Source: Escherichia coli (GTDB lineage Bacteria; Pseudomonadota; Gammaproteobacteria; Enterobacterales; Enterobacteriaceae). Taken from it: a stretch of 64,000 nt of DNA. Below the pieces are notes generated by a model. The model did no database searches, was not told the DNA's origin, and was given only the letters and a program-made list of their open reading frames with translations. Where the stretch lies: assembly GCF_030013205.1 (NCBI RefSeq), contig NZ_CP122648.1; one strand, 5' to 3'. The position numbers were made by a program, and so were the translations under genes. How positions within the stretch are numbered: the stretch's first letter is position 1; each line of letters opens with the position of its first letter. Shown piece by piece: positions 1 to 64,000 of the stretch.

Positions 1-664
1 GGATAGCGATTTCCTGACGCTAAAAGGTTTGCTCGCGGAAGGCGTACTGGGTGAAGTTGCTTACTTTGAGTCTCATTTTGACCGCTTCCGTCCGCAGGTG
101 CGCGATCGTTGGCGTGAACAGGGCGGCCCTGGCAGCGGTATCTGGTACGATTTAGCACCGCATCTTCTTGATCAGGCCATTACGCTATTTGGTTTACCGG
201 TTAGCATGACGGTAGATTTGGCACAGTTACGGCCCGGAGCGCAGTCGACTGATTATTTCCACGCCATCTTGTCCTATCCGCAGCGGCGAGTCATTTTACA
301 CGGCACCATGCTGGCAGCCGCTGAGTCAGCACGTTATATCGTGCATGGATCCCGAGGCAGTTATGTGAAATATGGCCTCGATCCACAGGAAGAACGTCTG
401 AAAAATGGCGAGCGTCTGCCGCAGGAAGACTGGGGCTACGATATGCGTGATGGCGTACTTACCCGCGTGGAAGGTGAGGAACGTGTCGAAGAAACGCTGT
501 TGACAGTACCTGGGAATTATCCGGCTTACTATGCGGCTATACGTGATGCGTTAAATGGCGATGGTGAAAATCCGGTTCCGGCAAGCCAGGCAATCCAGGT
601 CATGGAGTTGATTGAGCTGGGCATCGAATCCGCCAAACATCGCGCGACTTTGTGCCTTGCGTGA
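1..664 (+). CDS. ydgJ: Gfo/Idh/MocA-type oxidoreductase YdgJ, C-terminal part (5' end outside window)
   Basis: Reading frame open from window edge (codons from nt 2); translation matches YdgJ C-terminus; lies next to add as in K-12. Confidence 0.85.
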   Translation, partial: DSDFLTLKGLLAEGVLGEVAYFESHFDRFRPQVRDRWREQGGPGSGIWYDLAPHLLDQAITLFGLPVSMTVDLAQLRPGAQSTDYFHAILSYPQRRVILHGTMLAAAESARYIVHGSRGSYVKYGLDPQEERLKNGERLPQEDWGYDMRDGVLTRVEGEERVEETLLTVPGNYPAYYAAIRDALNGDGENPVPASQAIQVMELIELGIESAKHRATLCLA

Positions 665-699
665 AAAGGGGATGGTGCAATTTGCACCATCCATTTTTG

Positions 700-1701
700 T
701 TACTTCGCTGCAACTTTTTCTCGCAGTGCGCGTTTTTCCTCAGCGTTGAGGAAAGCCATTTCCAGACCATTAATCTGTGCCTGGCGGATTTGCTCGCGGG
801 ATAACCCAGCAGCCGGCGCGGCAACGGTATATTCGTGAATGATATCCACTCCCTGTACGCCGGGATCGTCAGTGTTAATGCTGGCACGAATGCCATGCTC
901 AAGGAACGTTTTCAGCGGATGTGCAGCCAGCTCTGCTACGGTGCTGGTCTGAATATTGGAGGTCAGACAGGATTCAATACCAATTTGTTGCTCGGCGAGG
1001 AAATCCATCAGCGCCCGATCTTCAATGGCTTTTACGCCATGTCCAATACGCTCCGCACCCAGTTCACGAATCGCCTGCCAGATGCTTTCCGGCCCGGCAG
1101 CTTCGCCTGCATGGACGGTAATATGCCAGCCCGCATCACGCGCGCGGTTGAAGTGAGAAAGGAACAGACTTCCCGGGAAACCAAGTTCATCACCGGCTAA
1201 ATCAAGTGCGGTAATCTGGTCATGGTGGGCTAAAAAGGCCTCCAGTTCTTGCTGACAGGCGGCTTCGCCGAAGGTCCGGCTCATAATGCCGATAAGCTTC
1301 GCCTGCACACCAAAGGTGCGGCAACCCTCACGTACGCCATCGATCACCGCTTCGACAACACCCGCTACAGGCAGCTGATGTGCCATTGCCATGTAGCCCG
1401 GTGAAAAACGCAGCTCGACATAGTGCAGGTCGTTACGGGCTGCATCTTCAATGTTTTCAAATGCCACGCGGCGACAGGCATCAAGAGAGGCGAGAACTTT
1501 AACGCCCCAGTCAAGTTTGGTCAGAAAGCTCACAAGATCGGGTTCGTTGGCAATGACCTGAACGTGGGGAATAAGTGTTTCCAGGGATTGTGCAGGAAGC
1601 GAGATATTATACTGGCGGCCAAGTTCAAGAATGGTCTGGGGACGAATGTTACCATCAAGGTGGCGATGGATATCAGTTAATGGCAGGGTGGTATCAATCA
1701 T
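700..1701 (-). CDS. add: adenosine deaminase
   Basis: 333-aa ORF; translation recognised as Add; conserved neighbourhood. Confidence 0.95.
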
Positions 1702-1804
1702 GGTCGCACTCTTTTTCTGGATATAAAAGTGCGCACCATTATAAAAACAAAGCAGGGTAAAAATCCACGATTGCGCAACGATTTTTTACGTTGCGCAATT
1801 TGGG

Positions 1805-2977
1805 TTAACGAACAGCGCGGATGGCGTTAATTAATCCAGCCACACCTTTTTCCAGTTTCGAACGCGGGCACCCGGCATTGAGACGAACAAAACCATGACC
1901 TTCTTCACCGTAGGTATACCCCGGCATGATCGCGACCTTCTCTTGCTCGATAAGCACTTTTTGCAACGCGTTGTCGTCAATATTCAACGGACGTAGATCA
2001 ATCCAGGCCAGATAAGTGGATTGCGGGATCTGCCAGTTGAGTTCAGGGAACGCGGCGTTCATTTTATCTGCGATATACGTCAGGTTATCTTTCAGATAGA
2101 CGCGTAAGGCATCCAGCCACGGCGCGCCTTGCTGATAGGCGGCGATATGGGCAGTTAACGCCAGTACCGAAGGGGAAGAAAGGCCATCACGTCCTTTCAG
2201 TGCCGATAAATAGGCATCACGGCTGCTGCTATTTTCTATAATCCCGTAAGCACCGGTCAGGGCGGGAATATTGAAACTTTTCGATCCCGACGTTAGCAAT
2301 GCCCAGTCTCCGCGCGCCACATTACTCCAGGGAATATGCGGCTGCTCGCCCCAAACCATATCCATATGGATTTCATCGGAAATAACCCGCACACCATGAC
2401 GCTCGCACAGGTCAGCCATGATCTCCAGTTCATCGCACGTCCACACTTTCCTGGTAGGATTCTGTGGGCTACACAGGAGCATAATTTTACATTCTGGTTT
2501 CGCCAACACGGCTTCCAGCTTGCCCATATCGCAAAACCAGCCGTCAGCCCGCTTCTCTAAAGCGACGGGCATTACTGTGCGCTGGTTACCTTCAATGGCC
2601 TTGTAAAATGCGTCATAGGCGGGTGTGTGGATCACCACGCCTTCACCTTTTTCAGACCACTGACGAATCAGTTCCGAGACCATGTAGATAACAGAAGGGC
2701 CATACACCACCGACTGCGTATCAATGGCGGTGTAATGCTGGGTGGAAAACCAGTGGGCAATAGCCGCGAGAAACTCATCGTTTTTCCAGCGGCTGTAGCC
2801 AAACACGCCGTGCATCAGGCGCTGATTCAGCGCCTCGATAATGCAGGGGGCAGTGGCAAAATCCATGTCTGAAATCGTGAACGGTAACAGGTCAGCAGTG
2901 CCGAAACGGTCAGCGACATAATCCCACTGCGTACACCATGTGCCATGACGATCCACGACCTTTGAAAAATCGAACAT
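1805..2977 (-). CDS. malY: MalY, PLP-dependent cystathionine beta-lyase / mal regulon modulator
   Basis: 390-aa ORF recognised as MalY; directly downstream of malX. Confidence 0.95.
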   Translation of the reverse strand: MFDFSKVVDRHGTWCTQWDYVADRFGTADLLPFTISDMDFATAPCIIEALNQRLMHGVFGYSRWKNDEFLAAIAHWFSTQHYTAIDTQSVVYGPSVIYMVSELIRQWSEKGEGVVIHTPAYDAFYKAIEGNQRTVMPVALEKRADGWFCDMGKLEAVLAKPECKIMLLCSPQNPTRKVWTCDELEIMADLCERHGVRVISDEIHMDMVWGEQPHIPWSNVARGDWALLTSGSKSFNIPALTGAYGIIENSSSRDAYLSALKGRDGLSSPSVLALTAHIAAYQQGAPWLDALRVYLKDNLTYIADKMNAAFPELNWQIPQSTYLAWIDLRPLNIDDNALQKVLIEQEKVAIMPGYTYGEEGHGFVRLNAGCPRSKLEKGVAGLINAIRAVR

Positions 2978-2986
2978 ATCTTATCC

Positions 2987-5782
<2,796 letters not shown>

Positions 5783-5893
5783 CCCTCTCTTTATCTGCTA
5801 TACCTGGTAGTGTCCTTTCCTCAAGGTTAATGATAAAAAATGTGGCACACAGGCGGTGCCTTTTATTTTTACTGAAGTTCACAGGAGGTTTAT

Positions 5894-6661
5894 GTGTTTA
5901 ATTCTGACAACCTGAGACTCGACGGAAAATGTGCCATCATCACAGGTGCCGGTGCAGGTATTGGTAAAGAAATTGCCATTACATTCGCGACAGCTGGCGC
6001 ATCTGTGGTGGTCAGTGATATTAACGCCGATGCAGCTAATCATGTTGTAGATGAAATTCAACAACTGGGTGGTCAGGCATTTGCCTGGCGCTGCGATATT
6101 ACTTCCGAACAGGAACTCTCTGCACTGGCAGACTTTGCCGTCAGTAAGCTGGGTAAAGTTGATATCCTGGTTAACAACGCCGGTGGCGGTGGGCCTAAAC
6201 CGTTTGATATGCCAATGGCAGATTTTCGCCGCGCTTATGAACTGAATGTATTTTCTTTTTTCCATCTGTCACAACTTGTTGCGCCAGAAATGGAAAAAAA
6301 TGGCGGTGGCGTTATTCTGACCATTACTTCTATGGCGGCAGAAAATAAAAATATAAACATGACCTCCTATGCATCATCTAAAGCTGCGGCCAGTCATCTG
6401 GTCAGAAACATGGCGTTTGACCTGGGTGAAAAAAATATTCGGGTGAATGGCATTGCGCCGGGGGCAATATTAACCGATGCCCTGAAATCCGTTATTACAC
6501 CTGAAATTGAACAAAAAATGTTACAGCACACACCGATTAGACGTCTGGGCCAACCGCAAGATATTGCTAACGCGGCGCTGTTCCTTTGCTCGCCTGCAGC
6601 CAGCTGGGTAAGCGGACAAATTCTCACCGTCTCCGGTGGTGGGGTACAGGAGCTCAATTAA
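5894..6661 (+). CDS. hdhA: 7-alpha-hydroxysteroid dehydrogenase (SDR family)
   Basis: 255-aa ORF with TGAGAGIG Rossmann motif; recognised as HdhA. Confidence 0.95.
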   Translation: MFNSDNLRLDGKCAIITGAGAGIGKEIAITFATAGASVVVSDINADAANHVVDEIQQLGGQAFAWRCDITSEQELSALADFAVSKLGKVDILVNNAGGGGPKPFDMPMADFRRAYELNVFSFFHLSQLVAPEMEKNGGGVILTITSMAAENKNINMTSYASSKAAASHLVRNMAFDLGEKNIRVNGIAPGAILTDALKSVITPEIEQKMLQHTPIRRLGQPQDIANAALFLCSPAASWVSGQILTVSGGGVQELN

Positions 6662-6673
6662 TACACTAACGGA

Positions 6674-6704
6674 CCGGTAAACAACCGTGCGTGTTGTTTA
6701 CCGG
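6674..6704 (+). terminator. 12-bp perfect inverted repeat hairpin downstream of hdhA (no clear U-tract)
   Basis: CCGGTAAACAAC-N7-GTTGTTTACCGG read directly 13 nt after the hdhA stop. Confidence 0.4.
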
Positions 6705-6881
6705 GATAAACTCATCAACGTCTCAGCTAAATAACTGGCAGCCAAATCACGGCTATTGGTTAACCAATTTTCGAGTGAAAAGTATACGAATAGAGTGTGC
6801 CTTCGCACTATTCAACAGCAATGATAGGCGCTCACCTGACAACGCGGTAAACTAGTTATTCACGCTAACTATAATGGTTTA

Positions 6882-7472
6882 ATGATGGATAACATGCAGA
6901 CTGAAGCACAACCGACACGGACCCGGATCCTCAATGCTGCCAGAGAGATTTTTTCAGAAAATGGATTTCACAGTGCCTCGATGAAAGCCATCTGTAAATC
7001 TTGCGCCATTAGTCCCGGGACGCTCTATCACCATTTCATCTCCAAAGAAGCCCTGATTCAGGCGATTATCTTACAGGACCAGGAGAGGGCGCTGGCCCGT
7101 TTCCGGGAACCGATTGAAGGGATTCATTTCGTTGACTATATGGTCAAGTCTATTGTCTCTCTCACCCATGAAGCCTTTGGACAACGGGCGCTGGTGGTCG
7201 AAATTATGGCGGAAGGGATGCGTAACCCACAGGTCGCCGCCATGCTTAAAAATAAGCATATGACGATCACGGAATTTGTTGCCCAGCGGATGCGTGATGC
7301 CCAGCAAAAAGGCGAGATAAGCCCAGACATCAACACGGCAATGACTTCACGTTTACTGCTGGATCTGACCTACGGTGTACTGGCCGATATCGAAGCGGAA
7401 GATCTGGCGCGTGAAGCGTCGTTTGCTCAGGGATTACGCGCGATGATTGGCGGTATCTTAACCGCATCCTGA
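6882..7472 (+). CDS. uidR: TetR-family repressor of the glucuronide operon
   Basis: 196-aa ORF with TetR-type N-terminal HTH; immediately upstream of uidA. Confidence 0.9.
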   Translation: MMDNMQTEAQPTRTRILNAAREIFSENGFHSASMKAICKSCAISPGTLYHHFISKEALIQAIILQDQERALARFREPIEGIHFVDYMVKSIVSLTHEAFGQRALVVEIMAEGMRNPQVAAMLKNKHMTITEFVAQRMRDAQQKGEISPDINTAMTSRLLLDLTYGVLADIEAEDLAREASFAQGLRAMIGGILTAS

Positions 7473-7811
7473 TCCTCTCTCTCTTTCCGCGGGCTGGTGA
7501 CAACTGAGCCCGCGTTTCATATCGTAATTTCTCTGTGCAAAAATTATCCTTCCCGGGTTCGGAGAATTCCCCCCAAAATATTCACTGTAGCCATATGTCA
7601 TGAGAGTTTATCGTTCCCAATATGCTCGAACGAACGTTCGATTGCTTATTTTGTGTCTTATGTCAACGCTGTTTTAAAGATTAATGCGATCTATATCACG
7701 CTGTGGGTATTGCAGTTTTTGGTTTTTTGATCCCGGTGTCAGTTCTTTTTATTTCCATTTCTCTTCCATGGGTTTCTCACAGATAACTGTGTGCAACACA
7801 GAATTGGTTAA

Positions 7812-11044
<3,233 letters not shown>

Positions 11045-11082
11045 TATTCAATAAAAATAATCAGAACATCAAAGGTGCAACT

Positions 11083-12348
11083 ATGAGAAAAATAGTGGCC
11101 ATGGCCGTTATTTGCCTGACGGCTGCCTCTGGCCTTACCTCTGCTTACGCGGCGCAACTGGCTGACGATGAAGCGGGACTACGCATCAGACTGAAAAACG
11201 AATTGCGCAGGGCTGATAAGCCCAGTGCTGGCGCGGGAAGAGATATTTACGCATGGGTACAGGGAGGATTGCTCGATTTCAATAGTGGTTATTATTCCAA
11301 TATTATTGGCGTTGAAGGCGGAGCGTATTATGTTTATAAATTAGGTGCTCGTGCTGATATGAGTACCCGGTGGTATCTTGATGGTGATAAAAGTTTTGGC
11401 TTTGCCCTGGGGGCAGTAAAAATAAAACCCAGTGAAAATAGCCTGCTTAAATTAGGTCGCTTCGGGACGGATTATAGTTATGGTAGCTTACCTTATCGTA
11501 TTCCGTTAATGGCTGGCAGTTCGCAACGTACATTACCGACAGTTTCTGAAGGAGCATTAGGTTACTGGGCTTTAACGCCAAATATTGATCTGTGGGGAAT
11601 GTGGCGTTCACGAGTATTTTTATGGACCGATTCAACAACCGGTATTCGTGATGAAGGGGTTTATAACAGCCAGACGGGAAAATACGATAAACATCGCGCA
11701 CGTTCTTTTTTAGCCGCCAGTTGGCATGATGATACCAGTCGCTATTCTCTGGGAGCATCGGTACAGAAAGATGTTTCCAATCAGATACAAAGTATTCTCG
11801 AGAAAAGCATACCGCTCGACCCGAATTATACGTTGAAAGGGGAGTTGCTCGGCTTTTACGCGCAACTCGAAGGTTTAAGTCGTAATACCAGCCAGCCCAA
11901 TGAAACGGCGTTGGTTAGTGGACAATTGACCTGGAATGCGCCGTGGGGAAGCGTATTTGGCAGTGGTGGTTATTTGCGCCATGCAATGAATGGTGCCGTG
12001 GTGGACACCGACATTGGCTATCCCTTTTCATTAAGTCTTGATCGTAACCGTGAAGGAATGCAGTCCTGGCAATTGGGCGTTAACTATCGTTTAACTCCTC
12101 AATTTACGCTGATATTTGCACCGATTGTGACTCGCGGCTATGAATCCAGTAAACGAGATGTGCGGATTGAAGGCGCGGGTATCTTAGGTGGTATGAACTA
12201 TCGGGTCAGCGAAGGGCCGTTACAAGGGATGAATTTCTTTCTTGCTGCCGATAAAGGGCGGGAAAAGCGCGATGGCAGTACACTGGGCGATCGCCTGAAT
12301 TACTGGGATGTGAAAATGAGTATTCAGTATGACTTTATGCTGAAGTAA
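11083..12348 (+). CDS. uidC: outer-membrane glucuronide porin
   Basis: 421-aa ORF with N-terminal signal peptide and C-terminal aromatic residue; third gene of uid operon. Confidence 0.9.
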   Translation: MRKIVAMAVICLTAASGLTSAYAAQLADDEAGLRIRLKNELRRADKPSAGAGRDIYAWVQGGLLDFNSGYYSNIIGVEGGAYYVYKLGARADMSTRWYLDGDKSFGFALGAVKIKPSENSLLKLGRFGTDYSYGSLPYRIPLMAGSSQRTLPTVSEGALGYWALTPNIDLWGMWRSRVFLWTDSTTGIRDEGVYNSQTGKYDKHRARSFLAASWHDDTSRYSLGASVQKDVSNQIQSILEKSIPLDPNYTLKGELLGFYAQLEGLSRNTSQPNETALVSGQLTWNAPWGSVFGSGGYLRHAMNGAVVDTDIGYPFSLSLDRNREGMQSWQLGVNYRLTPQFTLIFAPIVTRGYESSKRDVRIEGAGILGGMNYRVSEGPLQGMNFFLAADKGREKRDGSTLGDRLNYWDVKMSIQYDFMLK

Positions 12349-12356
12349 GAAAAAAC

Positions 12357-12383
12357 GCCGGAGAGAAAAATCTCCGGCATTTT
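12357..12383. terminator. Rho-independent terminator hairpin between convergent uidC and ydgA
   Basis: GCCGGAGA-loop-TCTCCGGC followed by ATTTT. Confidence 0.6.
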
Positions 12384-12392
12384 GGCTGTGAA

Positions 12393-13901
12393 TTACTGCT
12401 GCGGAATAGCGGGTACAGCCGGAACATTTAATGCCGGCATCGCAAACATCCCAACAAAATCTTCCAGTGGCATTTTCTGCCCGTTTAACGTGATCTGACC
12501 GTTAGCATATTGCAGGCTGGTGGTGATGGTATTGTCCTGCAAGGTGGTCAGACGGAACATCTGCCCCATTGCTGACGCACCTTCAACTTGCTGTTTCGCC
12601 AGTTTTTTCGCTTGATCTTCCTGATAACCTTCCAGCTTCGCTACCTGAGTCATCAACTCAGTTGCCATATCCACCGGAATGGTCAGTTTCGCATCCAGAG
12701 ATTTAACCGAGCGGTCTACTTCCTGCGCCAGCGTTTGCGGCGCTTCTTTAGTCGTTGCCGGATCTTTCAGGAACAGCGACAGATTCAGCGCACTTTCACC
12801 CTGACTGTTCTTCCAGCTTAGTGGCGCGATAGTAATCACCGGATCGCCTTTCAACATCAGTGGCAGGGCGCTAAAGAAGGCTTCCGTCACTTTCTCCTGA
12901 TAGAGTTCGGGATTGTTGGCAATTTCTGGCTGTGCCAGCAGCGCCTGAGTTTGCGCGTTATATTGCTGGCTAAACTGATGCCAGGCTTCACCATCAATCT
13001 GGCCGACTTTTAAAGTCAGCTTGCCGCTGCCCAGATCCTGATTCTGTACCTTCAGGCTGTTTAGCGAGTAATCCAGTTGGCTATTGATCGTTTTACCGTC
13101 ATTGACCAGATCCGATTTACCGCTGATCTCCATGCCTTCCAGCAGTGCCAGTTCTTTGCCTTCCACTGAAATGGTCATTTTTTCCAGTGACAGTTTTTGA
13201 TTTCCTACGCGCTCACCAAAACTTGCCAGCGTGCTGGAACCGTCGGTTTTCAGATTATTAAAGGTCAACTGTACTTTCTGGTTATATTCGTTAACCGCGT
13301 CTATCCGACCACTTTGCGCCTCCCCGGAAAGGGAGATAGCTTTGCCGTCTCTGTCTGCATTTAACTGGAACTCGCCGCCGCTAAAGGCGACTTTTTCATC
13401 CTTTTGCTCGTAATTCAGTGGCTTGAGCGAAATATCGGAACTGGAATCTCCGCTGTAACCAATGCGGGAGTTAATCTCAAAAGGCGTTTCACCTTTTGCC
13501 ATATCAAACAGTGGCTTGCTAACTTCGTTATTAACCAGCGTGGTTTGAATTGATGCCATCGACGGGATCAGGTTCAGTTTTTTTAGCTGGGCAAGGGGGA
13601 AGGGACCATGATCAACCGATTCGTTGAAGATGACGCTCTGACCACTTTTAATCCACGGATTTTCTTTCCCGGCAATGGGTTTCACCAACAGTTGCAGCTG
13701 ACTGCTGAATACGCCGCGATGATAGTTTTGATAACTCACTTCCAGGTTGGATTCAGGAGCGGTCAGTTTGAGTTGCGCGTTCGCCTGCGCGACCATGTCT
13801 TCGAGATGGGTTTCAATCTTCTTGCCTGTATACCATGCGCCGCCTGTCCAGACTACGCCTAGCGCAACAATGACGCCTACCGCTACCAGCGATTTATTCA
13901 T
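12393..13901 (-). CDS. ydgA: DUF945-family periplasmic protein YdgA
   Basis: 502-aa ORF with signal-anchor N-terminus; recognised as YdgA. Confidence 0.9.
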   Translation of the reverse strand: MNKSLVAVGVIVALGVVWTGGAWYTGKKIETHLEDMVAQANAQLKLTAPESNLEVSYQNYHRGVFSSQLQLLVKPIAGKENPWIKSGQSVIFNESVDHGPFPLAQLKKLNLIPSMASIQTTLVNNEVSKPLFDMAKGETPFEINSRIGYSGDSSSDISLKPLNYEQKDEKVAFSGGEFQLNADRDGKAISLSGEAQSGRIDAVNEYNQKVQLTFNNLKTDGSSTLASFGERVGNQKLSLEKMTISVEGKELALLEGMEISGKSDLVNDGKTINSQLDYSLNSLKVQNQDLGSGKLTLKVGQIDGEAWHQFSQQYNAQTQALLAQPEIANNPELYQEKVTEAFFSALPLMLKGDPVITIAPLSWKNSQGESALNLSLFLKDPATTKEAPQTLAQEVDRSVKSLDAKLTIPVDMATELMTQVAKLEGYQEDQAKKLAKQQVEGASAMGQMFRLTTLQDNTITTSLQYANGQITLNGQKMPLEDFVGMFAMPALNVPAVPAIPQQ

Positions 13902-14001
13902 AATGATTATCCATAAAATGAAATCAGGCGGACTGGCCGCCTGAAGGTGTTATAAGCCTTTAATAAGCTTAGCAAGAGATGTTAATTTTTTCAGTAAGCT
14001 C

Positions 14002-15177
14002 TTACAGCTTGTTGTAAACACGCGCTAAACGGCCGTGGCCTTTGACACTCACCGGTGATTCGTTGGCGGCAATAAACGCTGATTCACCCGGTTTAAGCTG
14101 TAACTGCTGAGAACCTTTCCACAGCGTTGCATCGCCTTCGACGCAGAACAAAATGGCGGCACTCTGCTGGCTGATGGTGGTTTCTTTATCACTAAGGTCA
14201 TGCAGCGAGAAGGCAAAATCATCCACAGGAATCGGGAAGTCCAGTTCTGCACCTTGTTTCACCGGCTGGGTCAACAACTGGTTAGCCGGTTTGGCTTCGA
14301 ACTTCACATTGGCAACCAGTTCCGGAATATCAATGTATTTAGGCGTCAGACCCGCACGCAGCACGTTATCGGAGTTCGCCATCACTTCCAGCGCCACGCC
14401 TTGCAGGTAAGCGTGCGGTGTTTCAGCGAACAGGAACATCGCTTCGCCAGGATTCAATTTCACCACATTCAGCAACAGCGGGGAGAACAGACCGCTGTCA
14501 TCCGGGTAAAATTCAGAAATTAAACGAATTGTTTGCCACGGTTCACCCTGCTGGCTGTCAAGGGCCGATTTTAAAATCGCCAGCGCGCGGGATTTTTCTT
14601 CACCCTGCATATTCAACAGGCTGGCGAACAGTTCGCTTAAACGTTCGGCATCAGGCTGTTGTAAAAAGTGAGCAATCGCCGGATGTGCACCTGCGACCGG
14701 CTGGAGCAGGGAGACAATCTCGGAAAACTCACGAAACGCGTTCATCGCAAGGAAAGGCGTCAGCGCAAAAACCAGCTCCGGCTTGTGGTTAGGATCTTTA
14801 TAGTTACGCTCGGCGGCATCCATCGGAATACCTGCGGCATTTTCTTTGGCAAAACCGATTTCAGAATTGCGTTTGTTTGGATGAACCTGAATGGAGAGCG
14901 GCTGTGCTGCGCATAATACTTTGAACAGGAAAGGCAGTTCGCCAAAGCGTTTGGCAACGGCCTCTCCGAGCAGAGTCGATTTATTACTCTCAATCACATC
15001 ACGCAGTGAAACGATATCTCCGGCGGCATTCTGCACCCGTGAACTGCTTCTCGGATGTGCGCCCATCCACAGCTCGGCCATCGGCTGGCTGGACGGATTT
15101 TCCATGCCATAAAGTTCAGTCAACGCCGTTTTGCTGCCCCAGGCATAGTTTTGCACTGAGTTAATGAGTTTTTGCAT
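14002..15177 (-). CDS. manA: mannose-6-phosphate isomerase
   Basis: ORF track gives 417 aa; trimmed to ATG at 15175-15177 (MQKLINSVQNYAWG...) giving 391 aa. Confidence 0.95.
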   Translation of the reverse strand: MQKLINSVQNYAWGSKTALTELYGMENPSSQPMAELWMGAHPRSSSRVQNAAGDIVSLRDVIESNKSTLLGEAVAKRFGELPFLFKVLCAAQPLSIQVHPNKRNSEIGFAKENAAGIPMDAAERNYKDPNHKPELVFALTPFLAMNAFREFSEIVSLLQPVAGAHPAIAHFLQQPDAERLSELFASLLNMQGEEKSRALAILKSALDSQQGEPWQTIRLISEFYPDDSGLFSPLLLNVVKLNPGEAMFLFAETPHAYLQGVALEVMANSDNVLRAGLTPKYIDIPELVANVKFEAKPANQLLTQPVKQGAELDFPIPVDDFAFSLHDLSDKETTISQQSAAILFCVEGDATLWKGSQQLQLKPGESAFIAANESPVSVKGHGRLARVYNKL

Positions 15178-15375
15178 GATCAATCCCTGTTTTAATGTGG
15201 AAATTAATCCCGCTATTAAAGCAAGAATCCTACGGGAAGTAACCTGGAGCCGCAAAAAGTCGTACTAGTCTCAGTTTTTGTTAAAAAAGTGTGTAGGATA
15301 TTGTTACTCGCTTTTAACAGGGCAACGGAACACCCGCCCAGAGCATAACCAAACCAGGCAGTAAGTGAGAGAACA

Positions 15376-17022
15376 ATGTCAAACAAACCCTTTCATTATC
15401 AGGCTCCTTTTCCACTCAAAAAAGATGATACTGAGTATTACCTGCTAACCAGCGAACACGTTAGCGTATCTGAATTTGAAGGGCAGGAGATTTTGAAAGT
15501 CGCACCCGAAGCGTTAACTTTGTTGGCGCGTCAGGCGTTTCATGATGCGTCATTTATGCTGCGTCCGGCTCACCAACAACAGGTGGCCGACATTCTGCGT
15601 GACCCGGAAGCCAGCGAAAATGATAAATATGTGGCGCTGCAATTCCTGCGCAACTCCGACATCGCGGCGAAAGGCGTTCTGCCAACCTGTCAGGATACCG
15701 GCACCGCGATTATTGTTGGCAAAAAAGGGCAGCGTGTATGGACCGGTGGCGGTGATGAAGCGGCGCTGGCACGCGGTGTCTATAACACTTATAGCGAAGA
15801 TAATCTGCGCTACTCGCAAAACGCGCCGCTGGATATGTATAAAGAGGTGAATACCGGTACCAACTTGCCGGCGCAGATCGATCTTTATGCCGTTGATGGC
15901 GACGAGTACAAATTCCTCTGTATCGCCAAAGGTGGCGGTTCGGCAAACAAGACGTATCTGTATCAGGAAACCAAAGCGTTACTGACGCCGGGAAAACTGA
16001 AAAATTACCTGGTTGAGAAAATGCGCACGCTGGGTACGGCAGCCTGTCCTCCCTATCATATTGCATTTGTGATTGGTGGAACTTCTGCGGAAACGAACCT
16101 TAAAACGGTGAAACTGGCTTCCGCTAAATACTATGATGAACTGCCAACGGAAGGGAATGAGCACGGACAGGCGTTCCGCGATGTGGAACTGGAAAAAGAA
16201 TTGCTGATCGAAGCGCAAAATCTTGGTCTGGGTGCGCAGTTTGGTGGTAAATACTTCGCTCACGACATCCGCGTGATTCGCCTGCCACGTCACGGCGCAT
16301 CCTGCCCGGTCGGAATGGGCGTCTCCTGTTCTGCTGACCGTAATATCAAAGCGAAGATCAATCGTCAGGGGATCTGGATCGAAAAACTGGAACATAATCC
16401 AGGCAAATATATTCCGGAAGAGCTGCGCAAAACGGGAGAAGGCGAAGCGGTGCGCGTTGACCTTAACCGTCCGATGAAAGAGATCCTCGCACAGTTGTCG
16501 CAGTACCCCGTTTCTACACGCTTATCGCTTAACGGCACGATTATCGTTGGTCGTGATATTGCTCACGCCAAACTGAAAGAGCGGATGGATAACGGTGAAG
16601 GGCTGCCGCAGTACATTAAAGATCATCCGATTTACTACGCGGGTCCGGCCAAAACGCCGGAAGGTTATGCCTCCGGTTCTCTTGGCCCAACGACCGCCGG
16701 ACGGATGGATTCTTATGTCGATCAACTGCAAGCGCAGGGCGGAAGTATGATCATGCTGGCGAAAGGCAACCGCAGCCAGCAGGTGACGGATGCCTGTAAA
16801 AAACACGGCGGCTTCTACCTTGGCAGTATCGGTGGTCCGGCCGCTGTATTGGCGCAGGGTAGTATTAAGAGCCTGGAATGTGTTGAATATCCGGAACTGG
16901 GAATGGAAGCCATCTGGAAAATTGAAGTGGAAGATTTCCCGGCGTTTATCCTTGTGGATGATAAAGGAAATGACTTCTTCCAGCAGATACAACTCACACA
17001 GTGCACCCGCTGTGTGAAATAA
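15376..17022 (+). CDS. fumA: class I (Fe-S) fumarate hydratase
   Basis: 548-aa ORF recognised as FumA; upstream of fumC. Confidence 0.95.
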
Positions 17023-17027
17023 ACAGA

Positions 17028-17051
17028 GCCGCCCTTCGGGGCGGTTTTTTT
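17028..17051 (+). terminator. Rho-independent terminator after fumA
   Basis: GCCGCCC-TTCG-GGGCGG hairpin followed by TTTTTTT, 6 nt after the fumA stop. Confidence 0.75.
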
Positions 17052-17164
17052 ACATGGCACGAAAGACCAAACATTTGTTATCAAATAGTAAATAATGAGT
17101 GAGCTAAAAGTTGCTTAACGAAAGCAAAACAGAAAGAAAAAATTAATCAGGTGAGGAGCAGGCC

Positions 17165-19527
<2,363 letters not shown>

Positions 19528-19569
19528 TTATAGCACAGTGGTGGTGACTTGACCACCGTGCGCGTAATG

Positions 19570-20871
19570 TCAAACAGAGGTAAATTGCGGGATGTTATGC
19601 CATAACGGCCAGCTAAACAAGAAGCGGGCACCACCCAGTTCGCTGGTGTCACAATTAACCGTACCGCCCATTGCCAGTGCTATAGAGTGGACAATTGCCA
19701 ACCCCAGCCCGCAGCCGCCGGTTGAGCGATCCCGGCTGGGATCGAGTCGAACAAAAGGTTCAAAGATATGTTCGCGGTTTTCAGGGGCAATCCCTGGGCC
19801 ATCATCCTCAACAATTAATGTCGCTCTATTCCCCGACAGTAGCAGGCTGGTTTCAACCGTTGAGTGACAGTAGCGCAGGGCGTTATTGAGCAAATTATCC
19901 AGCACGCGCTCCATTAAGCGCATATCCAACGCCGCATAATGGCCTTGCATGAGCGTTTTTATCCGTACCATTTTATCGGGCGTTACTGCCTGAATATCTG
20001 CCAGATGCGTTGACAGCCATAACGGCAGGTCTGGTTCGCTAAGATGAAGCTCATTTTGTGGGCGATCGAGTCGGGCATAAGTTAGCAACTCTTCAATTAA
20101 AGCTTCAAGTTGACTGATATCACGATTCAATGCCTGGGATTCGGCGGCGCTCAGGTTATCACTCATCTCCTGTCGATAACGCAAGCGCACTAACGGCGTT
20201 CGCAGTTCGTGAGCGATTCCGTCAATAAGCTGTTTTTTGCTGGCTATCAAGGCGTTGATATTGTCCGCCATCTGGTTAAATGCGACGCCAAGGCGTTCAA
20301 AGCTCGAACCCTCATCAAAGTGGATACGTTCATTGAGATGCCCATCGCCAAATCGTTGCGCCGCTGCTTCCAGTTTTAACATATCCTGCCAGTGCGGACG
20401 CATCCAGATAAACACCGGAAAGGCGAGGGAAATGGCAATAAAAGCGATCAGGGCGATATCCAGCAATCGCATCTGATGGAGGTAATAAAGATAAGGAACA
20501 GGACCAACTGCCAGCACGTAGTGGCTGCGCGGGATACGTTGCAAAAACGTGTACTGATCGTCCAGGGCGACAATTTCGCCGCCACGCAGCCGGTGCATGG
20601 AAATATCATCAAGATGGTATTTACTCAGTGGCTCGACTCGCAGATCGAAAGAGAGATTTAAATCCATCTCCTTCAGCGTCTTACCCCAATCGTGTGGGGG
20701 GATCTCACGCAATTCGCTGCGCATCAGATACAGCGAACTGTTCATCAAATCATCCAGCGACTGTTTGCCCGCGCGTTCGGCGGTAAATTTGTACACCAGC
20801 CCAACCAGCAGAGACATCACAAGGAAGCAGACAAACAATAACAGGTAAAACTGGATAAACAGTTTTTTCAT
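19570..20871 (-). CDS. rstB: two-component sensor histidine kinase RstB
   Basis: 433-aa ORF with TM segments and HisKA/HATPase motifs; downstream of rstA. Confidence 0.93.
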   Translation of the reverse strand: MKKLFIQFYLLLFVCFLVMSLLVGLVYKFTAERAGKQSLDDLMNSSLYLMRSELREIPPHDWGKTLKEMDLNLSFDLRVEPLSKYHLDDISMHRLRGGEIVALDDQYTFLQRIPRSHYVLAVGPVPYLYYLHQMRLLDIALIAFIAISLAFPVFIWMRPHWQDMLKLEAAAQRFGDGHLNERIHFDEGSSFERLGVAFNQMADNINALIASKKQLIDGIAHELRTPLVRLRYRQEMSDNLSAAESQALNRDISQLEALIEELLTYARLDRPQNELHLSEPDLPLWLSTHLADIQAVTPDKMVRIKTLMQGHYAALDMRLMERVLDNLLNNALRYCHSTVETSLLLSGNRATLIVEDDGPGIAPENREHIFEPFVRLDPSRDRSTGGCGLGLAIVHSIALAMGGTVNCDTSELGGARFLFSWPLWHNIPQFTSV

Positions 20872-20874
20872 CGC

Positions 20875-21594
20875 TTATTCCCATGCATGAGGCGCAAAAA
20901 GATAGCCTTTGTTACGCACAGTTTTAATGCGATAAGGTTCTGCGGCGTTATCGAGCAGTTTTTTTCTTAACCGCGAAATAGCCACGTCCACGCTACGATC
21001 CAGTCCGTCATAACTGACGCCGCGTAAATTTTTCAGCAATGCATCGCGGTCCATGATTTGCCCGGCATGGGTAGCTAATTCCCACAATAATTCGAAATCA
21101 GCTGTCGAGAGCGAGATTTCAGTGTTAGCCAGGGTGACTACGCGGTTGATAGGATCGATGGTCAACGTGCCGAAATGCAGGGCTTTGTAGGGAGTCAGTG
21201 ACGTTTCCTGAAGACCTTTGGTCAGCGTGGCTTGCTCATTCTGACGCAAATGCAAACGTAAACGCGCTAACAAAACAGCAGGGGGCGTCGTTTTGAGAAT
21301 ATAGTCGCAGGCACCCATTTCCAGTGCCAGGATGTGGTTCATATCGCTATCGAGAGAGGTTAGAAGAACAATCGGTCCGGACCACTTTGCGCGTAAATCA
21401 CGACAAATGGTCATGCCGTCCTTGCCTGGTAGCATGATGTCGAGTAACACCAAATCCGGATTTTCTCGCAGAATAGTTTCTTCGGCCTGGTCGCCGCGCG
21501 GCTCTACGGTAACCTGCATATCATGTTTTGCCAGGTACGCGGCAATCAGTGAACCGACTTCCGCATCATCTTCCACAAATACGATAGTGTTCAT
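20875..21594 (-). CDS. rstA: OmpR-family response regulator RstA
   Basis: ORF trimmed to ATG at 21592-21594 (MNTIVFVEDD...) giving 239 aa. Confidence 0.93.
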   Translation of the reverse strand: MNTIVFVEDDAEVGSLIAAYLAKHDMQVTVEPRGDQAEETILRENPDLVLLDIMLPGKDGMTICRDLRAKWSGPIVLLTSLDSDMNHILALEMGACDYILKTTPPAVLLARLRLHLRQNEQATLTKGLQETSLTPYKALHFGTLTIDPINRVVTLANTEISLSTADFELLWELATHAGQIMDRDALLKNLRGVSYDGLDRSVDVAISRLRKKLLDNAAEPYRIKTVRNKGYLFAPHAWE

Positions 21595-21722
21595 ATTATT
21601 CACGGTAGATATAAAAACGTCACAATACACCGCGCTGTTTTTACTTACTATCAATCGTTTCTAAACAAGTTTTCATCAGGTATTCTACTGATGACTTGTT
21701 ATGGAAGTGTTAAGGTAAAAAG

Positions 21723-22058
21723 ATGGGGCTGGTAATCAAAGCCGCGCTCGGTGCGCTGGTAGTGCTGTTGATTGGTGTTTTAGCAAAAACGAAAAATTAT
21801 TATATCGCCGGGCTGATTCCACTTTTCCCGACCTTTGCGCTCATCGCGCATTATATTGTTGCCAGCGAACGCGGCATTGAAGCCTTACGCGCAACCATCA
21901 TTTTTAGCATGTGGTCAATTATTCCCTATTTTGTTTACCTGGCGTCGCTGTGGTATTTCACCGGAATGATGCGCTTGCCCGCCGCTTTTGTTGGTTCTGT
22001 TGCGTGTTGGGGGATAAGCGCATGGGTGTTGATTATATGCTGGATAAAGCTGCATTAA
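21723..22058 (+). CDS. ydgC: GlpM-family inner-membrane protein YdgC
   Basis: 111-aa hydrophobic ORF recognised as YdgC. Confidence 0.85.
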   Translation: MGLVIKAALGALVVLLIGVLAKTKNYYIAGLIPLFPTFALIAHYIVASERGIEALRATIIFSMWSIIPYFVYLASLWYFTGMMRLPAAFVGSVACWGISAWVLIICWIKLH

Positions 22059-22777
22059 CGCAGATGACGACCGCCATCAAGAGGGAAACTGCGTCCGGTG
22101 ACAAAGCAGCTGGTAAGTAAGTAATCGACCAGGTCGATTACTTCTTTCTCGCCAGGCGCGGTTTTCATCAGTGATTTATTCAGCGCCTGTTGTCGATATT
22201 CGGCATCATCATGTTCATTAAACAGGATCAGCGATGGCGCAATAGAATTCACTTTCACTTCCGGTGCCAGCTTGCGGGCAAACGAGCGAGTCATATTATC
22301 CAGTGCCGCTTTGCTTGCAGCATAGGCAATATGTTTGTCGCTACCGCGCTCCACCACATAATCGGTAAAGTGAATGATATCGCTGGCGGCGTGTCCGTGC
22401 CCACGCAGTAATCTTTCCAGAGCATGGTTGAGCAGATATGGGGTATTAACGTGGATCTGCATCATGCAAGCCAGTACGTCGGTCAGTGGTGTACCTGGTT
22501 TTTCTGCCATCCACGCGCTGGCGTTATGCAAAATAGCACGCAGGCCATGGGTGCTTTTTAGTACTTCATCGGCAAACGCCATCACACCGTCGTTGGTCGA
22601 AAAATCAGCCTGAATACACTGCGCACCTGCCTTAATCAGTCCATCAATGGCTGGATAGTGCGTCCGATAGCTGATAATCACCGGTTGCTTTTGATTAATG
22701 AAATGCCAGGCGAGTGCGAGGCCGATGCGACGACCTCCGCCAGTAATTAATATTGGCAAGGGCTGGGCTTTACCCAT
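22055..22777 (-). CDS. folM: dihydromonapterin/dihydrofolate reductase (SDR)
   Basis: 240-aa ORF with TGGGRRIG motif recognised as FolM. Confidence 0.92.
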   Translation of the reverse strand: MGKAQPLPILITGGGRRIGLALAWHFINQKQPVIISYRTHYPAIDGLIKAGAQCIQADFSTNDGVMAFADEVLKSTHGLRAILHNASAWMAEKPGTPLTDVLACMMQIHVNTPYLLNHALERLLRGHGHAASDIIHFTDYVVERGSDKHIAYAASKAALDNMTRSFARKLAPEVKVNSIAPSLILFNEHDDAEYRQQALNKSLMKTAPGEKEVIDLVDYLLTSCFVTGRSFPLDGGRHLR

Positions 22778-22813
22778 CGTTATCTCCTTTGCTATCCAAC
22801 GATGGGATGAACG

Positions 22814-24196
22814 TTATCCCACCAGCATCCAGGTCGCCGGAACTGAGGCAATTAACAGCATGCCAATTAGCACCATTTCCTGACGGTTCAGTACGTTATC
22901 ATGTGTATGCGTTTTACGCGCATACAGGAAAACCAGCAGCCCCGGCGCATACAGAACAACGGATAACAGCAAGTGCATTGGACCAGAGGCGTACAATAAC
23001 CATAAGCCATAAATGCAGGCACCGACACCTACCGCTTTATGCAGTGGACGGGTTGCGATTTTCAGCAAGAACGCGCCGACCAGGAAATAGGGCACCAGAA
23101 TCATTTCTGAGGCGATGGTCAGCAACGTGTTGTAATCGGAACCGGTCAGCCAGATGAGTACCAGACAAATTTGCACGCAGATGTTGGTCAACCACAGTGA
23201 GGCGGATGGCGCAGCTTGTGCGTTCTGGCGCGCAAAAATGCGCGGGAATGCTTTATGAGTGGCGGCCAGGAACGGAACTTCTGCCGCCATGATGGTCCAG
23301 CTTAAGTACGCGCCGCAAACGGAAACGATCAAACCGGCAGCGATGATGATTTCGCCCCATGGTCCCATCATTTCCACCATCAGACCGGCCATTGACGGGT
23401 TACGAATTTCAGCCAGTTCAGGACGTGCCACCACGCCCAGCGAAAGCAGCGTTACCAGCAAGTAAACGCCCAGAGCGGAGAGAACCGCCAGCAGTGTCGC
23501 TTTGCCAACATCACGTTTATTACGCGCACGCGCAGAAACAACCACGGCACCTTCCACACCAATGAAAACCCACAGGGTGATCAGCATGGTGTTTTTCACC
23601 TGTTCCCAAACGGGTACGCCAAGTGCAAGTCCGGTGAAGTCGAGCTTGAAGGTATCCAGTTTGAACATCATCATCGCCAACACAACAAACAGACCCAGCG
23701 GCAACAGTTTTGCCAGTGTTGCCACCAGGTTAATGCTGGCAGCGGTTTGCACCCCGCGCAGGATCAAAAAGTGAACAATCCACAATAAAGCCGATGCACC
23801 GACGATCGATTGCCAGGTATTACCATCGCCAAACAGGCGCAATTCCGGCGTGTCCGTAAAAAAGCTTAACGCGGAAAAAACGATCACCAGATAGGAGACG
23901 TTGGCGATGACCGCGCACAGCCAGTATCCCCATGCGGAACAAAAGCCGATTAGCTCGCCAAACCCTTCGCGGGCATAGGTAAAGATACCGCCGTCAAGTT
24001 CGGGACGAATGCGCGTGAGGATCAGCATGGCAAAGGCCAGCAATAAAATGCCTGCGCCAGTAATACCCCAGCCGATGAGCAGTGCTGCCGGGCTGGCAAC
24101 TGCCGCCATATTTTGCGGCAGACTGAAAACACCCGCGCCCAGCATTGAGCTTAATACCAGCGCGGTGAGTGCGCTCAGTCCCAGTTTCTTTTCCAT
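22814..24196 (-). CDS. ydgI: APC-family putative arginine:ornithine antiporter YdgI
   Basis: 460-aa polytopic ORF recognised as YdgI/ArcD-like. Confidence 0.9.
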   Translation of the reverse strand: MEKKLGLSALTALVLSSMLGAGVFSLPQNMAAVASPAALLIGWGITGAGILLLAFAMLILTRIRPELDGGIFTYAREGFGELIGFCSAWGYWLCAVIANVSYLVIVFSALSFFTDTPELRLFGDGNTWQSIVGASALLWIVHFLILRGVQTAASINLVATLAKLLPLGLFVVLAMMMFKLDTFKLDFTGLALGVPVWEQVKNTMLITLWVFIGVEGAVVVSARARNKRDVGKATLLAVLSALGVYLLVTLLSLGVVARPELAEIRNPSMAGLMVEMMGPWGEIIIAAGLIVSVCGAYLSWTIMAAEVPFLAATHKAFPRIFARQNAQAAPSASLWLTNICVQICLVLIWLTGSDYNTLLTIASEMILVPYFLVGAFLLKIATRPLHKAVGVGACIYGLWLLYASGPMHLLLSVVLYAPGLLVFLYARKTHTHDNVLNRQEMVLIGMLLIASVPATWMLVG

Positions 24197-24332
24197 CGAT
24201 ATCCAGTGATTAAAACGTGATAAGAAGAATAAATATTAGGGCAAAACGCATAAAAATGGAGTTTGCCACTGAAGCGCGGGATTTTACGAAGAGATGTGTC
24301 TGCATGCAATGGTCGCGGGGAAATTTGTGACT

Positions 24333-24361
24333 AAAAATGCGAAAGGCGGCATCAAGCCGCC
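24333..24361 (-). terminator. Rho-independent terminator after ydgH
   Basis: Minus strand: GGCGGC-TTGAT-GCCGCC followed by TTTCGCATTTTT. Confidence 0.6.
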
Positions 24362-24381
24362 TTATAGGAGTAACTGAATAG

Positions 24382-25326
24382 TTATTTATACAGATCTGCG
24401 CTGACGGTCAGGTTATTACCACGTTCCTGCCACTGGCGGGTGATGTGGTAATACTTAGCACCTTTCTTCGCGGCACGTTTCGCAACCTGATAGGAGACTT
24501 CGGTCATGTTGCCGTAGTTGCCAGAGAATTTGATGCTGTCGAACGGGACCATCATCGCTGCGGTCGCTTTGTTCAGTTCTTCGACTTTAGTGCCATCCGG
24601 GAGCGTGACGGTGTAACGCCCGCCTTTTGATGACTGGGTTTCAAAGAAGCGACCGACTTCAGAACTTGGTGATGCGGTAGTCGCAACACCCGGGATCTCA
24701 ACTTTCTTCGCGGCTTCGCCACCGGCAGCCAGAGCTGCACGTCCTGCTTCGGAATCTGCCGGGATCACATCCGGGCTCTGGACGATACGTTTCTTAGCAT
24801 CTTTTTTATAGATGAATGCAGTAATACGCTGGTTGCCGCCCTGGTTGGCATCGATTTGACGAACGATGTAGAAAGAGTAGGCACCTTTCGCTTTTGCCGC
24901 TTTGGTGATGGCATCATTGACTTCTGGCTGGCTACGATAAAAGCCCTGGACGGTGACCGTGTCAAACGGTTCAATCAGAACGGCCTGATCTTTCGGCAGT
25001 TCGACAACTCCGTTAATTACGCGATTACTTGTTTCTTCTGCTTTTTCAGCATCGGCTTTATAGAGGTCAGCGACCACACGCCAGTTACCGCTGTTACCAA
25101 AATCAGAAGTGTCGACAACATAAAAAGAGGCGGCACCTTCTTTATCTGCGCGACGAGAAACGGCTTTCACCGCTTCGCCAATAGCATTAAAACGACCGGT
25201 AACCACTACACGGTCAAAAGGTTTAACCGCTGCCGCTTGCTCCGGTGTCAGTTCTGTTGCTGCGTTAACGGAGAATGCCGTAGCAGAAAGCAGTGCCGAC
25301 GCCAGGAGGGTGTTCTTAAGCTTCAT
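24382..25326 (-). CDS. ydgH: DUF1471 (YdgH/BhsA/McbA-like) periplasmic protein
   Basis: 314-aa ORF with signal peptide and three internal repeats; recognised as YdgH. Confidence 0.9.
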   Translation of the reverse strand: MKLKNTLLASALLSATAFSVNAATELTPEQAAAVKPFDRVVVTGRFNAIGEAVKAVSRRADKEGAASFYVVDTSDFGNSGNWRVVADLYKADAEKAEETSNRVINGVVELPKDQAVLIEPFDTVTVQGFYRSQPEVNDAITKAAKAKGAYSFYIVRQIDANQGGNQRITAFIYKKDAKKRIVQSPDVIPADSEAGRAALAAGGEAAKKVEIPGVATTASPSSEVGRFFETQSSKGGRYTVTLPDGTKVEELNKATAAMMVPFDSIKFSGNYGNMTEVSYQVAKRAAKKGAKYYHITRQWQERGNNLTVSADLYK

Positions 25327-25786
25327 AAAAATAATCCTTCGCCTTGCGCAAACCAGGTACTGGTATTGTTATTAACGAGAAACGTGGCTGATTATTGCAT
25401 TTAAACGGTGTAACTGTCTGCGTCATTTTTCATATCACATTCCTTAAGCCAATTTTAATCCTGCTCAAATGACCGTCTATGCTTAAAAAACAGCCGTATC
25501 AGCATCAATACTACTGAAGCAACTGAATTGTATAAGTTAATTTAATGTTAAGTAGTGATTCGTGCCGGGGCGATGTCTCGTTTTACCCGACCGTCGAAGA
25601 CAATTATCAGTCTTTATCCAGCGTTCTAAGGTGTTTATCCCACTATCACGGCTGAATCGTTAATATTTTGCGAGTTCACGCCGAAATACTGATTTTTGGC
25701 GCTAGATCACAGGCATAATTTTCAGTACGTTATAGGGCGTTTGTTACTAATTTATTTTAACGGAGTAACATTTAGCTCGTACATGA

Positions 25787-27382
<1,596 letters not shown>

Positions 27383-27389
27383 GGGGTAA

Positions 27390-28781
<1,392 letters not shown>

Positions 28782-28783
28782 AC

Positions 28784-28814
28784 GTGACGGCCTCTGCAGA
28801 GGCCGTCACTCTTT
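28784..28814. terminator. Bidirectional terminator hairpin between convergent pntB and tqsA
   Basis: GTGACGGCCTC-TGCA-GAGGCCGTCAC followed by TCTTT; overlaps the tqsA stop. Confidence 0.65.
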
Positions 28815-29840
28815 ATTGAGATCGCTTAACAGAACGGCGATGCTTTGACCTCCCGCTGTTTGTTCAAGCGCAATTTTGACAATAATTGTCAACGGCACGG
28901 AAAGCAGCATACCCACCGGTCCTAACAACCATCCCCAAAAAATCAACGACAAAAATACCACCAATGTGGAAAGCCCCAGCCCACGCCCCATGATGCGTGG
29001 CTCCAGAATATTGCCGAAGACCAGATTAATCAGCAGATATCCCGCCAGCACCAGCAACGCTTCGTAGAAGCCATTAAACACCAGTACCTGAGCGATAGGG
29101 GGGATTGCCGCGAGAACTGAACCAATATTAGGGATGTAATTAAGCGCAAAGGCCAGCAATCCCCAGACAAAAGCGAAGCGAACATCGAGTGCGGCGAGCA
29201 TCGCCCAGGCGACCAGGCCGGTGATGATGCTGATGGCTGTTTTCAGCACCAGATAATGAGAAACACTGTCAATCGCACGCTGAATCGCCGCCATCCCTTC
29301 AACCGGACGCGCCATCATTTGCTGAAATTTTCCGGGCAATTGTGGCACTTCGAGCAGCATAAACAGCACCGTCAGCAGCAATAAAAATATTGATGACATG
29401 GCATTAGATAACTGCGTCAATAAGTTGGTGAGCAACGTCATCGCCGCGTTCGGATCAATGTAATGCGCCAGTTGGTCAACTGAGACATCAATCCCTACGC
29501 GTTGCAACAACGGTTCAATCGCTTGCAGCGGCGTCATAATAGAGTTGCGATATTGCGGTAACGTCCGCGTCAACTCGTTGAGCGCGGAACCCAGATAAGC
29601 TAACAGCAACACCATCGCCATCACGATGATGGTCATCAAAATCGACACCGCCAGTACACGCGGCACTCGCCAGCGGACCATGTGTTGCACCAGCGGGTTA
29701 AGAATAACAGCAATAAATAATGCGAGAATAAACGGCACGATGATCTCGGCGGCAAAACGGATACCGCAGAGAATAATGACCAGCATTCCCAACATAATGA
29801 CGATTTTTAGGCCATTGAGCGTGATGATCGGCTTTGCCAT
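28806..29840 (-). CDS. tqsA: AI-2 exporter TqsA (YdgG)
   Basis: 344-aa polytopic ORF recognised as TqsA. Confidence 0.92.
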
Positions 29841-30251
29841 GCTTGTCCCCGTTTTTTCTTCCTTTGCTAATAATAATGTCTTTTTCGCTCCGTCATCATA
29901 ACGAAAATCAAACCGCTCAGGTAAAGAAGTGAAAATATTTTGAGTTAATTCTTAAGCTATGATACAAATCAGGCGTGTTCAACTACCGAGGACAATTATC
30001 ATCCGCGATGACGAGAAGCAACACTGCGGATAATTGTAATATTATGGACAATTTGTTCAGGACGTTATTTTCTACATTTACCCATCTTCGTACCTCATCC
30101 ACTATCTTGCTCGTAGGTGAGCAGCACTGGCGCAACGCGCTTTAGTCCTTTCTTCTGCCAAAGCTTGCGCTAAGCGCGGGGCTTGACCACTTTACTTTGG
30201 TTTCGCTGAATTAAGCGAAAATTAAAATAATTCTCTTGCAGGAGAAGGACA

Positions 30252-30617
30252 ATGTATATTTATTGGATTTTATTAGGCCTGGCTATTGCTACAGAAATTA
30301 CCGGTACGCTGTCCATGAAATGGGCGAGCGTCAGTGAGGGAAATGGCGGCTTTATTTTAATGCTGGTGATGATTTCTCTGTCGTATATATTTCTCTCTTT
30401 CGCCGTTAAAAAAATCGCCTTAGGCGTGGCTTATGCGCTGTGGGAAGGTATCGGTATTTTATTTATTACCTTGTTTAGCGTTTTGTTATTCGACGAAAGT
30501 TTATCGCTGATGAAAATTGCCGGGTTAACCACCCTGGTGGCCGGGATTGTATTGATCAAATCAGGTACCCGTAAAGCGCGTAAACCTGAACTGGAGGTGA
30601 ACCATGGCGCAGTTTGA
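30252..30617 (+). CDS. mdtJ: SMR-family spermidine exporter subunit MdtJ
   Basis: 121-aa 4-TM ORF recognised as MdtJ. Confidence 0.92.
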
Positions 30618-30933
30618 ATGGGTTCACGCCGCCTGGCTGGCATTGGCAATCGTGCTGGAAATCGTTGCTAACGTCTTTTTGAAATTTTCTGACGGCTTTC
30701 GTCGCAAAATATTTGGCTTGCTCTCCCTGTCGGCGGTGCTGGCTGCCTTTAGTGCGCTTTCTCAGGCCGTTAAAGGGATCGACTTGTCTGTCGCTTATGC
30801 ATTGTGGGGCGGGTTTGGTATTGCCGCCACGTTAGCCGCAGGTTGGATCTTGTTTGGTCAACGGTTAAATCGTAAAGGCTGGATTGGCCTGGTCTTGCTG
30901 TTGGCTGGAATGATCATGGTGAAACTTGCCTGA
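30604..30933 (+). CDS. mdtI: SMR-family spermidine exporter subunit MdtI
   Basis: 109-aa 4-TM ORF overlapping mdtJ by 14 nt; recognised as MdtI. Confidence 0.92.
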
Positions 30934-30971
30934 TGAACACGCTGCCCGCGCTGTCGGGCAGCGTTTGAACA

Positions 30972-31793
30972 TTATTTTTGCGACAGTTGATCCAGCCTGT
31001 CGCGAAAACCGGTAACAGAAATGGCCCGGTTATCGGCGCGCCAGCGATCTTTCGCGGCAGGAGCCGAACTTTGCACCCCAATTAATTGCCAGCCGTCATC
31101 GGTATGCAACATCAGAGGCGAACCGCTGTCACCCGGCAAGGTATCGCACTGATGCGACATCACCGACGTTTGCGCCCAGCCAGTCACTTCACAGTTTTGA
31201 TGACTGTACAACGTATCGAGATGATCTTCAGGGTATCCCGCCTGAGTCACTTTACGACCTGCCGCTTTTAATGCGGCGGTAAGCGCGGCTTTATCTCCCT
31301 CAAATAACGGCAATGGTGTAATGCCAGAAGGGGGATTACGTAGCACAATCAAACCGAAGTCCCACGGCGCAGCTGCGGGAGGAACAATCCAACCATCCCC
31401 ATCTGCTTTTAACCGCTTTCCCAGTGTCGGGTCAACGCGGCCTTCTATGTCGTGGATCTCATAGCGCCAAAGACCTTTATTTGACACAAAACGCAGCGCC
31501 ACCGCTTTATCGGCTTTACCCTTTGGCGGCGTCAATAAACAGTGTCCTGCCGTTAATGCCAGATTGGGTGCAATCAGCGTCGCTGTACATAAATTGCCGC
31601 TGGCCGTTTCCAGTTGCCCAACCGCATCCCACGGTGATTGGGTCGTGTCATTCACTGGCACACGATCATCATGACCAAAAAACAGGGTGCTGACCTCATC
31701 GTTTGCCGATTTGGCAACGTCTGGTTTATCTGCAAACACAAAAGCAGACGTCAAACTAATTGCACCCAACACTACAGCAATGGTTGTACGCAT
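30972..31793 (-). CDS. ydgD: trypsin-like (S1) serine peptidase YdgD
   Basis: 273-aa ORF with signal peptide and TAGHC / GDSGSP catalytic motifs. Confidence 0.9.
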
Positions 31794-31892
31794 ATCACAC
31801 TCTGGTGGGTAATTATGATTATTAAAAGCAAACCCTCATAAATACTATAGACGGGACGGGATGAAAGTGGGAGTAAAATCAGATAACTACGA

Positions 31893-31976
31893 TCAGGAAA
31901 GATAAAAACGGGCGGCAATCAGTGCGCATAAAATAAGGATGATAAGAATGAACTCAAAGCGATAACGGCCCACCAT
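31893..31976 (-). CDS. ydgU: 27-aa small membrane protein YdgU
   Basis: Hand-translated minus-strand ORF MVGRYRFEFILIILILCALIAARFYLS with GGAGGG 6 nt upstream; below the ORF-track size cutoff. Confidence 0.7.
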   Translation of the reverse strand: MVGRYRFEFILIILILCALIAARFYLS

Positions 31977-32068
31977 ACTACCCTCCGCTAAAGGCGGTGC
32001 TAAACGTTATCCGCTTAGCACCGTAATTTTCAGGCGCGAGGGGGCGCGCCAGCATTACTATTGATAAC

Positions 32069-32377
32069 TTACGCTGCGGGTTGTGCTGCAGGTTTTGCCG
32101 GTTGCTGATGGCTGTGTTTCTTGGCGTGTTTCTTCGCTGCCTGCGCTTTTTGTTCAGGAGCTTTCTGTTCAGCTTTGGCATTTTTATGATGCTTTTTAGC
32201 CGCCTGCGCTTTCTGGGCAGGTGCTGCTTTATGCTGTTTTTTATGATGTGTGGTTTTCGCCGGCGCTGCTTTGGTGGTCGTCGCAGTCGGAGCAGGTGTG
32301 GTCGCAGTCTCTGCAGCAAAGGCAGCAGAAGACAGACCCATAGCAGCGGCAACAACCAGAGCTAATACTTTTTTCAT
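32069..32377 (-). CDS. asr: acid shock protein Asr
   Basis: ORF trimmed to ATG at 32375-32377 (MKKVLALVV...) giving 102 aa; Lys/Ala/His-rich repeats. Confidence 0.92.
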
Positions 32378-32800
32378 TGTCATACCCTCAATTTGTTTTT
32401 TCATTTAACCCCACTGCGGGGCCGTTGAAATAACTATATCCCTGGGAATGGCAGACTTCCGTGAGTGGTTGGTTTCAGCGTGTAACGATATGTACAAACG
32501 CTGAATAAATTACAGCGTTGATAATAACGTATTGTGACTTAAGGGAAATTTAGCTACCAATAATAGTAGTCTTGATCAGGTTAACTATTTTACTACTTAC
32601 AAAGCGGTAGAATAACTGCGCATCAGTAATAAATGACACACAGCAAAATGAATCCGTTTATTTGGGTACTTATAATCCTGATGACGCTAGATGCGCTGCG
32701 GGAATTGGCTGGCGCTTCGTCTATTTTAGGATGGCTATTAACGTTGGTTTGAGCAGGCAATAAGTCCGGATGGGTATTTACCGCAGTCCGGACTTATTTT

Positions 32801-34054
32801 TCAGGCGTGCAGACGACGATGCAAACGCGTCCCGACCAGCAGAGCAATGACCAGCATCAGAGCAATAAATGCGCCGACGCCGTTCCAGCCATAGTTATGC
32901 CAGAAAACACCACCCAGCGTCCCGGCAATACTCGACCCCAGATAGTAACTGAACAGATACAGCGAGGAGGCCTGGCCTTTAGCGCGTTTTGCGCGGGGGC
33001 CGATCCAGCTGCTGGCTACTGAGTGGGCTGCGAAGAATCCGGCTGAGAAGAGTAACATTCCGGCAAAGATCAGCCACAGCGAGCTAAATAAGGTCATCAG
33101 TAAACCAAACAGCATAACCCCCGTCGAAAACAACATCACCGGACCGCGCCCATAGCGGGTGGTCATGGTTCCGGCTTTGGGGGAGCTCCATGTACCGGTC
33201 AAATAGGCCAGCGATAATAAGCCAACCACGGCCTGGCTGACATGCCAGGGAGAGAGCATCAACCGATAGCCGATGTAATTAAACAGCGTGACGAACGACC
33301 CCATCAGCAAAAAGCCTTCTGCGAACAATAACGGTAATCCCCGGTCACGCCAGTGCAGACGAAAGTTGATGAATAACGTCTTAGGGCGCAGTGAAGTCGG
33401 GCGAAAATGGCGTGATTCCGGGAGGATTTTCCAGAACATCAACGCCGAGGCCAGCGCGAAACAACCGATTGCCGCCAAAGCAATTCGCCAGTTGAAAAAG
33501 TCCGTGAAGACACCGCTAATTAAGCGTCCGCTCATACCGCCAATTGAGTTGCCGCTGATATACAACCCCATCGAAAAGGCCACGAAACTGGGGTGGATTT
33601 CCTCGCTAAGATAAGTCATGCCAACAGCTGCCACGCCACTTAACGAAAGCCCAATCAAGGCGCGCATAATCAAAATGCCGTGCCAGCTGGTCATCATTGT
33701 CGAAAGTAACGTACAAATGGAGGCCAACAGTAGCGCCGTGACCATCACTGGTTTGCGACCAATGGCATCGGATAGCGGGCCAGTAAACAGCAAACCGATA
33801 GCCAACATCGCCGTTGAAATGGACAGTGAAATACTACTGTTAGCAGGCGTTAAGCCAAACTCCTGCGAAAGCACCGGAAGGATAGGTTGCACACAATAGA
33901 GAAGTGCGAAGGTTGCCAGTCCGGCAGAGAAAAGCGCCAGGGTGACACGCATAAATTGCGGCGTACCGCGTTTAATAAATTGATTTGGCTGAGAAATGCT
34001 TTGCTTGTCAGTGTCGCTTGCCGGAGCGCCATCAACAGTTGTAGTACGGCTCAC
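32801..34054 (-). CDS. ynfM: MFS transporter YnfM
   Basis: 417-aa 12-TM ORF recognised as YnfM; divergent from ynfL. Confidence 0.9.
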   Translation of the reverse strand: MSRTTTVDGAPASDTDKQSISQPNQFIKRGTPQFMRVTLALFSAGLATFALLYCVQPILPVLSQEFGLTPANSSISLSISTAMLAIGLLFTGPLSDAIGRKPVMVTALLLASICTLLSTMMTSWHGILIMRALIGLSLSGVAAVGMTYLSEEIHPSFVAFSMGLYISGNSIGGMSGRLISGVFTDFFNWRIALAAIGCFALASALMFWKILPESRHFRPTSLRPKTLFINFRLHWRDRGLPLLFAEGFLLMGSFVTLFNYIGYRLMLSPWHVSQAVVGLLSLAYLTGTWSSPKAGTMTTRYGRGPVMLFSTGVMLFGLLMTLFSSLWLIFAGMLLFSAGFFAAHSVASSWIGPRAKRAKGQASSLYLFSYYLGSSIAGTLGGVFWHNYGWNGVGAFIALMLVIALLVGTRLHRRLHA

Positions 34055-34160
34055 TTGAAATCCTTGCTAAATATGCCTGTGGATCAGGCTTATGAATAGA
34101 TTAGGAAAATCGAATTGTTCTGTCTAATATATTAATAATCTCAAATAAGATGTTTTAAAT

Positions 34161-35054
34161 ATGAATATTGAACTTCGTCATCTGCGTTACTTTGTTGCGG
34201 TTGCAGAAGAGCTGCATTTCGGGCGCGCCGCTGCCCGCCTGAATATTTCGCAACCACCGCTAAGTCAACAGATTCAGGCGCTGGAGCAACAAATTGGTGC
34301 CCGACTGCTGGCACGGACCAATCGCAGTGTATTGCTGACGGCAGCAGGAAAACAGTTTCTTGTAGATAGTCGGCAAATCCTGTCTATGGTGGATGATGCT
34401 GCCGCTCGCGCTGAAAGGCTGCATCAGGGCGAAGCGGGGGAGTTGCGCATTGGTTTTACTTCGTCCGCTCCTTTTATTCGGGCAGTGTCCGATACGTTAT
34501 CGCTGTTTCGCCGTGATTATCCCGATGTCCATTTACAAACCCGCGAAATGAACACTCGCGAGCAAATCGCTCCGCTCATTGAAGGAACGCTGGATATGGG
34601 ATTGCTGCGTAACACAGCGTTACCGGAGACGCTTGAACACGCAGTCATCGTCCATGAACCGCTTATGGCGATGATCCCGCACGATCATCCCCTGGCAAAT
34701 AACCCGAGTGTAACGCTGGCTGAACTGGCGAAAGAACCCTTTGTCTTTTTTGATCCGCACGTCGGGACAGGGCTGTATGACGATATTCTCGGGCTGATGA
34801 GACGTTACAATTTGACGCCCGTCATCACTCAGGAGGTGGGTGAGGCAATGACCATCATCGGTCTGGTTTCCGCCGGTCTGGGTGTTTCAATTTTGCCTGC
34901 GTCATTTAAACGTGTTCAGCTCAACGAAATGCGCTGGGTGCCGATTGCTGAAGAGGATGCGGTTTCTGAAATGTGGTTGGTCTGGCCGAAACATCATGAA
35001 CAAAGTCCGGCTGCGCGTAACTTTCGTATTCATCTGCTGAATGCTCTCAGGTGA
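34161..35054 (+). CDS. ynfL: LysR-family transcriptional regulator YnfL
   Basis: 297-aa ORF with LysR-type N-terminal HTH. Confidence 0.9.
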   Translation: MNIELRHLRYFVAVAEELHFGRAAARLNISQPPLSQQIQALEQQIGARLLARTNRSVLLTAAGKQFLVDSRQILSMVDDAAARAERLHQGEAGELRIGFTSSAPFIRAVSDTLSLFRRDYPDVHLQTREMNTREQIAPLIEGTLDMGLLRNTALPETLEHAVIVHEPLMAMIPHDHPLANNPSVTLAELAKEPFVFFDPHVGTGLYDDILGLMRRYNLTPVITQEVGEAMTIIGLVSAGLGVSILPASFKRVQLNEMRWVPIAEEDAVSEMWLVWPKHHEQSPAARNFRIHLLNALR

Positions 35055-35188
35055 GGGAAATTTCAGCGAAAAAGCCCGAAAAATGTGCTGTTAATCACAT
35101 GCCTAAGTAAAAATTTGACGACACGTATTGAAGTGCTTCACCATAGCCTACAGATTATTTCGGAGCGCGAAAATATAGGGAGTATGCG

Positions 35189-36409
35189 GTGGTTGCTGAA
35201 AATCAGCCTGGGCACATTGATCAAATAAAGCAGACCAACGCGGGCGCGGTTTATCGCCTGATTGATCAGCTTGGTCCAGTCTCGCGTATCGATCTTTCCC
35301 GTCTGGCGCAGCTGGCTCCTGCCAGTATCACTAAAATTGTCCGTGAGATGCTCGAAGCACACCTGGTGCAAGAGCTGGAAATCAAAGAAGCGGGGAACCG
35401 TGGCCGTCCGGCAGTGGGGCTGGTGGTTGAAACTGAAGCCTGGCACTATCTTTCTCTGCGCATTAGTCGCGGGGAGATTTTCCTTGCTCTGCGCGATCTG
35501 AGCAGCAAACTGGTGGTGGAGGAGGCGCAGGAACTGGCGTTAAAAGATGACTCACCATTGCTGGATCGTATCATTTCCCATATCGATCAGTTTTTTATCC
35601 GCCACCAGAAAAAACTTGAGCGTCTGACTTCGATTGCCATTACCTTGCCGGGAATTATTGATACGGAAAATGGTATTGTACATCGCATGCCGTTCTACGA
35701 GGATGTAAAAGAGATGCCGCTCGGCGAGGCGCTGGAGCAGCATACCGGCGTACCGGTTTATATTCAGCATGATATCAGCGCATGGACGATGGCTGAGGCC
35801 TTGTTTGGTGCCTCACGCGGGGCGCGCGATGTGATTCAGGTGGTTATCGATCACAACGTGGGGGCGGGCGTCATTACCGATGGTCATCTGCTACACGCAG
35901 GCAGCAGTAGCCTCGTGGAAATAGGTCACACGCAGGTCGACCCGTATGGGAAACGCTGTTATTGCGGGAATCACGGCTGCCTCGAAACCATCGCCAGTGT
36001 GGACAGTATTCTTGAGCTGGCACAGCTGCGTCTCAATCAATCCATGAGCTCGATGTTACATGGACAACCGTTAACCGTGGACTCATTGTGTCAGGCGGCA
36101 TTGCGCGGCGATCTGCTGGCAAAAGACATCATTACCGGGGTGGGCGCGCATGTAGGGCGCATTCTTGCCATCATGGTGAATTTATTTAACCCACAAAAAA
36201 TACTGATTGGCTCACCGTTAAGTAAAGCGGCAGATATCCTCTTCCCGGTCATCTCAGATAGCATCCGTCAGCAGGCCCTTCCTGCGTATAGTCAGCACAT
36301 TAGCGTTGAGAGTACTCAGTTTTCTAACCAGGGCACGATGGCAGGGGCTGCGCTGGTAAAAGACGCGATGTATAACGGTTCTTTGTTGATTCGTCTGTTG
36401 CAGGGTTAA
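35189..36409 (+). CDS. mlc: ROK-family global repressor Mlc (DgsA)
   Basis: 406-aa ORF starting at GTG 35189 (the in-frame ATG at 35184 is a different frame); recognised as Mlc. Confidence 0.93.
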   Translation: MVAENQPGHIDQIKQTNAGAVYRLIDQLGPVSRIDLSRLAQLAPASITKIVREMLEAHLVQELEIKEAGNRGRPAVGLVVETEAWHYLSLRISRGEIFLALRDLSSKLVVEEAQELALKDDSPLLDRIISHIDQFFIRHQKKLERLTSIAITLPGIIDTENGIVHRMPFYEDVKEMPLGEALEQHTGVPVYIQHDISAWTMAEALFGASRGARDVIQVVIDHNVGAGVITDGHLLHAGSSSLVEIGHTQVDPYGKRCYCGNHGCLETIASVDSILELAQLRLNQSMSSMLHGQPLTVDSLCQAALRGDLLAKDIITGVGAHVGRILAIMVNLFNPQKILIGSPLSKAADILFPVISDSIRQQALPAYSQHISVESTQFSNQGTMAGAALVKDAMYNGSLLIRLLQG

Positions 36410-36533
36410 CATTTTTTAACTGTTCTACCAAAATTTGCGCTATCTCAATTTGGGCCAGGAAAGCATAACTTAGACTTTCAAGGTTAATTATTTTCCTGGT
36501 TTATATTTGTGAAGCATAACGGTGGAGTTAGTG

Positions 36534-37229
36534 ATGCTGAAGCGTTTCTTTATTACCGGTACAGACACTTCTGTAGGGAAAACGGTGGTTTCCCGCGCAT
36601 TGCTACAAGCGTTAGCCTCCCAGGGAAAAACGGTTGCGGGATATAAACCCGTAGCGAAGGGGAGCAAAGAGACACCCGAAGGGCTGCGTAATAAAGATGC
36701 CCTGGTGTTGCAGAGTGTTTCAACCATCGAACTGCCTTATGAAGCAGTTAATCCTATCGCGTTAAGCGAAGAAGAAAGTAGCGTGGCGCACAGTTGCCCA
36801 ATCAATTACACCCTCATTTCAAACGGCCTGGCAAACCTGACCGATAAAGTCGATCATGTGGTGGTAGAAGGGACTGGCGGCTGGCGCAGTCTGATGAATG
36901 ATTTGCGTCCGCTCTCTGAATGGGTGGTGCAGGAACAACTGCCGGTGTTGATGGTTGTCGGTATTCAGGAAGGTTGCATTAACCATGCACTGCTAACAGC
37001 TCAGGCGATCGCCAACGACGGGCTACCGCTCATTGGCTGGGTGGCTAACCGAATCAATCCAGGACTGGCGCATTATGCGGAAATCATTGATGTGCTGGGT
37101 AAAAAACTTCCGGCACCGCTCATTGGTGAACTGCCTTATCTGCCGCGCGCCGAACAGCGTGAACTGGGGCAATACATCCGCTTAGCTATGCTGCGCAGTG
37201 TGCTGGCGGTAGATAGAGTCACGGTGTAA
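36534..37229 (+). CDS. bioD2: dethiobiotin synthetase paralog BioD2 (YnfK)
   Basis: ORF trimmed to ATG at 36534 ([17 protein letters not shown]...) giving 231 aa; P-loop motif. Confidence 0.9.
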
Positions 37230-38438
37230 AGTCCGCGAAATTACCGACGCAATTACGCAGGCAATCAATAAACCGGGGAGTAGCTGATACTCCCCGGTCA
37301 TTTCACATATCATCAACGTCGACATAATCGGCGCGTGCGTGGTTGCCGCCAACAGTGTCGCCATCCCGGTCAATCCGAGTAAAAGCGTAATTTCTTCGCC
37401 ATCAGGGAACCATAATCCCAGGCTACGACCATACAACATGCCAATGGCAAGACCGATAAATAGCGTCGGTGTAAAGACACCACCGGGCGCGCCAGAACCA
37501 CTACTCGCCAGCACGGCAAACAGTTTACAGAGGAAGATCCCGGCAATGATCATTAACAGTGGCGGGGCGGTTAAAAAGGATTGTACGGTGCTATAGCCGT
37601 TGCCCCACACTGCAGGTGTGAACAGGGAAAGCAGACCCACGATCAACCCGCCCAGTGCCAGTTGCCAGGGCGGCGCAAGTTTGAGACTTACAAATCCACG
37701 ATGACAGGCGTTCATTAACGTTAACAACAGTGGTCCGCACAGACCTGCCAGCACACCTGTACTGATAATCAGCGCATAGTCACGAGCCTGAACCGTCACT
37801 GAGAGTTGTACGCTGTAGAGTAACGCGTCGCTATGATTAATCAGATTGCTAACCAGCAACGCCACGACGGCGGAAATAATCACCGGGCCGAGAGAGGCCA
37901 ACATCATAGTGCCAAACAGCACTTCGGCTATAAATAAACTGCCAGCAAGCGGGGCGCGATAGGCCGCAGCCATTCCCGCCGCAGCTCCACAGGCGATCCA
38001 TAATTTCCACTCCTGGCGTGGCGTAAAACGTTGGACAAAACAGGAGGCGGCAAGGGCAGCTAAAAGAATCATCGCACCTTCGCGACCAATTGCACTGCCG
38101 CTGGTTACTACCAGCAGAGAGGCAAGCGATTTAACCAGGCTTGCTGCGTAATCAAACTGCCCATCGGTTTGCAACGCTTCCATGTAATCGGTCGGCGCAT
38201 GAGGGCGTTGCTGGGTAAATTTCTGCCAGCCCATCAGCAACAAACCCGCCGCCAGTCCGCCGAGCGCCGGAGTTAGCAGCCGTCGCCACGGGGAAAGATT
38301 TGTCGCTGCATTGACCAGACTGCCCGAGTCATTATTGAGGAACAACCACTCCAGTAGCAGCATTGCATGACGAAACCCGGCAACGGCAAAGGCCGCGAGA
38401 ATACCGACGACTGTTGCGATAAGCAGACGGCGGAACAT
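37182..38438 (-). CDS. clcB: ClC-family voltage-gated chloride channel ClcB
   Basis: ORF trimmed to [12 protein letters not shown]... giving 418 aa; 3' end overlaps bioD2 convergently. Confidence 0.9.
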
Positions 38439-38631
38439 AGTGCGCAGATCCGGATAGATGTGTAGATGATGCATGAGCAGAAATGGGCAATGAAACACGG
38501 GCGACTATTTTGCGGCAAAAGAAGCCAGACGCAAAAGCAGTGCGTGCTTTAAGAGATAAAAAACGTGACACTGTAACGTATTATTGCCGAATTGCGCGTA
38601 ATCGTCACCATCCGGCAATATTACGGTGATC

Positions 38632-39246
38632 CTATCGAAACAGCGATTTAACCGCGACAGGAATTAACAGTTGTGATTGCCATTGCGCCAGCGTTAAGCG
38701 AGCCAGTTCACCCAGTGCACGGTAGAAAGGGTGTTCTGCTTTTTCGATAAAAACGTCAAGAAATCGTGTTGACCACGGAAAAAGGTGCCATGCCAGCAAT
38801 TCTTCGCATTCTGTCTGGCGACCATTCTCCGCCAACCACGCAGCCATCAACAGCAGTGAACCAAAATGATCTTCCGGTTCGTTTTGCTGCATTTCAAACT
38901 GAATGCCTTTCTCGCGCATCCACTGACGAAGTGCCAATGTTGAATCGCCAAACAGCACAGATTCGCGATCCAGCCAGACCGACCCCCACGGCGGTGATGG
39001 CAGAGCCCACGGACCGACAAACAAACGCTGCCAGGCCTGGGCGCGAGTCTCTTCACTCTGTGCCTGAAAAGCCGTCACCAGCGGCGCTAATGACGCTTCT
39101 GGTAGAGGCCACTGAGTTTCCCAGCCGTCACGGGTGAGTACCGCAACCAGAGGTGCGGCTTCCGCACTCTCTGGAGCGTAATAAAACAGCGCGCCCAACA
39201 CGCGCGCCGCGACAGAAAAATTATCTTGCTGTGAAAAATGGGTCAT
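38632..39246 (-). CDS. dmsD: Tat proofreading chaperone DmsD
   Basis: ORF trimmed to MTHFSQQDNF... giving 204 aa; downstream of ynfEFGH. Confidence 0.92.
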   Translation of the reverse strand: MTHFSQQDNFSVAARVLGALFYYAPESAEAAPLVAVLTRDGWETQWPLPEASLAPLVTAFQAQSEETRAQAWQRLFVGPWALPSPPWGSVWLDRESVLFGDSTLALRQWMREKGIQFEMQQNEPEDHFGSLLLMAAWLAENGRQTECEELLAWHLFPWSTRFLDVFIEKAEHPFYRALGELARLTLAQWQSQLLIPVAVKSLFR

Positions 39247-39288
39247 TCCTAACATCCTGAAATGTGCGGGGTGCCCCGCACCAATTTG

Positions 39289-40143
39289 TTAACCTGCAAT
39301 AGCCATTCCTACCGTCATGTGCAGGCCATAAAAGAGCACACGCCCGATCATCTCACCGCCAAGTATGAGGATTAGCCCCAGAATAAGTCCGGCAACGTGA
39401 GGTTCACGGCGACGAATGAGCGGACAAAGCCAGCATCCTAGACCTGTGCATAACAATACCACACGCCAGACCTGTAAGGAGGCGTAATCTGGTACCAGTG
39501 CGCTGGCTTGTTGTACGGATGAGTGAATAGACGCCAGAGACAAACCTTGCAGCACAATCACCCCGGCACAAGCGATCAGCGCCAGAACGCTAATGATGGC
39601 AAATGTTGTGGTATTAAATGTAACGCGGGCTGCCCGCAGAATTGTGGCAGCAAGTATTGGACCGCTCAACAATACTGTCAGGAAGAAAGCCAGCGTAGTG
39701 TAACCGTTATACCAGGTTGGCACTGTGTCGATTTGATACACGCAGGTCATCATCCAGACGAAAATGACGCCGAGCGCCATGCTGACAAGTAACCAGAGTT
39801 TCCCCAACGCTTGCGGCATTTTACCGATGACCGCCACCAGCCACCATAATCCGCCAACGGCAAAAAATATGGAACCGGCAGCAATCTCGTTACTCAGACC
39901 AGAAGCTCCGATTCGATTCAGCGAGTTAAACGCCCGCAGTGGGGATCCCAGGTGCATGACAGAGGCAATAAACCCGATGCCCATCAACAGCCAGAGGAAA
40001 AACATGCCACGAACAATGTGCTGACGGTCTGCGTCATTTTTGGCGGCGAACCAGCCAATTCCGCTAACAATCAGCGCGCCTACTACGCATTGACCCAATA
40101 CGGTAAAGATAACCAGTGGCCATTCATGCCATCCATTTCCCAT
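39289..40143 (-). CDS. ynfH: DmsC-type membrane anchor subunit YnfH
   Basis: ORF track gives 364 aa; trimmed to ATG at 40141-40143 (MGNGWHEWPL...) giving 284 aa. Confidence 0.9.
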   Translation of the reverse strand: MGNGWHEWPLVIFTVLGQCVVGALIVSGIGWFAAKNDADRQHIVRGMFFLWLLMGIGFIASVMHLGSPLRAFNSLNRIGASGLSNEIAAGSIFFAVGGLWWLVAVIGKMPQALGKLWLLVSMALGVIFVWMMTCVYQIDTVPTWYNGYTTLAFFLTVLLSGPILAATILRAARVTFNTTTFAIISVLALIACAGVIVLQGLSLASIHSSVQQASALVPDYASLQVWRVVLLCTGLGCWLCPLIRRREPHVAGLILGLILILGGEMIGRVLFYGLHMTVGMAIAG

Positions 40144-40144
40144 T

Positions 40145-40762
40145 TTACACTTCCTCCGGATTAGCCAGATAACCAGTGGTATCGCCGGTTGGGCGGCTGT
40201 TGGCGTTAGGTTTGATAACGATATTGGGTTTTGTGAAATGCGCGCGCGGCAGTGGCGCGACGGCAGCCAGAGTGCCGTGCTTCTGGCGCAGCTCTTCAAT
40301 TGGACCGAACTCAAGTGCACGCAGCGGGCAGGATTCGACACATATGGGTTGTTTCCCCTCGGCGACGCGCGAATAACAACCATCGCACTTCGTCATGTGC
40401 CCTTTTTCAGCATTGTACTGTGGCGCGCCGTACGGACAAGCCATGTGGCAGTAGCGGCAGCCGATACAAACATCTTCATCAACCACCACAAAGCCATCTT
40501 CACGCTTATGCATTGCGCCGCTGGGGCAGACTTTTGTACATGCGGGGTCATCGCAATGGTTACAGGAGATGGAGAGATAATAAGCGAACACGTTCTGGTG
40601 CCAGACGCCATTATCTTCCTGCCAGTCGCCGCCAGCATATTCATAAATACGGCGGAAACTGACTTCCGGGCCAAGATCTTTAAAATCTTTGCACGCCAGT
40701 TCGCAGGTTTTACAGCCAGTACAGCGGCTGGAATCGATAAAAAATCCATATTGTGTGGTCAT
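40145..40762 (-). CDS. ynfG: DmsB-type 4Fe-4S ferredoxin subunit YnfG
   Basis: 205-aa ORF with four Cys clusters of CxxCxxCxxxCP type. Confidence 0.93.
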   Translation of the reverse strand: MTTQYGFFIDSSRCTGCKTCELACKDFKDLGPEVSFRRIYEYAGGDWQEDNGVWHQNVFAYYLSISCNHCDDPACTKVCPSGAMHKREDGFVVVDEDVCIGCRYCHMACPYGAPQYNAEKGHMTKCDGCYSRVAEGKQPICVESCPLRALEFGPIEELRQKHGTLAAVAPLPRAHFTKPNIVIKPNANSRPTGDTTGYLANPEEV

Positions 40763-40772
40763 GGGCTACTCC

Positions 40773-43199
40773 TTAAACCTTTTCGATCTGGACAAGATTG
40801 CTGTGCGACGGGTTTCCCTTTGCCAGCGGTGAAGGGCGGTGAGAGGTCAGAATATTGATACTGCCGCCGTGATCGACCCGGTCACCAAACATATCCGCTT
40901 TAAGCCACGCACCTTGCCCGATGGCGGTAACGCCAGGCAGAATACGCGGAGTCACTTTTGCGGCAATCAGCATTTCTCCATTATTGTTAAATACCCGCAC
41001 GGTATCGCCATGACGGATACCGCGTGCCTGAGCATCAATAGGGTTGATCCACACCTCTTGTGGGCAGGCCTGCTGTAACACATCAATATTGCCGTAGCTG
41101 GAGTGGGTACGCGCTTTGTAGTGGAAGCCCGTTAGCTGCAGTGGATAGGTTTTCCGCAGGGGATCGTCCCAGCCATCAAAACCTGGGGTATACGCAGGAA
41201 GGGGATGAATAATTTCATCTTTTTTCAATTCCCAGGTATCCGCAATCGTCGCCAGTCGTTCAGAATAAATTTCGATTTTCCCCGAAGGTGTTTTCAACGG
41301 GTTTGCCTGTGGATCTTCACGGAATGCGCGGAAAGCGACGTAGTGTTCTTCCGGGCATTTTTTCTTAAAGATCCCGGTCGTTTTCATCTCCTCGTAGTCG
41401 GGCATCTCAGGGTTACGTTCCTTCGTTTTCGCATGGAGATATTTGATCCATTCGTGCTGACTGCGGCCTTCAGTAAAGGTTTGATAAACGTCTGGTCCTA
41501 AGCGTTTGGCGACTTCGCTCAGCATCCAGTAGATGGGTTTGCGTTCAAATTTTGCTGAGGTTGCGGGTTGGGCGAGGATCACATAGCCCATATTCCCGGC
41601 AGATTCATGAGAGATAAGGTCTTCTTGCTCTGTTGGCATCAGGTCGGGCAACAGGATATCGCAATACTTAGCCGAGGCAGTCATGAAGTGGTCAATGCCA
41701 ACAATCATCTCGCACTTGCTGTCATCCTGAAGCACCTCATGGGTGTGATTGATGTCGCCATGTTGATTGATCAATGTGTTACTGGCGTAGCACCATAAAA
41801 ACTTGATGGGGACATCCAGTTTTTCTTTTCCACGAACACCATCACGGGTCGCGGTCATTTCCGTACCGTGGTCGATGGCATCTGTCCATGTAAAGACGGA
41901 AATCTGCGTTTTAACAGGATTCTCGAGCATCGGGAACCATTCTACCCCCAGATCCCAGCTACCTTCGCGTACACCTGAGTTGCCGCCGTTTATGCCGACG
42001 TTACCGGTGAGAACGGAAAGCATGGCAATAGCGCGGGACGTTTGTTCGCCGTTGGAGTGTCGTTGTGGCCCCCAACCCTGACAAATATAAGCAGGTTTTG
42101 CTGAACCGATCTCTCGTGCCAACTGGATAATTTTTTCTGCCGGGATGCTGGTGATTTTTGCTGCCCATTCCGGCGTTTTAGCTATGCCGTCAGGCCCTTC
42201 GCCCAGAATATAGGCTTTATAATGCGCGTTACGTGGTGCGTTGGCGGGCAGCGTTTTTTCATCGTAACCAACACAATATTTGTCGAGAAATGGCTGATCG
42301 ACCATGTTTTCAGTAATCAGTACCCAGGCAATCGCACAGGCCAGTGCGCCATCGGTGCCTGGGCGAATTGGCAGCCATTCATCTTCACGCCCGGCAGCAG
42401 TGTCGTTATAACGTGGATCGATGACGATCATGCGTGCGTTTGAACGTTCTCGGGCTTGCTCGACGTAGTAAGTGACACCACCGCCGCTCATCCGGGTTTC
42501 TGCCGGGTTATTTCCGAACATAACGACCAGTTTCGTATTGGCTATATCATCCGGGCTGTTGCCATCATTGGCACCGAACATATAACTCATTGCGGCACTG
42601 ATTTGAGCGGTACTGTAGCTGCCATAGCGACTGAGAAAACCACCGCAAGAGTTCATCAGACGGTACGGGACGTTCGAGTTGGTGATGTTTCCGCCATCTA
42701 CGCCTGTTCCGTACAGGACATGTACAGCCTCATTGCCGTATTCTTTCAGGATCCGCCGAAGATTATCACTGATGGTATCCAGGGCTTCATCCCAACTTAT
42801 CCGTTCAAATTTACCTTCACCGCGCTTGCCGACGCGCTTCATGGGATATTTCAACCTATCAGGATGATTCATCCGTCGGCGGATAGAGCGCCCGCGTAAA
42901 CACGCTCGAACCTGATGATTACCGTAGACGTCGTCACCTGTCGTATCAGACTCCACCCAGTACACGGTGTCATCTTTCACATGCAAACGTAACAGACAGC
43001 GGCTCCCGCAGTTAACGGTGCAGGAACTCCAGACCGCTTTCTCTTCTACCGGTGCCTCTGCCGCTCGGACCATTTGGGAAAATGGCAGAGTGAAAGCACT
43101 GCTTGCCAGCGCGAGACTGCCAAGTGCGGAGGTTTTCATCAGACTTCTACGGCTGATTTCAGCCTTCATGAGCGCCTCTGTGGTATGGATTTTCATCAT
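40773..43199 (-). CDS. ynfF: DmsA-paralog molybdopterin oxidoreductase catalytic subunit YnfF
   Basis: 808-codon ORF with twin-arginine (SRRSLMK) Tat signal; true start may be the second Met (43196). Confidence 0.93.
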   Translation of the reverse strand: MMKIHTTEALMKAEISRRSLMKTSALGSLALASSAFTLPFSQMVRAAEAPVEEKAVWSSCTVNCGSRCLLRLHVKDDTVYWVESDTTGDDVYGNHQVRACLRGRSIRRRMNHPDRLKYPMKRVGKRGEGKFERISWDEALDTISDNLRRILKEYGNEAVHVLYGTGVDGGNITNSNVPYRLMNSCGGFLSRYGSYSTAQISAAMSYMFGANDGNSPDDIANTKLVVMFGNNPAETRMSGGGVTYYVEQARERSNARMIVIDPRYNDTAAGREDEWLPIRPGTDGALACAIAWVLITENMVDQPFLDKYCVGYDEKTLPANAPRNAHYKAYILGEGPDGIAKTPEWAAKITSIPAEKIIQLAREIGSAKPAYICQGWGPQRHSNGEQTSRAIAMLSVLTGNVGINGGNSGVREGSWDLGVEWFPMLENPVKTQISVFTWTDAIDHGTEMTATRDGVRGKEKLDVPIKFLWCYASNTLINQHGDINHTHEVLQDDSKCEMIVGIDHFMTASAKYCDILLPDLMPTEQEDLISHESAGNMGYVILAQPATSAKFERKPIYWMLSEVAKRLGPDVYQTFTEGRSQHEWIKYLHAKTKERNPEMPDYEEMKTTGIFKKKCPEEHYVAFRAFREDPQANPLKTPSGKIEIYSERLATIADTWELKKDEIIHPLPAYTPGFDGWDDPLRKTYPLQLTGFHYKARTHSSYGNIDVLQQACPQEVWINPIDAQARGIRHGDTVRVFNNNGEMLIAAKVTPRILPGVTAIGQGAWLKADMFGDRVDHGGSINILTSHRPSPLAKGNPSHSNLVQIEKV

Positions 43200-43256
43200 T
43201 ACTCACTTATTGCTTTTCAAACAAAATGTCATGCCAGAATTTATGGTTGTAGAGGG

Positions 43257-45683
43257 TTATATTTTTTCGATCTCGACCAGATTAGTGTGCTGCGGGTTTC
43301 CCTTCGCCAGTGGTGAAGGGCGCAGAGTGGTTAGCGTATTCACACAGCCGCCGTGGTCGATTTTATCGCCAGACATATTGGCCTCGTGCCAGGCTCCCTG
43401 GCCCATAGCGCTAACCCCAGGGAGAATGCGTGGTGTTACTTTGGCTGGTAGCCGAACTTCGCCACGATGGTTAAACACCCGCACCATATCGCCGTTGGCA
43501 ATCCCACGTTTCTGTGCGTCTATAGGGTTGATCCACACCTCCTGACGGCAGGCAGCCTTCAGGACATCAATGTTGCCGTAGGTCGAGTGAGTACGGGATT
43601 TGTAATGGAAACCAAACAGTTGCAGTGGAAAGGTACTACGTTCAGGGGAGTCCCAGCCTTCAAAGGTTGAGGCATAAACCGGCAGTGGGCTTATCACTTC
43701 ATCTTTTTCCAGTTCCCAGGTACGGGCAATTTCCGCCAGCTTGCTGGAATAAATTTCAATCTTACCGGAAGGCGTTTTAAGTGGATTTGCCTCGGGGTCG
43801 TCACGAAATGCTTTGTAGGCGACAAAATGACCATTAGGATCTTTACGCTTATAGATACCCATTTTTTTCAGTTCGTCGTAAGACGGTAACGCCGGATCTT
43901 TGGCAAGCATTTTGGCGTACAGATGTTGTAACCATTGTTCCTGCGTGCGACCTTCTGTGAACTTTTGATAGACGTCAGGTCCAAGACGTTTCGCGACCTC
44001 ACTCAGGATCCAGTAAATCGGTTTGCGTTCGAATTTTTCGCTGGTGACTGGCTGAAGGAAAATGAGATATCCCATGTTACCGGCGTAGTCGTTAGGAATA
44101 ATATCTTCCTGCTCAACGGTCATCAGGTCTGGCAGCAGAATGTCGGCATATTTTGCCGATGAGGTCATAAAGTTTTCGATGACCACAATCATTTCGCATT
44201 TCGATTCGTCCTGCAGAATTTCATGCGTTTTGTTGATGTCAGAATGCTGATTAACGAGGGTATTTCCCGCGTAGTTCCAGATGAACTTAATGGGCACATC
44301 CAGTTTATCTTTGCCGCGGACGCCGTCGCGGATTGCCGTCATTTGCGGGCCATGATCGATAGCATCTGTCCAGCTGAAGCAGGAGATTGACGTTTTGACC
44401 GGATTATCAAGCACCGGCAGGCGTTCTATGGTAATGGTATAGGTCGATTCACGCGCGCCACTATTTCCGCCGCTGATGCCGACATTGCCCGTCAGAATAG
44501 GCAACATCGCAATAGCGCGTGCAGTCAGCTCGCCGTTTGCCTGGCGTTGCGGTCCCCAGCCCTGACAGATATAAGCGGGTTTTGCTGTGCCAATTTCACG
44601 CGCCAGTTTGATGATACGGTCCACCGGGATACCGGTAATTTGCGAAGCCCACTGCGGCGTTTTCGCTGTTTTGTCGTCTCCTTCACCAAGAATATAGGCT
44701 TTATAGTGACCATTTTTTGGTGCATCTGCGGGTAAGGTTTTTTCGTCATAGCCGACGCAGTATTTATCGAGAAAAGGTTGATCAACGAGATTTTCGTTAA
44801 TCAATACCCAGGCAATACCCGCAACCAGCGCGGCATCGGTGCCCGGGCGAATAGGTAGCCATTCGTCTTCACGACCAGCAGCCGTATCGGTATATCGCGG
44901 ATCGATAACAATCATTTTTGCGTTCGATTTCTCTCGCGCTTTTTCAAGAAGATAAGTGATGCCACCGCCGCTCATGCGGGTTTCTGCCGGGTTGTTACCA
45001 AACATCACGACCAGCTTGCTGTTTTCAATATCCGTGGTGCTGTTGCCATCATTACTGCCGTAGGTGTAGGGCATGGCACAGGAAATTTGCGCGGTGCTGT
45101 AGGAGCCATACTGGTTGAGTGAACCGCCGTAGCAGTTCATCAGGCGTTTGACCGCCGAGGCTGATGGTGAAGAGCGGGTCATATTGCCGCCAACAATCCC
45201 CGAAGAGTACTGAATATATACAGCCTCATTGCCATATTGTTCGACGGTTTTTTTCAGGCTACTGGCGATAGTATCCAGGGCTTCATCCCAGCTAATCCGT
45301 TCGAATTTGCCTTCGCCGCGTTTGCCCACGCGTTTCATTGGGTAATTCAAGCGATCGGGATGATTAATACGCCGACGGATGGAGCGACCGCGCAAACAGG
45401 CACGTACTTGATGATTGCCATACTCGTCGTTGCCGGTGTTGTCAGTTTCCACCCAGGTCACTTCATTATCTTTAACATGCAGACGAAGTGCACAGCGGCT
45501 ACCACAGTTGACGGAACAGGCACCCCAGACCACTTTCTCGCTGGCCTGTTGTACCGCTGCCGCTGCACTGCGCAGGGTGAACGGTAAAGAAAAACCGCCT
45601 GCAGCCAGCGCCAGAGAACCTATCGCGGTAGATTTAACGAGTGTTCTGCGGCTGATGCCCACCATTTGTTCATTTTTGGACAT
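43257..45683 (-). CDS. ynfE: DmsA-paralog molybdopterin oxidoreductase catalytic subunit YnfE
   Basis: 808-aa ORF with twin-arginine (SRRTLVK) Tat signal; about 70 percent identical to YnfF by eye. Confidence 0.93.
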   Translation of the reverse strand: MSKNEQMVGISRRTLVKSTAIGSLALAAGGFSLPFTLRSAAAAVQQASEKVVWGACSVNCGSRCALRLHVKDNEVTWVETDNTGNDEYGNHQVRACLRGRSIRRRINHPDRLNYPMKRVGKRGEGKFERISWDEALDTIASSLKKTVEQYGNEAVYIQYSSGIVGGNMTRSSPSASAVKRLMNCYGGSLNQYGSYSTAQISCAMPYTYGSNDGNSTTDIENSKLVVMFGNNPAETRMSGGGITYLLEKAREKSNAKMIVIDPRYTDTAAGREDEWLPIRPGTDAALVAGIAWVLINENLVDQPFLDKYCVGYDEKTLPADAPKNGHYKAYILGEGDDKTAKTPQWASQITGIPVDRIIKLAREIGTAKPAYICQGWGPQRQANGELTARAIAMLPILTGNVGISGGNSGARESTYTITIERLPVLDNPVKTSISCFSWTDAIDHGPQMTAIRDGVRGKDKLDVPIKFIWNYAGNTLVNQHSDINKTHEILQDESKCEMIVVIENFMTSSAKYADILLPDLMTVEQEDIIPNDYAGNMGYLIFLQPVTSEKFERKPIYWILSEVAKRLGPDVYQKFTEGRTQEQWLQHLYAKMLAKDPALPSYDELKKMGIYKRKDPNGHFVAYKAFRDDPEANPLKTPSGKIEIYSSKLAEIARTWELEKDEVISPLPVYASTFEGWDSPERSTFPLQLFGFHYKSRTHSTYGNIDVLKAACRQEVWINPIDAQKRGIANGDMVRVFNHRGEVRLPAKVTPRILPGVSAMGQGAWHEANMSGDKIDHGGCVNTLTTLRPSPLAKGNPQHTNLVEIEKI

Positions 45684-45881
45684 AACTCACTCCCTGTTCT
45701 TTATCGTTATATAAAAGTTTATATATTGAATATTTAGCGCGCTAACAATAGAGGGGGTCTACCTATTTTGGGTTAAGAATTATTAATCCATATCAATAGA
45801 AGGGTATGAGTAATAAGGTGGGATTATGTTGTATGTTCAAATCGCCGGATGTGTCGTATCCGGCGTGCAGTCGATAATGTA

Positions 45882-46187
45882 TTACTGCGGTTCGGCAGGC
45901 GCGCCATCCTGGGTAGACTGCGCGGGAGCAGAGACGTTACCGCTGGTGGTGCGGGTGTAGAGAATTTTATGCGTATCATTAGCGCAATGCCCGACGACCT
46001 GGGAATCAGGCTGATCAACCTGGTCATTGGGTACAATACTTAACGTGAAGCTGCTTTCGGGAACGCCATTATTGATAATGCGCTGTGATATATCGCTCTG
46101 TATGCGCTCACAGGATCCCGGCGCGGCGAGTACCGCGGGTGAGGCGAGGGCGAGCAGAAGCGCGGCACAGCAGGTTGAGAGTTTCAT
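45882..46187 (-). CDS. ynfD: DUF1161 periplasmic protein YnfD
   Basis: ORF trimmed to MKLSTCCAALLLALASPAVLA... (signal peptide), about 101 aa; start may be 3 nt upstream. Confidence 0.85.
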   Translation of the reverse strand: MKLSTCCAALLLALASPAVLAAPGSCERIQSDISQRIINNGVPESSFTLSIVPNDQVDQPDSQVVGHCANDTHKILYTRTTSGNVSAPAQSTQDGAPAEPQ

Positions 46188-46294
46188 CATAAGCTCCTTA
46201 CGCGAAGATAACTTCTTTAAGCATAGCATTTAACGTGTAAAGTACTGTATTTGCTACTATGATTGAGAATCATCTCTACTCTCTGGTGACTGTT

Positions 46295-47005
46295 GTGAAA
46301 TACAAATTACTGCCATGCTTACTCGCGATATTCCTCACAGGATGTGACCGCACAGAGGTAACACTTTCATTTACCCCTGAGATGGCCAGTTTCTCTAATG
46401 AATTCGATTTTGATCCGCTGCGTGGTCCGGTAAAAGATTTCACTCAGACATTAATGGATGAGCAAGGTGAAGTGACGAAACGTGTTTCGGGGACTTTGTC
46501 GGAAGAAGGCTGTTTTGATTCACTCGAATTACTGGATCTGGAAAATAATACCGTGGTTGCCCTGGTACTGGACGCCAATTATTACCGTGATGCCCAGACA
46601 CTGGAGAAAAGAGTTCGTTTGCAGGGAAAATGCCAGCTAGCAGAATTACCTTCTGCAGGGGTGAGTTGGGAAACCGATGATAATGGCTTTGTGATTAAAG
46701 CCAGCAGCAAACAGATGCAGATGGAATATCGCTATGATGATCAGGGTTATCCGCTGGGTAAAACCACGAAAAGTAACGACAAAACATTATCTGTCAGCGC
46801 TACGCCATCAACGGATCCGATCAAAAAATTAGATTACACAGCGGTTACTTTACTGAATAATCAACGAGTTGGTAATGTAAAACAGAGCTGTGAATATGAC
46901 AGTCACGCCAATCCGGTGGACTGTCAGCTAATCATTGTTGATGAAGGAGTAAAACCCGCCGTCGAACGGGTTTACACCATCAAAAATACTATCGATTATT
47001 ATTAA
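46295..47005 (+). CDS. ynfC: UPF0257 lipoprotein YnfC
   Basis: ORF trimmed to GTG at 46295 (MKYKLLPCLLAIFLTGC, lipobox) giving 236 aa. Confidence 0.85.
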   Translation: MKYKLLPCLLAIFLTGCDRTEVTLSFTPEMASFSNEFDFDPLRGPVKDFTQTLMDEQGEVTKRVSGTLSEEGCFDSLELLDLENNTVVALVLDANYYRDAQTLEKRVRLQGKCQLAELPSAGVSWETDDNGFVIKASSKQMQMEYRYDDQGYPLGKTTKSNDKTLSVSATPSTDPIKKLDYTAVTLLNNQRVGNVKQSCEYDSHANPVDCQLIIVDEGVKPAVERVYTIKNTIDYY

Positions 47006-47007
47006 TG

Positions 47008-47568
47008 CTATTGTGCGGTCGGCTTCAGGAGAGTCTGACCCGGTGTTTTGTGCTCTGCCAGATACTGATGCTGGAATATGCACATGCGAATGGCATTCCG
47101 ATATTGACCATTAATAAAGAACTCATGCATCAATTCACCTTCAACCGTAAAGCCAAGCTTGCGGTAAATGTGAATCGCTTTTTCATTCTCTTTATCGACG
47201 ATCAGATACAGCTTATAGAGATTGAGAACGGTGAAGCCATAGTCCATTGCTAATTTTGCAGCACGGGTTGCCAGACCTTTCCCCTGATATTCCGGGGAGA
47301 TAATTATCTGAAATTCTGCGCGGCGATGAACATGGTTAATTTCCACCAGCTCCACCAGACCGGCTTTTTCGCCGTCACATTCCACCACAAAGCGCCGTTC
47401 GCTCTGATCGTGAATATGCTTATCGTACAGATCAGAGAGTTCAACAAAGGCTTCGTAGGGTTCCTCAAACCAGTAACGCATCACACTGGCGTTATTGTCG
47501 AGTTGATGTACATAGCGTAAATCTTCACGCTCCAGCGGGCGTAGCTTAACACTGTGGGCGCTTGGCAT
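47008..47568 (-). CDS. speG: spermidine N1-acetyltransferase
   Basis: 186-aa GNAT ORF recognised as SpeG. Confidence 0.95.
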
Positions 47569-47602
47569 AACGTGTCCTTACATTCCTTAAATCAATAACA
47601 GG

Positions 47603-47944
47603 TTAGGGGGTAATAACGCGGCCAGTTCGACGGTCCAGGCAGCGCAAAGTATTTGGCTCCCAGTAGGCATTGATGTTGGCGCTTTGCTCACATTTATCGC
47701 GGTTATCAAAAGCGGCGTCGGCTTTATCCCACTCTTTTTCAGTGCGTTTATTCACTTTCTGACGCAGATTGCGCGTGTCATTCCATTGCTCTTTTTCCAT
47801 AGCGGCGTGCTGGCGGCTTTGTGCACTGTCGCCAGACTCAATCACCAGTTTGTTAGTTTCGGCATGAACAGTTGTGCTCAATGCCATTGCGCAAGGCAGC
47901 AGAAAAGCGAGCAGGCCAATTCGTTTGCTGAGAGTAATTTTCAT
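47603..47944 (-). CDS. ynfB: UPF0482 secreted protein YnfB
   Basis: 113-aa ORF with signal peptide; recognised as YnfB. Confidence 0.88.
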
Positions 47945-48078
47945 AATTCATTCCCTGTATGAATGATTAAAGGTGATTCTACACCATCCACTGCGAACGC
48001 AAAACGTACCAGGAGGATGTTTATATTGATGATATTATGTCGTCCTATAACTATACATGATGTCAATAAGTGACAAAG

Positions 48079-48405
48079 ATGATTAAAACAACGTTACTAT
48101 TTTTTGCTACTGCGCTGTGTGAAATTATTGGATGCTTTCTGCCCTGGTTGTGGTTAAAACGAAACGCCAGTATCTGGCTGTTGCTTCCGGCGGGGATTTC
48201 TCTGGCACTGTTTGTCTGGTTGTTAACGTTGCATCCTGCGGCGAGTGGGCGTGTTTACGCGGCTTATGGTGGCGTTTATGTCTGCACGGCGTTGATTTGG
48301 CTGCGTGTTGTGGATGGCGTGAAACTGAGTCTTTATGACTGGACGGGGGCGTTGATTGCGCTTTGCGGCATGTTGATCATTGTTGCGGGCTGGGGGCGCG
48401 CGTAA
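48079..48405 (+). CDS. ynfA: UPF0060 membrane protein YnfA
   Basis: ORF trimmed to [19 protein letters not shown]... giving 108 aa. Confidence 0.88.
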
Positions 48406-48449
48406 GGACATAAATCCATTTTATCAATAAGATACAAGGAAGTGTCAGC

Positions 48450-48481
48450 TGACAAAAGATATTCTATTTCATCTTTTGTCA
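48450..48481. promoter_or_regulatory. 11-bp perfect inverted repeat upstream of rspA, candidate operator
   Basis: TGACAAAAGAT-N10-ATCTTTTGTCA read directly, about 130 bp upstream of the rspA start. Confidence 0.45.
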
Positions 48482-48610
48482 ACCATTCACGGCGCAAATA
48501 TACGCCTTTTTTTGTGATCACTCCGGCTTTTTTTGATCTTTATGCTTGTATGGTAGTAGCTCAGTTGCGTAGATTTCATGCATCACGACAAGCGATGCAA
48601 GGAATCGAAC

Positions 48611-49825
48611 ATGAAGATCGTAAAGGCTGAAGTTTTTGTTACCTGTCCGGGGCGTAATTTCGTCACATTAAAAATCACCACTGAGGACGGTATTACGGGC
48701 CTTGGGGATGCCACCCTCAATGGACGTGAGCTTTCCGTGGCCTCTTATTTGCAGGATCACCTTTGTCCGCAGCTTATTGGTCGCGATGCGCACCGTATCG
48801 AAGATATCTGGCAGTTTTTCTATAAAGGTGCTTACTGGCGTCGCGGTCCGGTTACGATGTCGGCCATTTCAGCGGTTGATATGGCGCTGTGGGATATTAA
48901 AGCCAAAGCTGCCAACATGCCGCTTTACCAGTTACTCGGCGGCGCGTCTCGTGAAGGGGTGATGGTTTATTGCCATACCACCGGTCACAGTATTGATGAA
49001 GCTCTGGATGATTATGCTCGTCATCAGGAGCTGGGATTCAAAGCCATCCGCGTGCAGTGCGGAATCCCTGGTATGAAAACCACCTACGGCATGTCGAAAG
49101 GTAAAGGTCTGGCTTATGAACCCGCAACCAAAGGACAGTGGCCGGAAGAGCAGCTGTGGTCGACGGAGAAATACCTCGATTTCATGCCGAAATTGTTTGA
49201 CGCGGTACGTAACAAGTTTGGTTTTAATGAACATTTGCTGCATGACATGCACCATCGCTTAACGCCTATTGAAGCGGCGCGCTTTGGTAAAAGCATTGAA
49301 GATTATCGCATGTTCTGGATGGAAGACCCGACGCCTGCGGAAAACCAGGAATGCTTCCGTCTCATTCGCCAACATACCGTCACACCCATCGCGGTGGGTG
49401 AAGTCTTCAACAGCATCTGGGACTGCAAGCAACTGATTGAAGAGCAACTTATCGATTATATCCGCACCACGCTGACCCATGCAGGCGGAATTACCGGTAT
49501 GCGCCGGATTGCCGATTTTGCTTCGTTGTATCAGGTACGTACTGGCTCACACGGTCCTTCCGATTTGTCACCAGTCTGCATGGCTGCGGCGCTGCACTTT
49601 GATCTGTGGGTCCCCAATTTCGGTGTCCAGGAGTACATGGGTTATTCCGAACAAATGCTTGAAGTCTTCCCGCACAACTGGACTTTCGATAACGGCTATA
49701 TGCATCCGGGAGACAAACCGGGTCTTGGCATCGAATTCGATGAAAAGCTGGCGGCGAAATATCCCTATGAACCTGCTTATCTGCCAGTCGCACGTCTGGA
49801 AGATGGCACGCTGTGGAACTGGTAA
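48611..49825 (+). CDS. rspA: starvation-sensing protein RspA (enolase superfamily, mannonate dehydratase-like)
   Basis: ORF trimmed to ATG at 48611 ([17 protein letters not shown]...) giving 404 aa. Confidence 0.93.
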
Positions 49826-49836
49826 GGAGTAAGATA

Positions 49837-50856
49837 ATGAAAAGCATTTTAATTGAAAAACCGAATCAACTGGCAATTATCGAACGCGAAATACCCACCC
49901 CGTCAGCGGGTGAAGTACGAGTAAAAGTGAAACTTGCCGGAATTTGTGGTTCAGATAGCCATATTTATCGTGGGCATAATCCTTTTGCGAAATATCCGCG
50001 CGTCATTGGTCATGAATTCTTTGGCGTCATTGATGCAGTGGGTGAAGGCGTGGAAAGCGCCAGAGTCGGTGAACGCGTTGCTGTCGATCCGGTGGTCAGC
50101 TGTGGGCATTGCTATCCGTGCTCTATAGGTAAGCCGAACGTTTGTACGACACTGGCTGTATTAGGTGTGCACGCTGACGGTGGTTTCAGTGAATATGCCG
50201 TGGTGCCGGCAAAAAATGCGTGGAAAATTCCTGAAGCAGTGGCCGATCAATATGCGGTGATGATCGAACCTTTTACCATTGCGGCTAACGTAACCGGACA
50301 TGGTCAACCGACTGAAAATGATACCGTTCTGGTTTACGGTGCCGGTCCAATCGGCCTGACGATCGTTCAGGTATTAAAAGGCGTCTATAACGTTAAAAAT
50401 GTGATTGTTGCCGATCGCATTGATGAACGACTGGAAAAAGCGAAAGAGAGCGGGGCAGACTGGGCGATTAATAACAGCCAGACACCGCTTGGCGAGATTT
50501 TCGCTGAAAAAGGCATCAAGCCGACATTAATTATCGATGCGGCTTGTCATCCTTCTATCCTGAAAGAGGCTGTAACGCTGGCTTCTCCGGCGGCACGTAT
50601 TGTATTGATGGGGTTCTCCAGTGAACCGTCTGAAGTGATTCAGCAAGGAATTACCGGAAAAGAACTCTCTATTTTTTCTTCACGCTTAAATGCAAATAAA
50701 TTCCCGGTCGTTATCGACTGGTTAAGTAAAGGGTTAATTAAACCAGAAAAATTAATTACCCATATGTTTGATTTCCAGCATGTTGCTGATGCCATTAGTT
50801 TATTTGAACAGGATCAAAAACATTGCTGCAAAGTCTTACTCACTTTTTCTGAATAA
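49837..50856 (+). CDS. rspB: zinc-dependent alcohol dehydrogenase-family protein RspB
   Basis: ORF trimmed to ATG at 49837 with GGAG upstream, giving 339 aa; GHEFFG / GxGxxG motifs. Confidence 0.93.
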   Translation: MKSILIEKPNQLAIIEREIPTPSAGEVRVKVKLAGICGSDSHIYRGHNPFAKYPRVIGHEFFGVIDAVGEGVESARVGERVAVDPVVSCGHCYPCSIGKPNVCTTLAVLGVHADGGFSEYAVVPAKNAWKIPEAVADQYAVMIEPFTIAANVTGHGQPTENDTVLVYGAGPIGLTIVQVLKGVYNVKNVIVADRIDERLEKAKESGADWAINNSQTPLGEIFAEKGIKPTLIIDAACHPSILKEAVTLASPAARIVLMGFSSEPSEVIQQGITGKELSIFSSRLNANKFPVVIDWLSKGLIKPEKLITHMFDFQHVADAISLFEQDQKHCCKVLLTFSE

Positions 50857-50913
50857 TACCAATAACGGCGAGTAAGTAGTACGCATCTTACCTCTTTTTT
50901 AGAGATAACCATT

Positions 50914-51024
50914 ATGACAATAGAAAAACACGAAAGAAGCACTAAGGATTTGGTGAAAGCAGCAGTATCGGGATGGCTGGGCACTGCGCTTGAATTTATG
51001 GATTTCAAGAGTCATGCGTGTTAA
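50914..51024 (+). pseudogene. ydfJ: 36-codon 5' remnant of an MFS transporter gene (ydfJ-like) cut off at the prophage junction
   Basis: Hand translation MTIEKHERSTKDLVKAAVSGWLGTALEFMDFKSHAC*; resembles an MFS N-terminus and stops just before the integrase gene. Confidence 0.5.
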
Positions 51025-51043
51025 CTATTTGATAAATATTAAA

Positions 51044-52339
51044 TTAATTTTTCATTGCTTCGTTATGGGGCATGGTTGGGGCAAACTCGCTTAACTGTGT
51101 ATTTAACAAAGCTACCTGTGCATTATTGTTTTCAGACATCCATTTTCCGTATACCTGAAATACCATTTGCGCATCTGCATGGCCCATCTGGTTTGCTATA
51201 AATGCCGGGTTAGCACCAGCTGTCAGCGACCAGCAGGCATAAGTATGTCTCGACTGATATGATTTTCGATGGCGGAGTCCGGCACGTTTTATCGCTGCGT
51301 CCCACATCTGCCTTATTGAGTCAACGGTAAAATGGTCACCATAATTTTTTACTCTCGCTGACACTTCAGGTTGAAAAACAAAGGTGCATTTTTGTTTTTC
51401 TGTTCTGCCATACTCTCTGAGGTGAACATCAATGATATGCTCTTTGCTCAGTCTCGTTAATGTCATCTGACTCCGGAGAGCGTCGATTGCTGGCTTAATA
51501 AGATGAATGACCCGATTGGTTCCCGCCTGTGTTTTTGGTACCGTGAAACGGTCTTTTGCTAAATTTCTCCTGATCATCATTGTTCCATTTTTCAGATCTA
51601 TGTCCTCCCATCCAAGTGCACACAGCTCACCAGGGCGAACTCCAGTATAAACAGAAACACACCATAAATTTTTTGCTTGCTGATTTCTGCACGCATCGAT
51701 AAGACGGATAAATTCTTCCCGCGAAAGAGGATCCGGAATGGTTCTTGATTCCTTTAATGGCGAGATCCCCTTAAACGGATTATCTGCCAGGTAACCGTTA
51801 TCAACACCAAACTGGAACACGGCGTTAAGATTTGTCATGTAATTATTTACAGTTACAGCCGATCTCCCTGGTTGTGTAACAATATAGTTACTTTTGGGGA
51901 TCTGGTATCCAGTCAGTAACTCTTTACGAACCTCCAGTAATTTTTCTTTATTAATCGATGAGGCAAGATTTTTTTCACCGATTATGCTCAGGATATTTTT
52001 GATGACGGCACGGTATGTGTTGAGTGATGTTTTGGCGACTTCAGTTTCTTTCAGTGCCAGAAATTTTTCAGCCAGTTCTTTTATGGTTAAATCTTGTCGG
52101 GCCTCACCAAATTTTTCCAGATTGCGTGAGGAGGGAAACTGTTTTGCATAGTCGAAAACACCAGTTTTTATTGCGTAACAAACAGAGGAGCGTAGTTCAC
52201 CTGCAACGCGCCTGTTTTTTGCTGTGTCAGGAACCCCCAGATTTTCCCTGACTCTTACGTCTTTATAAACAAACCAGATACGTAATTTCCCTCCATGGTT
52301 TTCCACGCCTGTCGGATATTTCATTTCAACTTCTCTCAT
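51044..52339 (-). CDS. phage tyrosine integrase
   Basis: 431-aa ORF with C-terminal R..H..R..Y catalytic-type residues (HTYACW...ANQMGHADAQMVFQVYGKW); start could be the Met 5 codons in (52324). Confidence 0.85.
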   Translation of the reverse strand: MREVEMKYPTGVENHGGKLRIWFVYKDVRVRENLGVPDTAKNRRVAGELRSSVCYAIKTGVFDYAKQFPSSRNLEKFGEARQDLTIKELAEKFLALKETEVAKTSLNTYRAVIKNILSIIGEKNLASSINKEKLLEVRKELLTGYQIPKSNYIVTQPGRSAVTVNNYMTNLNAVFQFGVDNGYLADNPFKGISPLKESRTIPDPLSREEFIRLIDACRNQQAKNLWCVSVYTGVRPGELCALGWEDIDLKNGTMMIRRNLAKDRFTVPKTQAGTNRVIHLIKPAIDALRSQMTLTRLSKEHIIDVHLREYGRTEKQKCTFVFQPEVSARVKNYGDHFTVDSIRQMWDAAIKRAGLRHRKSYQSRHTYACWSLTAGANPAFIANQMGHADAQMVFQVYGKWMSENNNAQVALLNTQLSEFAPTMPHNEAMKN

Positions 52340-52358
52340 TAGTTAGTGTGGCTTTTAG

Positions 52359-52610
52359 TCAAGTAAGATGACGTCTTGGTCTCGCTGATGCCTGGCGCTC
52401 AATCCAGCGATCAATTTCTTCCAGGTTGTAAAAGCATGGACTGTTATCCCATGGCATACCGTCATGAGCGACATGCTTATATTCCCTTCCTTCCATAAAC
52501 GATTTTTCCCGGGCCTTTTTTAACGTACCTTTTTTTATTCCTTTCAGCGCAATTAACTGCTCTTCGGATACCCATTTGCCGGGAGAGACAATCATGATTA
52601 CTTCGCTCAT
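52359..52610 (-). CDS. putative excisionase (Xis)
   Basis: 83-aa basic ORF immediately upstream of int in the same orientation; typical xis position. Confidence 0.6.
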   Translation of the reverse strand: MSEVIMIVSPGKWVSEEQLIALKGIKKGTLKKAREKSFMEGREYKHVAHDGMPWDNSPCFYNLEEIDRWIERQASARPRRHLT

Positions 52611-52682
52611 CGATTTCTTTATCTCTTACATCAGACGAGCGCCGGTTGCAGAATACCAGTCACAACCGGCGACAGTTGAACA

Positions 52683-55154
52683 TTAAGAATCAGCCTGACT
52701 CGGGATCAGTTTTTGCCAGATAACTGAAACGTATTTTGCCTGGTAACGGGCGTCATCAAGTGCATTATGGCGCTCACCTTCGAATGGAATAGCCGTTCTG
52801 GCATCGAAGTCTATGGCTTTCCCCAGCTCAACGATTGTGCGTACATCGCGATCGTTGTAGTAACGCCACGGGCAGGGGATCCCCTGCCGTTCGTATGAAC
52901 GGCGCAAAATCGTGTTGTCGAAGTTGGCTCCATTTCCCCAAACCTGAACAAAAAATTCACCGGAGTTTTCGTCGATAAATTCTCGCAATTGTAACAGTGC
53001 ATCATCTAACGGGATTTCATCGGTCATAATGGCAGATTGCGCTTCGCGTGATTGCTTAAGCCACCATTTAATGGTGTCCCGATCAATGACTCCGCCAGCA
53101 GTTTCCAGATCGATAGTCTTACTAAATTCCGGTCCCATATCTCCGGTTTGCGGATCGAAAAATATTGCACCTATTGAGATGATCGGGGCATCAGGATTTT
53201 TTCCCATGGTTTCAAGGTCGATCATTAGATGGTCACACGTCCTGCTGGTGGATGTGATTTCGTGATGACCGTTCACCTTAATTGGGTGATCTGCCGTCTC
53301 GCCAGTTTCATTATCGCTATTGTGATGCTGATTGCCGCCAGTGTTCTCCTTGTGTGGATGTTCAGCGCCTTCCATTTCCTCCGGATCATCTTCCTGAACT
53401 TCAACCTGATACTCTTCATCGAATGTTTCTTGGTATGTTGCGTCGCCCATCACCGCGCCACAATCAGGGCAGTTGCCGCCGCCGGTCTGACCGCAGGCGG
53501 TGCAGACTTTTTCCACTTCCTGTTGCGCTACTGGTTCAGGCTGTTTCGTTTCTGGCTCGTTTTGTAACGCATTTGGACTGTTTTGTTCCGCTTTTTGGTA
53601 GTTCCGTTCCGATTCATGCTGGTTCTGGTTCACAGAATCGCGGGTCTGGAGCCCCTTAACCCATTTCGGATCATTCGGGTCACTAATCCCTTCAACAAAT
53701 TCACCACGTGATGCAGCAAGCAACTTATCGGCGTCAGGCTGGCTGATATTGGCTGCCTGCATAATTTTGTTTACTTCGTCAGCGGTAACTTTTATCGGCT
53801 CTGGTTGTTCTGAATCTTCAGCGGTATCTACATTTTGCGGTAAGCCCGTGTATGTGCCATTTTTTCGGGCAAAATATTCTTCTTTTGTGATTTCAGTGGC
53901 GCCAGCAGCCAGTGCCTTATCCAGACCAGAGAGTTTGTTTGCGCGACCGTATTTTTCTCCGTCCTTATCTGCGAAGAGGAAATAGAACGGCCCCTCACGC
54001 TCTACAGATGGTTCAGCTTCCGGCGCGGTTTCATTTTTTGGGATATCAGATACCTCAGTTTCCACTGCATCAGTTTGTGTTTCTGATGACTGGAGAACAT
54101 CAACAGTGCCCAGGTCTGTTTCTTCATTCTCAAACACGCCCTTTGTCGTCAGGTATTCGCAGATATATTTGTTCAGTGCTACGGGATCTTTGTGAATGTC
54201 GATCGGACGCTCACGGACAAGGCCAAAAATAGTTTGGCGGTCGTAGCGAAGGGCATCAGGCTGTTTGCGCATTGATGCCGAGATACGCTTCCAGTCTTCG
54301 CGGTCGTTGTCGATAACTTCTTTTTTTGCCCAGCGATGGATGCTGCCGTCAATGTTTCCGGCATCCACATCACTAGGCCAGAGAGCGTAGGCCAGTTCGT
54401 CATCCAGTGTTTTCCATGTCTGCTTGTATTCGCGATGAATGGCAGCAATGACCGGGCTGATTTTTCCTGTTGAATTTTCAGTGTACTGTTGATTGGCTCT
54501 GGCGCGGGCGAGATCAACAACAGACGTGTATTTTCCGGTTTCCTTGCGTTCACCTTCGCGACGTTTTTTCCAGATGCGCATCTCTGCCTGAATTTCGGGC
54601 CATTTAGCACCAGGAATACATTTATGCTTAACCCACCCAATGGCGTGCAACTTAAGCTCCGGATACATGGCGTTAACTTCTGGCATTTTCATCAACGCTT
54701 CAACGATATGTCCGTCGAATGTTGCCATGTCTTCCTGCAACAATTCCTGTGCGCTAATAACCATATCAACGGTGATGTTTTCACATGTGTCGAACTTAAC
54801 CATGACAGCGTTCTGTACTTCAGGGGCCAGCTTGTCAAAAGTGACGTTCATCGGATCGGATTCAGTCTCAACCGGGACAAAAGAAGCAGACTCCTCATCC
54901 CAGCGGTTTTCCTGCATATATTCAGCATCCCATGAATCGAGGGCAGGGCGGGGTATGCCAGGTTTATCCTCGCAGACAATAAATTTATAAGCGCAGTCCT
55001 GAGCAGCCGGATAATGTTCCAGGAATTGCCAGTGAAATTTTGCTCGAGCACGGCGTTCGTCGCCAGCTTCAATGGCTGTGGCTACAGCCACAGCGCCTTC
55101 TTCCCTTGTTGCCAGTTCGTCAGGAATAGCGGCGCAAATAAAGACTTTACTCAT
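52683..55154 (-). CDS. prophage exonuclease, C-terminal DEDDh (DnaQ-like) 3'-5' exonuclease domain
   Basis: ORF track start at 55190 is TTG; ATG at 55152-55154 has GAGG upstream and gives about 823 aa; motifs IDLETMG, WGNGANFD, HNALDDARYQAKY; central CTACGQTGGGNCPDCG. Confidence 0.75.
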   Translation of the reverse strand: MSKVFICAAIPDELATREEGAVAVATAIEAGDERRARAKFHWQFLEHYPAAQDCAYKFIVCEDKPGIPRPALDSWDAEYMQENRWDEESASFVPVETESDPMNVTFDKLAPEVQNAVMVKFDTCENITVDMVISAQELLQEDMATFDGHIVEALMKMPEVNAMYPELKLHAIGWVKHKCIPGAKWPEIQAEMRIWKKRREGERKETGKYTSVVDLARARANQQYTENSTGKISPVIAAIHREYKQTWKTLDDELAYALWPSDVDAGNIDGSIHRWAKKEVIDNDREDWKRISASMRKQPDALRYDRQTIFGLVRERPIDIHKDPVALNKYICEYLTTKGVFENEETDLGTVDVLQSSETQTDAVETEVSDIPKNETAPEAEPSVEREGPFYFLFADKDGEKYGRANKLSGLDKALAAGATEITKEEYFARKNGTYTGLPQNVDTAEDSEQPEPIKVTADEVNKIMQAANISQPDADKLLAASRGEFVEGISDPNDPKWVKGLQTRDSVNQNQHESERNYQKAEQNSPNALQNEPETKQPEPVAQQEVEKVCTACGQTGGGNCPDCGAVMGDATYQETFDEEYQVEVQEDDPEEMEGAEHPHKENTGGNQHHNSDNETGETADHPIKVNGHHEITSTSRTCDHLMIDLETMGKNPDAPIISIGAIFFDPQTGDMGPEFSKTIDLETAGGVIDRDTIKWWLKQSREAQSAIMTDEIPLDDALLQLREFIDENSGEFFVQVWGNGANFDNTILRRSYERQGIPCPWRYYNDRDVRTIVELGKAIDFDARTAIPFEGERHNALDDARYQAKYVSVIWQKLIPSQADS

Positions 55155-55246
55155 TTGTTTTAACCTCATGACAGATTTAAGGATGAACAAATCCCTGCCA
55201 TTGCTGGCATATAAGAATGAAACCGGATATTTATTACGGAACTGTT

Positions 55247-55438
55247 TTAAAGACCTGCCGGGATTTCGATATTATCCTGGTGAATAACTTTATCGACCGG
55301 GTAACAGTTACCGGGAATTTTCTGTTCGGTTGCTGCAGTCATACACTCCTGCATTGTCCAGTGAACACTGACTGCAATATCAACTGGCTCTCCGGAAACA
55401 AGAAAAACTGTCAGAACAAGCACAAATGCTGAATTCAT
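55247..55438 (-). CDS. ydfD: Qin prophage small protein YdfD
   Basis: ORF trimmed to MNSAFVLVLTVFLVSG... (63 aa); ATG overlaps the dicB stop (ATGA). Confidence 0.8.
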   Translation of the reverse strand: MNSAFVLVLTVFLVSGEPVDIAVSVHWTMQECMTAATEQKIPGNCYPVDKVIHQDNIEIPAGL

Positions 55439-55623
55439 TGTGCACATCCTTTTGGCATCAGACGTAAACGAGCCAGCATTGAAACAATGCATATTTTATT
55501 TAATAGCTCCCGTTCTTGTTTTCTCTTGTTAATGGCATCTTCAGTAAATACTGGGTTACTGATAGTGACACCAATTTCAAAACAACCTTCAGACGTATTA
55601 ACGTTTGGTAATAACGTTTTCAT
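55435..55623 (-). CDS. dicB: cell division inhibitor DicB
   Basis: ORF trimmed to 62 aa MKTLLPNVNTSEGCFEIGVTISNPVF...; recognised as DicB. Confidence 0.9.
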   Translation of the reverse strand: MKTLLPNVNTSEGCFEIGVTISNPVFTEDAINKRKQERELLNKICIVSMLARLRLMPKGCAQ

Positions 55624-55797
55624 TATCGCGTCCTCAACAATGAATTTTGTGATGCAGTGCCTGGTGCCTCCAGGTGACGTTAACCAGTTAACAATTAACG
55701 CCGGATACAGAGAATCCACCCATAACACTGTTTTTGGTTTTAACTGTTCCGCGTGCGCTCAGCCGCATTCACCACATCACAAAATTCACTTTAAAAA

Positions 55798-55850
55798 GGG
55801 CAGCAGAGCAGTCACGGAGTAAAACTGATACCGCCAAACGTCACCAGAAA
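55798..55850 (-). ncRNA. dicF: DicF small regulatory RNA
   Basis: Minus strand reads UUUCUGGUGACGUUUGGCGGUAUCAGUUUUACUCCGUGACUGCUCUGCUGCCC followed by UUUUU; matches remembered DicF; sits between ydfC and dicB. Confidence 0.85.
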
Positions 55851-56190
55851 ATTGATAACAGAGGGCGTTGCAGCGGGGTTGTCACTTAAGCGTATGGTCA
55901 ACCTGACAACCCGGTGTCCTCAACGGGGAAGGAATAACCCCGCCATACTTACCGCCGCGCCATTTCGCGGGTTGCCACAACCGGAAGCGCACGGTCGACG
56001 AAAATTTAACGACAGGCTATCTATGAACCAGCTACCTCGCCGTGCGCTTTCGCGTTATGGTCTGACTTTTCAGGGAAATATCCTTTCAGTAAACTGTCAG
56101 TTCCGGATGCGCACCCGTGTCCGGCGCACGCACTCCACCTCACCCGTGGAGAACTCCTTAATTACTAACCTTAGCTTTGTTGATTAGCTA

Positions 56191-56409
56191 CTAACGCGGG
56201 TATGTAATCATTCTGGCAATGCTTAATGCCGCTGCTTTTTCCAGATTGGTGATATCCTGCTCCAGAGCGGACAGATTTTCAGCCTGCTTAGCCCTGGCTT
56301 CATTAGCCCATTTCAGATCCTGCGCTGCATTAATTTTCTGGCGCATCCACTCATAAAGTTCATCATCGGTATAGTCTGGCGCGATGATGACGGGTTCTCG
56401 TTTCTGCAT
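56191..56409 (-). CDS. ydfC: Qin prophage protein YdfC
   Basis: 72-aa ORF in the dicB operon upstream of dicF. Confidence 0.8.
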   Translation of the reverse strand: MQKREPVIIAPDYTDDELYEWMRQKINAAQDLKWANEARAKQAENLSALEQDITNLEKAAALSIARMITYPR

Positions 56410-56438
56410 ACTGATTCCTCGCGGTGCTGTTTCGCTTA

Positions 56439-56567
56439 TCAGCCGTTAGATTTTGCCGAACTGGAAAGCGCCTGTTTAAACTCACTGAAGCTGAGAGCTT
56501 CTTCGCCTTCGGCAAGGCCTTCGAAGTATTCTTCGTAAGCCTTTTCCATGATTGTGTCGAAATCCAT
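56439..56567 (-). CDS. ydfB: Qin prophage small protein YdfB (42 aa)
   Basis: Hand-translated MDFDTIMEKAYEEYFEGLAEGEEALSFSEFKQALSSSAKSNG*; below the ORF-track cutoff. Confidence 0.75.
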   Translation of the reverse strand: MDFDTIMEKAYEEYFEGLAEGEEALSFSEFKQALSSSAKSNG

Positions 56568-56568
56568 A

Positions 56569-56724
56569 TCACTCACCTGAGTTTCTTTCCAGCCAGCGAC
56601 GGGCACCATTTTCGGTTTTAAACGTTTTGCTTTTGGTATACGTCATTGCGGTGAACGTGCCGTCCTGGTTTGGAAACACGCCGTACACCAGAGATTCGTT
56701 GTTGCCAAGATCGATAGTATCCAT
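56569..56724 (-). CDS. ydfA: Qin prophage small protein YdfA (51 aa)
   Basis: ORF trimmed to MDTIDLGNNESLVYGVFPNQDGTF...; first gene after dicA. Confidence 0.75.
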   Translation of the reverse strand: MDTIDLGNNESLVYGVFPNQDGTFTAMTYTKSKTFKTENGARRWLERNSGE

Positions 56725-56890
56725 GCTGACCTCATTTCCCCTTAACGCTGGGGTAGCGGAACTGTTTGCTGAGAACACCGTGCGGTGTGTTGATGCAAAC
56801 AAGATTAGCCATGACTAACATATCGGTCAAGTGATTTTGTATGCTATAGCTAACATAATTGATGTGGTAAAAGATAACTCATTGATGATG

Positions 56891-57298
56891 TTATCTTTTA
56901 TTTGTCCGCTGACGGGCTTTTAGTAATTCTTCAAAGAGTTTATTGAAGTTTTTTACTCGAGCTCGCATTTCGGCGAGCTGGGTATCCTGTTCTGATTCTG
57001 GCAGTGCATTAAACAGCTCAAGGAGCTCTAGTTCTTTGGGGGATAAGGCAACTGGCTTCTCAACAGGTGGTGTTGGTTGCTTGTCTTCATCGCCAAATAG
57101 AATCCATGTTGGTGAGCATTGCAATACTTTGCTGAGGGCAAAAAGGTTCTTCCCTGTAGGTTCACTATCACCCCGTTCCCATTGTGATACAGACACATGG
57201 GAGATTTTCAGGGCTTTAGCAAGAGAGCTTTGGGTGTGTTTGAGGTTTTTCCGACGATACCTGATGCGTTCGCCGATAGTTAAATTTTTTGTTTCCAT
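56891..57298 (-). CDS. dicA: XRE-family HTH repressor DicA (cI-like)
   Basis: 135-aa ORF with N-terminal HTH; divergent from dicC. Confidence 0.92.
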   Translation of the reverse strand: METKNLTIGERIRYRRKNLKHTQSSLAKALKISHVSVSQWERGDSEPTGKNLFALSKVLQCSPTWILFGDEDKQPTPPVEKPVALSPKELELLELFNALPESEQDTQLAEMRARVKNFNKLFEELLKARQRTNKR

Positions 57299-57381
57299 AG
57301 TTAGCTAATGCTAAATCGTATTGACTATGTTTTTGTTAACATCTATCTTGTTAGTTATGACTAACAATAAAGGTGTTTTAA
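57299..57381. promoter_or_regulatory. dicA-dicC divergent promoter/operator region
   Basis: 83-bp AT-rich spacer containing dyads TTAGCTAA and TTAGT-TATG-ACTAA between divergent repressor genes. Confidence 0.55.
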
Positions 57382-57612
57382 ATGCTTAAAACTGACGCTC
57401 TTTTGTATTTCGGTTCAAAAACAAAACTTGCACAAGCAGCAGGTATTCGTTTGGCTTCGCTTTATAGCTGGAAAGGGGATTTAGTTCCCGAAGGTCGCGC
57501 GATGCGTCTACAGGAGGCATCTGGCGGGGAGCTTCAGTATGATCCCAAAGTTTATGATGAATATCGTAAGACGAAGCGGGCGGGGCGGTTGAACAATGAA
57601 AATCACTCCTGA
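57382..57612 (+). CDS. dicC: Cro-like regulator DicC
   Basis: 76-aa ORF divergent from dicA; recognised as DicC. Confidence 0.9.
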   Translation: MLKTDALLYFGSKTKLAQAAGIRLASLYSWKGDLVPEGRAMRLQEASGGELQYDPKVYDEYRKTKRAGRLNNENHS

Positions 57613-57919
57613 ACAGGCTCGTGAGGCTCTGGATGCCTGGATATGTCGACCAGGAATGACACAGGAGCAGGCGACGATATTAATCACTGAAGCATTCTGG
57701 GCTTTGAAAGAGCGCCCGAACATCGATGTTCAGCGTGTCACATATGAAGGTGGCGCGATTGATCAGCGAGCGCTTGGCGTTATCTGGTCATCACCTGACG
57801 GAGAAATACGTCGCTACGACAGTCGCCTAAACATAATCTGTCGCGAGTGCCGGAAGAGCGAAGTTATGCAGCGCATACTGGCTTTCTATCAGGGTAATTT
57901 TCAGGACGTGGCGCAGTGA
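57596..57919 (+). CDS. hypothetical prophage protein (YdfX-like position), Cys-containing
   Basis: 107-aa ORF overlapping the dicC 3' end by 17 nt; CxxC at CRECRK; family not assigned. Confidence 0.5.
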   Translation: MKITPEQAREALDAWICRPGMTQEQATILITEAFWALKERPNIDVQRVTYEGGAIDQRALGVIWSSPDGEIRRYDSRLNIICRECRKSEVMQRILAFYQGNFQDVAQ

Positions 57920-58272
57920 GTGCACCGGCAACCATTCTTGATATGTGCTGTGGCAGCCGCATGTTCTGGTTCGATAAGTCTGACGAACGGGCGATATTCA
58001 GCGATATCAGAAAAGAAGGATACACATTACGCAATGGGAGACGCTTGATTATCAGCCCTGACATTATCGCAGATTTTCGTGCATTATCATTTGCAGACGC
58101 ATCTTTTTCGATGGTTGTATTAGACCCTCCGCATCTTGAGAGTGTTGGTGATAACGCCTGGATGGGAAAGAAATATGGACGGCTGAATAAAGATGCCTGG
58201 CGTGATGATTCGCGACAGAGATTTAAAGAAGCCTTTCGGGGGTTGAGGCCGCACGGCGTTCTGATTTTTTAA
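57916..58272 (+). pseudogene. short SAM-methyltransferase-like ORF, probably truncated
   Basis: 118-codon ORF starting at GTG overlapping the upstream stop; motif-I-like ILDMCCGS and DPPH (DPPY-like); ends at a T6 run. Confidence 0.4.
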
Positions 58273-58631
58273 TGGAATGAAACGCAAATACCGGTAAGCC
58301 AGATTCTGGCACTGACAGACAGAAAACCTGTTATCTGTCAACGAACAGGGAAAAAACGATAAAACCCACTGGATTATTTTTATGAAAGAGGCATCCAGTG
58401 AGTAGATTCGTAAGGCTACAGATACGTATATCTGAATAATTAAATTCAGTTCTGTAAATAAAATTTAATCCTTAACCGGATGGATTTCTGCACCCTCAGA
58501 ACATCAGGAGGCCGCCCGAAAGGGCGGTAGTGAAATGCGAATGTTCAAAATTATTATTGAAACGGGAATAGCTGGTGGAGATTTTGAGGATGTATTCGAA
58601 GTGGACGATGACGCAACACCTGAGGAAATTC

Positions 58632-58886
58632 ATGACGGAGCATAAGAAATTTTCTTTAACTACTGCAATTACTCATACCACGAAATAAAAGACGATGAGG
58701 AAGAACAAAGTGGCTGATTTTTGTTCAGCTAAATATAACATCAGTTTTGAAGAGCGGGATGAACTATTAATGGACTATGGTGAGTTACGCGGTGGAAGTG
58801 CTGCTGATGTCGAATCCTAGCGTGATGACTATGAAGCGGGAAAAACTCCGGTCGAAGCATATTGTGATGAGTGGGGCGATGAATGA
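58632..58886 (+). pseudogene. reading frame interrupted by in-frame TAA and TAG, otherwise open
   Basis: Hand translation MTEHKKFSLTTAITHTTK*KTMRKNKVADFCSAKYNISFEERDELLMDYGELRGGSAADVES*RDDYEAGKTPVEAYCDEWGDE*. Confidence 0.3.
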
Positions 58887-59170
58887 GCGAGATTAATTAT
58901 CAGGAAGGGCATGAAACGGCGGGGCAAGCAAAACCAGTGGCATGGCGATATCGCTACGTGAAAAAAGGCGTTACGGACTTTCAGGGGAAGTAGTGGTCTG
59001 GTGACTGGAAATATGTACCGAAAAAAGAGGATTGTAACGACAGGCCGAACTATCAAATTCAGGCCTTATTCACTGCCTCACCAGTCCCAGTTACATCAGA
59101 AGAACTGGTTAAAGCTGTGCACTTTTATGAACAACTAAAACGCGAAAATCCACCAACATCCGGCAACTAG
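58883..59170 (+). pseudogene. reading frame interrupted by one in-frame TAG, start overlaps previous stop (ATGA)
   Basis: Hand translation MSEINYQEGHETAGQAKPVAWRYRYVKKGVTDFQGK*WSGDWKYVPKKEDCNDRPNYQIQALFTASPVPVTSEELVKAVHFYEQLKRENPPTSGN*. Confidence 0.3.
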
Positions 59171-59424
59171 ATTAATGGATTAACTATGTCGGTTAAACGA
59201 CCAGCCAACTGAAAAAGCGGAAACCTGATTACAGGTTGCCAGATAAGGCAATGAGCTACCTGGCGCGGAACGGACTGATAAGTATGGGGAATGTTTTACG
59301 ATGAACCTTTAGACTAAAGAGTTTGTAACGCTATGTAAGTGATTTTTTCTGGTTTAGATATTTATATGTCCGGCCAAATTGAGGTGTGTTTAAATGTAAT
59401 TGCACATTGATTGTAGGAGGAATA

Positions 59425-59604
59425 ATGAAAAACGCATTGCAGTTTTTGTTTGTTGCGTTCTGGTTGTTCGCATCATGTATGCCCATCATCTTCACAGCAA
59501 GGTATATGGAAAAAGTTGATGTTTTGATATTAATATTTGGATATATAAATGCCCTTTTTTTAGGGGTGTTCATGGCGGTCATGTGCATTGAATACTGGCG
59601 GTAA
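59425..59604 (+). CDS. 59-aa hydrophobic (two predicted TM) small protein
   Basis: MKNALQFLFVAFWLFASCMPIIFTARYMEKVDVLILIFGYINALFLGVFMAVMCIEYWR; GGAGG about 6 nt upstream of the ATG. Confidence 0.45.
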   Translation: MKNALQFLFVAFWLFASCMPIIFTARYMEKVDVLILIFGYINALFLGVFMAVMCIEYWR

Positions 59605-59938
59605 ATACAGCGAACTCCATTGGTTTAGTTGGATATTTACTGTGCTGGACAAAAACGGTTTGCGGGGAAATCTTAGTTAAGTAGAATGACTGCGGGTGCT
59701 TGAGGCTATCTGCCTCGGGCATGGACACCAACGGCAGATAGAGAAAAGCCCCAGTTAACATTACGCGTCCTGCAAGACGCTTAACATTAATCTGAGGCCA
59801 ATTTCATGCTAGACACATGTAGGTTAGCCTCTTACGTGCCGAAAGGCACGGAGAAGCAGGCTATTGTTAACACCAAGTTGTAATGTCCCCTTTGAACCAT
59901 TCTAAAATGTCCCCAGACAATTCTCTGGGGGATTTTTC

Positions 59939-61252
59939 ATGATCAAAGAGACTGTTACGATGAGTCATAAGGAACTCCACCGACTTCAGATTATTCAGGA
60001 ACAAGCTGCGGCACGCATTGGCATTTCTATTCGGCAGGTTAAACGTCTGGTGCAACGGTATAGAAATGAAGGGCCTTCTGGTCTGGTTTCCCACCGACGT
60101 GGAAAGCGTCCTAATAATTCCTTTTCTACTGAATTCAGAGCAACAGTAATTTCACTCCTCAAAGGCCGTTACGCTGATTTTGGACCTACGTTTGCGTGCG
60201 AAAAATTGCGCGAGATACACGGTTTATCTTTATCCGTTGAAACTCTCAGAAAGTGGATGATAGAAGAGGGGTTATGGCGTGAACGCCGTCGTAAAATTGC
60301 CCGTATATATCAACGCCGCATGCGACGACCATCTTACGGTGAACTGATCCAGATTGATGGCTCACCTCATGACTGGTTTGAAAATCGAGGCCCCAGATGT
60401 ACACTGATCGTTTTCATTGATGATGCCACCAGTGCGTTGATGGCGTTGCGTTTTGTGCCTGCTGAAACAACCCGGGCTTACATGGAAACCCTCCGGGGTT
60501 ACCTTAATGATCATGGCGTACCGCTCGCTCTCTACTCTGATAGACACAGTATATTCAGGGTAAATAACCCAGAGCGGGAAGGTGAGCTGACCCAGTTCAC
60601 TCGTGCGATAAAGACACTGGGCATCGAGCCAATCCATGCCAACAGCCCGCAGGCAAAAGGGCGGGTAGAGCGCGCCAATCAGACACTACAGGACAGGCTG
60701 GTCAAAGAAATGCGGCTTCAGAATATCAGTGATATTGAAACAGCAAATGCATGGTTGCCGACCTTTATTGAAGCCTATAACAACCGGTTCGCTACGTCGC
60801 CTCGTACTACTGATAATGCTCATCTTGATGTGCACCATTCTGAAGAGGAACTGGGTTATATCTTCAGCCTACAGGCGAAGCGCGTTCTGTCTAAAAATCT
60901 CACTTTCCAGTACAAAAGCAGTGCGTTTCAGGTACGCAGTGAGGGCCGGGGATATCGACTTAGGCATTCGGTTGTTACTGTATGCGAGAACTTTGACGGT
61001 GAAATTAACGTTCTGTATGACGGGAAAGCGCTGGGCTGGGAAAAGTATGTTGATGGCCCGGAGCCTATACCACTGGATGATGAAAAGAGTGTCCATGAAC
61101 GAGTGGATAATGCCCGTATTGATTTACGCTCAAAATACTATGTTAAACCTAAAGCTGACCATCCCTGGCTTACGCGCCGAACGCAAAGTCATCAGCAAGT
61201 TAAGCCCCCGAAGTTACCTAAAAAGAAGCCTGATCCCGATAAAAAAGATTGA
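59939..61252 (+). CDS. DDE transposase with N-terminal HTH and rve-type integrase core (IS481/ISNCY-like), Lys-rich tail
   Basis: 437-aa ORF; HTH at IGISIRQVKRLVQRY; acidic residues in DGSPHDW / FIDDATS / RVERANQ context; family assigned from memory only. Confidence 0.65.
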   Translation: MIKETVTMSHKELHRLQIIQEQAAARIGISIRQVKRLVQRYRNEGPSGLVSHRRGKRPNNSFSTEFRATVISLLKGRYADFGPTFACEKLREIHGLSLSVETLRKWMIEEGLWRERRRKIARIYQRRMRRPSYGELIQIDGSPHDWFENRGPRCTLIVFIDDATSALMALRFVPAETTRAYMETLRGYLNDHGVPLALYSDRHSIFRVNNPEREGELTQFTRAIKTLGIEPIHANSPQAKGRVERANQTLQDRLVKEMRLQNISDIETANAWLPTFIEAYNNRFATSPRTTDNAHLDVHHSEEELGYIFSLQAKRVLSKNLTFQYKSSAFQVRSEGRGYRLRHSVVTVCENFDGEINVLYDGKALGWEKYVDGPEPIPLDDEKSVHERVDNARIDLRSKYYVKPKADHPWLTRRTQSHQQVKPPKLPKKKPDPDKKD

Positions 61253-61586
61253 AACCAAGATCGATTCGGTTGAGTGCATATCCATTCATAGGGTAGATTC
61301 TTAAGTCGCGTTTCTGGTGTTCATTTTCGGGTGGTTTGTTACTTGTTTTACCGGGGATATGCCAGAAACGCGCTGAGTCAGTCTGGGCGGTGCGCGTAAT
61401 GAGGCGTTATGGTAAATAGCCTATGCTAATGTCCGCTAAGAGCAAGAAGCGGAAGTTGGCAGTTTTGTGGACTGTCCCCACAAAAGTGACTACAGAAATA
61501 GTTGCAATTCATAATTGATCATGGGTTGTCAGTTAAACTCGTGGCGATTTAAATAGACTAATTGGGAGTGCGTCCATTACTTATAT

Positions 61587-61635
61587 CTTGTAATGTTAAC
61601 TATCAGAAATTCTTGTAATGTTAACTATCAGAAAT
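61587..61635. repeat. Two tandem copies of a 24-bp unit CTTGTAATGTTAACTATCAGAAAT separated by 1 nt
   Basis: Read directly: 61587-61610 and 61612-61635 are identical; located 3' of flxA. Confidence 0.9.
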
Positions 61636-61713
61636 GATACAAAGATAATATGTCTTTAAAGAAAAGGCTGATGGCGAAAAGTGGCCCGATGAGGGCCACA
61701 ATACGGCTGTCAC

Positions 61714-62046
61714 TTAGACGTAAATATCAATGGTGCCAGCGGTATTTGTATCGTCTTTTTTCTCTTCTTTTTTATCAGGCTGAACTGTCGCGTCTTCATT
61801 CTTTTTCTCTGCCTGCTGCCTTAACAACTGCTCCAGTTGAGCCCAGAGGCTTTCAATTTGCTTCTGTACCAATGCAGCCATTTCTTTTTTCTGCTGTGTC
61901 GTCATCCCCTCTTCCGATGAGATTTTCCCAAGCTTTTCAGTCAGCACCTGAATTTGTCTTGTGATTTTGGCTATTTCTGATGTTCCTTCCGGGGCGGAGT
62001 TGTTTGAAATAACGGTTGAGGTATTTCCCTGAATTGTGACAGACAT
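61714..62046 (-). CDS. flxA: FlxA (FliA-regulated Qin prophage protein)
   Basis: 110-aa ORF MSVTIQGNTSTVISNN... recognised as FlxA; AGGAG upstream. Confidence 0.88.
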   Translation of the reverse strand: MSVTIQGNTSTVISNNSAPEGTSEIAKITRQIQVLTEKLGKISSEEGMTTQQKKEMAALVQKQIESLWAQLEQLLRQQAEKKNEDATVQPDKKEEKKDDTNTAGTIDIYV

Positions 62047-62069
62047 AGATTTCTCCTTTTAAAAAAGCA

Positions 62070-62096
62070 CTATCGGCATGCACAAAAAAATCTTTA
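62070..62096 (-). promoter_or_regulatory. sigma-28 (FliA) type promoter for flxA
   Basis: Minus strand TAAAGATT-N11-GCCGATAG versus consensus TAAAGTTT-N11-GCCGATAA, about 25-50 nt upstream of the flxA ATG. Confidence 0.75.
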
Positions 62097-62248
62097 ATCG
62101 TATTTCTTGTGTCATTAATTGTTTGATGTTCAGATTGTTTTCCTCGCGGGCTGGCGCGCCTCAGAAAGTAAAGCTTGTTGACAGGGGTAAACGTTCGGCA
62201 ATAATTTTCTGCCGCATGCGGGTGTTGCATAAAACGTGTTACGTTCCT

Positions 62249-62554
62249 TTATCGACAGGTCAGGTCACCGCTCACCCGCCGACGAGAAAGCAACACTGAC
62301 ATGCTAAAGCAAAAAATAGATGAATAAGTTGAGTTGTGCATATGTAGCCTGACCGTCACAAAGTATATGGTGTCTGTACCAGTAAGATGATGGCCGGACT
62401 CTTTAAAAACGAGCTGACCTGCACAATACAGGATGGACTTAGCAATGGCTGCTCCTGGCACAAAGCGGACAGTGATCACCGTTCTTACGACTACTTTCTG
62501 ACTTCCTTCGTGACTTGCCCTAAGCATGTTGTAGTGCGATACTTGTAATGACAT
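62249..62554 (-). CDS. ydfV: Qin prophage protein YdfV
   Basis: 101-aa ORF between flxA and relB; identity by position and length, low compositional confidence. Confidence 0.5.
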   Translation of the reverse strand: MSLQVSHYNMLRASHEGSQKVVVRTVITVRFVPGAAIAKSILYCAGQLVFKESGHHLTGTDTIYFVTVRLHMHNSTYSSIFCFSMSVLLSRRRVSGDLTCR

Positions 62555-62566
62555 TTGTAATTACAA
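62543..62566. promoter_or_regulatory. relBE operator (relO) dyad
   Basis: TTGTAATGACATTTGTAATTACAA, containing the 12-bp palindrome TTGTAATTACAA, 13 nt upstream of the relB ATG. Confidence 0.7.
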
Positions 62567-62578
62567 GAGGTGTAAGAC

Positions 62579-62818
62579 ATGGGTAGCATTAACCTGCGTA
62601 TTGACGATGAACTTAAAGCGCGTTCTTACGCCGCGCTTGAAAAAATGGGTGTAACTCCTTCTGAAGCGCTTCGTCTCATGCTCGAGTATATCGCTGACAA
62701 TGAACGCTTGCCGTTCAAACAGACACTCCTGAGTGATGAAGATGCTGAACTTGTGGAGATAGTGAAAGAACGGCTTCGTAATCCTAAGCCAGTACGTGTG
62801 ACGCTGGATGAACTCTGA
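62579..62818 (+). CDS. relB: antitoxin RelB
   Basis: 79-aa ORF recognised as RelB. Confidence 0.95.
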   Translation: MGSINLRIDDELKARSYAALEKMGVTPSEALRLMLEYIADNERLPFKQTLLSDEDAELVEIVKERLRNPKPVRVTLDEL

Positions 62819-63105
62819 TGGCGTATTTTCTGGATTTTGACGAGCGGGCACTAAAGGAATGGCGAAAGCTGGGCTCGACGGTACGTGAACAGTTGAAAAA
62901 GAAGCTGGTTGAAGTACTTGAGTCACCCCGGATTGAAGCAAACAAGCTCCGTGGTATGCCTGATTGTTACAAGATTAAGCTCCGGTCTTCAGGCTATCGC
63001 CTTGTATACCAGGTTATAGACGAGAAAGTTGTCGTTTTCGTGATTTCTGTTGGGAAAAGAGAACGCTCGGAAGTATATAGCGAGGCGGTCAAACGCATTC
63101 TCTGA
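62818..63105 (+). CDS. relE: mRNA interferase toxin RelE
   Basis: 95-aa ORF overlapping the relB stop by 1 nt (TGATG); recognised as RelE. Confidence 0.95.
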   Translation: MAYFLDFDERALKEWRKLGSTVREQLKKKLVEVLESPRIEANKLRGMPDCYKIKLRSSGYRLVYQVIDEKVVVFVISVGKRERSEVYSEAVKRIL

Positions 63106-63176
63106 ACCAAAGCATGACATCTCTGTTTCGCACCGAAGGTGACACTTCTGCTTTGCGTTGACAGGAGAAGCAGGCT

Positions 63177-63332
63177 ATGAAGCAGCAAAAGGCGATGTTA
63201 ATCGCCCTGATCGTCATCTGTTTAACCGTCATAGTGACGGCACTGGTAACGAGGAAAGACCTCTGCGAGGTACGAATCCGAACCGGCCAGACGGAGGTCG
63301 CTGTCTTCACAGCTTACGAACCTGAGGAGTAA
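63177..63332 (+). CDS. hokD: Hok-family membrane toxin HokD (RelF)
   Basis: Hand-translated 51-aa ORF MKQQKAMLIALIVICLTVIVTALVTRKDLCEVRIRTGQTEVAVFTAYEPEE with AGGAG upstream; below ORF-track cutoff. Confidence 0.85.
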   Translation: MKQQKAMLIALIVICLTVIVTALVTRKDLCEVRIRTGQTEVAVFTAYEPEE

Positions 63333-63401
63333 GAGACCCGGCGGGGGAGAAATCCCTCGCCACCTCTGATGTGGCAGGCATCCTCAACGCACCCGCACTT
63401 A

Positions 63402-63430
63402 ACCCGCTTCGGCGGGTTTTTGTTTTTATT
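63402..63430 (+). terminator. Rho-independent terminator after hokD
   Basis: ACCCGC-TTCG-GCGGGT followed by TTTTTGTTTTTATTTT. Confidence 0.7.
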
Positions 63431-63548
63431 TTCAACGCGTTTGAAGTTCTGGACGGTGCCGGAATAGAATCAAAAATACTTAAGTAGCGCGCAGGGATAA
63501 GAGGGATGGTCCCTTAAAGGGGAGAGCTAATTATCCGGAAGGATTCTG

Positions 63549-63800
63549 ATGATGAACATCGAAGAACTGCGTAAAATTTTTTGTGAAGATGGCCTCTATG
63601 CTGTGTGCGTTGAAAATGGAAATCTTGTTAGTCATTACCGCATTATGTGTTTGCGAAAGAATGGGGCTGCGTTAATTAATTTTGTGGATGCTCGGGTCAC
63701 GGACGGATTTATCTTGCGCGAAGGTGAGTTTGTCACTTCATTACAGGCATTGAAAGAGATCGGAATAAAAGCTGGCTTTTCTGCTTTTTCAGGAGAATAA
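63549..63800 (+). CDS. rem: Qin prophage protein Rem
   Basis: 83-aa ORF MMNIEELRKIFCEDGLYAVC... at the position of rem after hokD. Confidence 0.7.
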   Translation: MMNIEELRKIFCEDGLYAVCVENGNLVSHYRIMCLRKNGAALINFVDARVTDGFILREGEFVTSLQALKEIGIKAGFSAFSGE

Positions 63801-63866
63801 ACTCATCTACAATCTTGCGCGGGGCTGAACTCCCGCTGAGTAACACCGTGCCACCGGAGAAAACCG

Positions 63867-64000
63867 ATGGCACGCAACGCAAAATATTACAATTCTGATA
63901 ATTCGCCCGTTCTTGCCTGCACGCACGGGCGGTATTCTCACGCATTCAAGTCTGAATGGTTCCAGCACCCTCCATGCACTGCAGAACAGGCCGAATGGCT
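63867..64000 (+). CDS. ydfU: 5' part of YdfU-like prophage protein (continues beyond window)
   Basis: ATG at 63867 opens frame MARNAKYYNSDNSPVLACTHGRYSHAFKSEWFQHPPCTAEQAEW... running to the window edge; call by position only. Confidence 0.4.
   Translation, partial: MARNAKYYNSDNSPVLACTHGRYSHAFKSEWFQHPPCTAEQAEW

What the first reader, a model, noticed from the sequence alone, without database searches (positions are those of the whole stretch)
58505..58645. AGGAGG, a GAAA-tetraloop hairpin, then a 36-codon acidic ORF
AGGAGG at 58505-58510 is followed by the hairpin GCCGCCC-GAAA-GGGCGG (58511-58527) and then an ATG at 58535 opening MRMFKIIIETGIAGGDFEDVFEVDDDATPEEIHDGA*. The ribosome-binding-like site is too far from the ATG unless the hairpin brings them together, or the hairpin is an RNA end or processing structure. 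It is not followed by a U-tract.
Basis: seen in the sequence. Interest (0 to 1): 0.3.

Follow-up and report, generated by a model that had tools for sequence, protein, structure and literature searches.

The report
Hairpin-bridged ribosome site before pseudogene
A ribosome-binding sequence sits 23 bases from its start codon, and a very stable RNA hairpin between them most likely loops out to bring the two together, as in phage T4 gene 38; in this window the small prophage gene it serves has been killed by a stop-codon mutation.

Summary
The hairpin GCCGCCC-GAAA-GGGCGG is at 58511-58527, the ATG is at 58535, and no U-tract follows.

The 36-codon ORF is not a gene in its own right. It is the front part of a 60-codon DUF7167 (phrog_1997) gene broken by AAA->TAA at codon 37. 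It sits in a decayed Qin/Rac-type lambdoid prophage whose neighbouring genes are also broken.

The SD plus hairpin is a conserved, portable unit in E. coli lambdoid (pro)phages.
- It precedes at least seven unrelated genes, always with the ATG 6-11 nt after the stem.
- Its upstream context also varies.
- The SD and the GNRA loop are more conserved than codon positions 1 and 2.
- The stem varies mostly by G.U-compatible changes.

Its architecture and stability closely match the T4 gene 38 initiation region, where a hairpin cuts the SD-AUG spacing from 22 to 5 nt. Here the spacing falls from 23 to 6-7 nt.

The best reading is a hairpin-bridged (split) ribosome-binding site, with confidence about 0.55. 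The main rival is a cryptic SD sequestered in the 3' arm. No experiment exists. This is a new member of a known, rare kind, of modest interest.

The parts
58433..58443 (+). TGAATAATTAA, the start of the conserved intergenic block. It gives stop codons in all three frames and contains the stop codons of the various upstream genes in relatives.
   Evidence: Read from the sequence. The conserved block begins here behind at least five different upstream gene ends.
58432..58449 (+). AT-rich hairpin CTGAAT-AATTAA-ATTCAG in the leader. Its role is unknown.
   Evidence: It is retained, with G.U pairs or as a different AT-rich stem, in leader variants. It is absent from the 'short' context, so it is not part of the minimal unit.
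58469..58497 (+). Upstream leader core. It holds UCCU (58469-72, which can pair with AGGA of the SD) and hairpin 1 (GAGGG-N9-CCCTC; arms at 58479-83 and 58493-97). The window has T58481 where the consensus has G. That weakens hairpin 1 and creates an ATG opening a 16-codon uORF (58480-58530).
   Evidence: The ArgO145 short context lacks this segment, so it is not required for the SD-hairpin unit.
58506..58511 (+). Shine-Dalgarno sequence AGGAGG, 23 nt upstream of the ATG.
   Evidence: Duplex with the 16S 3' end is -10.3 kcal/mol. A GGAG core is kept in 161 of 168 loci found with an anchor that left it free. Nucleotide diversity is 0.028, below codon positions 1 and 2.
58511..58528 (+). GNRA-tetraloop hairpin: G.U plus six G-C pairs, loop GAAA at 58518-58521.
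   Evidence: -15.5 kcal/mol with pair probability about 1. Paired in 95.6% of cells across 75 distinct leaders, with two compensatory pairs. The loop is GNRA in 81 of 84 distinct sequences.
58529..58534 (+). A-rich spacer (AGUGAA) between the base of the hairpin and the start codon.
   Evidence: Spacer length is 6-11 nt in all contexts. The sequence is free to vary, with diversity 0.14.
58535..58717 (+). DUF7167 / phrog_1997 pseudogene of 60 codons, with an in-frame TAA at 58643-58645 (codon 37; AAA in relatives).
   Evidence: (RefSeq: 'DUF7167 family protein, internal stop').
58710..58886 (+). Next gene (58 codons, phrog_519-like), also dead. It has a GTG start where relatives have ATG, and an in-frame TAG at 58818-58820 where relatives have TGG.
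58883..59304 (+). Third gene, frameshifted by a 2-bp deletion in the A-run at 58961-58966.
   Evidence: alignment; RefSeq: 'frameshifted; internal stop'.
57962..58405 (+). Upstream SAM-dependent methyltransferase pseudogene, the last gene before the leader. Coordinates are accurate to about 1 nt.
   Evidence: (RefSeq annotation of the identical sequence, transferred to window coordinates).

Best explanation
The feature is the translation-initiation region of a small early gene (DUF7167 / phrog_1997, 60 aa, acidic, function unknown). It lies on the rightward early transcript of a decayed Qin/Rac-type lambdoid prophage. AGGAGG is the real Shine-Dalgarno sequence. The very stable GNRA-tetraloop hairpin directly 3' of it stays folded on the ribosome and loops out 17-18 nt. 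That shortens the SD-to-AUG distance from 23 nt to an effective 6-7 nt, which is within the working range. This is a 'split' or hairpin-bridged ribosome-binding site, as in phage T4 genes 38 and 25. The SD plus hairpin is a portable unit of about 26 nt. In E. coli lambdoid (pro)phages it sits at mosaic junctions and drives initiation of whichever gene follows. A rigid local hairpin may also stop the SD and AUG pairing with changing neighbouring sequence; this last point is inference. In this window the unit is intact, but the gene it serves is a pseudogene (AAA->TAA at codon 37), as are the next two genes. Shown here: the sequence, the pseudogene status, the conservation, the variable flanks, the spacing and the match to T4 gene 38. 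Inferred: that the hairpin enhances initiation rather than represses it.
For: (1) Pseudogene. The in-frame continuation is visible. TAA aligns with AAA in intact relatives. RefSeq annotates the identical sequence as DUF7167 with an internal stop. The restored protein hits Pfam DUF7167 at E = 1.2e-12.
(2) Portability downstream. The same leader and hairpin precede at least seven unrelated first genes: DUF7167, DUF4014, ead/Ea22-like proteins and others. The ATG is always 6-11 nt after the stem.
(3) Minimal unit. In ArgO145 and Stx2a phages the upstream leader is absent and only stop-TGTC-AGGAGG-hairpin-spacer-ATG remains. This short form again precedes three different genes. A Klebsiella phage DUF7167 homologue has no hairpin, so the unit belongs to the junction, not to the gene.
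(4) Constraint. Nucleotide diversity is 0.028 for the SD and 0.026 for the loop, against 0.056-0.059 for codon positions 1 and 2. It is 0.10 for the stem, 0.14 for the spacer and 0.16 for codon position 3. The stem is paired in 95.6% of cells. Its changes are mostly C->U on the 5' arm, which keeps G.U only in the + strand RNA, plus two compensatory pairs.
(5) Natural knock-out. Where a reverse-strand gene replaces the downstream ORF, the SD (GGAAG) or the loop (AAAA) is mutated in 2 of 3 haplotypes.
(6) No SD in the spacers of nearly all variants.
(7) Precedent. In T4 gene 38 the spacing goes from 22 to 5 nt, and in gene 25 from 27 to 11 nt, and destabilising mutations lower translation (review PMC3014915). 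Folded side by side, T4 gene 38 is UAAGGAG-[8 bp, UUCG]-AAAU-AUG at -16.7 kcal/mol. The window is CAGGAGG-[7 bp, GAAA]-AGUGAA-AUG at -16.9 kcal/mol.
Against: There is no experimental evidence: no transcript, ribosome or reporter data for this element. Formal covariation is not significant; two double-sided changes are reached by about 100 of 500 shuffles, because the sequences are 94% identical. The element was found only in E. coli-type phages, so there is no deep phylogeny. The loop plus 3' arm (AAGGG-C-GGU) can itself pair with the anti-SD at -8.2 kcal/mol with a bulge, and it sits at canonical 6-nt spacing. So a sequestered-SD model predicts much of the same conservation. The strong conservation of the loop sequence is not required by a pure spacer-shortening role. 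High conservation could partly reflect recent spread by recombination. Two of the three search anchors fixed parts of the leader by construction.
Confidence: 0.55

Rival explanations
1. Sequestered SD with an upstream standby site. The functional SD is the G-rich loop plus 3' arm (AAGGGCGGU), 6 nt from the AUG. The hairpin hides it and holds translation down. The upstream AGGAGG acts as a standby or landing site from which the 30S subunit captures the real site when the hairpin breathes or is opened, for example by a ribosome or a factor.
For: The duplex of the 3' arm region with the 16S 3' end is -8.2 kcal/mol at ideal spacing. The loop A residues, which would be part of that SD, are highly conserved, with diversity 0.026. 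The 3' arm varies less than the 5' arm. SD-sequestering hairpins are common in phage mRNAs such as T4 e, soc and 49 (PMC3014915). An unrelated metagenomic virus has GGAGA-CCTCCC-GAAA-GGGAGG-7nt-ATG, where the 3' arm is a perfect SD (L193).
Against: A hairpin of -15.5 kcal/mol with pair probability near 1 would shut off initiation almost completely, yet it precedes many intact genes. The anti-SD pairing needs a bulged C. The lower variation of the 3' arm is equally predicted by G.U tolerance on the C-rich 5' arm. The perfect AGGAGG abutting the stem, the low diversity of the SD (0.028), and the homology boundary lying just 2 nt upstream of AGGAGG in the short context all point to the upstream SD being used.
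Confidence: 0.15
2. No dedicated function for the hairpin. The conserved roughly 26-95 nt block is a homology 'linker' at a mosaic junction. It is kept similar by frequent recombination and recent spread among E. coli lambdoid prophages, and the hairpin is incidental.
For: Both flanks vary while the block is about 94% identical. The block starts with stops in all three frames. The element is confined to E. coli-type phages. Covariation is not statistically significant.
Against: Conservation within the block is graded by element, in the order SD and loop, then stem, then spacer, rather than uniform. Stem changes are biased towards pair-preserving C->U on one strand. The start codon is always 6-11 nt from the stem. 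The SD or loop decays where no start codon follows. Recombination alone predicts none of these.
Confidence: 0.12
3. RNA-end or stability element. The GC-rich hairpin blocks 3'-5' exonucleases and stabilises the upstream part of the operon mRNA, or it marks a processed end. Its position next to the SD is secondary.
For: It is a very stable GNRA hairpin without a U-tract in an intercistronic position. Such hairpins are known 3' barriers in polycistronic mRNAs (general knowledge). In five loci it directly abuts a convergent gene.
Against: This role does not explain the fixed 6-11 nt distance to the start codon, the abutting conserved SD, or the lack of any other SD for the downstream genes. No Rfam family or terminator signal matches. 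It cannot be tested without RNA end mapping.
Confidence: 0.1
4. Protein-binding hairpin of the boxB type. The GNRA loop is bound by a phage or host protein (an N-like arginine-rich peptide, or a translational repressor) that controls antitermination or translation.
For: The GNRA loop sequence is more conserved than the stem. One variant has the GAAAA pentaloop seen in lambda boxB (lambda boxB recalled from general knowledge). A boxA-like UCCUUAAC lies upstream in the long leader.
Against: There is no boxA at the usual 8-10 nt upstream. The boxA-like segment is missing in the short context. The unit occurs in both PR-side and PL-side operons, far from promoters, and always directly before a start codon. 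No N-like gene was identified in this DicA/DicC-type prophage. There is no Rfam match.
Confidence: 0.05

Closest known systems
Phage T4 gene 38 translation-initiation region (split SD/AUG bridged by a hairpin)
   Same: The SD directly abuts a GC-rich hairpin capped by an extra-stable tetraloop, followed by a short A-rich spacer and the AUG. T4 is UAAGGAG-[8 bp, UUCG]-AAAU-AUG at -16.7 kcal/mol. The window is CAGGAGG-[7 bp, GAAA]-AGUGAA-AUG at -16.9 kcal/mol. Linear spacing is 22 against 23 nt, and bridged spacing is 5 against 6-7 nt. In both, the upstream gene's stop codon can lie right at the SD.
   Different: The phage group differs (temperate lambdoid against virulent T-even), with no sequence homology. 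The loop is GNRA rather than UUCG. Here the unit is portable and heads many unrelated genes. Function is shown by mutagenesis in T4 but is untested here. Here the 3' arm is itself weakly SD-like.
Phage T4 gene 25 'accommodated' ribosome-binding site (Nivinskas 1999; Malys & Nivinskas 2009, as cited in PMC3014915)
   Same: [quoted passage not shown] The structure is conserved among close relatives only, as it is here.
   Different: The intervening structure is larger and the bridged spacing longer. It belongs to one gene junction (26-25) rather than being a mobile module.
SD-sequestering hairpins (T4 e, soc, 49, I-TevI; RNA thermometers)
   Same: A stable hairpin overlaps G-rich, SD-like sequence just upstream of the AUG.
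   Different: In those cases the only SD is inside the helix and the structure represses translation. Here a perfect, unpaired AGGAGG lies outside the helix.
Lambda nut boxB (GNRA-like hairpin bound by N)
   Same: A short GC stem with a GNRA-type loop on an early lambdoid transcript.
   Different: There is no boxA at the proper distance, the position is not promoter-proximal, it is always directly before a start codon, and it is a tetraloop rather than a pentaloop.
Intrinsic terminator (for example the one at window 17029-17044)
   Same: The stem sequence is nearly the same, CCGCCC...GGGCGG.
   Different: The 17-kb hairpin is followed by TTTTTTT on the + strand. The 58.5-kb hairpin is followed by UAGUGAAAUG, and no terminator is called there.
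E. coli thrS 'split ribosome binding site'
   Same: The ribosome accommodates a folded hairpin within its binding site (PMC3936740).
   Different: In thrS the hairpin lies upstream of the SD, between two single-stranded ribosome-binding segments. It is not between the SD and the AUG.

Membership tests
Hairpin-bridged (split) translation-initiation region, T4 gene 38/25 type | The SD lies too far from the start codon in linear sequence (more than about 13 nt). | tested here: met
   AGGAGG at 58506-58511 and ATG at 58535, so 23 nt lie between them.
Hairpin-bridged (split) translation-initiation region, T4 gene 38/25 type | A stable local hairpin lies wholly between the SD and the AUG. | tested here: met
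   58511/12-58527/28, at -15.5 kcal/mol with pair probability about 1. The local z-score is -3.67.
Hairpin-bridged (split) translation-initiation region, T4 gene 38/25 type | The folded structure brings the SD-AUG spacing into the functional range (5-11 nt). | tested here: met
   6-7 nt remain in the window. The range is 6-11 nt across all gene contexts.
Hairpin-bridged (split) translation-initiation region, T4 gene 38/25 type | No alternative SD at normal spacing. | tested here: inconclusive
   The spacers lack an SD in nearly all variants. However, the loop plus 3' arm can pair with the anti-SD at -8.2 kcal/mol with a bulge.
Hairpin-bridged (split) translation-initiation region, T4 gene 38/25 type | The structure is conserved among relatives. 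| tested here: met
   95.6% of cells are paired in 75 distinct sequences. Changes are mostly G.U-compatible, with two compensatory pairs. Formal covariation is not significant at this shallow divergence.
Hairpin-bridged (split) translation-initiation region, T4 gene 38/25 type | Destabilising the hairpin lowers translation and restoring it rescues translation. | not testable with these tools
   This needs reporter fusions or toeprinting.
DUF7167 (Pfam PF23768) / phrog_1997 protein | A sequence match above the family threshold. | tested here: met
   The restored 60-aa sequence scores 48.1 bits against a cut-off of 24.4, E = 1.2e-12. phrog_1997 matches at E = 9e-31.
DUF7167 (Pfam PF23768) / phrog_1997 protein | An intact reading frame of about 57-60 codons. 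| tested here: not met
   There is an in-frame TAA at codon 37. RefSeq records a pseudogene with an internal stop. The stop would cut the predicted helix 29-44 in half.
Intrinsic (Rho-independent) terminator | A GC-rich hairpin followed by a U-tract. | tested here: not met
   There is no U-tract on either strand and no terminator call.
Lambda-type nut site | boxA about 8-10 nt upstream of a boxB hairpin, promoter-proximal, with a cognate N protein. | tested here: not met
   There is no boxA adjacent to the hairpin. The distant boxA-like UCCUUAAC is dispensable. The unit lies deep in operons. No N-like gene was seen in the window's immunity region.
Any described RNA family (Rfam 15) | A covariance-model match. 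| tested here: not met
   Only sok, at 59694-59865, matches in 56-60 kb. Nothing matches at 58.4-58.6 kb even at E <= 10.

The most novel reading that the evidence does not exclude
The SD plus GNRA-hairpin unit is a natural portable ribosome-binding cassette of lambdoid phages. It would be a structure-insulated initiation module of about 26 nt that guarantees translation of whatever gene recombines in behind it. In the long form it is preceded by stops in all three frames. It would double as the homology patch at which accessory-gene modules are exchanged. That would make it the first hairpin-bridged SD outside the T-even phages and the first one that is mobile between genes.
Probability: 0.3. 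Interest if true: 0.6.

Novelty: new member of a known kind. Interest (0 to 1): 0.38.

Why it matters
Hairpin-bridged ribosome-binding sites are textbook curiosities known from only two T4 genes. A second, independent example would show that the arrangement is a reusable solution rather than a one-off. The region around this element matches about half of complete E. coli genomes (2644 of 5426), and the unit heads many different accessory genes. There is a practical side too. Gene callers mis-start these genes: DUF7167 is often called with a spurious 27-aa N-terminal extension that is simply the leader translated. A compact, context-insulated natural RBS would also interest synthetic biologists. 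For this particular window the element is a relic, because the gene behind it is dead.

Tried and rejected
- Rfam scan of 56-60 kb at E <= 10: nothing at the site, only sok further downstream.
- Promoter and terminator scan of 58.1-58.8 kb: no promoter in the leader and no terminator at the hairpin. By eye, the AT-rich part has a TAAAAT -10-like hexamer but no usable -35, so I rejected a promoter reading.
- Formal covariation test of both hairpins: not significant, because the sequences are 94% identical. RNAalifold gave a covariation term of only -0.19.
- Upstream UCCU:AGGA helix and hairpin 1 as an SD-sequestering switch: dropped as an essential part, because the ArgO145-type short context lacks them.
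- Leader as coding sequence (N-extended DUF7167 calls of 78-93 aa): rejected. The extension is the leader translated. It is closed by stops in other variants. The same leader stands in all three frames relative to different downstream genes.
- Search for distant relatives. All DUF7167 homologues found are from E. coli. The Klebsiella phage homologue lacks the hairpin. A degenerate-stem scan of viral contigs gave only the same family plus one unrelated look-alike. The species-representative genome scan gave 14 chance hits with unpaired stems and 2 mis-binned E. coli prophage contigs.
- K-12 CPS-53, which has a similar gene order, lacks the element, so K-12 transcriptome data do not apply.
- Literature: no paper mentions DUF7167 or the hairpin sequence.
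- Protein function: the AF2 model (pLDDT 78) and the Foldseek searches of PDB and BFVD gave only uncharacterised small phage proteins. There is no PDB sequence relative.

Full report
**1. The observation**

The sequence reads ...AACATC-AGGAGG-CCGCCC-GAAA-GGGCGG-TAGTGAA-ATG-CGA-ATG-TTC....
- The hairpin GCCGCCC/GAAA/GGGCGG is at 58511-58527 as stated. It has six G-C pairs plus a possible G58511.U58528 wobble.
- The ATG is at 58535.
- The 36-codon ORF at 58535-58645 translates exactly as quoted.
- No U-tract follows on either strand, and no terminator is called.

The hairpin alone folds at -15.5 kcal/mol with pair probabilities near 1. The 43-nt initiation region folds at -16.9 kcal/mol with z = -3.67. 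A 91-nt window is unremarkable at z = -1.24. A window-wide scan for SD, stable hairpin, short spacer and start codon finds only this site plus one weak candidate, against about 0.6 per shuffled window.

**2. The ORF is a broken gene**

Reading past the TAA gives ...HDGA*EIFFNYCNYSYHEIKDDEEEQSG*. In related phages (vB_EcoS-640R1, a Rac-type phage) the TAA is AAA and a 60-codon CDS is annotated. RefSeq annotates the identical sequence in E. coli K_EC180 as 'DUF7167 family protein, internal stop'. The restored protein matches Pfam DUF7167 (E = 1.2e-12) and phrog_1997, of unknown function.

An AlphaFold model of the intact protein (pLDDT 78) has a beta-hairpin, a helix at residues 29-44 and a disordered acidic tail. 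The stop at codon 37 would cut the helix. Fold and sequence searches give no functional lead.

The neighbours are also dead.
- The next gene has TGG->TAG.
- The third gene has a 2-bp deletion in an A-run.
- Upstream, the methyltransferase, YdaT and DUF977 genes are fragments.

The context is a decayed Qin/Rac-type lambdoid prophage: dicA, dicC, then the leader, a hok/sok locus and an ISNCY element.

**3. The SD plus hairpin is a conserved, portable unit**

In E. coli genomes many matches stop exactly at the ATG. In those prophages the same leader and hairpin precede unrelated genes. Two anchored scans of IMG/VR gave about 190 loci. A conserved block of about 95 nt is flanked by at least five different upstream gene ends and at least seven unrelated downstream genes. 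The ATG is always 6-11 nt after the stem.

The block begins with TGAATAATTAA, which gives stops in all three frames.

In ArgO145 and Stx2a phages the unit occurs twice, in the PL-side ea22 region. One copy has no upstream leader at all: stop-TGTC-AGGAGG-hairpin-TAGTTAA-ATG, a 33-nt gap. This short form again precedes three different genes. So the minimal shared unit is SD plus hairpin, about 26 nt. The upstream hairpin 1 and the UCCU segment that could pair with the SD are not required.

A Klebsiella phage DUF7167 homologue abuts its upstream gene with no hairpin. The unit therefore belongs to the junction, not to the gene.

**4. Evidence of selection**

With the SD left free by the search anchor, a GGAG core is kept in 161 of 168 loci.

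Nucleotide diversity was measured among 39 distinct DUF7167-linked loci:

| Element | Diversity |
|---|---|
| GNRA loop | 0.026 |
| SD | 0.028 |
| Codon position 1 | 0.056 |
| Codon position 2 | 0.059 |
| Stem | 0.10 |
| Spacer | 0.14 |
| Codon position 3 | 0.16 |

The stem varies in sequence but is paired in 95.6% of cells. Its changes are mainly C->U on the 5' arm, which gives G.U and is tolerated only in the + strand RNA. G->A changes on the 3' arm are rare. Two pairs show compensatory changes: CCACCC..GGGTGG and CCACCA..TGGCGG. The loop is GNRA in 81 of 84 distinct sequences.

Formal covariation is not significant, because the set is 94% identical.

In five loci (three haplotypes) a reverse-strand gene has replaced the downstream ORF. 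There the SD has become GGAAG or the loop AAAA in two of the three haplotypes. This hints at relaxed constraint once no start codon follows.

**5. Mechanism**

The geometry is that of the T4 gene 38 initiation region. A review (PMC3014915) records that a hairpin between the SD and the AUG reduces the spacing from 22 to 5 nt in gene 38 and from 27 to 11 nt in gene 25. It also records that destabilising mutations lower translation.

Folded side by side:

| Site | Arrangement | Energy (kcal/mol) |
|---|---|---|
| T4 gene 38 | UAAGGAG-[8 bp, UUCG]-AAAU-AUG | -16.7 |
| Window | CAGGAGG-[7 bp, GAAA]-AGUGAA-AUG | -16.9 |

Here the spacing falls from 23 nt to 6-7 nt. I therefore favour a hairpin-bridged (split) ribosome-binding site.

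The main rival is that the loop plus 3' arm (AAGGG-C-GGU) is the real SD. It pairs with the anti-SD at -8.2 kcal/mol, against -10.3 for AGGAGG, and it sits at canonical spacing. In that model the hairpin represses translation and AGGAGG is a standby site. Three points argue against it. The hairpin is extremely stable. The SD is strongly conserved. The homology boundary lies just upstream of AGGAGG in the short context.

The remaining rivals have less support:
- a pure recombination linker;
- an exonuclease barrier or RNA end;
- a boxB-like protein site.

**6. Comparison and novelty**

No Rfam family matches. No paper mentions DUF7167 or the hairpin sequence. In the literature searched, only T4 genes 38 and 25 have a hairpin between the SD and the AUG. 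The thrS 'split RBS' has a different geometry.

The element appears confined to E. coli-type lambdoid phages.

It is best filed as a new member of a known but rare kind. The added twist is that it is portable between genes. In this window it is a relic in front of a pseudogene.

Noticed in passing
window 58480-58530: A window-lineage G->T change at 58481 (consensus GGAGGG becomes GGATGG) creates an ATG. It opens a 16-codon upstream ORF (MDFCTLRTSGGRPKGR*) that runs through the SD and hairpin and stops at TAG 58528-30, 4 nt before the DUF7167 ATG. The same change weakens the upstream hairpin 1. It is probably accidental, since most relatives lack it.
   Followed up: partly
window 58433-58443: The conserved intergenic block starts with TGAATAATTAA, which gives stop codons in all three reading frames. 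Different upstream genes end inside it. It looks like a universal cassette boundary at a mosaic junction.
   Followed up: partly
window 17029-17044: Almost the same stem (CCGCCC-CGAA-GGGCGG on the - strand) is followed by TTTTTTT on the + strand and preceded by AAAAAAA. It is a classical, probably bidirectional, intrinsic terminator and a useful contrast to the hairpin at 58.5 kb, which has no U-tract.
   Followed up: partly
window 59694-59865 and 59939-61252: A strong Rfam sok match (104 bits), marking a hok/sok type I toxin-antitoxin locus, lies immediately next to an ISNCY-family transposase ORF of 437 aa.
   Followed up: no
window 57596-57919: Compared with the otherwise 99.8% identical phage PhiR42_1 (ECOR13), the window lacks about 1.6 kb of replication-region genes (cII-like, O, LygF). 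A YdaT fragment is fused to a DUF977 fragment. This is further evidence that the prophage is decaying.
   Followed up: partly
database proteins P0002-P0004, P0009: Many public gene calls for DUF7167 are 78-93 aa because the caller started upstream and translated the leader and hairpin (KSLTGGISAPSEHQEAARKGGSE). The distant SD apparently misleads start-site prediction.
   Followed up: yes
L193 (IMG/VR 3300020054_000659) 10392-10422: An unrelated metagenomic virus has GGAGA-CCTCCC-GAAA-GGGAGG-TTTTCTT-ATG. It has the same SD, GAAA hairpin and ATG layout, but its 3' arm is itself a perfect SD. It is either an independent case or a sequestered SD.
   Followed up: no
PP818812.1; L246 and L256: A record labelled 'Actinobacillus phage vB_Apl-pPE4' and two 'Collinsella sp.' MAG contigs carry this E. 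coli lambdoid region at 91-100% identity. The host or bin labels are probably wrong.
   Followed up: no
L167, L168, L175, L177, L076: In five viral contigs a reverse-strand, AT-rich gene is inserted immediately after the hairpin's 3' end. The hairpin therefore marks the exact junction of a moron-like insertion.
   Followed up: partly

What the first reader, a model, noticed from the sequence alone, without database searches (positions are those of the whole stretch)
58632..59170. Two consecutive reading frames broken only by in-frame stop codons, with no frameshifts
Frame A (58632-58886) stays open for about 84 codons apart from TAA at 58686 and TAG at 58818. Frame B (58883-59170) starts at an ATG overlapping frame A's stop and runs about 95 codons with a single TAG at 58991. 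The translated segments look protein-like on both sides of each stop. The simplest reading is nonsense-mutated phage genes, but three nonsense hits and no indels is a slightly odd decay pattern; separate tiny ORFs or stop-codon readthrough cannot be excluded from sequence alone.
Basis: seen in the sequence. Interest (0 to 1): 0.45.

Follow-up and report, generated by a model that had tools for sequence, protein, structure and literature searches.

The report
Nonsense-mutated pseudogenes in Qin-type prophage
Three small accessory genes of a defective Qin-type prophage in E. coli have each been killed by a point mutation to a stop codon; this is ordinary prophage decay that public annotation already flags, with one odd detail: all three stops sit at codon 37.

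Summary
The block holds three translationally coupled phage genes, all on the + strand:
- g1, a DUF7167 / phrog_1997 gene, 58535-58717.
- g2, a 58-codon phrog_519 gene, 58710-58886.
- g3, a phrog_660 gene, 58883 to about 59304.

Each carries one real nonsense mutation relative to intact homologues:
- g2: TGG>TAG at 58818.
- g3: CAG>TAG at 58991.

The reported "TAA at 58686" is not a mutation. It is g1 read out of frame and is invariant in all intact homologues.

"No frameshifts" holds only inside the chosen coordinates. The TAG at 59168 that ends frame B is itself CAG>TAG, and a 4-nt deletion follows at about 59201. The upstream methyltransferase has AAA>TAA at 58270 plus a +1 frameshift.

The locus lies in a Qin-type (dicA/dicC) cryptic prophage. 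It is 100% identical to pig ETEC strains, where PGAP already marks these genes "internal stop". About 31 lineage-specific substitutions have a near-neutral nonsynonymous:synonymous (N:S) ratio. Three stops against 1.4-1.8 expected gives P = 0.16-0.26. There is no tRNA in the window and no sign of constraint after the stops.

Verdict: ordinary pseudogenes. One curiosity remains: all three stops are at codon 37 (chance about 1e-4). I treat this as coincidence.

The parts
58535..58717 (+). g1: DUF7167 / phrog_1997 pseudogene (60 codons). In-frame TAA at 58643-58645 (codon 37), AAA (Lys) in all intact homologues.
   Evidence: PGAP 'DUF7167 family protein, internal stop' in the 100%-identical ETEC1748 locus. 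Alignments A1 and A2. phrog_1997 E=1.6e-29 over profile positions 1-57 of 57.
58710..58886 (+). g2: 58-codon phrog_519 pseudogene. Start ATG>GTG at 58710. TGG>TAG at 58818-58820 (codon 37). Otherwise-invariant residues also changed (G5C, W16R, H17D).
   Evidence: Intact 58-aa homologues WP_000753058.1 and WP_000753053.1 are annotated at the same place. Alignment and translations. Derived changes. phrog_519 E=1.6e-13.
58883..59304 (+). g3: phrog_660 pseudogene. CAG>TAG at 58991-58993 (codon 37). In-frame 90-nt deletion at 59155/59156 between AATCC(A/G)CCAG repeats. CAG>TAG at 59168-59170. 4-nt deletion at 59201/59202.
   Evidence: PGAP 'hypothetical protein; frameshifted; internal stop'. Pairwise alignment with the intact 171-aa DG341-1 gene. 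phrog_660 E=5.7e-29, and 1.7e-73 for the intact homologue.
58686..58688 (+). Not a mutation: it is g1 codons GAA-ATA-AAA read out of frame.
   Evidence: Invariant in all 13 sequences of A2, including the intact genes.
57916..58405 (+). Class I SAM-dependent (DNA) methyltransferase pseudogene. AAA>TAA at 58270-58272, then a +1 frameshift near 58348. The repaired 162-aa protein aligns end to end with phage methyltransferases.
   Evidence: tblastn of the repaired protein covers 1-162 at 83% identity in Stx2c phages and 79-81% in Klebsiella phage methyltransferases. DNA alignment. PGAP calls the SC422 copy 'frameshifted; internal stop'.
56891..57612 (.). Immunity region of the Qin-type prophage: dicA (56891-57298, -) and dicC (57382-57612, +). 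This places g1-g3 in the rightward early operon.
   Evidence: ORFs. RefSeq annotation of the identical locus.
57596..57919 (+). Deletion scar: the N-terminus of a YdaT-family gene fused to the C-terminus of a DUF977 gene. The replication-protein-O-like gene between them is lost.
   Evidence: PGAP partial CDSs. The same prophage type in ECOR13 (PhiR42_1) keeps the complete genes.
59694..59868 (+). hok/sok remnant downstream of g3. Homology to intact hokD loci stops at the hok ATG, where the IS begins.
   Evidence: Rfam sok RF01794, 104 bits, E=1.4e-23. Alignment A3 with intact hokD loci.
59939..61252 (+). ISNCY / IS1202-like transposase ORF (437 aa) of the insertion element that interrupts the hok locus.
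   Evidence: ORF list. PGAP 'ISNCY family transposase' and 'IS1202-like element ISEsa1 family transposase'.

Best explanation
The region is a run of dead accessory genes in the rightward early operon of a defective Qin-type lambdoid prophage of E. coli. Downstream of dicC lie a methyltransferase gene and three small translationally coupled genes: g1 (DUF7167), g2 and g3. None has a known function.

In one prophage lineage these genes stopped being maintained by selection and accumulated random point mutations. Some of these created stop codons: AAA>TAA twice, TGG>TAG once and CAG>TAG twice. The lineage also gained a start-codon change, small frameshifts and deletions.

At most, 36-residue N-terminal fragments would be made. 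Nothing is read through.

Shown here: homology, the ancestral sense codons, the near-neutral substitution pattern, and the surrounding decay. Inferred: that the cause is relaxed selection in a prophage that has lost its replication gene and is normally repressed by DicA.
For: 1. Context. The locus is 100% identical to the Qin-type prophage of pig ETEC strains, with dicA, dicC, dicB, ydfA-D, relBE, hokD and flxA around it. PGAP already labels g1 'internal stop' and g3 'frameshifted; internal stop'.

2. Ancestral codons. Intact homologues carry sense codons at each stop: AAA, TGG, and CAG/CCG/ATG/CTG. The intact genes are under purifying selection, with pN/pS of 0.05, 0.10 and 0.29.

3. Profiles. 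PHROG profiles span the stop positions.

4. Substitution pattern. About 31 substitutions are specific to the window lineage: roughly 19-20 nonsynonymous, 9 synonymous and 3 nonsense. The random expectation is 72% nonsynonymous, 23% synonymous and 5% nonsense. Expected stops are 1.4-1.8, P(>=3) = 0.16-0.26.

5. Lost features in g2. The start is ATG>GTG, and residues invariant elsewhere are changed (W16R, H17D, G5C).

6. Continued decay within the lineage. Across 19 loci there are 9 nonsynonymous, 5 synonymous and 2 indel events. One copy has TAG drifted to TAA.

7. Decay all around. The methyltransferase has TAA plus a frameshift. The g3 tail has a second TAG plus a 4-nt deletion. The replication gene is deleted. 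An IS sits in the hok locus.

8. Recoding machinery. No tRNA gene is in the window and no Rfam element overlaps the block.
Against: 1. All three stops lie at exactly codon 37 of their genes. Under independent random nonsense mutation this has a probability of about 3e-5 to 2e-4.

2. The same TGG>TAG in g2 arose on three different haplotype backgrounds. This hints at a hotspot or at selection for inactivation rather than pure drift.

3. The stop-bearing allele is common: at least 99% identical in about 500 of 5,426 complete E. coli genomes. The g3 TAG also occurs in prophages whose g1 and g2 are intact.

4. Within-lineage polymorphisms are too few to exclude weak residual constraint on g3, which shows 4 nonsynonymous and 4 synonymous changes.
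Confidence: 0.87

Rival explanations
1. Inactivation was selected rather than neutral. One or more of g1-g3 is harmful to a host that carries the prophage permanently, for example a growth-inhibiting early gene. Knock-out alleles were therefore favoured and spread.
For: - TGG>TAG at g2 codon 37 arose independently on three haplotype backgrounds: the window lineage, L007 and L033, with intact siblings L084 and L005.
- g3 has many independent disruptions: +2, +1 and -1 frameshifts in the A-run at 58961-58967, and stops at W21, about Y82 and about Y155.
- Stop-bearing alleles are frequent in E. coli.
Against: - The number of stops fits neutral expectation.
- Most sampled prophages keep g1 and g2 intact and conserved.
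- W16 and W37 are the only sites in the surveyed part of g2 that can reach a stop by a transition (the third Trp codon, W55, lies inside the search pattern and could not vary), so repeated hits at W37 are not very surprising.
- The A-run is a plain slippage hotspot.
- There are no toxicity data.
Confidence: 0.08
2. The genes are still functional. The in-frame stops are leaky and serve to lower expression, as proposed for many bacterial genes with in-frame stops (Belinky et al. 2021, PMC7918605).
For: - The sequence downstream of each stop still looks protein-like and is free of frameshifts within g1 and g2.
- The stops are shared by all 19 sampled lineage members.
- The paper's abstract reports that such conserved in-frame stops are widespread.
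Against: - The lineage is at least 99% identical throughout, so shared stops reflect recent common descent, not conservation.
- The substitution pattern is near neutral and conserved residues are lost.
- Within the lineage, g1 has 5 nonsynonymous and 0 synonymous changes, and g3 has frameshifts.
- The stops are a mix of TAA and TAG. One TAG has become TAA, which is normally the stop codon least prone to readthrough in E. coli (from general knowledge, not tested here).
- No tRNA is in the window.
- Four to five stops plus two frameshifts in 1.4 kb would need several mechanisms at once.
Confidence: 0.03
3. The pieces between stops are independent, genuinely short genes (36-45 codons each).
For: ORFs of 36, 41, 36 and 45 codons with start codons exist. 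The PhiR42_1 GenBank record annotates two of them as CDSs.
Against: - Over 100 homologous loci encode single uninterrupted proteins of 60, 58 and 104-171 aa across these positions.
- PHROG profiles span the breaks.
- The post-stop segments lack in-frame start codons close to the stops (read directly from the sequence).
Confidence: 0.01
4. The stops are sequencing or assembly errors.
For: None.
Against: Identical stops are present in many independent complete genomes and IMG/VR contigs, from ETEC strains, ECOR13, NCTC9041 and others.
Confidence: 0.005

Closest known systems
RefSeq/PGAP pseudogenes QDW92_RS25675 (DUF7167, 'internal stop') and QDW92_RS12200 ('frameshifted; internal stop') in E. 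coli ETEC1748, NZ_CP122719.1
   Same: 100% identical DNA over window 57900-59400. Same genes and same stops.
   Different: PGAP does not annotate g2 at all in this lineage. It also calls the truncated 118-aa methyltransferase an intact protein (WP_126750418.1). The codon-level history of ancestral codons and event order is worked out only here.
Intact g1-g2-g3 modules of lambdoid prophages and phages, e.g. E. coli DG341-1 (WP_029400499.1, WP_032303751.1, WP_029400500.1), TUM1223 and TW10590
   Same: Same gene order, the same overlapping start/stop junctions (ATGGCTGA, ATGA) and 88-93% DNA identity. The induced phage vB_EcoM-606R7 has the same layout with g1 and g3 intact, but its g2 carries its own TAG at codon 37.
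   Different: These carry AAA, TGG and CAG/CCG/ATG/CTG where the window has stops. They have an ATG start for g2 and a full-length g3.
Qin cryptic prophage of E. coli K-12 (dicA-dicC-dicB/dicF immunity region)
   Same: Same immunity genes and neighbours: ydfA-D, dicB, relBE, hokD, flxA, ydfV, ydfW. It is a defective prophage kept in the chromosome. Papers on Qin were found and only their abstracts were seen.
   Different: The window's variant keeps a stretch (methyltransferase, g1-g3, hok/sok remnant, IS) between dicC and ydfW. Whether K-12 has this stretch was not tested here.
In-frame stop codons tolerated by readthrough in bacterial genes (Belinky et al. 2021, PMC7918605)
   Same: In-frame stops in otherwise protein-like reading frames, shared among strains.
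   Different: That paper's criterion is purifying selection (dN/dS well below 1) maintained with the stop. Here the pattern is near neutral and frameshifts accompany the stops.

Membership tests
Nonsense-mutated pseudogene of a prophage gene | Intact homologues exist that span the stop position with a sense codon | tested here: met
   g1 has AAA, g2 has TGG, and g3 has CAG/CCG/ATG/CTG in intact homologues.
Nonsense-mutated pseudogene of a prophage gene | Relaxed selective constraint in the stop-bearing lineage | tested here: met
   Lineage-specific changes are about 19-20 nonsynonymous, 9 synonymous and 3 nonsense, against a random expectation of 72:23:5. Intact genes have pN/pS of 0.05-0.29. 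Invariant residues and the ATG start of g2 are changed. Within-lineage data (9 nonsynonymous, 5 synonymous, 2 indels) agree but are few.
Nonsense-mutated pseudogene of a prophage gene | Other inactivating lesions in the same element | tested here: met
   Methyltransferase with TAA plus a +1 frameshift. g3 tail with TAG plus a 4-nt deletion. YdaT/DUF977 deletion fusion. IS at the hok start codon.
DUF7167 / phrog_1997 (g1) | Full-length profile match | tested here: met
   phrog_1997 E=1.6e-29, residues 1-57 on profile positions 1-57 of 57, using the stop-repaired translation. PGAP names it DUF7167. The Pfam model itself was not run.
phrog_519 (g2) and phrog_660 (g3) | Profile match across the stop position | tested here: met
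   g2: E=1.6e-13, residues 1-58. g3: E=5.7e-29, residues 2-93. Intact 171-aa homologue: E=1.7e-73. No NCBIfam model matches any of them.
Programmed stop-codon readthrough / recoding | Stop codon conserved across divergent homologues | tested here: not met
   The g1 and g2 stops are confined to one lineage of at least 99% identity. All homologues at 88-93% identity have sense codons, apart from two recent singleton g2 mutants.
Programmed stop-codon readthrough / recoding | Purifying selection maintained downstream of the stop | tested here: not met
   Near-neutral N:S ratio, loss of conserved residues, and frameshifts in g3 of sister copies. Power is low for g3.
Programmed stop-codon readthrough / recoding | Suppressor tRNA or a dedicated recoding signal | tested here: not met
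   No tRNA in the 64-kb window. No Rfam element in 58000-59500. No shared motif around the three stops. The rest of the host genome could not be examined.
Qin-type (dicA/dicC) lambdoid cryptic prophage | dicA-dicC immunity pair with the Qin neighbourhood | tested here: met
   dicA 56891-57298 (-) and dicC 57382-57612 (+). The identical annotated locus has dicB, ydfA-D, relBE, hokD and flxA.

The most novel reading that the evidence does not exclude
The placement of all three stops at exactly codon 37 (+108 nt from each start), together with the threefold independent recurrence of the g2 codon-37 amber, is not chance. It would reflect a position-specific process, for example selection for 36-residue N-terminal peptides, or for a fixed translated length in a coupled operon. 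In that case the 'pseudogenes' would be a deliberately truncated, still-used module.
Probability: 0.03. Interest if true: 0.55.

Novelty: already known. Interest (0 to 1): 0.1.

Why it matters
It matters little. This is a clean, well-documented case of gene decay in a cryptic prophage, and public annotation already flags two of the three genes as pseudogenes.

The useful by-products are corrections:
- the right three-gene model;
- g2 as an unannotated pseudogene;
- the 118-aa "methyltransferase" as a truncated pseudogene that RefSeq presents as intact.

The analysis also gives a worked null model. Three to five nonsense codons in about 1.4 kb are expected once about 5% lineage-specific divergence accumulates without constraint.

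Only the codon-37 coincidence would be of wider interest, and only if a larger survey showed it to be non-random.

Tried and rejected
1. Readthrough or a suppressor. ARAGORN found no tRNA in the window. The stops are a mix of TAA and TAG, and the substitution pattern is near neutral. Rejected.

2. A cryptic 174-bp repeat or shared motif to explain the equal spacing of the stops. In-register identity between g1, g2 and g3 is 0.31-0.33, against 0.26-0.27 (SD 0.036) in other registers. That difference is what shared codon phase alone would give. There are no meaningful direct or inverted repeats and no common sequence around the stops. Rejected.

3. Dcm (CCWGG) deamination hotspot as a common cause. 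It fits only the window-lineage g2 change (TCCTGG>TCCTAG; DG341-1 has GCCTGG). It does not fit the g3 changes, the two other g2 recurrences (GCATGG) or the A>T changes. Partial at best.

4. A known RNA element in the block. Rfam finds nothing between 58000 and 59500. The only significant hit is the sok/hok remnant at 59694-59865.

5. NCBIfam naming of g1-g3. No hits.

6. A technical limit. When several annotated-region runs were made in one turn, only some of the fetched loci were copied to the Python sandbox. Those loci were brought in through DNA alignment instead.

Full report
**Observation**

Frame A (58632-58886) has TAA at 58686, TAG at 58818 and a terminal TGA at 58884. Frame B (58883-59170) has TAG at 58991 and a terminal TAG at 59168. 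The question is what these frames correspond to.

**Context**

The ORFs just upstream are DicA (56891-57298, minus strand) and DicC (57382-57612). A megablast of 57900-59400 against complete E. coli genomes gives 100% identity to a group of pig ETEC strains, and matches in 2,690 of 5,426 genomes.

In ETEC1748 the annotated neighbourhood is a Qin-type cryptic prophage. It holds exonuclease, ydfD, dicB, ydfC/B/A, dicA and dicC, then a YdaT fragment, a DUF977 fragment and a SAM-dependent methyltransferase. Next come 'DUF7167 family protein, internal stop' (window 58535-58717) and 'hypothetical protein, frameshifted; internal stop' (window 58883-59304). These are followed by an ISNCY transposase, ydfW, flxA, ydfV, relBE and hokD.

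**True gene model**

Prophages and phages with 88-93% identical DNA carry three intact, overlapping genes at this place:
- a 60-aa DUF7167 protein;
- a 58-aa hypothetical protein;
- a 104-171-aa hypothetical protein.

Alignments A1 and A2 and the in-frame translations give the following.
- g1 = 58535-58717, with AAA>TAA at 58643.
- g2 = 58710-58886, with start ATG>GTG and TGG>TAG at 58818.
- g3 = 58883 onward, with TAG at 58991 where intact genes have CAG, CCG, ATG or CTG.

Its 'TAA at 58686' is invariant in every sequence, intact ones included, so it is not a lesion. The real stop in g1 at 58643 was missed.

PHROG profiles cover the stop positions:
- phrog_1997: E=1.6e-29, profile positions 1-57 of 57.
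- phrog_519: E=1.6e-13.
- phrog_660: E=5.7e-29, and 1.7e-73 for the intact 171-aa homologue.

NCBIfam has no model for any of them. Their functions are unknown.

**Frameshifts are present, just outside the chosen frames**

Against the 171-aa DG341-1 gene, g3 of the window shows three further lesions:
- an in-frame 90-nt deletion at 59155/59156 between AATCC(A/G)CCAG repeats (the FDAARGOS_1252 copy, annotated as an intact 104-aa gene, shows a gap at the same place in alignment A2);
- a second nonsense change, CAG>TAG, at 59168, which is the 'natural' end of frame B;
- a 4-nt deletion at 59201/59202.

The upstream methyltransferase ORF (57916-58272) ends at an AAA>TAA change and is followed by a +1 frameshift near 58348. 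The repaired 162-aa protein aligns end to end with phage methyltransferases.

Further decay surrounds the block:
- A deletion fuses the YdaT and DUF977 fragments and removes the O-like replication gene. That gene is still present in the otherwise 99.9%-identical PhiR42_1 of ECOR13.
- An IS is inserted exactly at the ATG of a hok gene whose sok/hok leader survives at 59694-59868.

**Is the pattern odd?**

Positions where the window differs from every intact homologue number 30, plus the 58819 G>A change. They break down as about 19-20 nonsynonymous, 9 synonymous and 3 nonsense.

For random substitutions in these genes, 4.4-5.7% create stops, 20-26% are synonymous and 70-75% are nonsynonymous. 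The expected number of stops is therefore 1.4-1.8, and P(>=3) = 0.16-0.26.

Intact homologues show pN/pS of 0.05 (g1), 0.10 (g2) and 0.29 (g3). These are real genes elsewhere, and constraint was lost in this lineage. g2 has lost residues that are invariant in over 80 other haplotypes: M1V, G5C, W16R, H17D.

**Wider survey**

An exact-match scan of IMG/VR with the invariant g2/g3 junction gave 127 loci holding the whole block, in 83 haplotypes.

The window lineage accounts for 19 loci including the window. These always carry TAA (g1), the GTG start, TAG (g2) and TAG (g3). Within the lineage there are 9 nonsynonymous and 5 synonymous variants, and 2 indel events in the g3 A-run. One copy has its g2 TAG changed to TAA. 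This is continued neutral decay, not maintenance.

Other lineages show independent lesions:
- g1: Y46 to stop.
- g3: W21, about Y82 and about Y155 to stop.
- g3 A-run at 58961-58967: +2, +1 and -1 frameshifts.

The g3 TAG also occurs in prophages with intact g1 and g2, and in the EC958-type allele. It is therefore either older than the other stops or has moved by recombination.

**Readthrough**

No tRNA gene lies in the window and no Rfam element overlaps the block. The stops are a mix of TAA and TAG. The criterion used to argue for functional in-frame stops is dN/dS well below 1 (Belinky et al. 2021, PMC7918605). It is not met here. Sharing of the stops among about 500 genomes reflects near-identity (at least 99%) of the whole segment.

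**An unexplained detail**

The three real stops all lie at codon 37:
- 58643 - 58535 = 108;
- 58818 - 58710 = 108;
- 58991 - 58883 = 108.

With one random nonsense mutation per gene, the probability that all three share a codon index is 3e-5 to 2e-4.

In addition, TGG>TAG at g2 codon 37 arose on three distinct haplotype backgrounds: the window lineage, L007 and L033, with intact siblings L084 and L005.

I found no shared motif, repeat or cryptic homology that could explain this. Independent stops in g1 and g3 of other lineages are scattered. W16 and W37 are the only codons in the surveyed part of g2 that can become stops by a transition. The third Trp codon, W55, lies inside the search pattern and could not vary. 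This inflates the chance of hits at W37.

I treat the pattern as a post-hoc coincidence. I record it because a full survey of the ~2,100 matching genomes could test it.

**Verdict**

These are ordinary nonsense-mutated, and partly frameshifted, pseudogenes in a defective Qin-type prophage. Public annotation already flags them. Its gene model, its list of stops and its 'no indels' remark need correction.

Noticed in passing
window 58643, 58818, 58991 (gene starts 58535, 58710, 58883): All three real in-frame stops are at exactly codon 37 (+108 nt) of their genes. Chance is about 3e-5 to 2e-4 under independent random nonsense mutation. No motif, repeat or cryptic homology explains it.
   Followed up: partly
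window 58818-58820; L007 (phage vB_EcoM-606R7) and L033 (IMG/VR): The same TGG>TAG at g2 codon 37 occurs on three different flanking haplotypes, with intact siblings L084 and L005. This points to recurrent mutation or selection. Only the window-lineage event lies in a Dcm-type context (CCTGG>CCTAG).
   Followed up: partly
window 57916-58405: The SAM-dependent methyltransferase is a pseudogene (AAA>TAA at 58270, +1 frameshift near 58348). RefSeq nevertheless annotates the truncated 118-aa ORF as an intact protein, WP_126750418.1.
   Followed up: yes
window 59694-59868 and 59939-61252: A hok/sok locus (Rfam sok, 104 bits) whose homology to intact hokD loci ends exactly at the hok ATG. An ISNCY/IS1202-like element with a 437-aa transposase ORF begins there. 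The toxin gene was cut off by IS insertion.
   Followed up: partly
window 58507-58537: A 7-bp GC-rich hairpin with a GAAA tetraloop (58511-58528) sits between a GGAGG Shine-Dalgarno-like motif and the g1 ATG. Folding gives -16.9 kcal/mol with z = -2.4. It is near-identical in all homologues, with one G-U-compatible and one disruptive variant. It may bring the SD closer to the start codon. There is no T-run, so it is not an intrinsic terminator.
   Followed up: partly
window 58961-58967 (A-run in g3): The AAAAAA(A) run is a frameshift hotspot across lineages. It shows +2 in EC958/PRO_A-type prophages, +1 in others, and -1 in SC422-like members of the window lineage.
   Followed up: yes
window 57596-57919: A 107-codon in-frame fusion ORF made from the N-terminus of a YdaT-family gene and the C-terminus of a DUF977 gene. 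The roughly 1.6-kb deletion removed the O-like replication gene, which is still present in PhiR42_1 of ECOR13.
   Followed up: partly
window 58542: The window carries a K3M change in g1 (AAG>ATG), where 17 of the other 18 sampled lineage members have AAG.
   Followed up: yes
hit H70, PP818812.1: A record named 'Actinobacillus phage vB_Apl-pPE4' carries this E. coli-type g1-g3 block at 89.5% identity. The host label looks odd for a lambdoid coliphage module.
   Followed up: no
window 59386-59604: A 72-codon ORF (GTG start; internal ATG at 59426) encodes a hydrophobic, membrane-like small protein between g3 and the sok/hok remnant. The same sequence is conserved in the EC958 and PRO_A loci. Its function was not examined.
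   Followed up: no

Follow-up and report, generated by a model that had tools for sequence, protein, structure and literature searches.

A very probable new gene for a small two-helix membrane protein upstream of hok in Escherichia coli prophages

A 59-codon open reading frame (ORF) in a Qin-type prophage of Escherichia coli very probably represents a genuine gene, one that belongs to a small new family. We studied it within a 64,000-nucleotide stretch of contig NZ_CP122648.1 (assembly GCF_030013205.1; hereafter the window) and put at roughly 0.7 the probability that it is a genuine gene for a 59-residue inner-membrane protein of two helices, carried as hok-linked prophage cargo and most likely acting by helix packing. 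The decisive argument for coding is a second, diverged branch of the family (branch B, the copy in the window belonging to branch A), which the earlier note on this DNA had missed. The gene is of an ordinary kind, encoding a small membrane protein of prophages, and its link to hok is of modest interest.

The reading frame and its start signals

The frame runs on the plus strand from an ATG at 59425 to a TAA at 59602-59604. The earlier note had placed a 59-codon ORF at exactly these coordinates, and retranslation returned the same 59 residues. The features within and immediately around the frame are as follows.

59415 to 59420, plus strand: Shine-Dalgarno site AGGAGG, 4 nt (AATA) before the ATG
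59425 to 59604, plus strand: very probable coding sequence of the 59-residue membrane protein (branch A of a two-branch family), with an ATG start and a frame open in both branches
59434 to 59499, plus strand: hydrophobic helix 1 (residues 4-25), with invariant L5, L8, W13, S17, C18, P20, I22 and T24
59464 to 59478, plus strand: lipobox-like motif L-F-A-S-C (residues 14-18), which reads I-V-I-S-C in branch B
59515 to 59589, plus strand: hydrophobic helix 2 (residues 31-55), with the small-residue face G39-A43-G47-(A/S)51 and invariant N42
59555 to 59561, plus strand: run of seven T preceded by CCC, the site of frameshift alleles (protein variants P0021-P0025 switch frame there)
59331 to 59588, minus strand: antisense 85-codon ORF, rejected as a gene, called 'hornerin' or 'hypothetical protein' in two phage records

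A strong ribosome-binding site, GGAGG at about 6 nt upstream, had also been proposed. Its strength is confirmed, the duplex of AGGAGG with the anti-Shine-Dalgarno sequence being worth -10.2 kcal/mol, which lies beyond the 1st percentile (-8.7) of random 20-mers from the window; the spacing, however, is 4 nt. Position 59418 inside the site is polymorphic (A or G, in 12 versus 9 haplotypes), and with the G allele the duplex is still worth -9.3 kcal/mol. The corresponding site of branch B is weak (-4.8 kcal/mol). Translation of the branch A protein would begin at the ATG at 59425 through the strong site.

The level expected by chance was taken from 5000 dinucleotide shuffles of 59305-59693. The length of the frame is by itself unremarkable, an ATG ORF of at least 59 codons being present in 16% of the shuffles. 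Shuffles with such an ORF and GGAGG upstream made up 0.06%, those with an ORF equally hydrophobic 0.04%, and none of the 5000 combined length, Shine-Dalgarno site and hydrophobicity. The Shine-Dalgarno site and the frame-specific hydrophobicity are thus beyond chance. Moreover, T makes up 53% of second codon positions versus 36% overall, and base composition varies with codon position (chi-square P = 0.015). The surroundings are poor in GC, with 0.36-0.385 over 59300-59700 versus 0.43-0.50 to either side. A consensus scan, crude enough to miss the hok promoter too, called no promoter-like site and no plus-strand terminator-like site beside the ORF. A structured-RNA reading of the region was also considered and rejected, the folding z-scores being -1.2 on the plus strand, +0.6 on the minus strand and -0.2 around the Shine-Dalgarno site.

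A diverged second branch

A phmmer search of 1.84 billion representative proteins returned a 59-residue protein (P0037) that is 41% identical to the branch A protein over its full length (E = 1e-8). The common form of this second branch (P0042) was found on at least 1000 contigs in a profile search, and branch B DNA is present, likewise unannotated, in 1045 of 5426 complete E. coli genomes. Its site is ttcA, the attachment site of Rac, and it lies there in an almost erased prophage remnant with the order ttcA, integrase fragment, DUF1627 fragment, ORF, metal-permease pseudogene, uspF and ompN. SE15, ST131 and ABU 83972 are among its carriers.

The two branches have the same frame, start and stop, and their proteins align without a gap over all 59 residues at 41-44% identity. 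Nucleotide identity is 59%, the differences being distributed 25/17/31 over the three codon positions. With pS at 0.72 and pN at 0.34, dN/dS comes to about 0.19-0.2, with dS saturated. These values were set against a neutral model in which branch A evolved under the substitution spectrum seen between the branches; only 2.2% of the simulations kept the frame open. The BLOSUM62 sum between the branches is 153 versus 62.5 ± 24 under neutrality (P = 1e-4) and the correlation of their hydropathy profiles is 0.85 versus 0.53 ± 0.18 (P = 0.005), giving a joint probability of 5e-5 under neutral drift. The other five frames contain stops in one or both branches, and their BLOSUM62 score is at most 62. 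Seventeen residues are invariant over 24 variants (M1, L5, L8, W13, S17, C18, P20, I22, T24, L36, G39, N42, A43, L44, E56, W58 and R59). We conclude from this comparison that purifying selection has acted on the protein across the A/B divergence, its sequence, and not the DNA alone, being conserved between the branches.

Homology extends to the flanks of the two branches, which differ in net length and are about 73% identical when aligned with gaps. As they are as conserved as the ORF, the coding case rests on the pattern of change and not on an island of conservation. A free DNA alignment of the branches puts eight compensating 1-nt gaps inside the ORF, which weakens the argument that indels are absent from the ORF and many in the flanks; exact length and the gapless protein alignment were therefore used instead. 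Because the family consists of two branches only, the statistics rest on one deep comparison. Further branches were sought by pattern scans of viral contigs (protein and alignment), by tblastn against phages and plasmids and by distant blastn against E. coli genomes, all of which recovered A and B only. Degenerate peptide patterns would rarely catch a third branch at 40% identity; the exhaustive phmmer search returned none either.

Distribution and variation of branch A

Branch A was found in 1568 of the 5426 complete genomes and also in three sequenced temperate phages. Many E. coli chromosomes, that of ATCC 8739 among them, match the region around the ORF at 100% identity. Variation within the branch was read from 95 loci, which form 21 haplotypes with divergence up to about 3%. 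The ORF is intact in 94 of these loci, the single frameshift being a 1-nt deletion at 59552 in locus L011. Frameshift and chimeric alleles do exist in nature.

All six substitutions seen in the branch A ORF are non-synonymous (A16V, V31I, I37M, Y40H, L44I and M53T) and none is synonymous, with 34 synonymous and 143 non-synonymous sites available. Such a pattern has P = 0.13 under neutrality and P ≤ 0.005 if omega is at most 0.3. Because all six are non-synonymous, constraint looks recently relaxed or weak in these largely cryptic prophages. Within-branch dN/dS has low power, and the deep comparison between the branches outweighs it. The replacements themselves are conservative (mean BLOSUM +1.17 versus -0.24 expected, P = 0.024). 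With branch B as outgroup, the allele of the window carries derived I37 and Y40.

K-12 MG1655 is without window positions 57783-61067, and hence without both the ORF and the hok leader. The strain for which transcript, ribosome-profiling and proteomic data exist is therefore one that lacks the gene.

Annotation and database searches

The ORF had been described as unannotated, which is true of RefSeq: no PGAP feature overlaps it among the 25 matches listed or the 13 RefSeq loci inspected. In GenBank and UniProt, 59- and 72-residue forms are present as 'hypothetical protein', in one case as 'membrane protein'; two of the entries are in UniProt. The longer form, 72 codons from a GTG start, was rejected; its upstream in-frame extension is not conserved between the branches, since branch B has an in-frame TAA 6 codons upstream of the ATG. 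Two phage records (PV340562.1 and ON470619.1) annotate the 85-codon ORF on the opposite strand. Word-indexed protein matches all came from E. coli or Shigella, with identities of 74% or more; many of them were frameshifted at the CCC-T7 run or bore unrelated C-termini.

The branch A protein had no match in Pfam, NCBIfam or PHROGs at E ≤ 10. A PADLOC search returned 0 families and a PDB profile search 0 matches, and no match to either branch in PADLOC or PHROG carried an annotation as a known anti-phage defence or exclusion family. Foldseek searches of BFVD and PDB had no match with E below 2.5, the value of the top BFVD fold match, a holin, which is not significant. Branch B yielded weak matches to TIGR03647 (13.9 bits, cutoff 30) and DUF4212 (14.5 bits, cutoff 26.05). 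A relationship to this family, the small subunit of a sodium/substrate symporter, was rejected, the matches being sub-threshold, branch A having none and no symporter gene lying nearby; we regard the likeness as compositional. The sole PHROG match, again to branch B only, was to phrog_6298, a family of unknown function, at 13-14 bits (E about 0.1 for single proteins and 0.014 at best across members). Kinship with it was likewise rejected as sub-threshold and taken as compositional. Literature searches with peptide strings and UniProt identifiers found no mention of either peptide, and a search on 'CssrC' found unrelated papers only. The two-branch family is undescribed so far and almost confined to E. 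coli and Shigella records.

Prophage setting and the hok locus

The window holds a Qin-type lambdoid prophage with dicF, ydfABC, dicA and dicC, replication and nin-type genes, flxA, ydfV, relBE, hokD and rem. The ORF lies between the nin-region genes and hok, upstream of rem, ydfU, rusA and Q. Its earlier description as a small membrane protein in a prophage accessory region agrees with this nin-type setting, with the two helices and with the evolutionary evidence for coding. The features to the right of the ORF, and the block that includes it, are these.

59218 to 59864, plus strand: mosaic cassette shared among prophages, made up of the 3' part of the preceding gene of the nin region, the 59-codon gene and the hok leader
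59660 to 59687, plus strand: putative hok promoter TTGCGG-16 nt-TAGAAT, whose -10 element ends 6 nt before 59694; the consensus scan did not call it
59694 to 59865, plus strand: orphan 5' leader of hok mRNA, cut at the hok start codon, a full-length match to Rfam RF01794 ('sok')
59850 to 59864, no strand: left 15-nt direct repeat GGAGAAGCAGGCTAT (target-site duplication), an exact copy
59865 to 63163, plus strand: IS1202-family (ISNCY) unit of 3299 bp, with transposase (59939-61252), flxA, ydfV and relBE
63164 to 63178, no strand: right 15-nt direct repeat, which holds the hokD Shine-Dalgarno site and the first two bases of its ATG
63177 to 63332, plus strand: hokD coding sequence, parted from its original leader by the insertion

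Homology to the window begins at 59218 in 55 of the 79 loci whose left side is uncut by the end of the locus. On the right side, branch A homology runs into the hok leader in every locus examined, the ORF stopping 90 nt upstream of it. The RF01794 match scores 104 bits (E = 2e-23 to 2e-24). As the model ends in a Shine-Dalgarno site and AUG, and as the hok coding sequence starts immediately after window position 59864 in IS-free genomes, the element is the sense-strand leader of hok mRNA. The TTGCGG/TAGAAT pair, read from the sequence and placed against the start of the Rfam model, may be the hok promoter. In branch B a hok remnant (nt 19-156 of the hok coding sequence) follows about 50 nt after the stop codon, and the adjacency of gene and hok therefore predates the split between the branches.

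The leader is the more widespread element, with hok-leader DNA matching 4331 genomes versus 1568 for the ORF. In O157 prophages hok directly follows a DUF551 gene and the ORF is absent. Absence from related prophages with otherwise identical flanks, which the earlier note had held would count against a gene, was not observed, the flanks of the O157 hok loci being different and the K-12 Qin prophage having a 3.3-kb deletion. The ORF is optional prophage cargo and part of one cassette, with hok/sok directly downstream in every locus examined. Since neither promoter nor terminator was found between the ORF and the upstream genes, it would probably be expressed with these early-right genes once a DicA-type repressor is lifted. 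A recent survey of the diversity of Hok reports an enrichment of hok in prophages; its main text contains no occurrence of 'neighbo'.

The earlier note had overlooked both the hok mRNA leader and the insertion that truncates the hok locus. The ends of this insertion form an imperfect terminal inverted repeat (18/26) starting with TGT, which is equalled by only 2 of the 127,948 26-mers in the window, and the 3299-bp insert is absent from IS-free loci. Within the IS1202 family, the ISTde1 subgroup makes duplications of 15-17 bp and has TGT termini, and some members carry passenger genes. The features of the insertion fit that subgroup. Here, a relBE-bearing insertion cuts a hok locus at its start codon. 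A single insertion would also account for the layout in K-12, where hokD follows relBE without a leader of its own.

The predicted protein and its likeness to known systems

Two likely transmembrane helices had been proposed for the protein, and both hydropathy and structure prediction agree. Its hydrophobic segments span residues 4-25 and 31-55, with 19-residue Kyte-Doolittle windows that reach 2.14 and 2.39 and a GRAVY of 1.27, and AlphaFold2, given the 24-sequence alignment, models a helical hairpin with helices at residues 2-26 and 31-58 and a mean pLDDT of 74. The C-terminal tail, E-Y-W-R, has 4 residues and no net charge. Because K/R residues stand at both termini and the loop is neutral (branch A) or acidic (branch B), the predicted topology is N-in/C-in, which would place the short polar loop (residues 26-32) on the periplasmic side. 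In helix 2, the invariant N42 and the face of small residues suggest that the protein associates with itself or docks onto a membrane protein of the host or the phage. Judged from these residues, the protein would work inside the membrane through helix-helix packing, and would then be a modulator or an exclusion-type accessory factor and not a lysis protein. We rank a putative accessory role of this kind above toxin or holin roles.

Both branches also fit a lipobox rule in the style of PROSITE PS51257 (K/R near the N-terminus, residues 4-17 uncharged, Cys at 15-35). The rule is matched by 0.8-1.8% of shuffles of the whole protein and by about 9% of shuffles within helix 1.

Several known systems invite comparison. 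Like Hok/Gef proteins, the ORF product is a small hydrophobic inner-membrane peptide of prophages, and the two genes are adjacent and co-inherited. However, there is no sequence similarity, and the ORF protein is filled by two helices, whereas Hok/Gef proteins have a single N-terminal helix and a periplasmic C-terminal domain. It has no periplasmic domain with a Cys pair and no mok/sok-type leader or antisense RNA, and its Shine-Dalgarno site is plain and accessible. Class II holins and pinholins, such as S21 68 of phage 21, are likewise phage-encoded proteins of about 60-70 residues with two helices and small-residue faces, and the N-in/C-in topology predicted here from charge would match theirs. 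The ORF nevertheless differs in having no charged cytoplasmic tail, no dual-start motif, no place in a lysis cassette with endolysin and spanin, and no match to a PHROG holin. Small moron-encoded or superinfection-exclusion membrane proteins, such as HK97 gp15 and T4 Imm, resemble it in being small inner-membrane proteins whose genes occur in some related prophages and are absent from others, with lower GC than their surroundings; the ORF differs in showing no similarity to any defence or phage family and, in the crude scan, no promoter or terminator of its own. The TIGR03647/DUF4212 family shares the two-helix hairpin and similar size, and branch B aligns with it weakly near full length. With small phage lipoproteins (Rz1, Cor and Llp) the protein shares K/R at the N-terminus, a stretch of hydrophobic residues and an invariant Cys in lipobox-like surroundings, but its would-be mature part is mostly transmembrane helix and not a soluble periplasmic domain.

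Alternative readings

That the frame arose by chance in an AT- and T-rich non-coding spacer upstream of the hok promoter, owing its Shine-Dalgarno site and hydrophobicity to composition, would agree with the ease with which frames of this length arise in shuffled sequence, with the lack of a family match in any library, with a PGAP annotation that calls nothing while other annotators chose the opposite strand, with the six non-synonymous changes, no synonymous one and one frameshift in branch A, and with flanks conserved as much as the ORF. Composition does not readily explain the joint occurrence of Shine-Dalgarno site and hydrophobicity, never seen in the 5000 shuffles, nor the retention of frame, length, start and stop by branch B at 59% nucleotide identity, with a joint probability of 5e-5 and no other frame behaving alike. 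We therefore consider a chance ORF improbable. The antisense ORF is open in branch A and stands annotated in the two phage records, and yet it lacks a Shine-Dalgarno site, has a GRAVY of -0.37 and is interrupted by 2 stops in branch B, and its similarity score is that expected of neutral drift; that it should be the true gene is highly improbable.

If the frame is a gene, the earlier note's suggestion of a toxin or holin-like peptide has to be weighed, in which the protein would kill or permeabilise the cell, whether as a type I toxin paired with an antitoxin RNA or as a holin or pinholin of class II. A small, very hydrophobic, prophage-encoded protein adjoining the Hok membrane toxin is what such a role would lead one to expect; the small-residue face and Asn of helix 2 could support pore-forming oligomers, and the top BFVD fold match, though not significant at E = 2.5, is a holin. 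The type I class is poorly borne out, however, there being no match to Hok/Gef or another toxin family, no structured leader or sequestration of the Shine-Dalgarno site in the folding z-scores, and an antisense Rfam match that is sub-threshold at 18.9 bits; moreover, branch B persists intact and unregulated in a remnant shared by about 1000 genomes, which is awkward for a potent toxin. The holin class fares no better, with a short C-terminal tail of no net charge, no dual start, no endolysin or lysis cassette beside the gene and no PHROG holin match. We judge a toxin or holin unlikely. Somewhat easier to entertain, if still doubtful, is a processed lipoprotein, in which residues 1-17 would be a signal peptide, signal peptidase II would cut at C18, and a lipidated peptide of 42 residues would remain, anchored also by helix 2. 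S17-C18 is invariant in both branches, the lipobox rule is matched at chance levels of 0.8-1.8% to about 9%, and lipoproteins are known among phage exclusion factors, Cor and Llp being examples; against this, F or V stands at position -3, where L is usual, the Cys is followed by hydrophobic residues (M/V-P-I-I), and residues 2-26 form a single unbroken helix in the AlphaFold2 model. The protein might also modulate the insertion of Hok or give immunity to it, making the cassette a three-part unit. The hok leader lies to the right of every branch A locus examined and a hok remnant follows branch B, so that the adjacency is older than the split, and both proteins are inner-membrane peptides. Most hok loci, however, are without the gene (4331 versus 1568 genomes, with the O157 arrangement after the DUF551 gene as an example), branch B survives where hok is destroyed, hok in the window is already split by the insertion, and the linkage may be mere synteny within a mosaic block. 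We give this reading little credence, and a dedicated hok/sok partner, possibly lipid-anchored, that tunes or neutralises Hok seems to us very doubtful. The preferred reading remains an inner-membrane two-helix protein, most likely acting by helix packing as an accessory modulator or exclusion-type factor.

Significance

A large share of complete E. coli genomes carries one branch or the other (branch A in 1568 and branch B in 1045 of 5426), and ATCC 8739, ST131, SE15 and ABU 83972 are among the carriers. RefSeq annotation leaves the gene out, and it is missing from K-12, the strain on which the search for small proteins has centred. The case shows that a single deep comparison of paralogues can settle the coding status of a short ORF where shallow polymorphism misleads. 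For the poorly charted small membrane proteins of prophages it very probably adds a new family and a concrete candidate with regard to toxicity, phage exclusion or interplay with Hok. If the reading as a partner of Hok were true, a subset of prophage hok loci would be three-component cassettes.

The 59-codon gene, its neighbour and its relatives

58883-59304, + strand: nin-region gene directly 5′ of the 59-codon ORF

This nin-region gene carries a frameshift and an internal stop in the window prophage and in many others, and in some genomes it is intact, encoding 104-204 aa in several alleles. Only one match to branch A, the window-type form of the 59-aa family, is found without an Escherichia or Shigella label. 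This match (H209, NZ_CP069920.1 8758-8934, 98% identity) lies on a 9.5-kb record whose label names a Klebsiella oxytoca plasmid; contamination, a transfer event or a fragment of a phage could each explain it.

Branch B, the diverged form, is almost monomorphic among 1045 genomes. At locus L099 it lies at ttcA, within the little that is left of a prophage.

L099 5050-5229: branch B copy
L099 about 5233-5367: remnant of a hok coding sequence (3′ half), after the branch B copy

By eye, an extended -10-like site, TGATATAAT, was seen ~84 nt 5′ of the branch B ATG (L099 about 4966-4974; L096, a second branch B locus, 745-753, where it reads TGACATAAT). This site, which was not called by the consensus scan, could serve the remnant copy as a promoter of its own.

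An inserted unit splits the hok locus

59694-59865, + strand: orphan 5′ leader of the hok mRNA
59850-59864 and 63164-63178: direct repeats flanking the insert
59865-63163: insert
61103-61252, + strand: annotated 'protein YdfW' (49 aa), in frame with the transposase ORF
61586-61635: exact tandem duplication, two copies of the 25-nt TCTTGTAATGTTAACTATCAGAAAT, downstream of the transposase gene
63341-63422, + strand: sub-threshold Rfam match to isrK (25 bits), directly 3′ of hokD
55591-55800, - strand: sub-threshold Rfam match to STnc100 (34 bits), adjoining DicF

The full-length match to Rfam RF01794 'sok' is the sense-strand 5′ leader of the hok mRNA, orphaned in the window because the insertion splits the locus at the hok ATG. 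The insert is bounded by a 15-bp target duplication and has terminal inverted repeats (18/26) starting TGT. Its transposase ORF (59939-61252) is intact at 437 codons; YdfW is the final 49 of these, the remainder being labelled by PGAP as an incomplete ISNCY transposase. The strings GTTAAC and TTGTAATG occur in the tandem duplication as well as at the insert's left end; the duplication may be a former right end.

Comparison of window 57783-61067 with the K-12 MG1655 locus (L110) revealed a 3.3-kb deletion in K-12 Qin, running from the ydaT-like gene (ydfX) to a point inside the transposase. This deletion took out the replication genes and those of the nin region, along with the 59-codon gene and the hok leader. 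The transposase, flxA, ydfV and relBE appear to make up a single transposition unit of the IS1202 family (ISTde1-like) that carries passenger genes, and such a unit would account for the presence of a leaderless hokD after relBE in K-12.

What the first reader, a model, noticed from the sequence alone, without database searches (positions are those of the whole stretch)
59939..61252. DDE transposase gene without recognisable terminal inverted repeats
The 437-aa product has an N-terminal HTH, an rve-type catalytic core and a Lys/Pro-rich tail, so it is an IS transposase (my guess is IS481 or ISNCY family). I could not find matching inverted repeats in the flanks by eye; both flanks instead carry TGTCCCC-containing segments in direct orientation (59883-59912 and 61478-61492). 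The element boundaries are unresolved.
Basis: partly seen in the sequence, partly recalled or inferred. Interest (0 to 1): 0.4.

Follow-up and report, generated by a model that had tools for sequence, protein, structure and literature searches.

The report
relBE-carrying transposon inserted into hokD
The gene is the transposase of a 3.3-kb IS1202-family transposon whose second inverted repeat lies 1.9 kb past the gene, beyond the relBE toxin-antitoxin genes. The element landed in the start codon of the prophage's hok toxin gene, which explains both the "missing" repeats and the origin of the E. coli relBE-hokD operon.

Summary
The 437-aa ORF (59939-61252) is real. It is an ISNCY/IS1202-family DDE transposase, which PGAP names "ISEsa1 family". 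The inverted repeats were not found because the mobile unit is much larger than the gene.

Related prophages have an intact sok-hokD locus. Comparison with them shows a 3,299-bp insertion, 59865-63163, flanked by a perfect 15-bp duplication GGAGAAGCAGGCTAT.
- The left end is TGTTAACACC... and the right end is ...GCGTTGACA. They match at 21/30 positions and carry subterminal ATGTC motifs about 24 nt apart (right-end copies at positions 19 and 44, left-end at 19 and 43).
- These features fit the IS1202 family, ISTde1-type subgroup: TGT...ACA ends and a 15-17-bp duplication.
- The element carries tnp, a cer-like XerCD site, a variable cargo slot (here flxA) and relBE next to the right end.

The same backbone carries 10.5 kb of nickel and chromate resistance genes on Enterobacterales plasmids. 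There it is again inserted at a hok start codon, with a different 15-bp duplication. At least seven different hok loci are hit at the same position, and a GGCAA motif precedes the duplication.

The window's tnp has a 27-bp deletion in its N-terminal DNA-binding region. K-12 has lost the left end. This is a known family in a new, cargo-carrying, site-selective variant.

The parts
59694..59864 (+). Left flank, which is the target: a complete sok / hok-mRNA leader that ends at the AT of the hok start codon. It is now orphaned from its toxin ORF.
   Evidence: Rfam RF01794 scores 104 bits over model positions 1-157 of 157. It is 96-98% identical to the intact sok-hokD loci L042 and L043.
59850..59864 (.). 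Left copy of the 15-bp target-site duplication, GGAGAAGCAGGCTAT
   Evidence: Identical to 63164-63178. It occurs once in the uninterrupted loci L042 and L043.
59865..59890 (+). Left terminal inverted repeat (IRL), TGTTAACACCAAGTTGTAATGTCCCC, with a second subterminal repeat at 59903-59914
   Evidence: Every independent copy diverges from its flank exactly here. It matches the right end at 21/30 positions.
59939..61252 (+). Transposase gene tnp, 437 aa. Catalytic residues are D140, D161/D162, D201 and E244, with Q251 at E+7. This allele lacks 9 aa (QESINRHIT) after residue 19, through a 27-bp deletion between TCAGGA repeats at about 59996.
   Evidence: It is otherwise identical to the 446-aa plasmid protein WP_004196353.1.
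61103..61252 (+). The annotated 'ydfW' (called intK in K-12). It is the last 49 codons of tnp, in the same frame.
   Evidence: The KPxxDHPW motif is conserved in distant transposases.
61269..61417 (+). cer-like Xer recombination site inside the element. The core at 61389-61417 reads GGTGCGCGTAA-TGAGGCG-TTATGGTAAAT, and accessory-like sequence lies upstream of it.
   Evidence: It is 75-84% identical to unannotated regions of many small ColE1-type plasmids, and that homology stops at the XerD arm. The arms match the dif-like sites listed in PMC10132070.
61418..61457 (+). Conserved 40-bp tail of the left module. It forms the left arm of a palindrome that borders the cargo slot.
   Evidence: Several different right-hand sequences (window, L004, L012, L014) start immediately after 61457; in L013 the break falls about 4 bp earlier. 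It is the inverted repeat of the edge of the right module.
61458..62450 (.). Variable cargo slot. Here it holds flxA (61714-62046, minus strand) and a 25-bp tandem duplication at 61586-61635.
   Evidence: Other copies hold different DNA here: ncrYCBA-chrBA (10.5 kb), a putative metal-efflux-like membrane protein (my reading of the sequence, not scanned), a LysR-type regulator with a 430-aa ORF (also not scanned), and others. FlxA matches Pfam PF14282.
62451..63137 (+). Conserved right module: relB promoter/operator, relB (62579-62818) and relE (62818-63105)
   Evidence: It is 92-99.6% identical in L012, L014, L024, L033 and L044, whatever the cargo. Pfam gives RelB and ParE_toxin.
63138..63163 (-). 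Right terminal inverted repeat (IRR), GGTGACACTTCTGCTTTGCGTTGACA, ending in ACA. A second subterminal motif lies at about 63113-63124.
   Evidence: Homology to the empty sites resumes at 63163/63164. This is the best match to IRL anywhere in the 64-kb window. The same sequence ends the element in L012, L044, L033 and L024.
63164..63178 (.). Right copy of the 15-bp target-site duplication. It supplies the Shine-Dalgarno sequence and the AT of the hokD start codon.
63177..63332 (+). hokD toxin ORF. This is the right flank, now lying downstream of relBE instead of its own sok-controlled leader.
   Evidence: Pfam HOK_GEF scores 82.9 bits. The protein is identical to the HokD of the intact locus L042.

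Best explanation
The ORF is the transposase of a 3,299-bp cargo transposon of the IS1202 family. It is ISEsa1-like and has the 15-17-bp duplication typical of the ISTde1 subgroup. The element occupies 59865-63163.

Anatomy, left to right:
- IRL, starting TGT.
- tnp.
- An internal cer-like XerCD site.
- A palindrome-bordered slot holding variable cargo, here flxA.
- relBE.
- IRR, ending ACA.

Inferred mechanism: the DDE transposase binds the terminal and subterminal ATGTC(C/A)CC motifs, which sit at positions 19 and 43-44 of each end. It cleaves at the TGT and ACA tips and joins them to target cuts staggered by 15 (sometimes 16) bp.

What is shown:
- The element inserted into the Shine-Dalgarno-to-ATG segment of the prophage's hokD gene.
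- The insertion duplicated GGAGAAGCAGGCTAT.
- The sok/hok leader was left orphaned on the left side.
- The hokD ORF now lies behind relBE. That arrangement is the relB-relE-hokD(relF) operon known from K-12.

What is inferred:
- Target choice follows a GGCAA motif immediately 5' of the duplicated segment. The motif is often the 3' arm of a small hairpin, which the hok leader provides.
- The window copy is probably crippled, because a 9-aa deletion falls in the conserved N-terminal DNA-binding region.
For: Empty site:
- L042 and L043 carry an uninterrupted sok-hokD locus.
- The window matches them up to 59864 and again from 63163/63164. The 15 bp are single-copy there and duplicated here.

Ends:
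- IRL matches the reverse complement of IRR at 21/30 positions (binomial P = 3e-7).
- That is the best IRL match among 127,940 positions in the window. A chance 20/30 match also exists.
- IRR fits the family consensus seen in compact relatives L025, L028, L031 and L040.

Other copies with both ends:
- L044: a 12,843-bp element with ncr/chr cargo in a plasmid hok gene, with TSD GGAGAAGTCAGCTAT.
- L101: 4,600 bp with a 16-bp TSD. L033: 2,575 bp at a non-hok site with a 15-bp TSD carrying 2 mismatches.
- L046: the same 3,301-bp unit at another site.
- L111 and L132: tandem copies separated by exactly 15 bp.

Family features:
- L029, a compact 1.4-kb relative, has TGT..ACA ends and a 15-bp TSD.
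- The transposase signature is present: DGS, DDAT, YxD and E...Q at E+7. This matches the family description in 10.1101/2022.12.17.520857.
- NCBIfam ISNCY_2 scores 456 bits.

Target preference:
- Full-length Rfam sok hits end exactly at IRL in the window, L005, L009, L026, L079, L094 and L101.
- An rdlD antitoxin lies next to IRL in L019.
- [GT]GCAA lies 15 or 16 nt from IRL in 16 of 33 dereplicated flanks, including 4 non-hok families. The chance probability is 4e-7.
Against: - No transposition assay exists, so activity, transposase binding sites and stagger are all inferred.
- The TIR match of 21/30 is only one better than the best chance match in the window. Its weight comes from coinciding with the breakpoint defined independently.
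- L046 shows only a 6-bp flanking repeat. L025 shows none.
- The two Citrobacter copies (L019, L020) share only 1,433 bp. No IRR was found within the sequence held for them.
- The hok preference could partly reflect what survives selection rather than what the enzyme chooses.
- About half of the flanks lack GGCAA.
Confidence: 0.85

Rival explanations
1. A stand-alone insertion sequence of about 1.6 kb, as ISEsa1 is listed in ISfinder: 1,609 bp, weak 15/22 TIRs and no target duplication. Under this reading it would end near 61446-61457, and relBE and flxA would be unrelated neighbours.
For: - PMC10132070 Table 7 lists ISEsa1 with these properties.
- Homology between the window and the plasmid copies stops at 61457.
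Against: - No inverted repeat exists at 61457 or 61269.
- The break at 61457 is a cargo junction. The conserved relBE-IRR module follows every cargo.
- Comparison with the empty site puts the right edge at 63163, with a 15-bp TSD.
- In IncHI2 copies an IS110-family ISEsa2 sits at 61447, 1,610 bp from IRL. The ISfinder right end may therefore be that junction. This last point is inference.
Confidence: 0.05
2. A decayed, right-truncated IS remnant beside a separately acquired relBE segment. The 15-bp repeat would then be a by-product of recombination between hok loci.
For: - Earlier literature says only that relBE 'integrated' into hokD from plasmids (PMC6379469).
- Recombinant copies with mismatched flanks do exist: L079 and L104.
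Against: - The same tnp...relBE-IRR architecture recurs at different hok loci with different, perfectly duplicated 15/16-bp sequences.
- It also recurs at non-hok sites (L033, L046).
- IRR carries the family's end consensus.
Confidence: 0.04
3. A Xer-mobilised module (a dif/xrs cassette or IMEX) that uses the internal cer-like site. The transposase would be incidental.
For: - A good XerC/XerD core lies at 61389-61417.
- Some IS1202-family members are associated with xrs sites.
Against: - The element's boundaries do not coincide with any Xer site, and only one Xer site is present.
- The boundaries are TGT/ACA inverted repeats with a 15-bp duplication, which is a transposition signature.
- The xrs-targeting subgroup makes 5-6-bp duplications with IRL abutting the XerC arm. 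That is not the geometry seen here.
Confidence: 0.03
4. A domesticated rve-family protein or a prophage integrase remnant. The K-12 fragment was once named intK, 'integrase fragment'.
For: - K-12 keeps only the C-terminal 49 codons.
- There is a weak match to a retroviral integrase core, 3kkr, at E = 0.01.
Against: - The gene sits 74 bp inside a transposon end.
- It moves together with that end into many replicons.
- It carries the IS1202-family catalytic signature.
- It is not at a prophage end.
Confidence: 0.02

Closest known systems
IS1202 family, ISTde1 subgroup (Siguier et al. 2022 preprint 10.1101/2022.12.17.520857; Harmer & Hall 2023, PMC10132070)
   Same: - A single large HTH-DDE transposase with DD between D1 and D2 and Q at E+7.
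- TIRs that start TGT, with a second conserved block near position 20.
- A 15-17-bp target duplication.
- Relatives in Elusimicrobia, Gemmatimonadetes and Acidobacteria, as reported for that subgroup.
   Different: - Described members are 1.3-2.0-kb IS, with a few carrying one unknown passenger ORF. This element carries 1.9-11 kb.
- The extra DNA includes a Xer site, a cargo slot and relBE.
- No target preference was reported for this subgroup.
ISEsa1 (ISfinder; ISNCY / IS1202 group)
   Same: - PGAP names the 446-aa protein 'IS1202-like element ISEsa1 family transposase'.
- A start at Met8 gives 439 aa, the length ISfinder lists.
- The left end and the gene correspond.
   Different: - ISfinder lists 1,609 bp, TIR 15/22 and no TSD.
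- Here the unit is 3.3-12.8 kb, with a 21/30 TIR and a 15-bp TSD.
- I could not obtain the ISfinder reference sequence, so identity to it is untested.
ISAba32 / ISAjo2 subgroup (dif/pdif-targeting IS1202 members)
   Same: - Same family.
- Oriented insertion at a fixed distance from a short recognised sequence.
- Association with XerCD sites.
   Different: - Those elements insert with IRL 5-6 bp from the XerC arm and make 5-6-bp duplications.
- Here the Xer site is internal, about 1.5 kb from IRL. The target is GGCAA-N15 in hok leaders.
Tn7-like transposons (TnsB)
   Same: - TGT...ACA tips.
- Repeated transposase-binding motifs near both ends.
- Cargo carried between a transposase module and a distant right end.
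- Site-selective insertion.
   Different: - There are no TnsA, TnsC or TnsD/E or other target-selector genes.
- A single transposase is present.
- The duplication is 15 bp rather than 5 bp.
IS inactivation of chromosomal hok loci in E. coli (Pedersen & Gerdes 1999, cited from memory and via PMC7232551)
   Same: A mobile element disrupts a hok/sok locus.
   Different: - Those cases involve other insertion elements; I recall them from Pedersen & Gerdes 1999, not from a paper read here, as IS150 and IS186 inserted near the loci.
- Here a cargo transposon hits the start codon itself, repeatedly and in many hok homologues, and rewires the toxin ORF to relBE.

Membership tests
IS1202 family | Transposase with an N-terminal HTH and a DDE core that has two extra conserved Asp between D1 and D2 and a Gln seven residues after the Glu | tested here: met
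   D140; D161 and D162 (FIDDAT); D201; E244; Q251. All are conserved in an 8-sequence alignment that includes relatives of 31-51% identity.
IS1202 family | Imperfect terminal inverted repeats of about 24-26 bp that begin 5'-TGT, with a second conserved block near position 20 | tested here: met
   The ends match at 18/26 and 21/30 positions. TGT tips are present, and (A/G)TGTC occupies positions 19-23 of both ends.
IS1202 family, ISTde1 subgroup | Target-site duplication of 15-17 bp | tested here: met
   A perfect 15 bp in the window. It is 15 or 16 bp in L044, L093, L101, L033 and the compact relative L029. Exception: L046 has only 6 bp.
IS1202 family, ISTde1 subgroup | [quoted passage not shown] | not tested
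   No reference ISTde1 sequence was available. Harmer & Hall place ISEsa1 in a separate small clade with ISCARN112.
ISNCY (NCBIfam transpos_ISNCY_2) | Whole-protein score above the curated cut-off | tested here: met
   456.4 bits against a cut-off of 250.
   125.7 bits against a cut-off of 224.
ISEsa1 (same IS by ISfinder criteria) | High nucleotide and amino-acid identity to the ISfinder reference, with the same ends | not testable with these tools
Only PGAP's naming and the length coincidences (1,610 bp to the ISEsa2 junction; 439 aa from Met8) are available.
xrs-targeting ISAba32 subgroup | IRL 5-6 bp from the XerC arm of a dif-like site, with a 5-6-bp duplication | tested here: not met
   The only Xer site (61389-61417) is internal. 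The duplication is 15 bp.
[quoted passage not shown] | A sok / hok-leader RNA structure followed by a Hok/Gef ORF | tested here: met
   RF01794 scores 104 bits at 59694-59865. HOK_GEF scores 82.9 bits at 63177-63329. The two are contiguous in L042 and L043.

The most novel reading that the evidence does not exclude
This is a family of IS1202-type cargo transposons that homes to the translation start of type I toxin genes. The targets are hok in at least seven distinct loci, and ldr in one.
- Homing works by reading a GGCAA motif or small hairpin placed 15-16 bp from the joining point.
- Each insertion disconnects the toxin ORF from its antisense-RNA control and puts it behind the transposon's own outward-facing relBE operon. 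One addiction system is thereby replaced by another.
- An internal slot next to a XerCD site exchanges cargo: flxA, nickel and chromate resistance, CDF efflux, a LysR unit.
- The textbook E. coli K-12 relBE-hokD(relF) locus, together with flxA and ydfW, would be a left-truncated relic of this element.
- The ISfinder entry ISEsa1 would be only its left module.
Probability: 0.5. Interest if true: 0.7.

Novelty: new variant of a known kind. Interest (0 to 1): 0.55.

Why it matters
- It turns an apparently end-less transposase into a fully delimited element. It also suggests why ISEsa1 was reported to have no target duplication: its right end may have been set at a cargo or ISEsa2 junction.
- It gives a concrete vehicle and breakpoint for a much-studied locus. 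E. coli relBE, flxA, ydfV, ydfW/intK and the odd relBE-hokD operon would all be transposon content or consequence.
- The same backbone moves nickel and chromate resistance among Klebsiella, Enterobacter and Phytobacter plasmids. About 850 PLSDB records hold one of its modules at 95% identity or more.
- The repeated hits on hok start codons, and the GGCAA-N15 motif, offer a testable new target-selection rule for a transposase family. In that family only dif targeting was known before.

Tried and rejected
- Right end at 61457 or about 61269. I aligned IRL against both candidate right edges and the following 200 bp and found no inverted repeat. 61457 proved to be a cargo junction. About 61269 is where two Citrobacter copies diverge and where the cer-like homology begins.
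- The 12-bp perfect inverted repeat 59753-59764 / 61590-61601. The left arm lies inside the sok structure and the right arm is a polymorphic 25-bp tandem repeat, so I treat it as chance.
- TGTCCCC at 61473 as an end. It lies in cargo, and the word is not enriched in the window.
- A second Xer site that would make the cargo a dif-type module. None was found.
- A cargo-less ancestral junction (61457 joined to 62451). It is not present in PLSDB.
- A hok 3' fold-back element downstream of the element. None was found. The hok ORF turned out to lie at 63177.
- L011, a 72%-identical gene. It is a 5'-truncated fusion and gives no information about the ends.
- The ISEsa1 reference copy in Cronobacter plasmid pESA3. 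Nothing appeared in the first 50 kb and I stopped.
- The PDB sequence search gave only a marginal retroviral integrase core hit.
- A literature search found no description of this transposon or of hok targeting. The Ramisetty & Santhosh 2016 paper could not be read.

Full report
**Context.** The window is a Qin-like lambdoid prophage of E. coli, with dicA/dicC, DicF, flxA, relBE, hokD and rem. It is 99.9-100% identical to ATCC 8739 and many other strains.

**The observation.** ORF 59939-61252 (437 aa) is present as described.
- Pfam finds the N-terminal HTH domains above threshold and rve_3 just below it.
- NCBIfam transpos_ISNCY_2 scores 456 bits against a cut-off of 250. IS481 scores 126 against 224.
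- PGAP splits the ORF into an "ISNCY family transposase" pseudogene and "ydfW". YdfW is simply the last 49 codons in the same frame.
- That tail contains a KPxxDHPW motif conserved in transposases of 35-50% identity, so it is genuine.
- TGTCCCC occurs at 59884, 59908 and 61473. The window holds 5 copies against 5.3 expected.

**First attempt at the ends.**
- Plasmid copies from Klebsiella, Enterobacter, Phytobacter and Serratia encode a 446-aa protein. It is identical to the window protein except for nine extra residues.
- Three different left contexts diverge from the element exactly at 59865, TGTTAACACC....
- On the right, homology to the window stops at 61457. No inverted repeat is there.
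- The last 190 bp of that shared segment match small ColE1-type plasmids. They contain a XerC/XerD core, GGTGCGCGTAA-TGAGGCG-TTATGGTAAAT, at 61389-61417.
- Two Citrobacter copies share only 1,433 bp, ending 17 nt after the stop codon.
- So neither 61269 nor 61457 behaves as a transposon end.

**The left flank gave the answer.**
- Region 59694-59865 is a complete Rfam sok / hok-leader (104 bits, model positions 1-157 of 157). It stops at the AT of the hok start codon.
- Many E. coli prophages carry this leader joined to an intact hokD.
- In two of them, L042 and L043, the window aligns up to 59864 and again from 63163/63164. The 15 bp GGAGAAGCAGGCTAT are present once there and twice in the window.
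- The insertion is therefore 59865-63163, 3,299 bp.
- Its right terminus, ...GGTGACACTTCTGCTTTGCGTTGACA, ends in ACA. Its reverse complement matches IRL at 21 of 30 positions.
- (A/G)TGTC motifs sit at positions 19 and 43-44 of both ends.
- This is the best match to IRL anywhere in the window, although a chance 20/30 match also exists.

**Generality.**
- The identical IRR ends the element in a Salmonella plasmid, L012.
- In Phytobacter plasmid pMRY16-398_1 the element is 12,843 bp. It reads IRL-tnp-Xer site-ncrYCBA-...-chrBA-...-relBE-IRR. It is inserted in the plasmid's own hok gene downstream of psiAB, with the perfect duplication GGAGAAGTCAGCTAT.
- Scans of viral and metagenome contigs with the IRL sequence gave further complete copies:
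  - 4,600 bp with a 16-bp duplication.
  - 2,575 bp at a non-hok site, with a 15-bp duplication carrying two mismatches.
  - The 3,301-bp flxA version at a different site, with only a 6-bp repeat.
  - Copies with mismatched flanks, which are recombinants.
- Tandem copies separated by exactly 15 bp also occur.
- A compact 1.4-kb relative in a Uhrbacteria genome has TGT..ACA ends and a 15-bp duplication.
- One sequenced phage, PhiR42_1, carries the whole element.

**Family assignment.**
- The transposase has DGS, DDAT, YxD and E with Q at +7.
- The ends start TGT and have a conserved block near position 20.
- The duplication is 15-16 bp.
- These are the published features of the IS1202 family and of its ISTde1 subgroup.
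- ISEsa1 is listed there as 1,609 bp, TIR 15/22 and no TSD.
- In IncHI2 copies an IS110-family ISEsa2 is inserted at 61447, 1,610 bp from IRL. The 446-aa protein started at Met8 is 439 aa, as listed for ISEsa1.
- I infer, without having the reference sequence, that the catalogued ISEsa1 is only the left module of this transposon.

**Internal organisation.**
- Two modules are conserved: 59865-61457 and 62451-63163.
- The DNA between them differs in at least seven loci.
- The two module edges are inverted repeats of each other, at about 22 of 28 positions. The cargo therefore sits at the centre of a palindrome, 40 bp from the Xer site.
- One viral contig, L081, has the same hokD insertion and the same deleted tnp allele but different cargo. 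Cargo can therefore be exchanged in place.
- How the cargo enters the slot is unknown.

**Target choice.**
- Full-length sok hits end exactly at IRL in seven distinct hok loci (80-133 bits).
- In a Citrobacter copy the flank is an rdlD/ldr locus, with IRL directly after an ATG.
- IRR always joins just 5' of the GGAG of the Shine-Dalgarno sequence. IRL joins after AT or ATG.
- Among 33 dereplicated left flanks, [GT]GCAA lies immediately 5' of the duplicated segment in 16. These include four unrelated non-hok families. The chance probability is about 4e-7.
- In hok leaders this pentamer is the 3' arm of the conserved hairpin upstream of the SD.
- I therefore propose GGCAA-N15/16 as the target rule. 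Selection bias is not excluded.

**State of this copy.**
- The window's tnp lacks 27 bp, lost between TCAGGA repeats. This removes QESINRHIT from a segment that is ungapped in all relatives. The copy is probably inactive.
- E. coli strains carry both alleles at the same site.
- K-12 MG1655 has deleted window positions 57783-61067. That removes the sok leader, IRL and most of tnp. It keeps ydfW, the Xer site, flxA, relBE, IRR and the duplication next to hokD.

**Literature.** Papers in the library state that relBE integrated into hokD by horizontal transfer and that relBE-hokD are co-transcribed. I found none that describes a transposon, its ends, or hok targeting.

**Verdict.** The "missing" repeats exist 1.9 kb further right. 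The element belongs to a known family but is a cargo-carrying, apparently site-selective variant of it.

Noticed in passing
window 61418-61457 and 62451-62476: The edges of the two conserved transposon modules are inverted repeats of each other, about 22/28, consensus TGTCCGCTwwGwGCsAGGAGCrGACGTT. At least seven different cargos sit exactly between them. This looks like a palindromic cargo hot spot 40 bp from a XerCD site. The mechanism is unknown.
   Followed up: partly
window 61269-61417: A cer-like Xer site lies inside the transposon (core 61389-61417). It is homologous to unannotated regions of hundreds of small ColE1-type plasmids. In L014 the sequence to the left of the core is different, as expected after Xer-type exchange.
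   Followed up: partly
window 62249-62554 (-), 'ydfV': The annotated YdfV ORF starts in the conserved relB-promoter module and runs across the cargo junction. Its first 33 residues are constant and the rest changes with each cargo. It has no Pfam match. It is probably not a real conserved gene.
   Followed up: partly
window 61586-61635: A perfect 25-bp tandem duplication, TCTTGTAATGTTAACTATCAGAAAT, is polymorphic among strains (element lengths 3274 against 3299). It contains CTTGTAATG, which is also found in the relB operator region (62543-62551). TTGTAATG occurs in IRL (59877-59884). A possible RelB link to the transposon end was not tested.
   Followed up: no
window 61411-61436: A sequence resembling IRL by my hand alignment (about 17/26, including TAATGTCC) lies in direct orientation. 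It overlaps the XerD arm, and its tip reads GGT instead of TGT. More generally, the IRL tip TGTTAA resembles the XerD half-site TTATGTTAAAT.
   Followed up: no
window 57783-61067 compared with K-12 (L086): K-12 MG1655 has a 3.3-kb deletion here. It removes prophage genes, the sok leader, IRL and 1,130 nt of tnp. This is why the element cannot be recognised in K-12.
   Followed up: yes
window 59694-59864: An orphan sok gene and hok promoter/leader now face into the transposon's left end, 74 bp upstream of tnp. Whether tnp is transcribed from the hok promoter and modulated by Sok is open.
   Followed up: no
L024 2972-2998 (Leclercia adecarboxylata chromosome): An IRR abuts codon 105 of another copy's tnp. 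One element has inserted into, or recombined with, another.
   Followed up: no
L111, L132 (metagenome contigs): IRR, a 15-bp spacer and IRL occur in direct succession. These are tandem elements sharing one target duplication, which implies that the same site was reused.
   Followed up: partly
L008-L010 (IncHI2 and other plasmids), equivalent to window 61447: An IS110-family ISEsa2 is inserted in the left arm of the cargo palindrome, 1,610 bp from IRL. This is the same length as the ISfinder entry for ISEsa1 (1,609 bp).
   Followed up: partly
window 63341-63422: A weak sub-threshold Rfam match to isrK (25 bits, E = 0.017) lies just downstream of hokD. It is probably the structured hok mRNA 3' region or a terminator.
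   Followed up: no
window 55798-55849 (-): The DicF small RNA is detected (71 bits), which confirms the Qin-type prophage context.
   Followed up: yes

What the first reader, a model, noticed from the sequence alone, without database searches (positions are those of the whole stretch)
61587..61635. Exact 24-bp tandem duplication 3' of flxA
CTTGTAATGTTAACTATCAGAAAT occurs twice, 1 nt apart. Two units are too few for a CRISPR or satellite call. The unit contains TTGTAATG and GTTAAC, and TTGTAATG also occurs at the left transposase flank (59878-59885). It could be a duplicated protein-binding site, a recombination scar or a target-site-like duplication.
Basis: seen in the sequence. Interest (0 to 1): 0.35.

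Follow-up and report, generated by a model that had tools for sequence, protein, structure and literature searches.

The report
Young 25-bp tandem duplication beside flxA
A 25-base stretch of non-coding DNA just past the flxA gene in a defunct E. coli prophage has been copied once, head to tail, in a small minority of strains; it looks like an ordinary, probably neutral mutation rather than a working genetic element.

Summary
The repeat is real. TCTTGTAATGTTAACTATCAGAAAT occurs twice, abutting and identical, at 61586-61635, so it is a 25-bp unit rather than 24 bp plus 1.

It lies in a non-coding spacer of the cryptic Qin prophage. An ISEsa1 insertion sequence (IS1202 family) is on its left. 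The terminator of flxA (minus strand) is on its right.

About 1190 complete E. coli genomes carry this locus. About 1160 of them, including K-12, have one copy with identical flanks. So do an Enterobacter plasmid, phage PhiR42_1 and 52 of 52 IMG/VR contigs. Only 29 genomes have two copies. They fall into two backgrounds: the ATCC 8739/LD39-1 group and pig O139:H1 ETEC, the source of this window.

The duplication is therefore derived, young and linked to one Qin haplotype. The unit is not dispersed, not coding and not an Rfam RNA, and it folds no better than shuffled sequence.

The TTGTAATG link to the transposase flank is at chance level and depends on a SNP private to this window. Resemblances to a RelB operator hexad and a XerD arm also failed testing.

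Best reading: a neutral tandem-duplication polymorphism. A transposase-type staggered-cut footprint is not excluded, because the junction has no microhomology and 25 bp lies in the IS1202-family TSD range. Interest is low.

The parts
61586..61610 (.). Copy 1 of the 25-bp unit TCTTGTAATGTTAACTATCAGAAAT
   Evidence: Either copy can be treated as the extra one; the K-12 alignment shows a single 25-column gap.
61611..61635 (.). Copy 2 of the 25-bp unit, identical to copy 1 and directly abutting it
61677..61699 (-). flxA intrinsic-terminator-like hairpin GUGGCCC-UCAUC-GGGCCAC followed by UUUU. It lies between the flxA stop codon and the repeat.
   Evidence: RNA fold (-19.5 kcal/mol, z -2.6). The simple terminator scan did not call it.
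61714..62046 (-). flxA (FlxA-like protein, 110 aa)
   Evidence: ORF; Pfam PF14282 E=2.3e-14; RefSeq annotation
61458..61585 (.). Non-coding spacer between the ISEsa1 right end and the repeat. It includes an IS3-family IRR-like remnant at 61531-61552.
   Evidence: Homology to ISEsa1 copies in other contexts stops at 61443-61457. Resemblance to the IS3-family end is seen in L013.
59865..61457 (+). ISEsa1 (IS1202 family, ISNCY) copy. The transposase ORF is 59939-61252 (437 aa, with a 27-bp deletion relative to plasmid copies). The left end is placed at 59865 from flank comparison. The right end is uncertain, between 61443 and 61457.
   Evidence: family properties from PMC10132070
59694..59865 (+). 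sok/hok 5' region, truncated at the hok start codon by ISEsa1. It contains AGTTAACATTAC (59753-59764), the reverse complement of 12 nt of the unit.
   Evidence: Rfam RF01794, 104 bits, E=1e-23; 12-nt inverted match I10/I11

Best explanation
The feature is a recent spontaneous 25-bp tandem duplication (an indel polymorphism) in a non-coding spacer of the cryptic lambdoid prophage Qin. It lies between the right end of an ISEsa1 insertion sequence and the transcription terminator of flxA. The ancestral state is one copy. One extra copy arose in the Qin haplotype that keeps the full-length ISEsa1. It has since been inherited clonally, and has probably moved with the Qin segment by recombination into a second chromosomal background. 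It has no detectable function and is most likely selectively neutral. Shown: the one-copy state is ancestral and dominant, the flanks are identical, the sequence is non-coding, and no known RNA, operator or Xer site is present. Inferred: the duplication arose by replication misalignment or unequal sister-strand exchange, or by fill-in of a staggered break, and it is neutral.
For: K-12 MG1655 differs from the window over 241 nt only by one 25-column gap. Of 1190 complete E. coli genomes with the locus, only 29 contain the copy-copy junction 45-mer. Every other row inspected spans 125 nt instead of 150. An Enterobacter plasmid (L005), phage PhiR42_1 and 52 of 52 IMG/VR contigs carry one copy with the same flanks. 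No locus examined has three copies. Single-copy genomes with the same full-length ISEsa1 haplotype are otherwise identical over 2251 nt (98.8% identity = the 25-nt gap). The 3.8 kb to the right has only 5 SNP columns among 9 genomes, and none separates one-copy from two-copy alleles. All two-copy loci examined derive from the full-length ISEsa1 haplotype. Carriers fall into two backgrounds, the ATCC 8739/LD39-1 group (core flank 99.95% alike) and pig O139:H1 ETEC (17 genomes with a 100% identical 24-kb core). Their adjacent core genes differ by 1.5-1.8%, while the Qin segment is 99.94% identical. The repeat has no annotated feature and no Rfam match. Its folding is not better than shuffles (z -0.8 to -2.0). 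The promoter-like hits are at the chance rate (2 found vs 1.6 expected). Read directly, the unit carries stop codons in five of six frames.
Against: The junction has zero microhomology (A|TCTTG...GAAAT|TCTTG...GAAAT|G), which is not the classic signature of slippage between short direct repeats. The allele sits in two chromosomal backgrounds 1.5-1.8% apart, so recurrent origin at a hotspot cannot be excluded. Neutrality is inferred, not measured. The locus is so conserved everywhere that sequence constraint on the unit cannot be assessed.
Confidence: 0.8

Rival explanations
1. Transposase-type footprint. The 25-bp duplication was made by staggered cleavage 25 bp apart and fill-in, as in target-site duplication, by an IS1202-family transposase. 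This could be the adjacent ISEsa1 or a relative that inserted here. The element was then lost, or the event aborted, leaving the two copies abutting.
For: The junction has no microhomology and the boundaries are sharp. 25 bp lies inside the unusually long 16-28 bp TSD range of the IS1202 subgroup (PMC10132070). An IS1202-family element with an open 437-aa transposase ORF ends only about 130 bp away. All two-copy alleles come from the haplotype that keeps the full-length transposase. The left boundary of the unit is also an insertion point for IS600 in strain 96_1414P, so the site is accessible to transposases.
Against: ISEsa1 itself is reported to make no detectable TSD. No element lies between the copies. 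1191 of 1193 matching records carry the region uninterrupted. Of the two exceptions, the one examined is an IS600 with a 3-bp TSD in a single-copy allele; the other was not seen. Clean loss of an IS leaving both TSD copies intact is not an established outcome in E. coli (own knowledge). Hundreds of genomes with the same full-length ISEsa1 have one copy.
Confidence: 0.08
2. Functional duplication of a protein-binding site. The unit carries a site, for example a RelB hexad (CTTGTAATG is shared with the relBE operator 930 bp away) or a pseudo-end for the ISEsa1 transposase. Doubling it changes regulation or DNA transactions and was selected.
For: CTTGTAATG occurs exactly three times in the window: twice in the repeat and once in relO at 62542. 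TTGTAA fits the RelB hexad [A/T]TGT[A/C]A (PMC2812701). The unit shares TGTAATGT with the ISEsa1 left-end motif TGTAATGTCCCC. That motif is itself repeated 24 bp further in, as TAAAATGTCCCC at 59903, against 25-bp spacing here.
Against: relO needs four hexads in two abutting 12-bp half-sites and tolerates no spacing. Each unit has only one good hexad; the second position reads TTAACA on the other strand. A 9-mer is expected 0.5 times by chance in 128 kb. TTGTAATGT gives effectively 2 independent hits against 0.67 expected. The CCCC core of the IS motif is absent from the unit, and the orientation is the same as the IS left end, not inverted. 97.6% of carriers do well with one copy. There is no sign of selection: the allele is rare and confined to two clonal groups.
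Confidence: 0.05
3. A dif-like Xer recombination site or other site-specific recombination target, duplicated by a recombination event. IS1202-family elements of the ISAjo2 group target dif-like sites.
For: TAATGTTAACT in the unit matches the E. coli XerD arm TTATGTTAAAT at 9 of 11 positions. A small inverted repeat, CATTAC-9 nt-GTAATG, spans the left boundary.
Against: XerD-arm matches with up to 2 mismatches occur 27 times in the window against 22 expected. By my own alignment to the sequence, the would-be XerC arm matches 3 of 11 positions. The inverted-repeat spacing is 9 nt, not 6. ISEsa1 belongs to the subgroup with no dif targeting.
Confidence: 0.01
4. Assembly or sequencing artefact.
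For: Short perfect tandem repeats can be mis-called in some assemblies.
Against: The same junction is present in 29 complete genomes from many laboratories, including three separately deposited records named ATCC 8739, an NCTC strain and 17 pig isolates. The copy number is consistent within each clonal group.
Confidence: 0.01

Closest known systems
Short tandem-duplication indel polymorphisms (two-allele VNTR-like loci) produced by replication misalignment or unequal sister-strand exchange in bacterial intergenic DNA
   Same: A perfect head-to-tail copy of a short non-coding segment. Copy number varies between strains (1 or 2). Flanks are identical. No coding or structural role was detected.
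   Different: There is no microhomology at the junction, which many slippage duplications show. Only two alleles were seen (no 3-copy or other-phase alleles in the loci inspected), so it does not behave as a hypervariable VNTR.
Long target-site duplications (16-28 bp) of the IS1202 subgroup of the IS1202 family (Harmer and Hall 2023, PMC10132070)
   Same: The length of 25 bp falls in the range. The boundaries are sharp without microhomology. An IS1202-family element lies about 130 bp away.
   Different: A TSD flanks an inserted element, whereas here the copies abut with nothing between them. The neighbouring ISEsa1 belongs to the subgroup with no detectable TSD, and the repeat is not at either of its ends.
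relO, the RelB2-RelE operator of relBE (Overgaard et al. 2009, PMC2812701)
   Same: Shares the 9-mer CTTGTAATG, including one hexad TTGTAA. It lies in the same prophage, 930 bp away.
   Different: relO has four hexads on both strands in two abutting 12-bp half-sites. The unit has one hexad, and the two units place the hexads 25 bp apart. The 9-mer match is compatible with chance.

Membership tests
CRISPR array | Three or more direct repeats separated by unique spacers of similar length | tested here: not met
   Two copies only, directly abutting with no spacer
Target-site duplication of a transposable element | The two copies flank an inserted element | tested here: not met
   The copies abut. 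1191 of 1193 E. coli records carry the region uninterrupted. Of the two exceptions, the one examined has an IS600 with a 3-bp TSD (TCT) in a single-copy allele; the other was not seen.
Target-site duplication of a transposable element | The length equals the TSD made by the candidate element (neighbouring ISEsa1) | tested here: not met
   ISEsa1 is listed with no detectable TSD (PMC10132070). In three different right-flank contexts, no 25-bp direct repeat flanks the IS.
Target-site duplication of a transposable element | Sharp boundaries without microhomology (staggered cut and fill-in) | tested here: met
   A|T at the left boundary and T|G at the right, exactly 2.00 copies. This is compatible with, but not specific to, a staggered-cut origin.
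Tandem-repeat (VNTR-type) copy-number polymorphism | Head-to-tail copies whose number differs between otherwise identical alleles | tested here: met
   One copy in about 1160 genomes and two copies in 29, with identical flanks
Tandem-repeat (VNTR-type) copy-number polymorphism | Multiple alleles or recurrent change (hypervariability) | tested here: inconclusive
   Only 1-copy and 2-copy alleles were seen in 18 annotated-record loci, 59 IMG/VR loci and 120 listed rows. The allele occurs in two chromosomal backgrounds, which could mean transfer or recurrence.
Slippage-type duplication between short direct repeats | Microhomology of a few nt at the duplication endpoints | tested here: not met
   0 nt of microhomology
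RelB operator (relO-like) | Four hexads [A/T]TGT[A/C]A, two per strand, in two abutting 12-bp half-sites | tested here: not met
   One hexad (TTGTAA) per unit. The partner position reads TTAACA on the other strand. The units are 25 bp apart.
dif-like Xer site | 11-bp XerC arm, 6-bp spacer and 11-bp XerD arm | tested here: not met
   The XerD-like arm matches 9 of 11 but such matches occur at chance frequency (27 vs 22 expected). The XerC arm matches 3 of 11 by my own alignment to the sequence.
Known structured RNA (Rfam) | Match to a covariance model | tested here: not met
   No hit at 61458-61713 at E up to 1. The nearest hit is sok at 59694-59865.
Dispersed repeat, MITE or protein-binding motif family | Further copies elsewhere with different flanks | tested here: not met
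   There are no other copies in the window with up to 3 mismatches. All 52 IMG/VR hits and all E. coli hits inspected lie at the same locus with the same flanks.

The most novel reading that the evidence does not exclude
The 25-bp duplication is a clean footprint of an IS1202-family transposition event: a staggered 25-bp target cut and fill-in by the adjacent ISEsa1 or a relative, with the element lost or the reaction aborted. That would give the first hint of the target-cut geometry of the 'no-TSD' ISEsa1 subgroup, and would show that such transposases can leave element-free tandem duplications in bacterial genomes.
Probability: 0.06. Interest if true: 0.45.

Novelty: already known. Interest (0 to 1): 0.07.

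Why it matters
It matters little. It is a strain-level indel in junk DNA of a cryptic prophage. Its practical uses are modest. It is a convenient 25-bp PCR-size marker for the ATCC 8739/LD39-1 group and the pig O139:H1 ETEC lineage. It is also a small piece of evidence that the Qin segment has moved between E. coli backgrounds. Only the unlikely footprint reading would add something new, to transposon biology.

Tried and rejected
**Motif link to the transposase flank.**
- TTGTAATG is at chance frequency: 5 found vs 2.7 expected.
- The 9-mer TTGTAATGT gives effectively 2 independent hits vs 0.67 expected.
- The first T at 59878 is a SNP private to this window; it is C in 53 other copies.

**12-nt inverted match between the unit and the sok region.**
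- 59753-59764 matches 61590-61601 as a reverse complement.
- About 0.14 such matches are expected in this 2.1-kb region (my own estimate).
- The match is absent from the Enterobacter plasmid context, which has the same right side. I treat it as chance.

**RelB operator.** One hexad per unit, against the four abutting hexads required.

**dif/Xer site.** XerD-arm-like matches occur at chance frequency.

**Promoter.** The scan finds TTAACT-17-GATAAT at 61621-61649, but scan hits are at the chance rate, and this site also exists in the one-copy allele.

**Secondary structure.** DNA folds of the one-copy and two-copy versions are not significant.

**Rfam.** No match at the repeat.

**Coding potential.** No ORF of 60 aa or more uses the repeat. 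The 30-aa minus-strand ORF at 61621-61713 runs through the flxA terminator.

**Terminal inverted repeat of ISEsa1 reaching the repeat.** No convincing IRR was found anywhere in 61400-61660; the best was 12 of 24.

**One-copy vs two-copy diagnostic SNPs.** I looked for them to date the event and found none.

**Insertion between two copies in any genome.** The one candidate seen, strain 96_1414P, turned out to be an IS600 in a single-copy allele.

Full report
**Observation**

The sequence at 61586-61635 is two perfect, directly abutting copies of TCTTGTAATGTTAACTATCAGAAAT.
None of 100 shuffles gave two matches.
- Tandem Repeats Finder reports period 25, 2.0 copies, 100% matches and score 100. 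The repeat finder gives the same 25-nt family.
- The '24 bp, 1 nt apart' of the finding is therefore a 25-bp unit.
- The base before the array (A) differs from the unit's last base (T), and the base after it (G) differs from its first (T). The array is exactly two copies, with no microhomology at the junction.

**Where it is**

The window comes from E. coli. Positions 1-50,000 are core genes from rsxC to ynfE. A 24-kb core segment (positions 20000-44000) is 100% identical to pig ETEC/O139:H1 genomes such as ETEC4067.

The finding lies in the cryptic lambdoid prophage Qin. The local order is as follows.
- A sok/hok 5' region at 59694-59865 (Rfam sok, 104 bits, E=1e-23).
- An ISEsa1 insertion sequence of the IS1202 family. 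Its transposase ORF is 59939-61252, with HTH and rve domains.
- A non-coding spacer that contains the repeat.
- flxA on the minus strand at 62046-61714 (Pfam FlxA).
- ydfV, relBE, hokD, rem, ydfU and ydfT.

The repeat begins 79 nt past the flxA stop codon. It lies beyond a GUGGCCC/GGGCCAC hairpin followed by UUUU at 61677-61699, which looks like the flxA terminator. The repeat is at least 130 nt to the right of the point (61443-61457) where ISEsa1 copies in other contexts stop matching the window.

**One copy or two in relatives**

- K-12 MG1655 differs from the window over 241 nt only by a single 25-column gap.
- A 150-nt probe finds the locus in 1190 of 5426 complete E. coli genomes. Nearly all listed rows span 125 nt, meaning one copy.
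- A 45-nt probe across the copy-copy junction cannot seed on a one-copy allele. It hits only 29 genomes.
- Those 29 are three records named ATCC 8739; KCTC 2571 and B-3008, which have a similar genome size; LD39-1, NCTC9066, 30COLEC, LZHX12, 2018-05-2CC, PSJ-12 and 23CRST024; and 17 pig ETEC/O139:H1 isolates.
- An Enterobacter plasmid with the same ISEsa1-flxA arrangement has one copy. So does phage PhiR42_1.
- All 52 IMG/VR contigs that contain the 25-mer have one copy, with the same left and right flanks.
- No locus inspected has three copies.

One copy is therefore the ancestral and dominant state, and the second copy is derived. The unit is not a dispersed repeat.

**Age and spread**

- Genomes with the same full-length ISEsa1 haplotype but one copy are otherwise identical over 2251 nt. 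The 98.8% identity equals the 25-nt gap.
- In the 3.8 kb to the right, nine genomes show only five SNP columns, and none separates one-copy from two-copy alleles.
- Every two-copy locus examined derives from the full-length-ISEsa1 Qin haplotype. Two of them carry later rearrangements.
- Carriers fall into two chromosomal backgrounds. LD39-1 and ATCC 8739 are 99.95% alike in the adjacent core.
- The pig lineage differs from LD39-1 and ATCC 8739 by 1.8% and 1.5% in the same core genes. Yet its Qin segment is 99.94% identical to theirs.
- The closest core relative of the pig lineage, CFSAN018748, has a different prophage at this site.

The simplest reading is a single duplication event that was later carried with the Qin segment into a second background by recombination. 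Two independent events cannot be excluded.

**Tests for function**

- The repeat has no annotated feature in any genome and no Rfam match.
- No ORF of note uses it.
- Single-strand folding of the one-copy and two-copy versions is not better than shuffles (z -1.3, -0.8 and -2.0).
- The promoter scan finds TTAACT-17-GATAAT at 61621-61649. The number of such hits equals the shuffle expectation, and the site is also present in the one-copy allele.
- The first T of that flank motif is a SNP private to this window; 53 other copies have C.
- CTTGTAATG is shared with the relBE operator relO at 62542. But relO works through four hexads [A/T]TGT[A/C]A in two abutting half-sites with no spacing tolerated (PMC2812701), and each unit offers one hexad.
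- IS1202-family elements of the ISAjo2 group target dif-like sites (PMC10132070), so I checked for a Xer site. The unit matches the XerD arm at 9 of 11 positions. Such matches occur 27 times in the window against 22 expected, and the XerC side does not match.

**How it arose**

The origin cannot be settled from sequence alone.
- The absence of microhomology is unusual for slippage between short repeats. It would fit fill-in of a 25-nt staggered break.
- The IS1202 subgroup makes TSDs of 16-28 bp, and an IS1202-family element with an open transposase ORF lies about 130 bp away.
- Against a transposase origin, ISEsa1 itself is listed with no TSD and nothing lies between the copies.
- The only insertion found at this spot in another strain is an IS600 with a 3-bp TSD (TCT), exactly at the unit's left boundary, in a one-copy allele.
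- Hundreds of genomes with the same ISEsa1 have one copy.

I put about 0.8 on an ordinary, functionless tandem-duplication mutation. I put about 0.08 on a transposase-type footprint, about 0.05 on a selected binding-site duplication, and about 0.01 each on a Xer site and an artefact.

**Verdict**

It is an ordinary indel polymorphism in sequences already in public genomes, and its interest is low.

Noticed in passing
window 59694-59880; loci L003, L004, L005, L015/L033, L020, L061, L069: ISEsa1 sits immediately after a sok/hok 5' region, with the junction at the hok start codon (GGCTAT|TGTTAAC here, GGCCAT|TGTTAAC in L005). Most of the nine distinct left flanks seen are hok/sok regions about 10% diverged from one another, while the IS body is 98-99.6% identical. 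This suggests ISEsa1 may insert specifically at hok start regions. All contexts share TGTTAACACCAAGC before TGTAATGTCCCC, so the true left terminus is probably 59865 (5'-TGT). The published survey found no TSD and no target for ISEsa1.
   Followed up: partly
window 61443-61457 and left flank 59850-59864: The 14 nt at the ISEsa1 right boundary are similar across three different contexts: AAGAAGCGGAAGTT, GAGAAGCGGACGTT and GAAAAGCAGGCGCT. They loosely resemble the left flank GGAGAAGCAGGCTAT. This may be an imperfect direct repeat or a target preference. The exact right end of the IS remains undefined, and no convincing terminal inverted repeat was found.
   Followed up: partly
window 59939-61252: The ISEsa1 transposase ORF is open (437 aa) but has a 27-bp (9-codon) deletion near 59987-60000 relative to the 446-aa plasmid copies. 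PGAP annotates the gene as a pseudogene plus a separate 'ydfW'. K-12's ydfW is thus the C-terminal remnant of this transposase.
   Followed up: partly
window 61531-61552: CAGTTAAACTCGTGGCGATTTA resembles the right terminal repeat of an IS3-family element (TGTTAAACCCGTGGCGATTCA). In strain 2018-05-2CC that element replaces ISEsa1, with its end at window 61500. It is possibly a solo IS end or a target mimic that attracts IS3-family insertions.
   Followed up: partly
L015 (strain 96_1414P), equivalent to window 61586-61588: IS600 is inserted with a 3-bp TSD (TCT) exactly at the left boundary of the 25-bp unit, in a single-copy allele. This coincides with the duplication endpoint.
   Followed up: yes
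window 59878: T in the window but C in all 53 other ISEsa1 copies examined, including the otherwise closest O139:H1 genome. The other two differences from that genome are at 56814 and 58241.
   Followed up: yes
window 57780-64000 versus 1-45821: The Qin segment is 99.94% identical between this pig-ETEC background and LD39-1/ATCC 8739, whose adjacent core genes differ by 1.8% and 1.5%. K-12 is equally close in the right flank. Qin appears much younger than the strains that carry it, or has spread by recombination.
   Followed up: partly
window 62542-62567: The second tandem-repeat hit in the region (period 12, TTGTAATGACAT/TTGTAATTACA) is the known relBE operator relO, upstream of relB at 62579.
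   Followed up: yes
window 63341-63422: A weak, sub-threshold Rfam match to the isrK Hfq-binding sRNA (25 bits, E=0.018, gathering score 50), between hokD and rem.
   Followed up: no
L010 (NZ_OW968288.1) and relatives LAU-OXA and MINF_8D: In L010, IS1414 (IS256 family) is inserted at about window 61675-61686, at the foot of the flxA terminator hairpin, in a single-copy allele. LAU-OXA and MINF_8D list the same IS1414 feature and span but were not inspected.
   Followed up: partly
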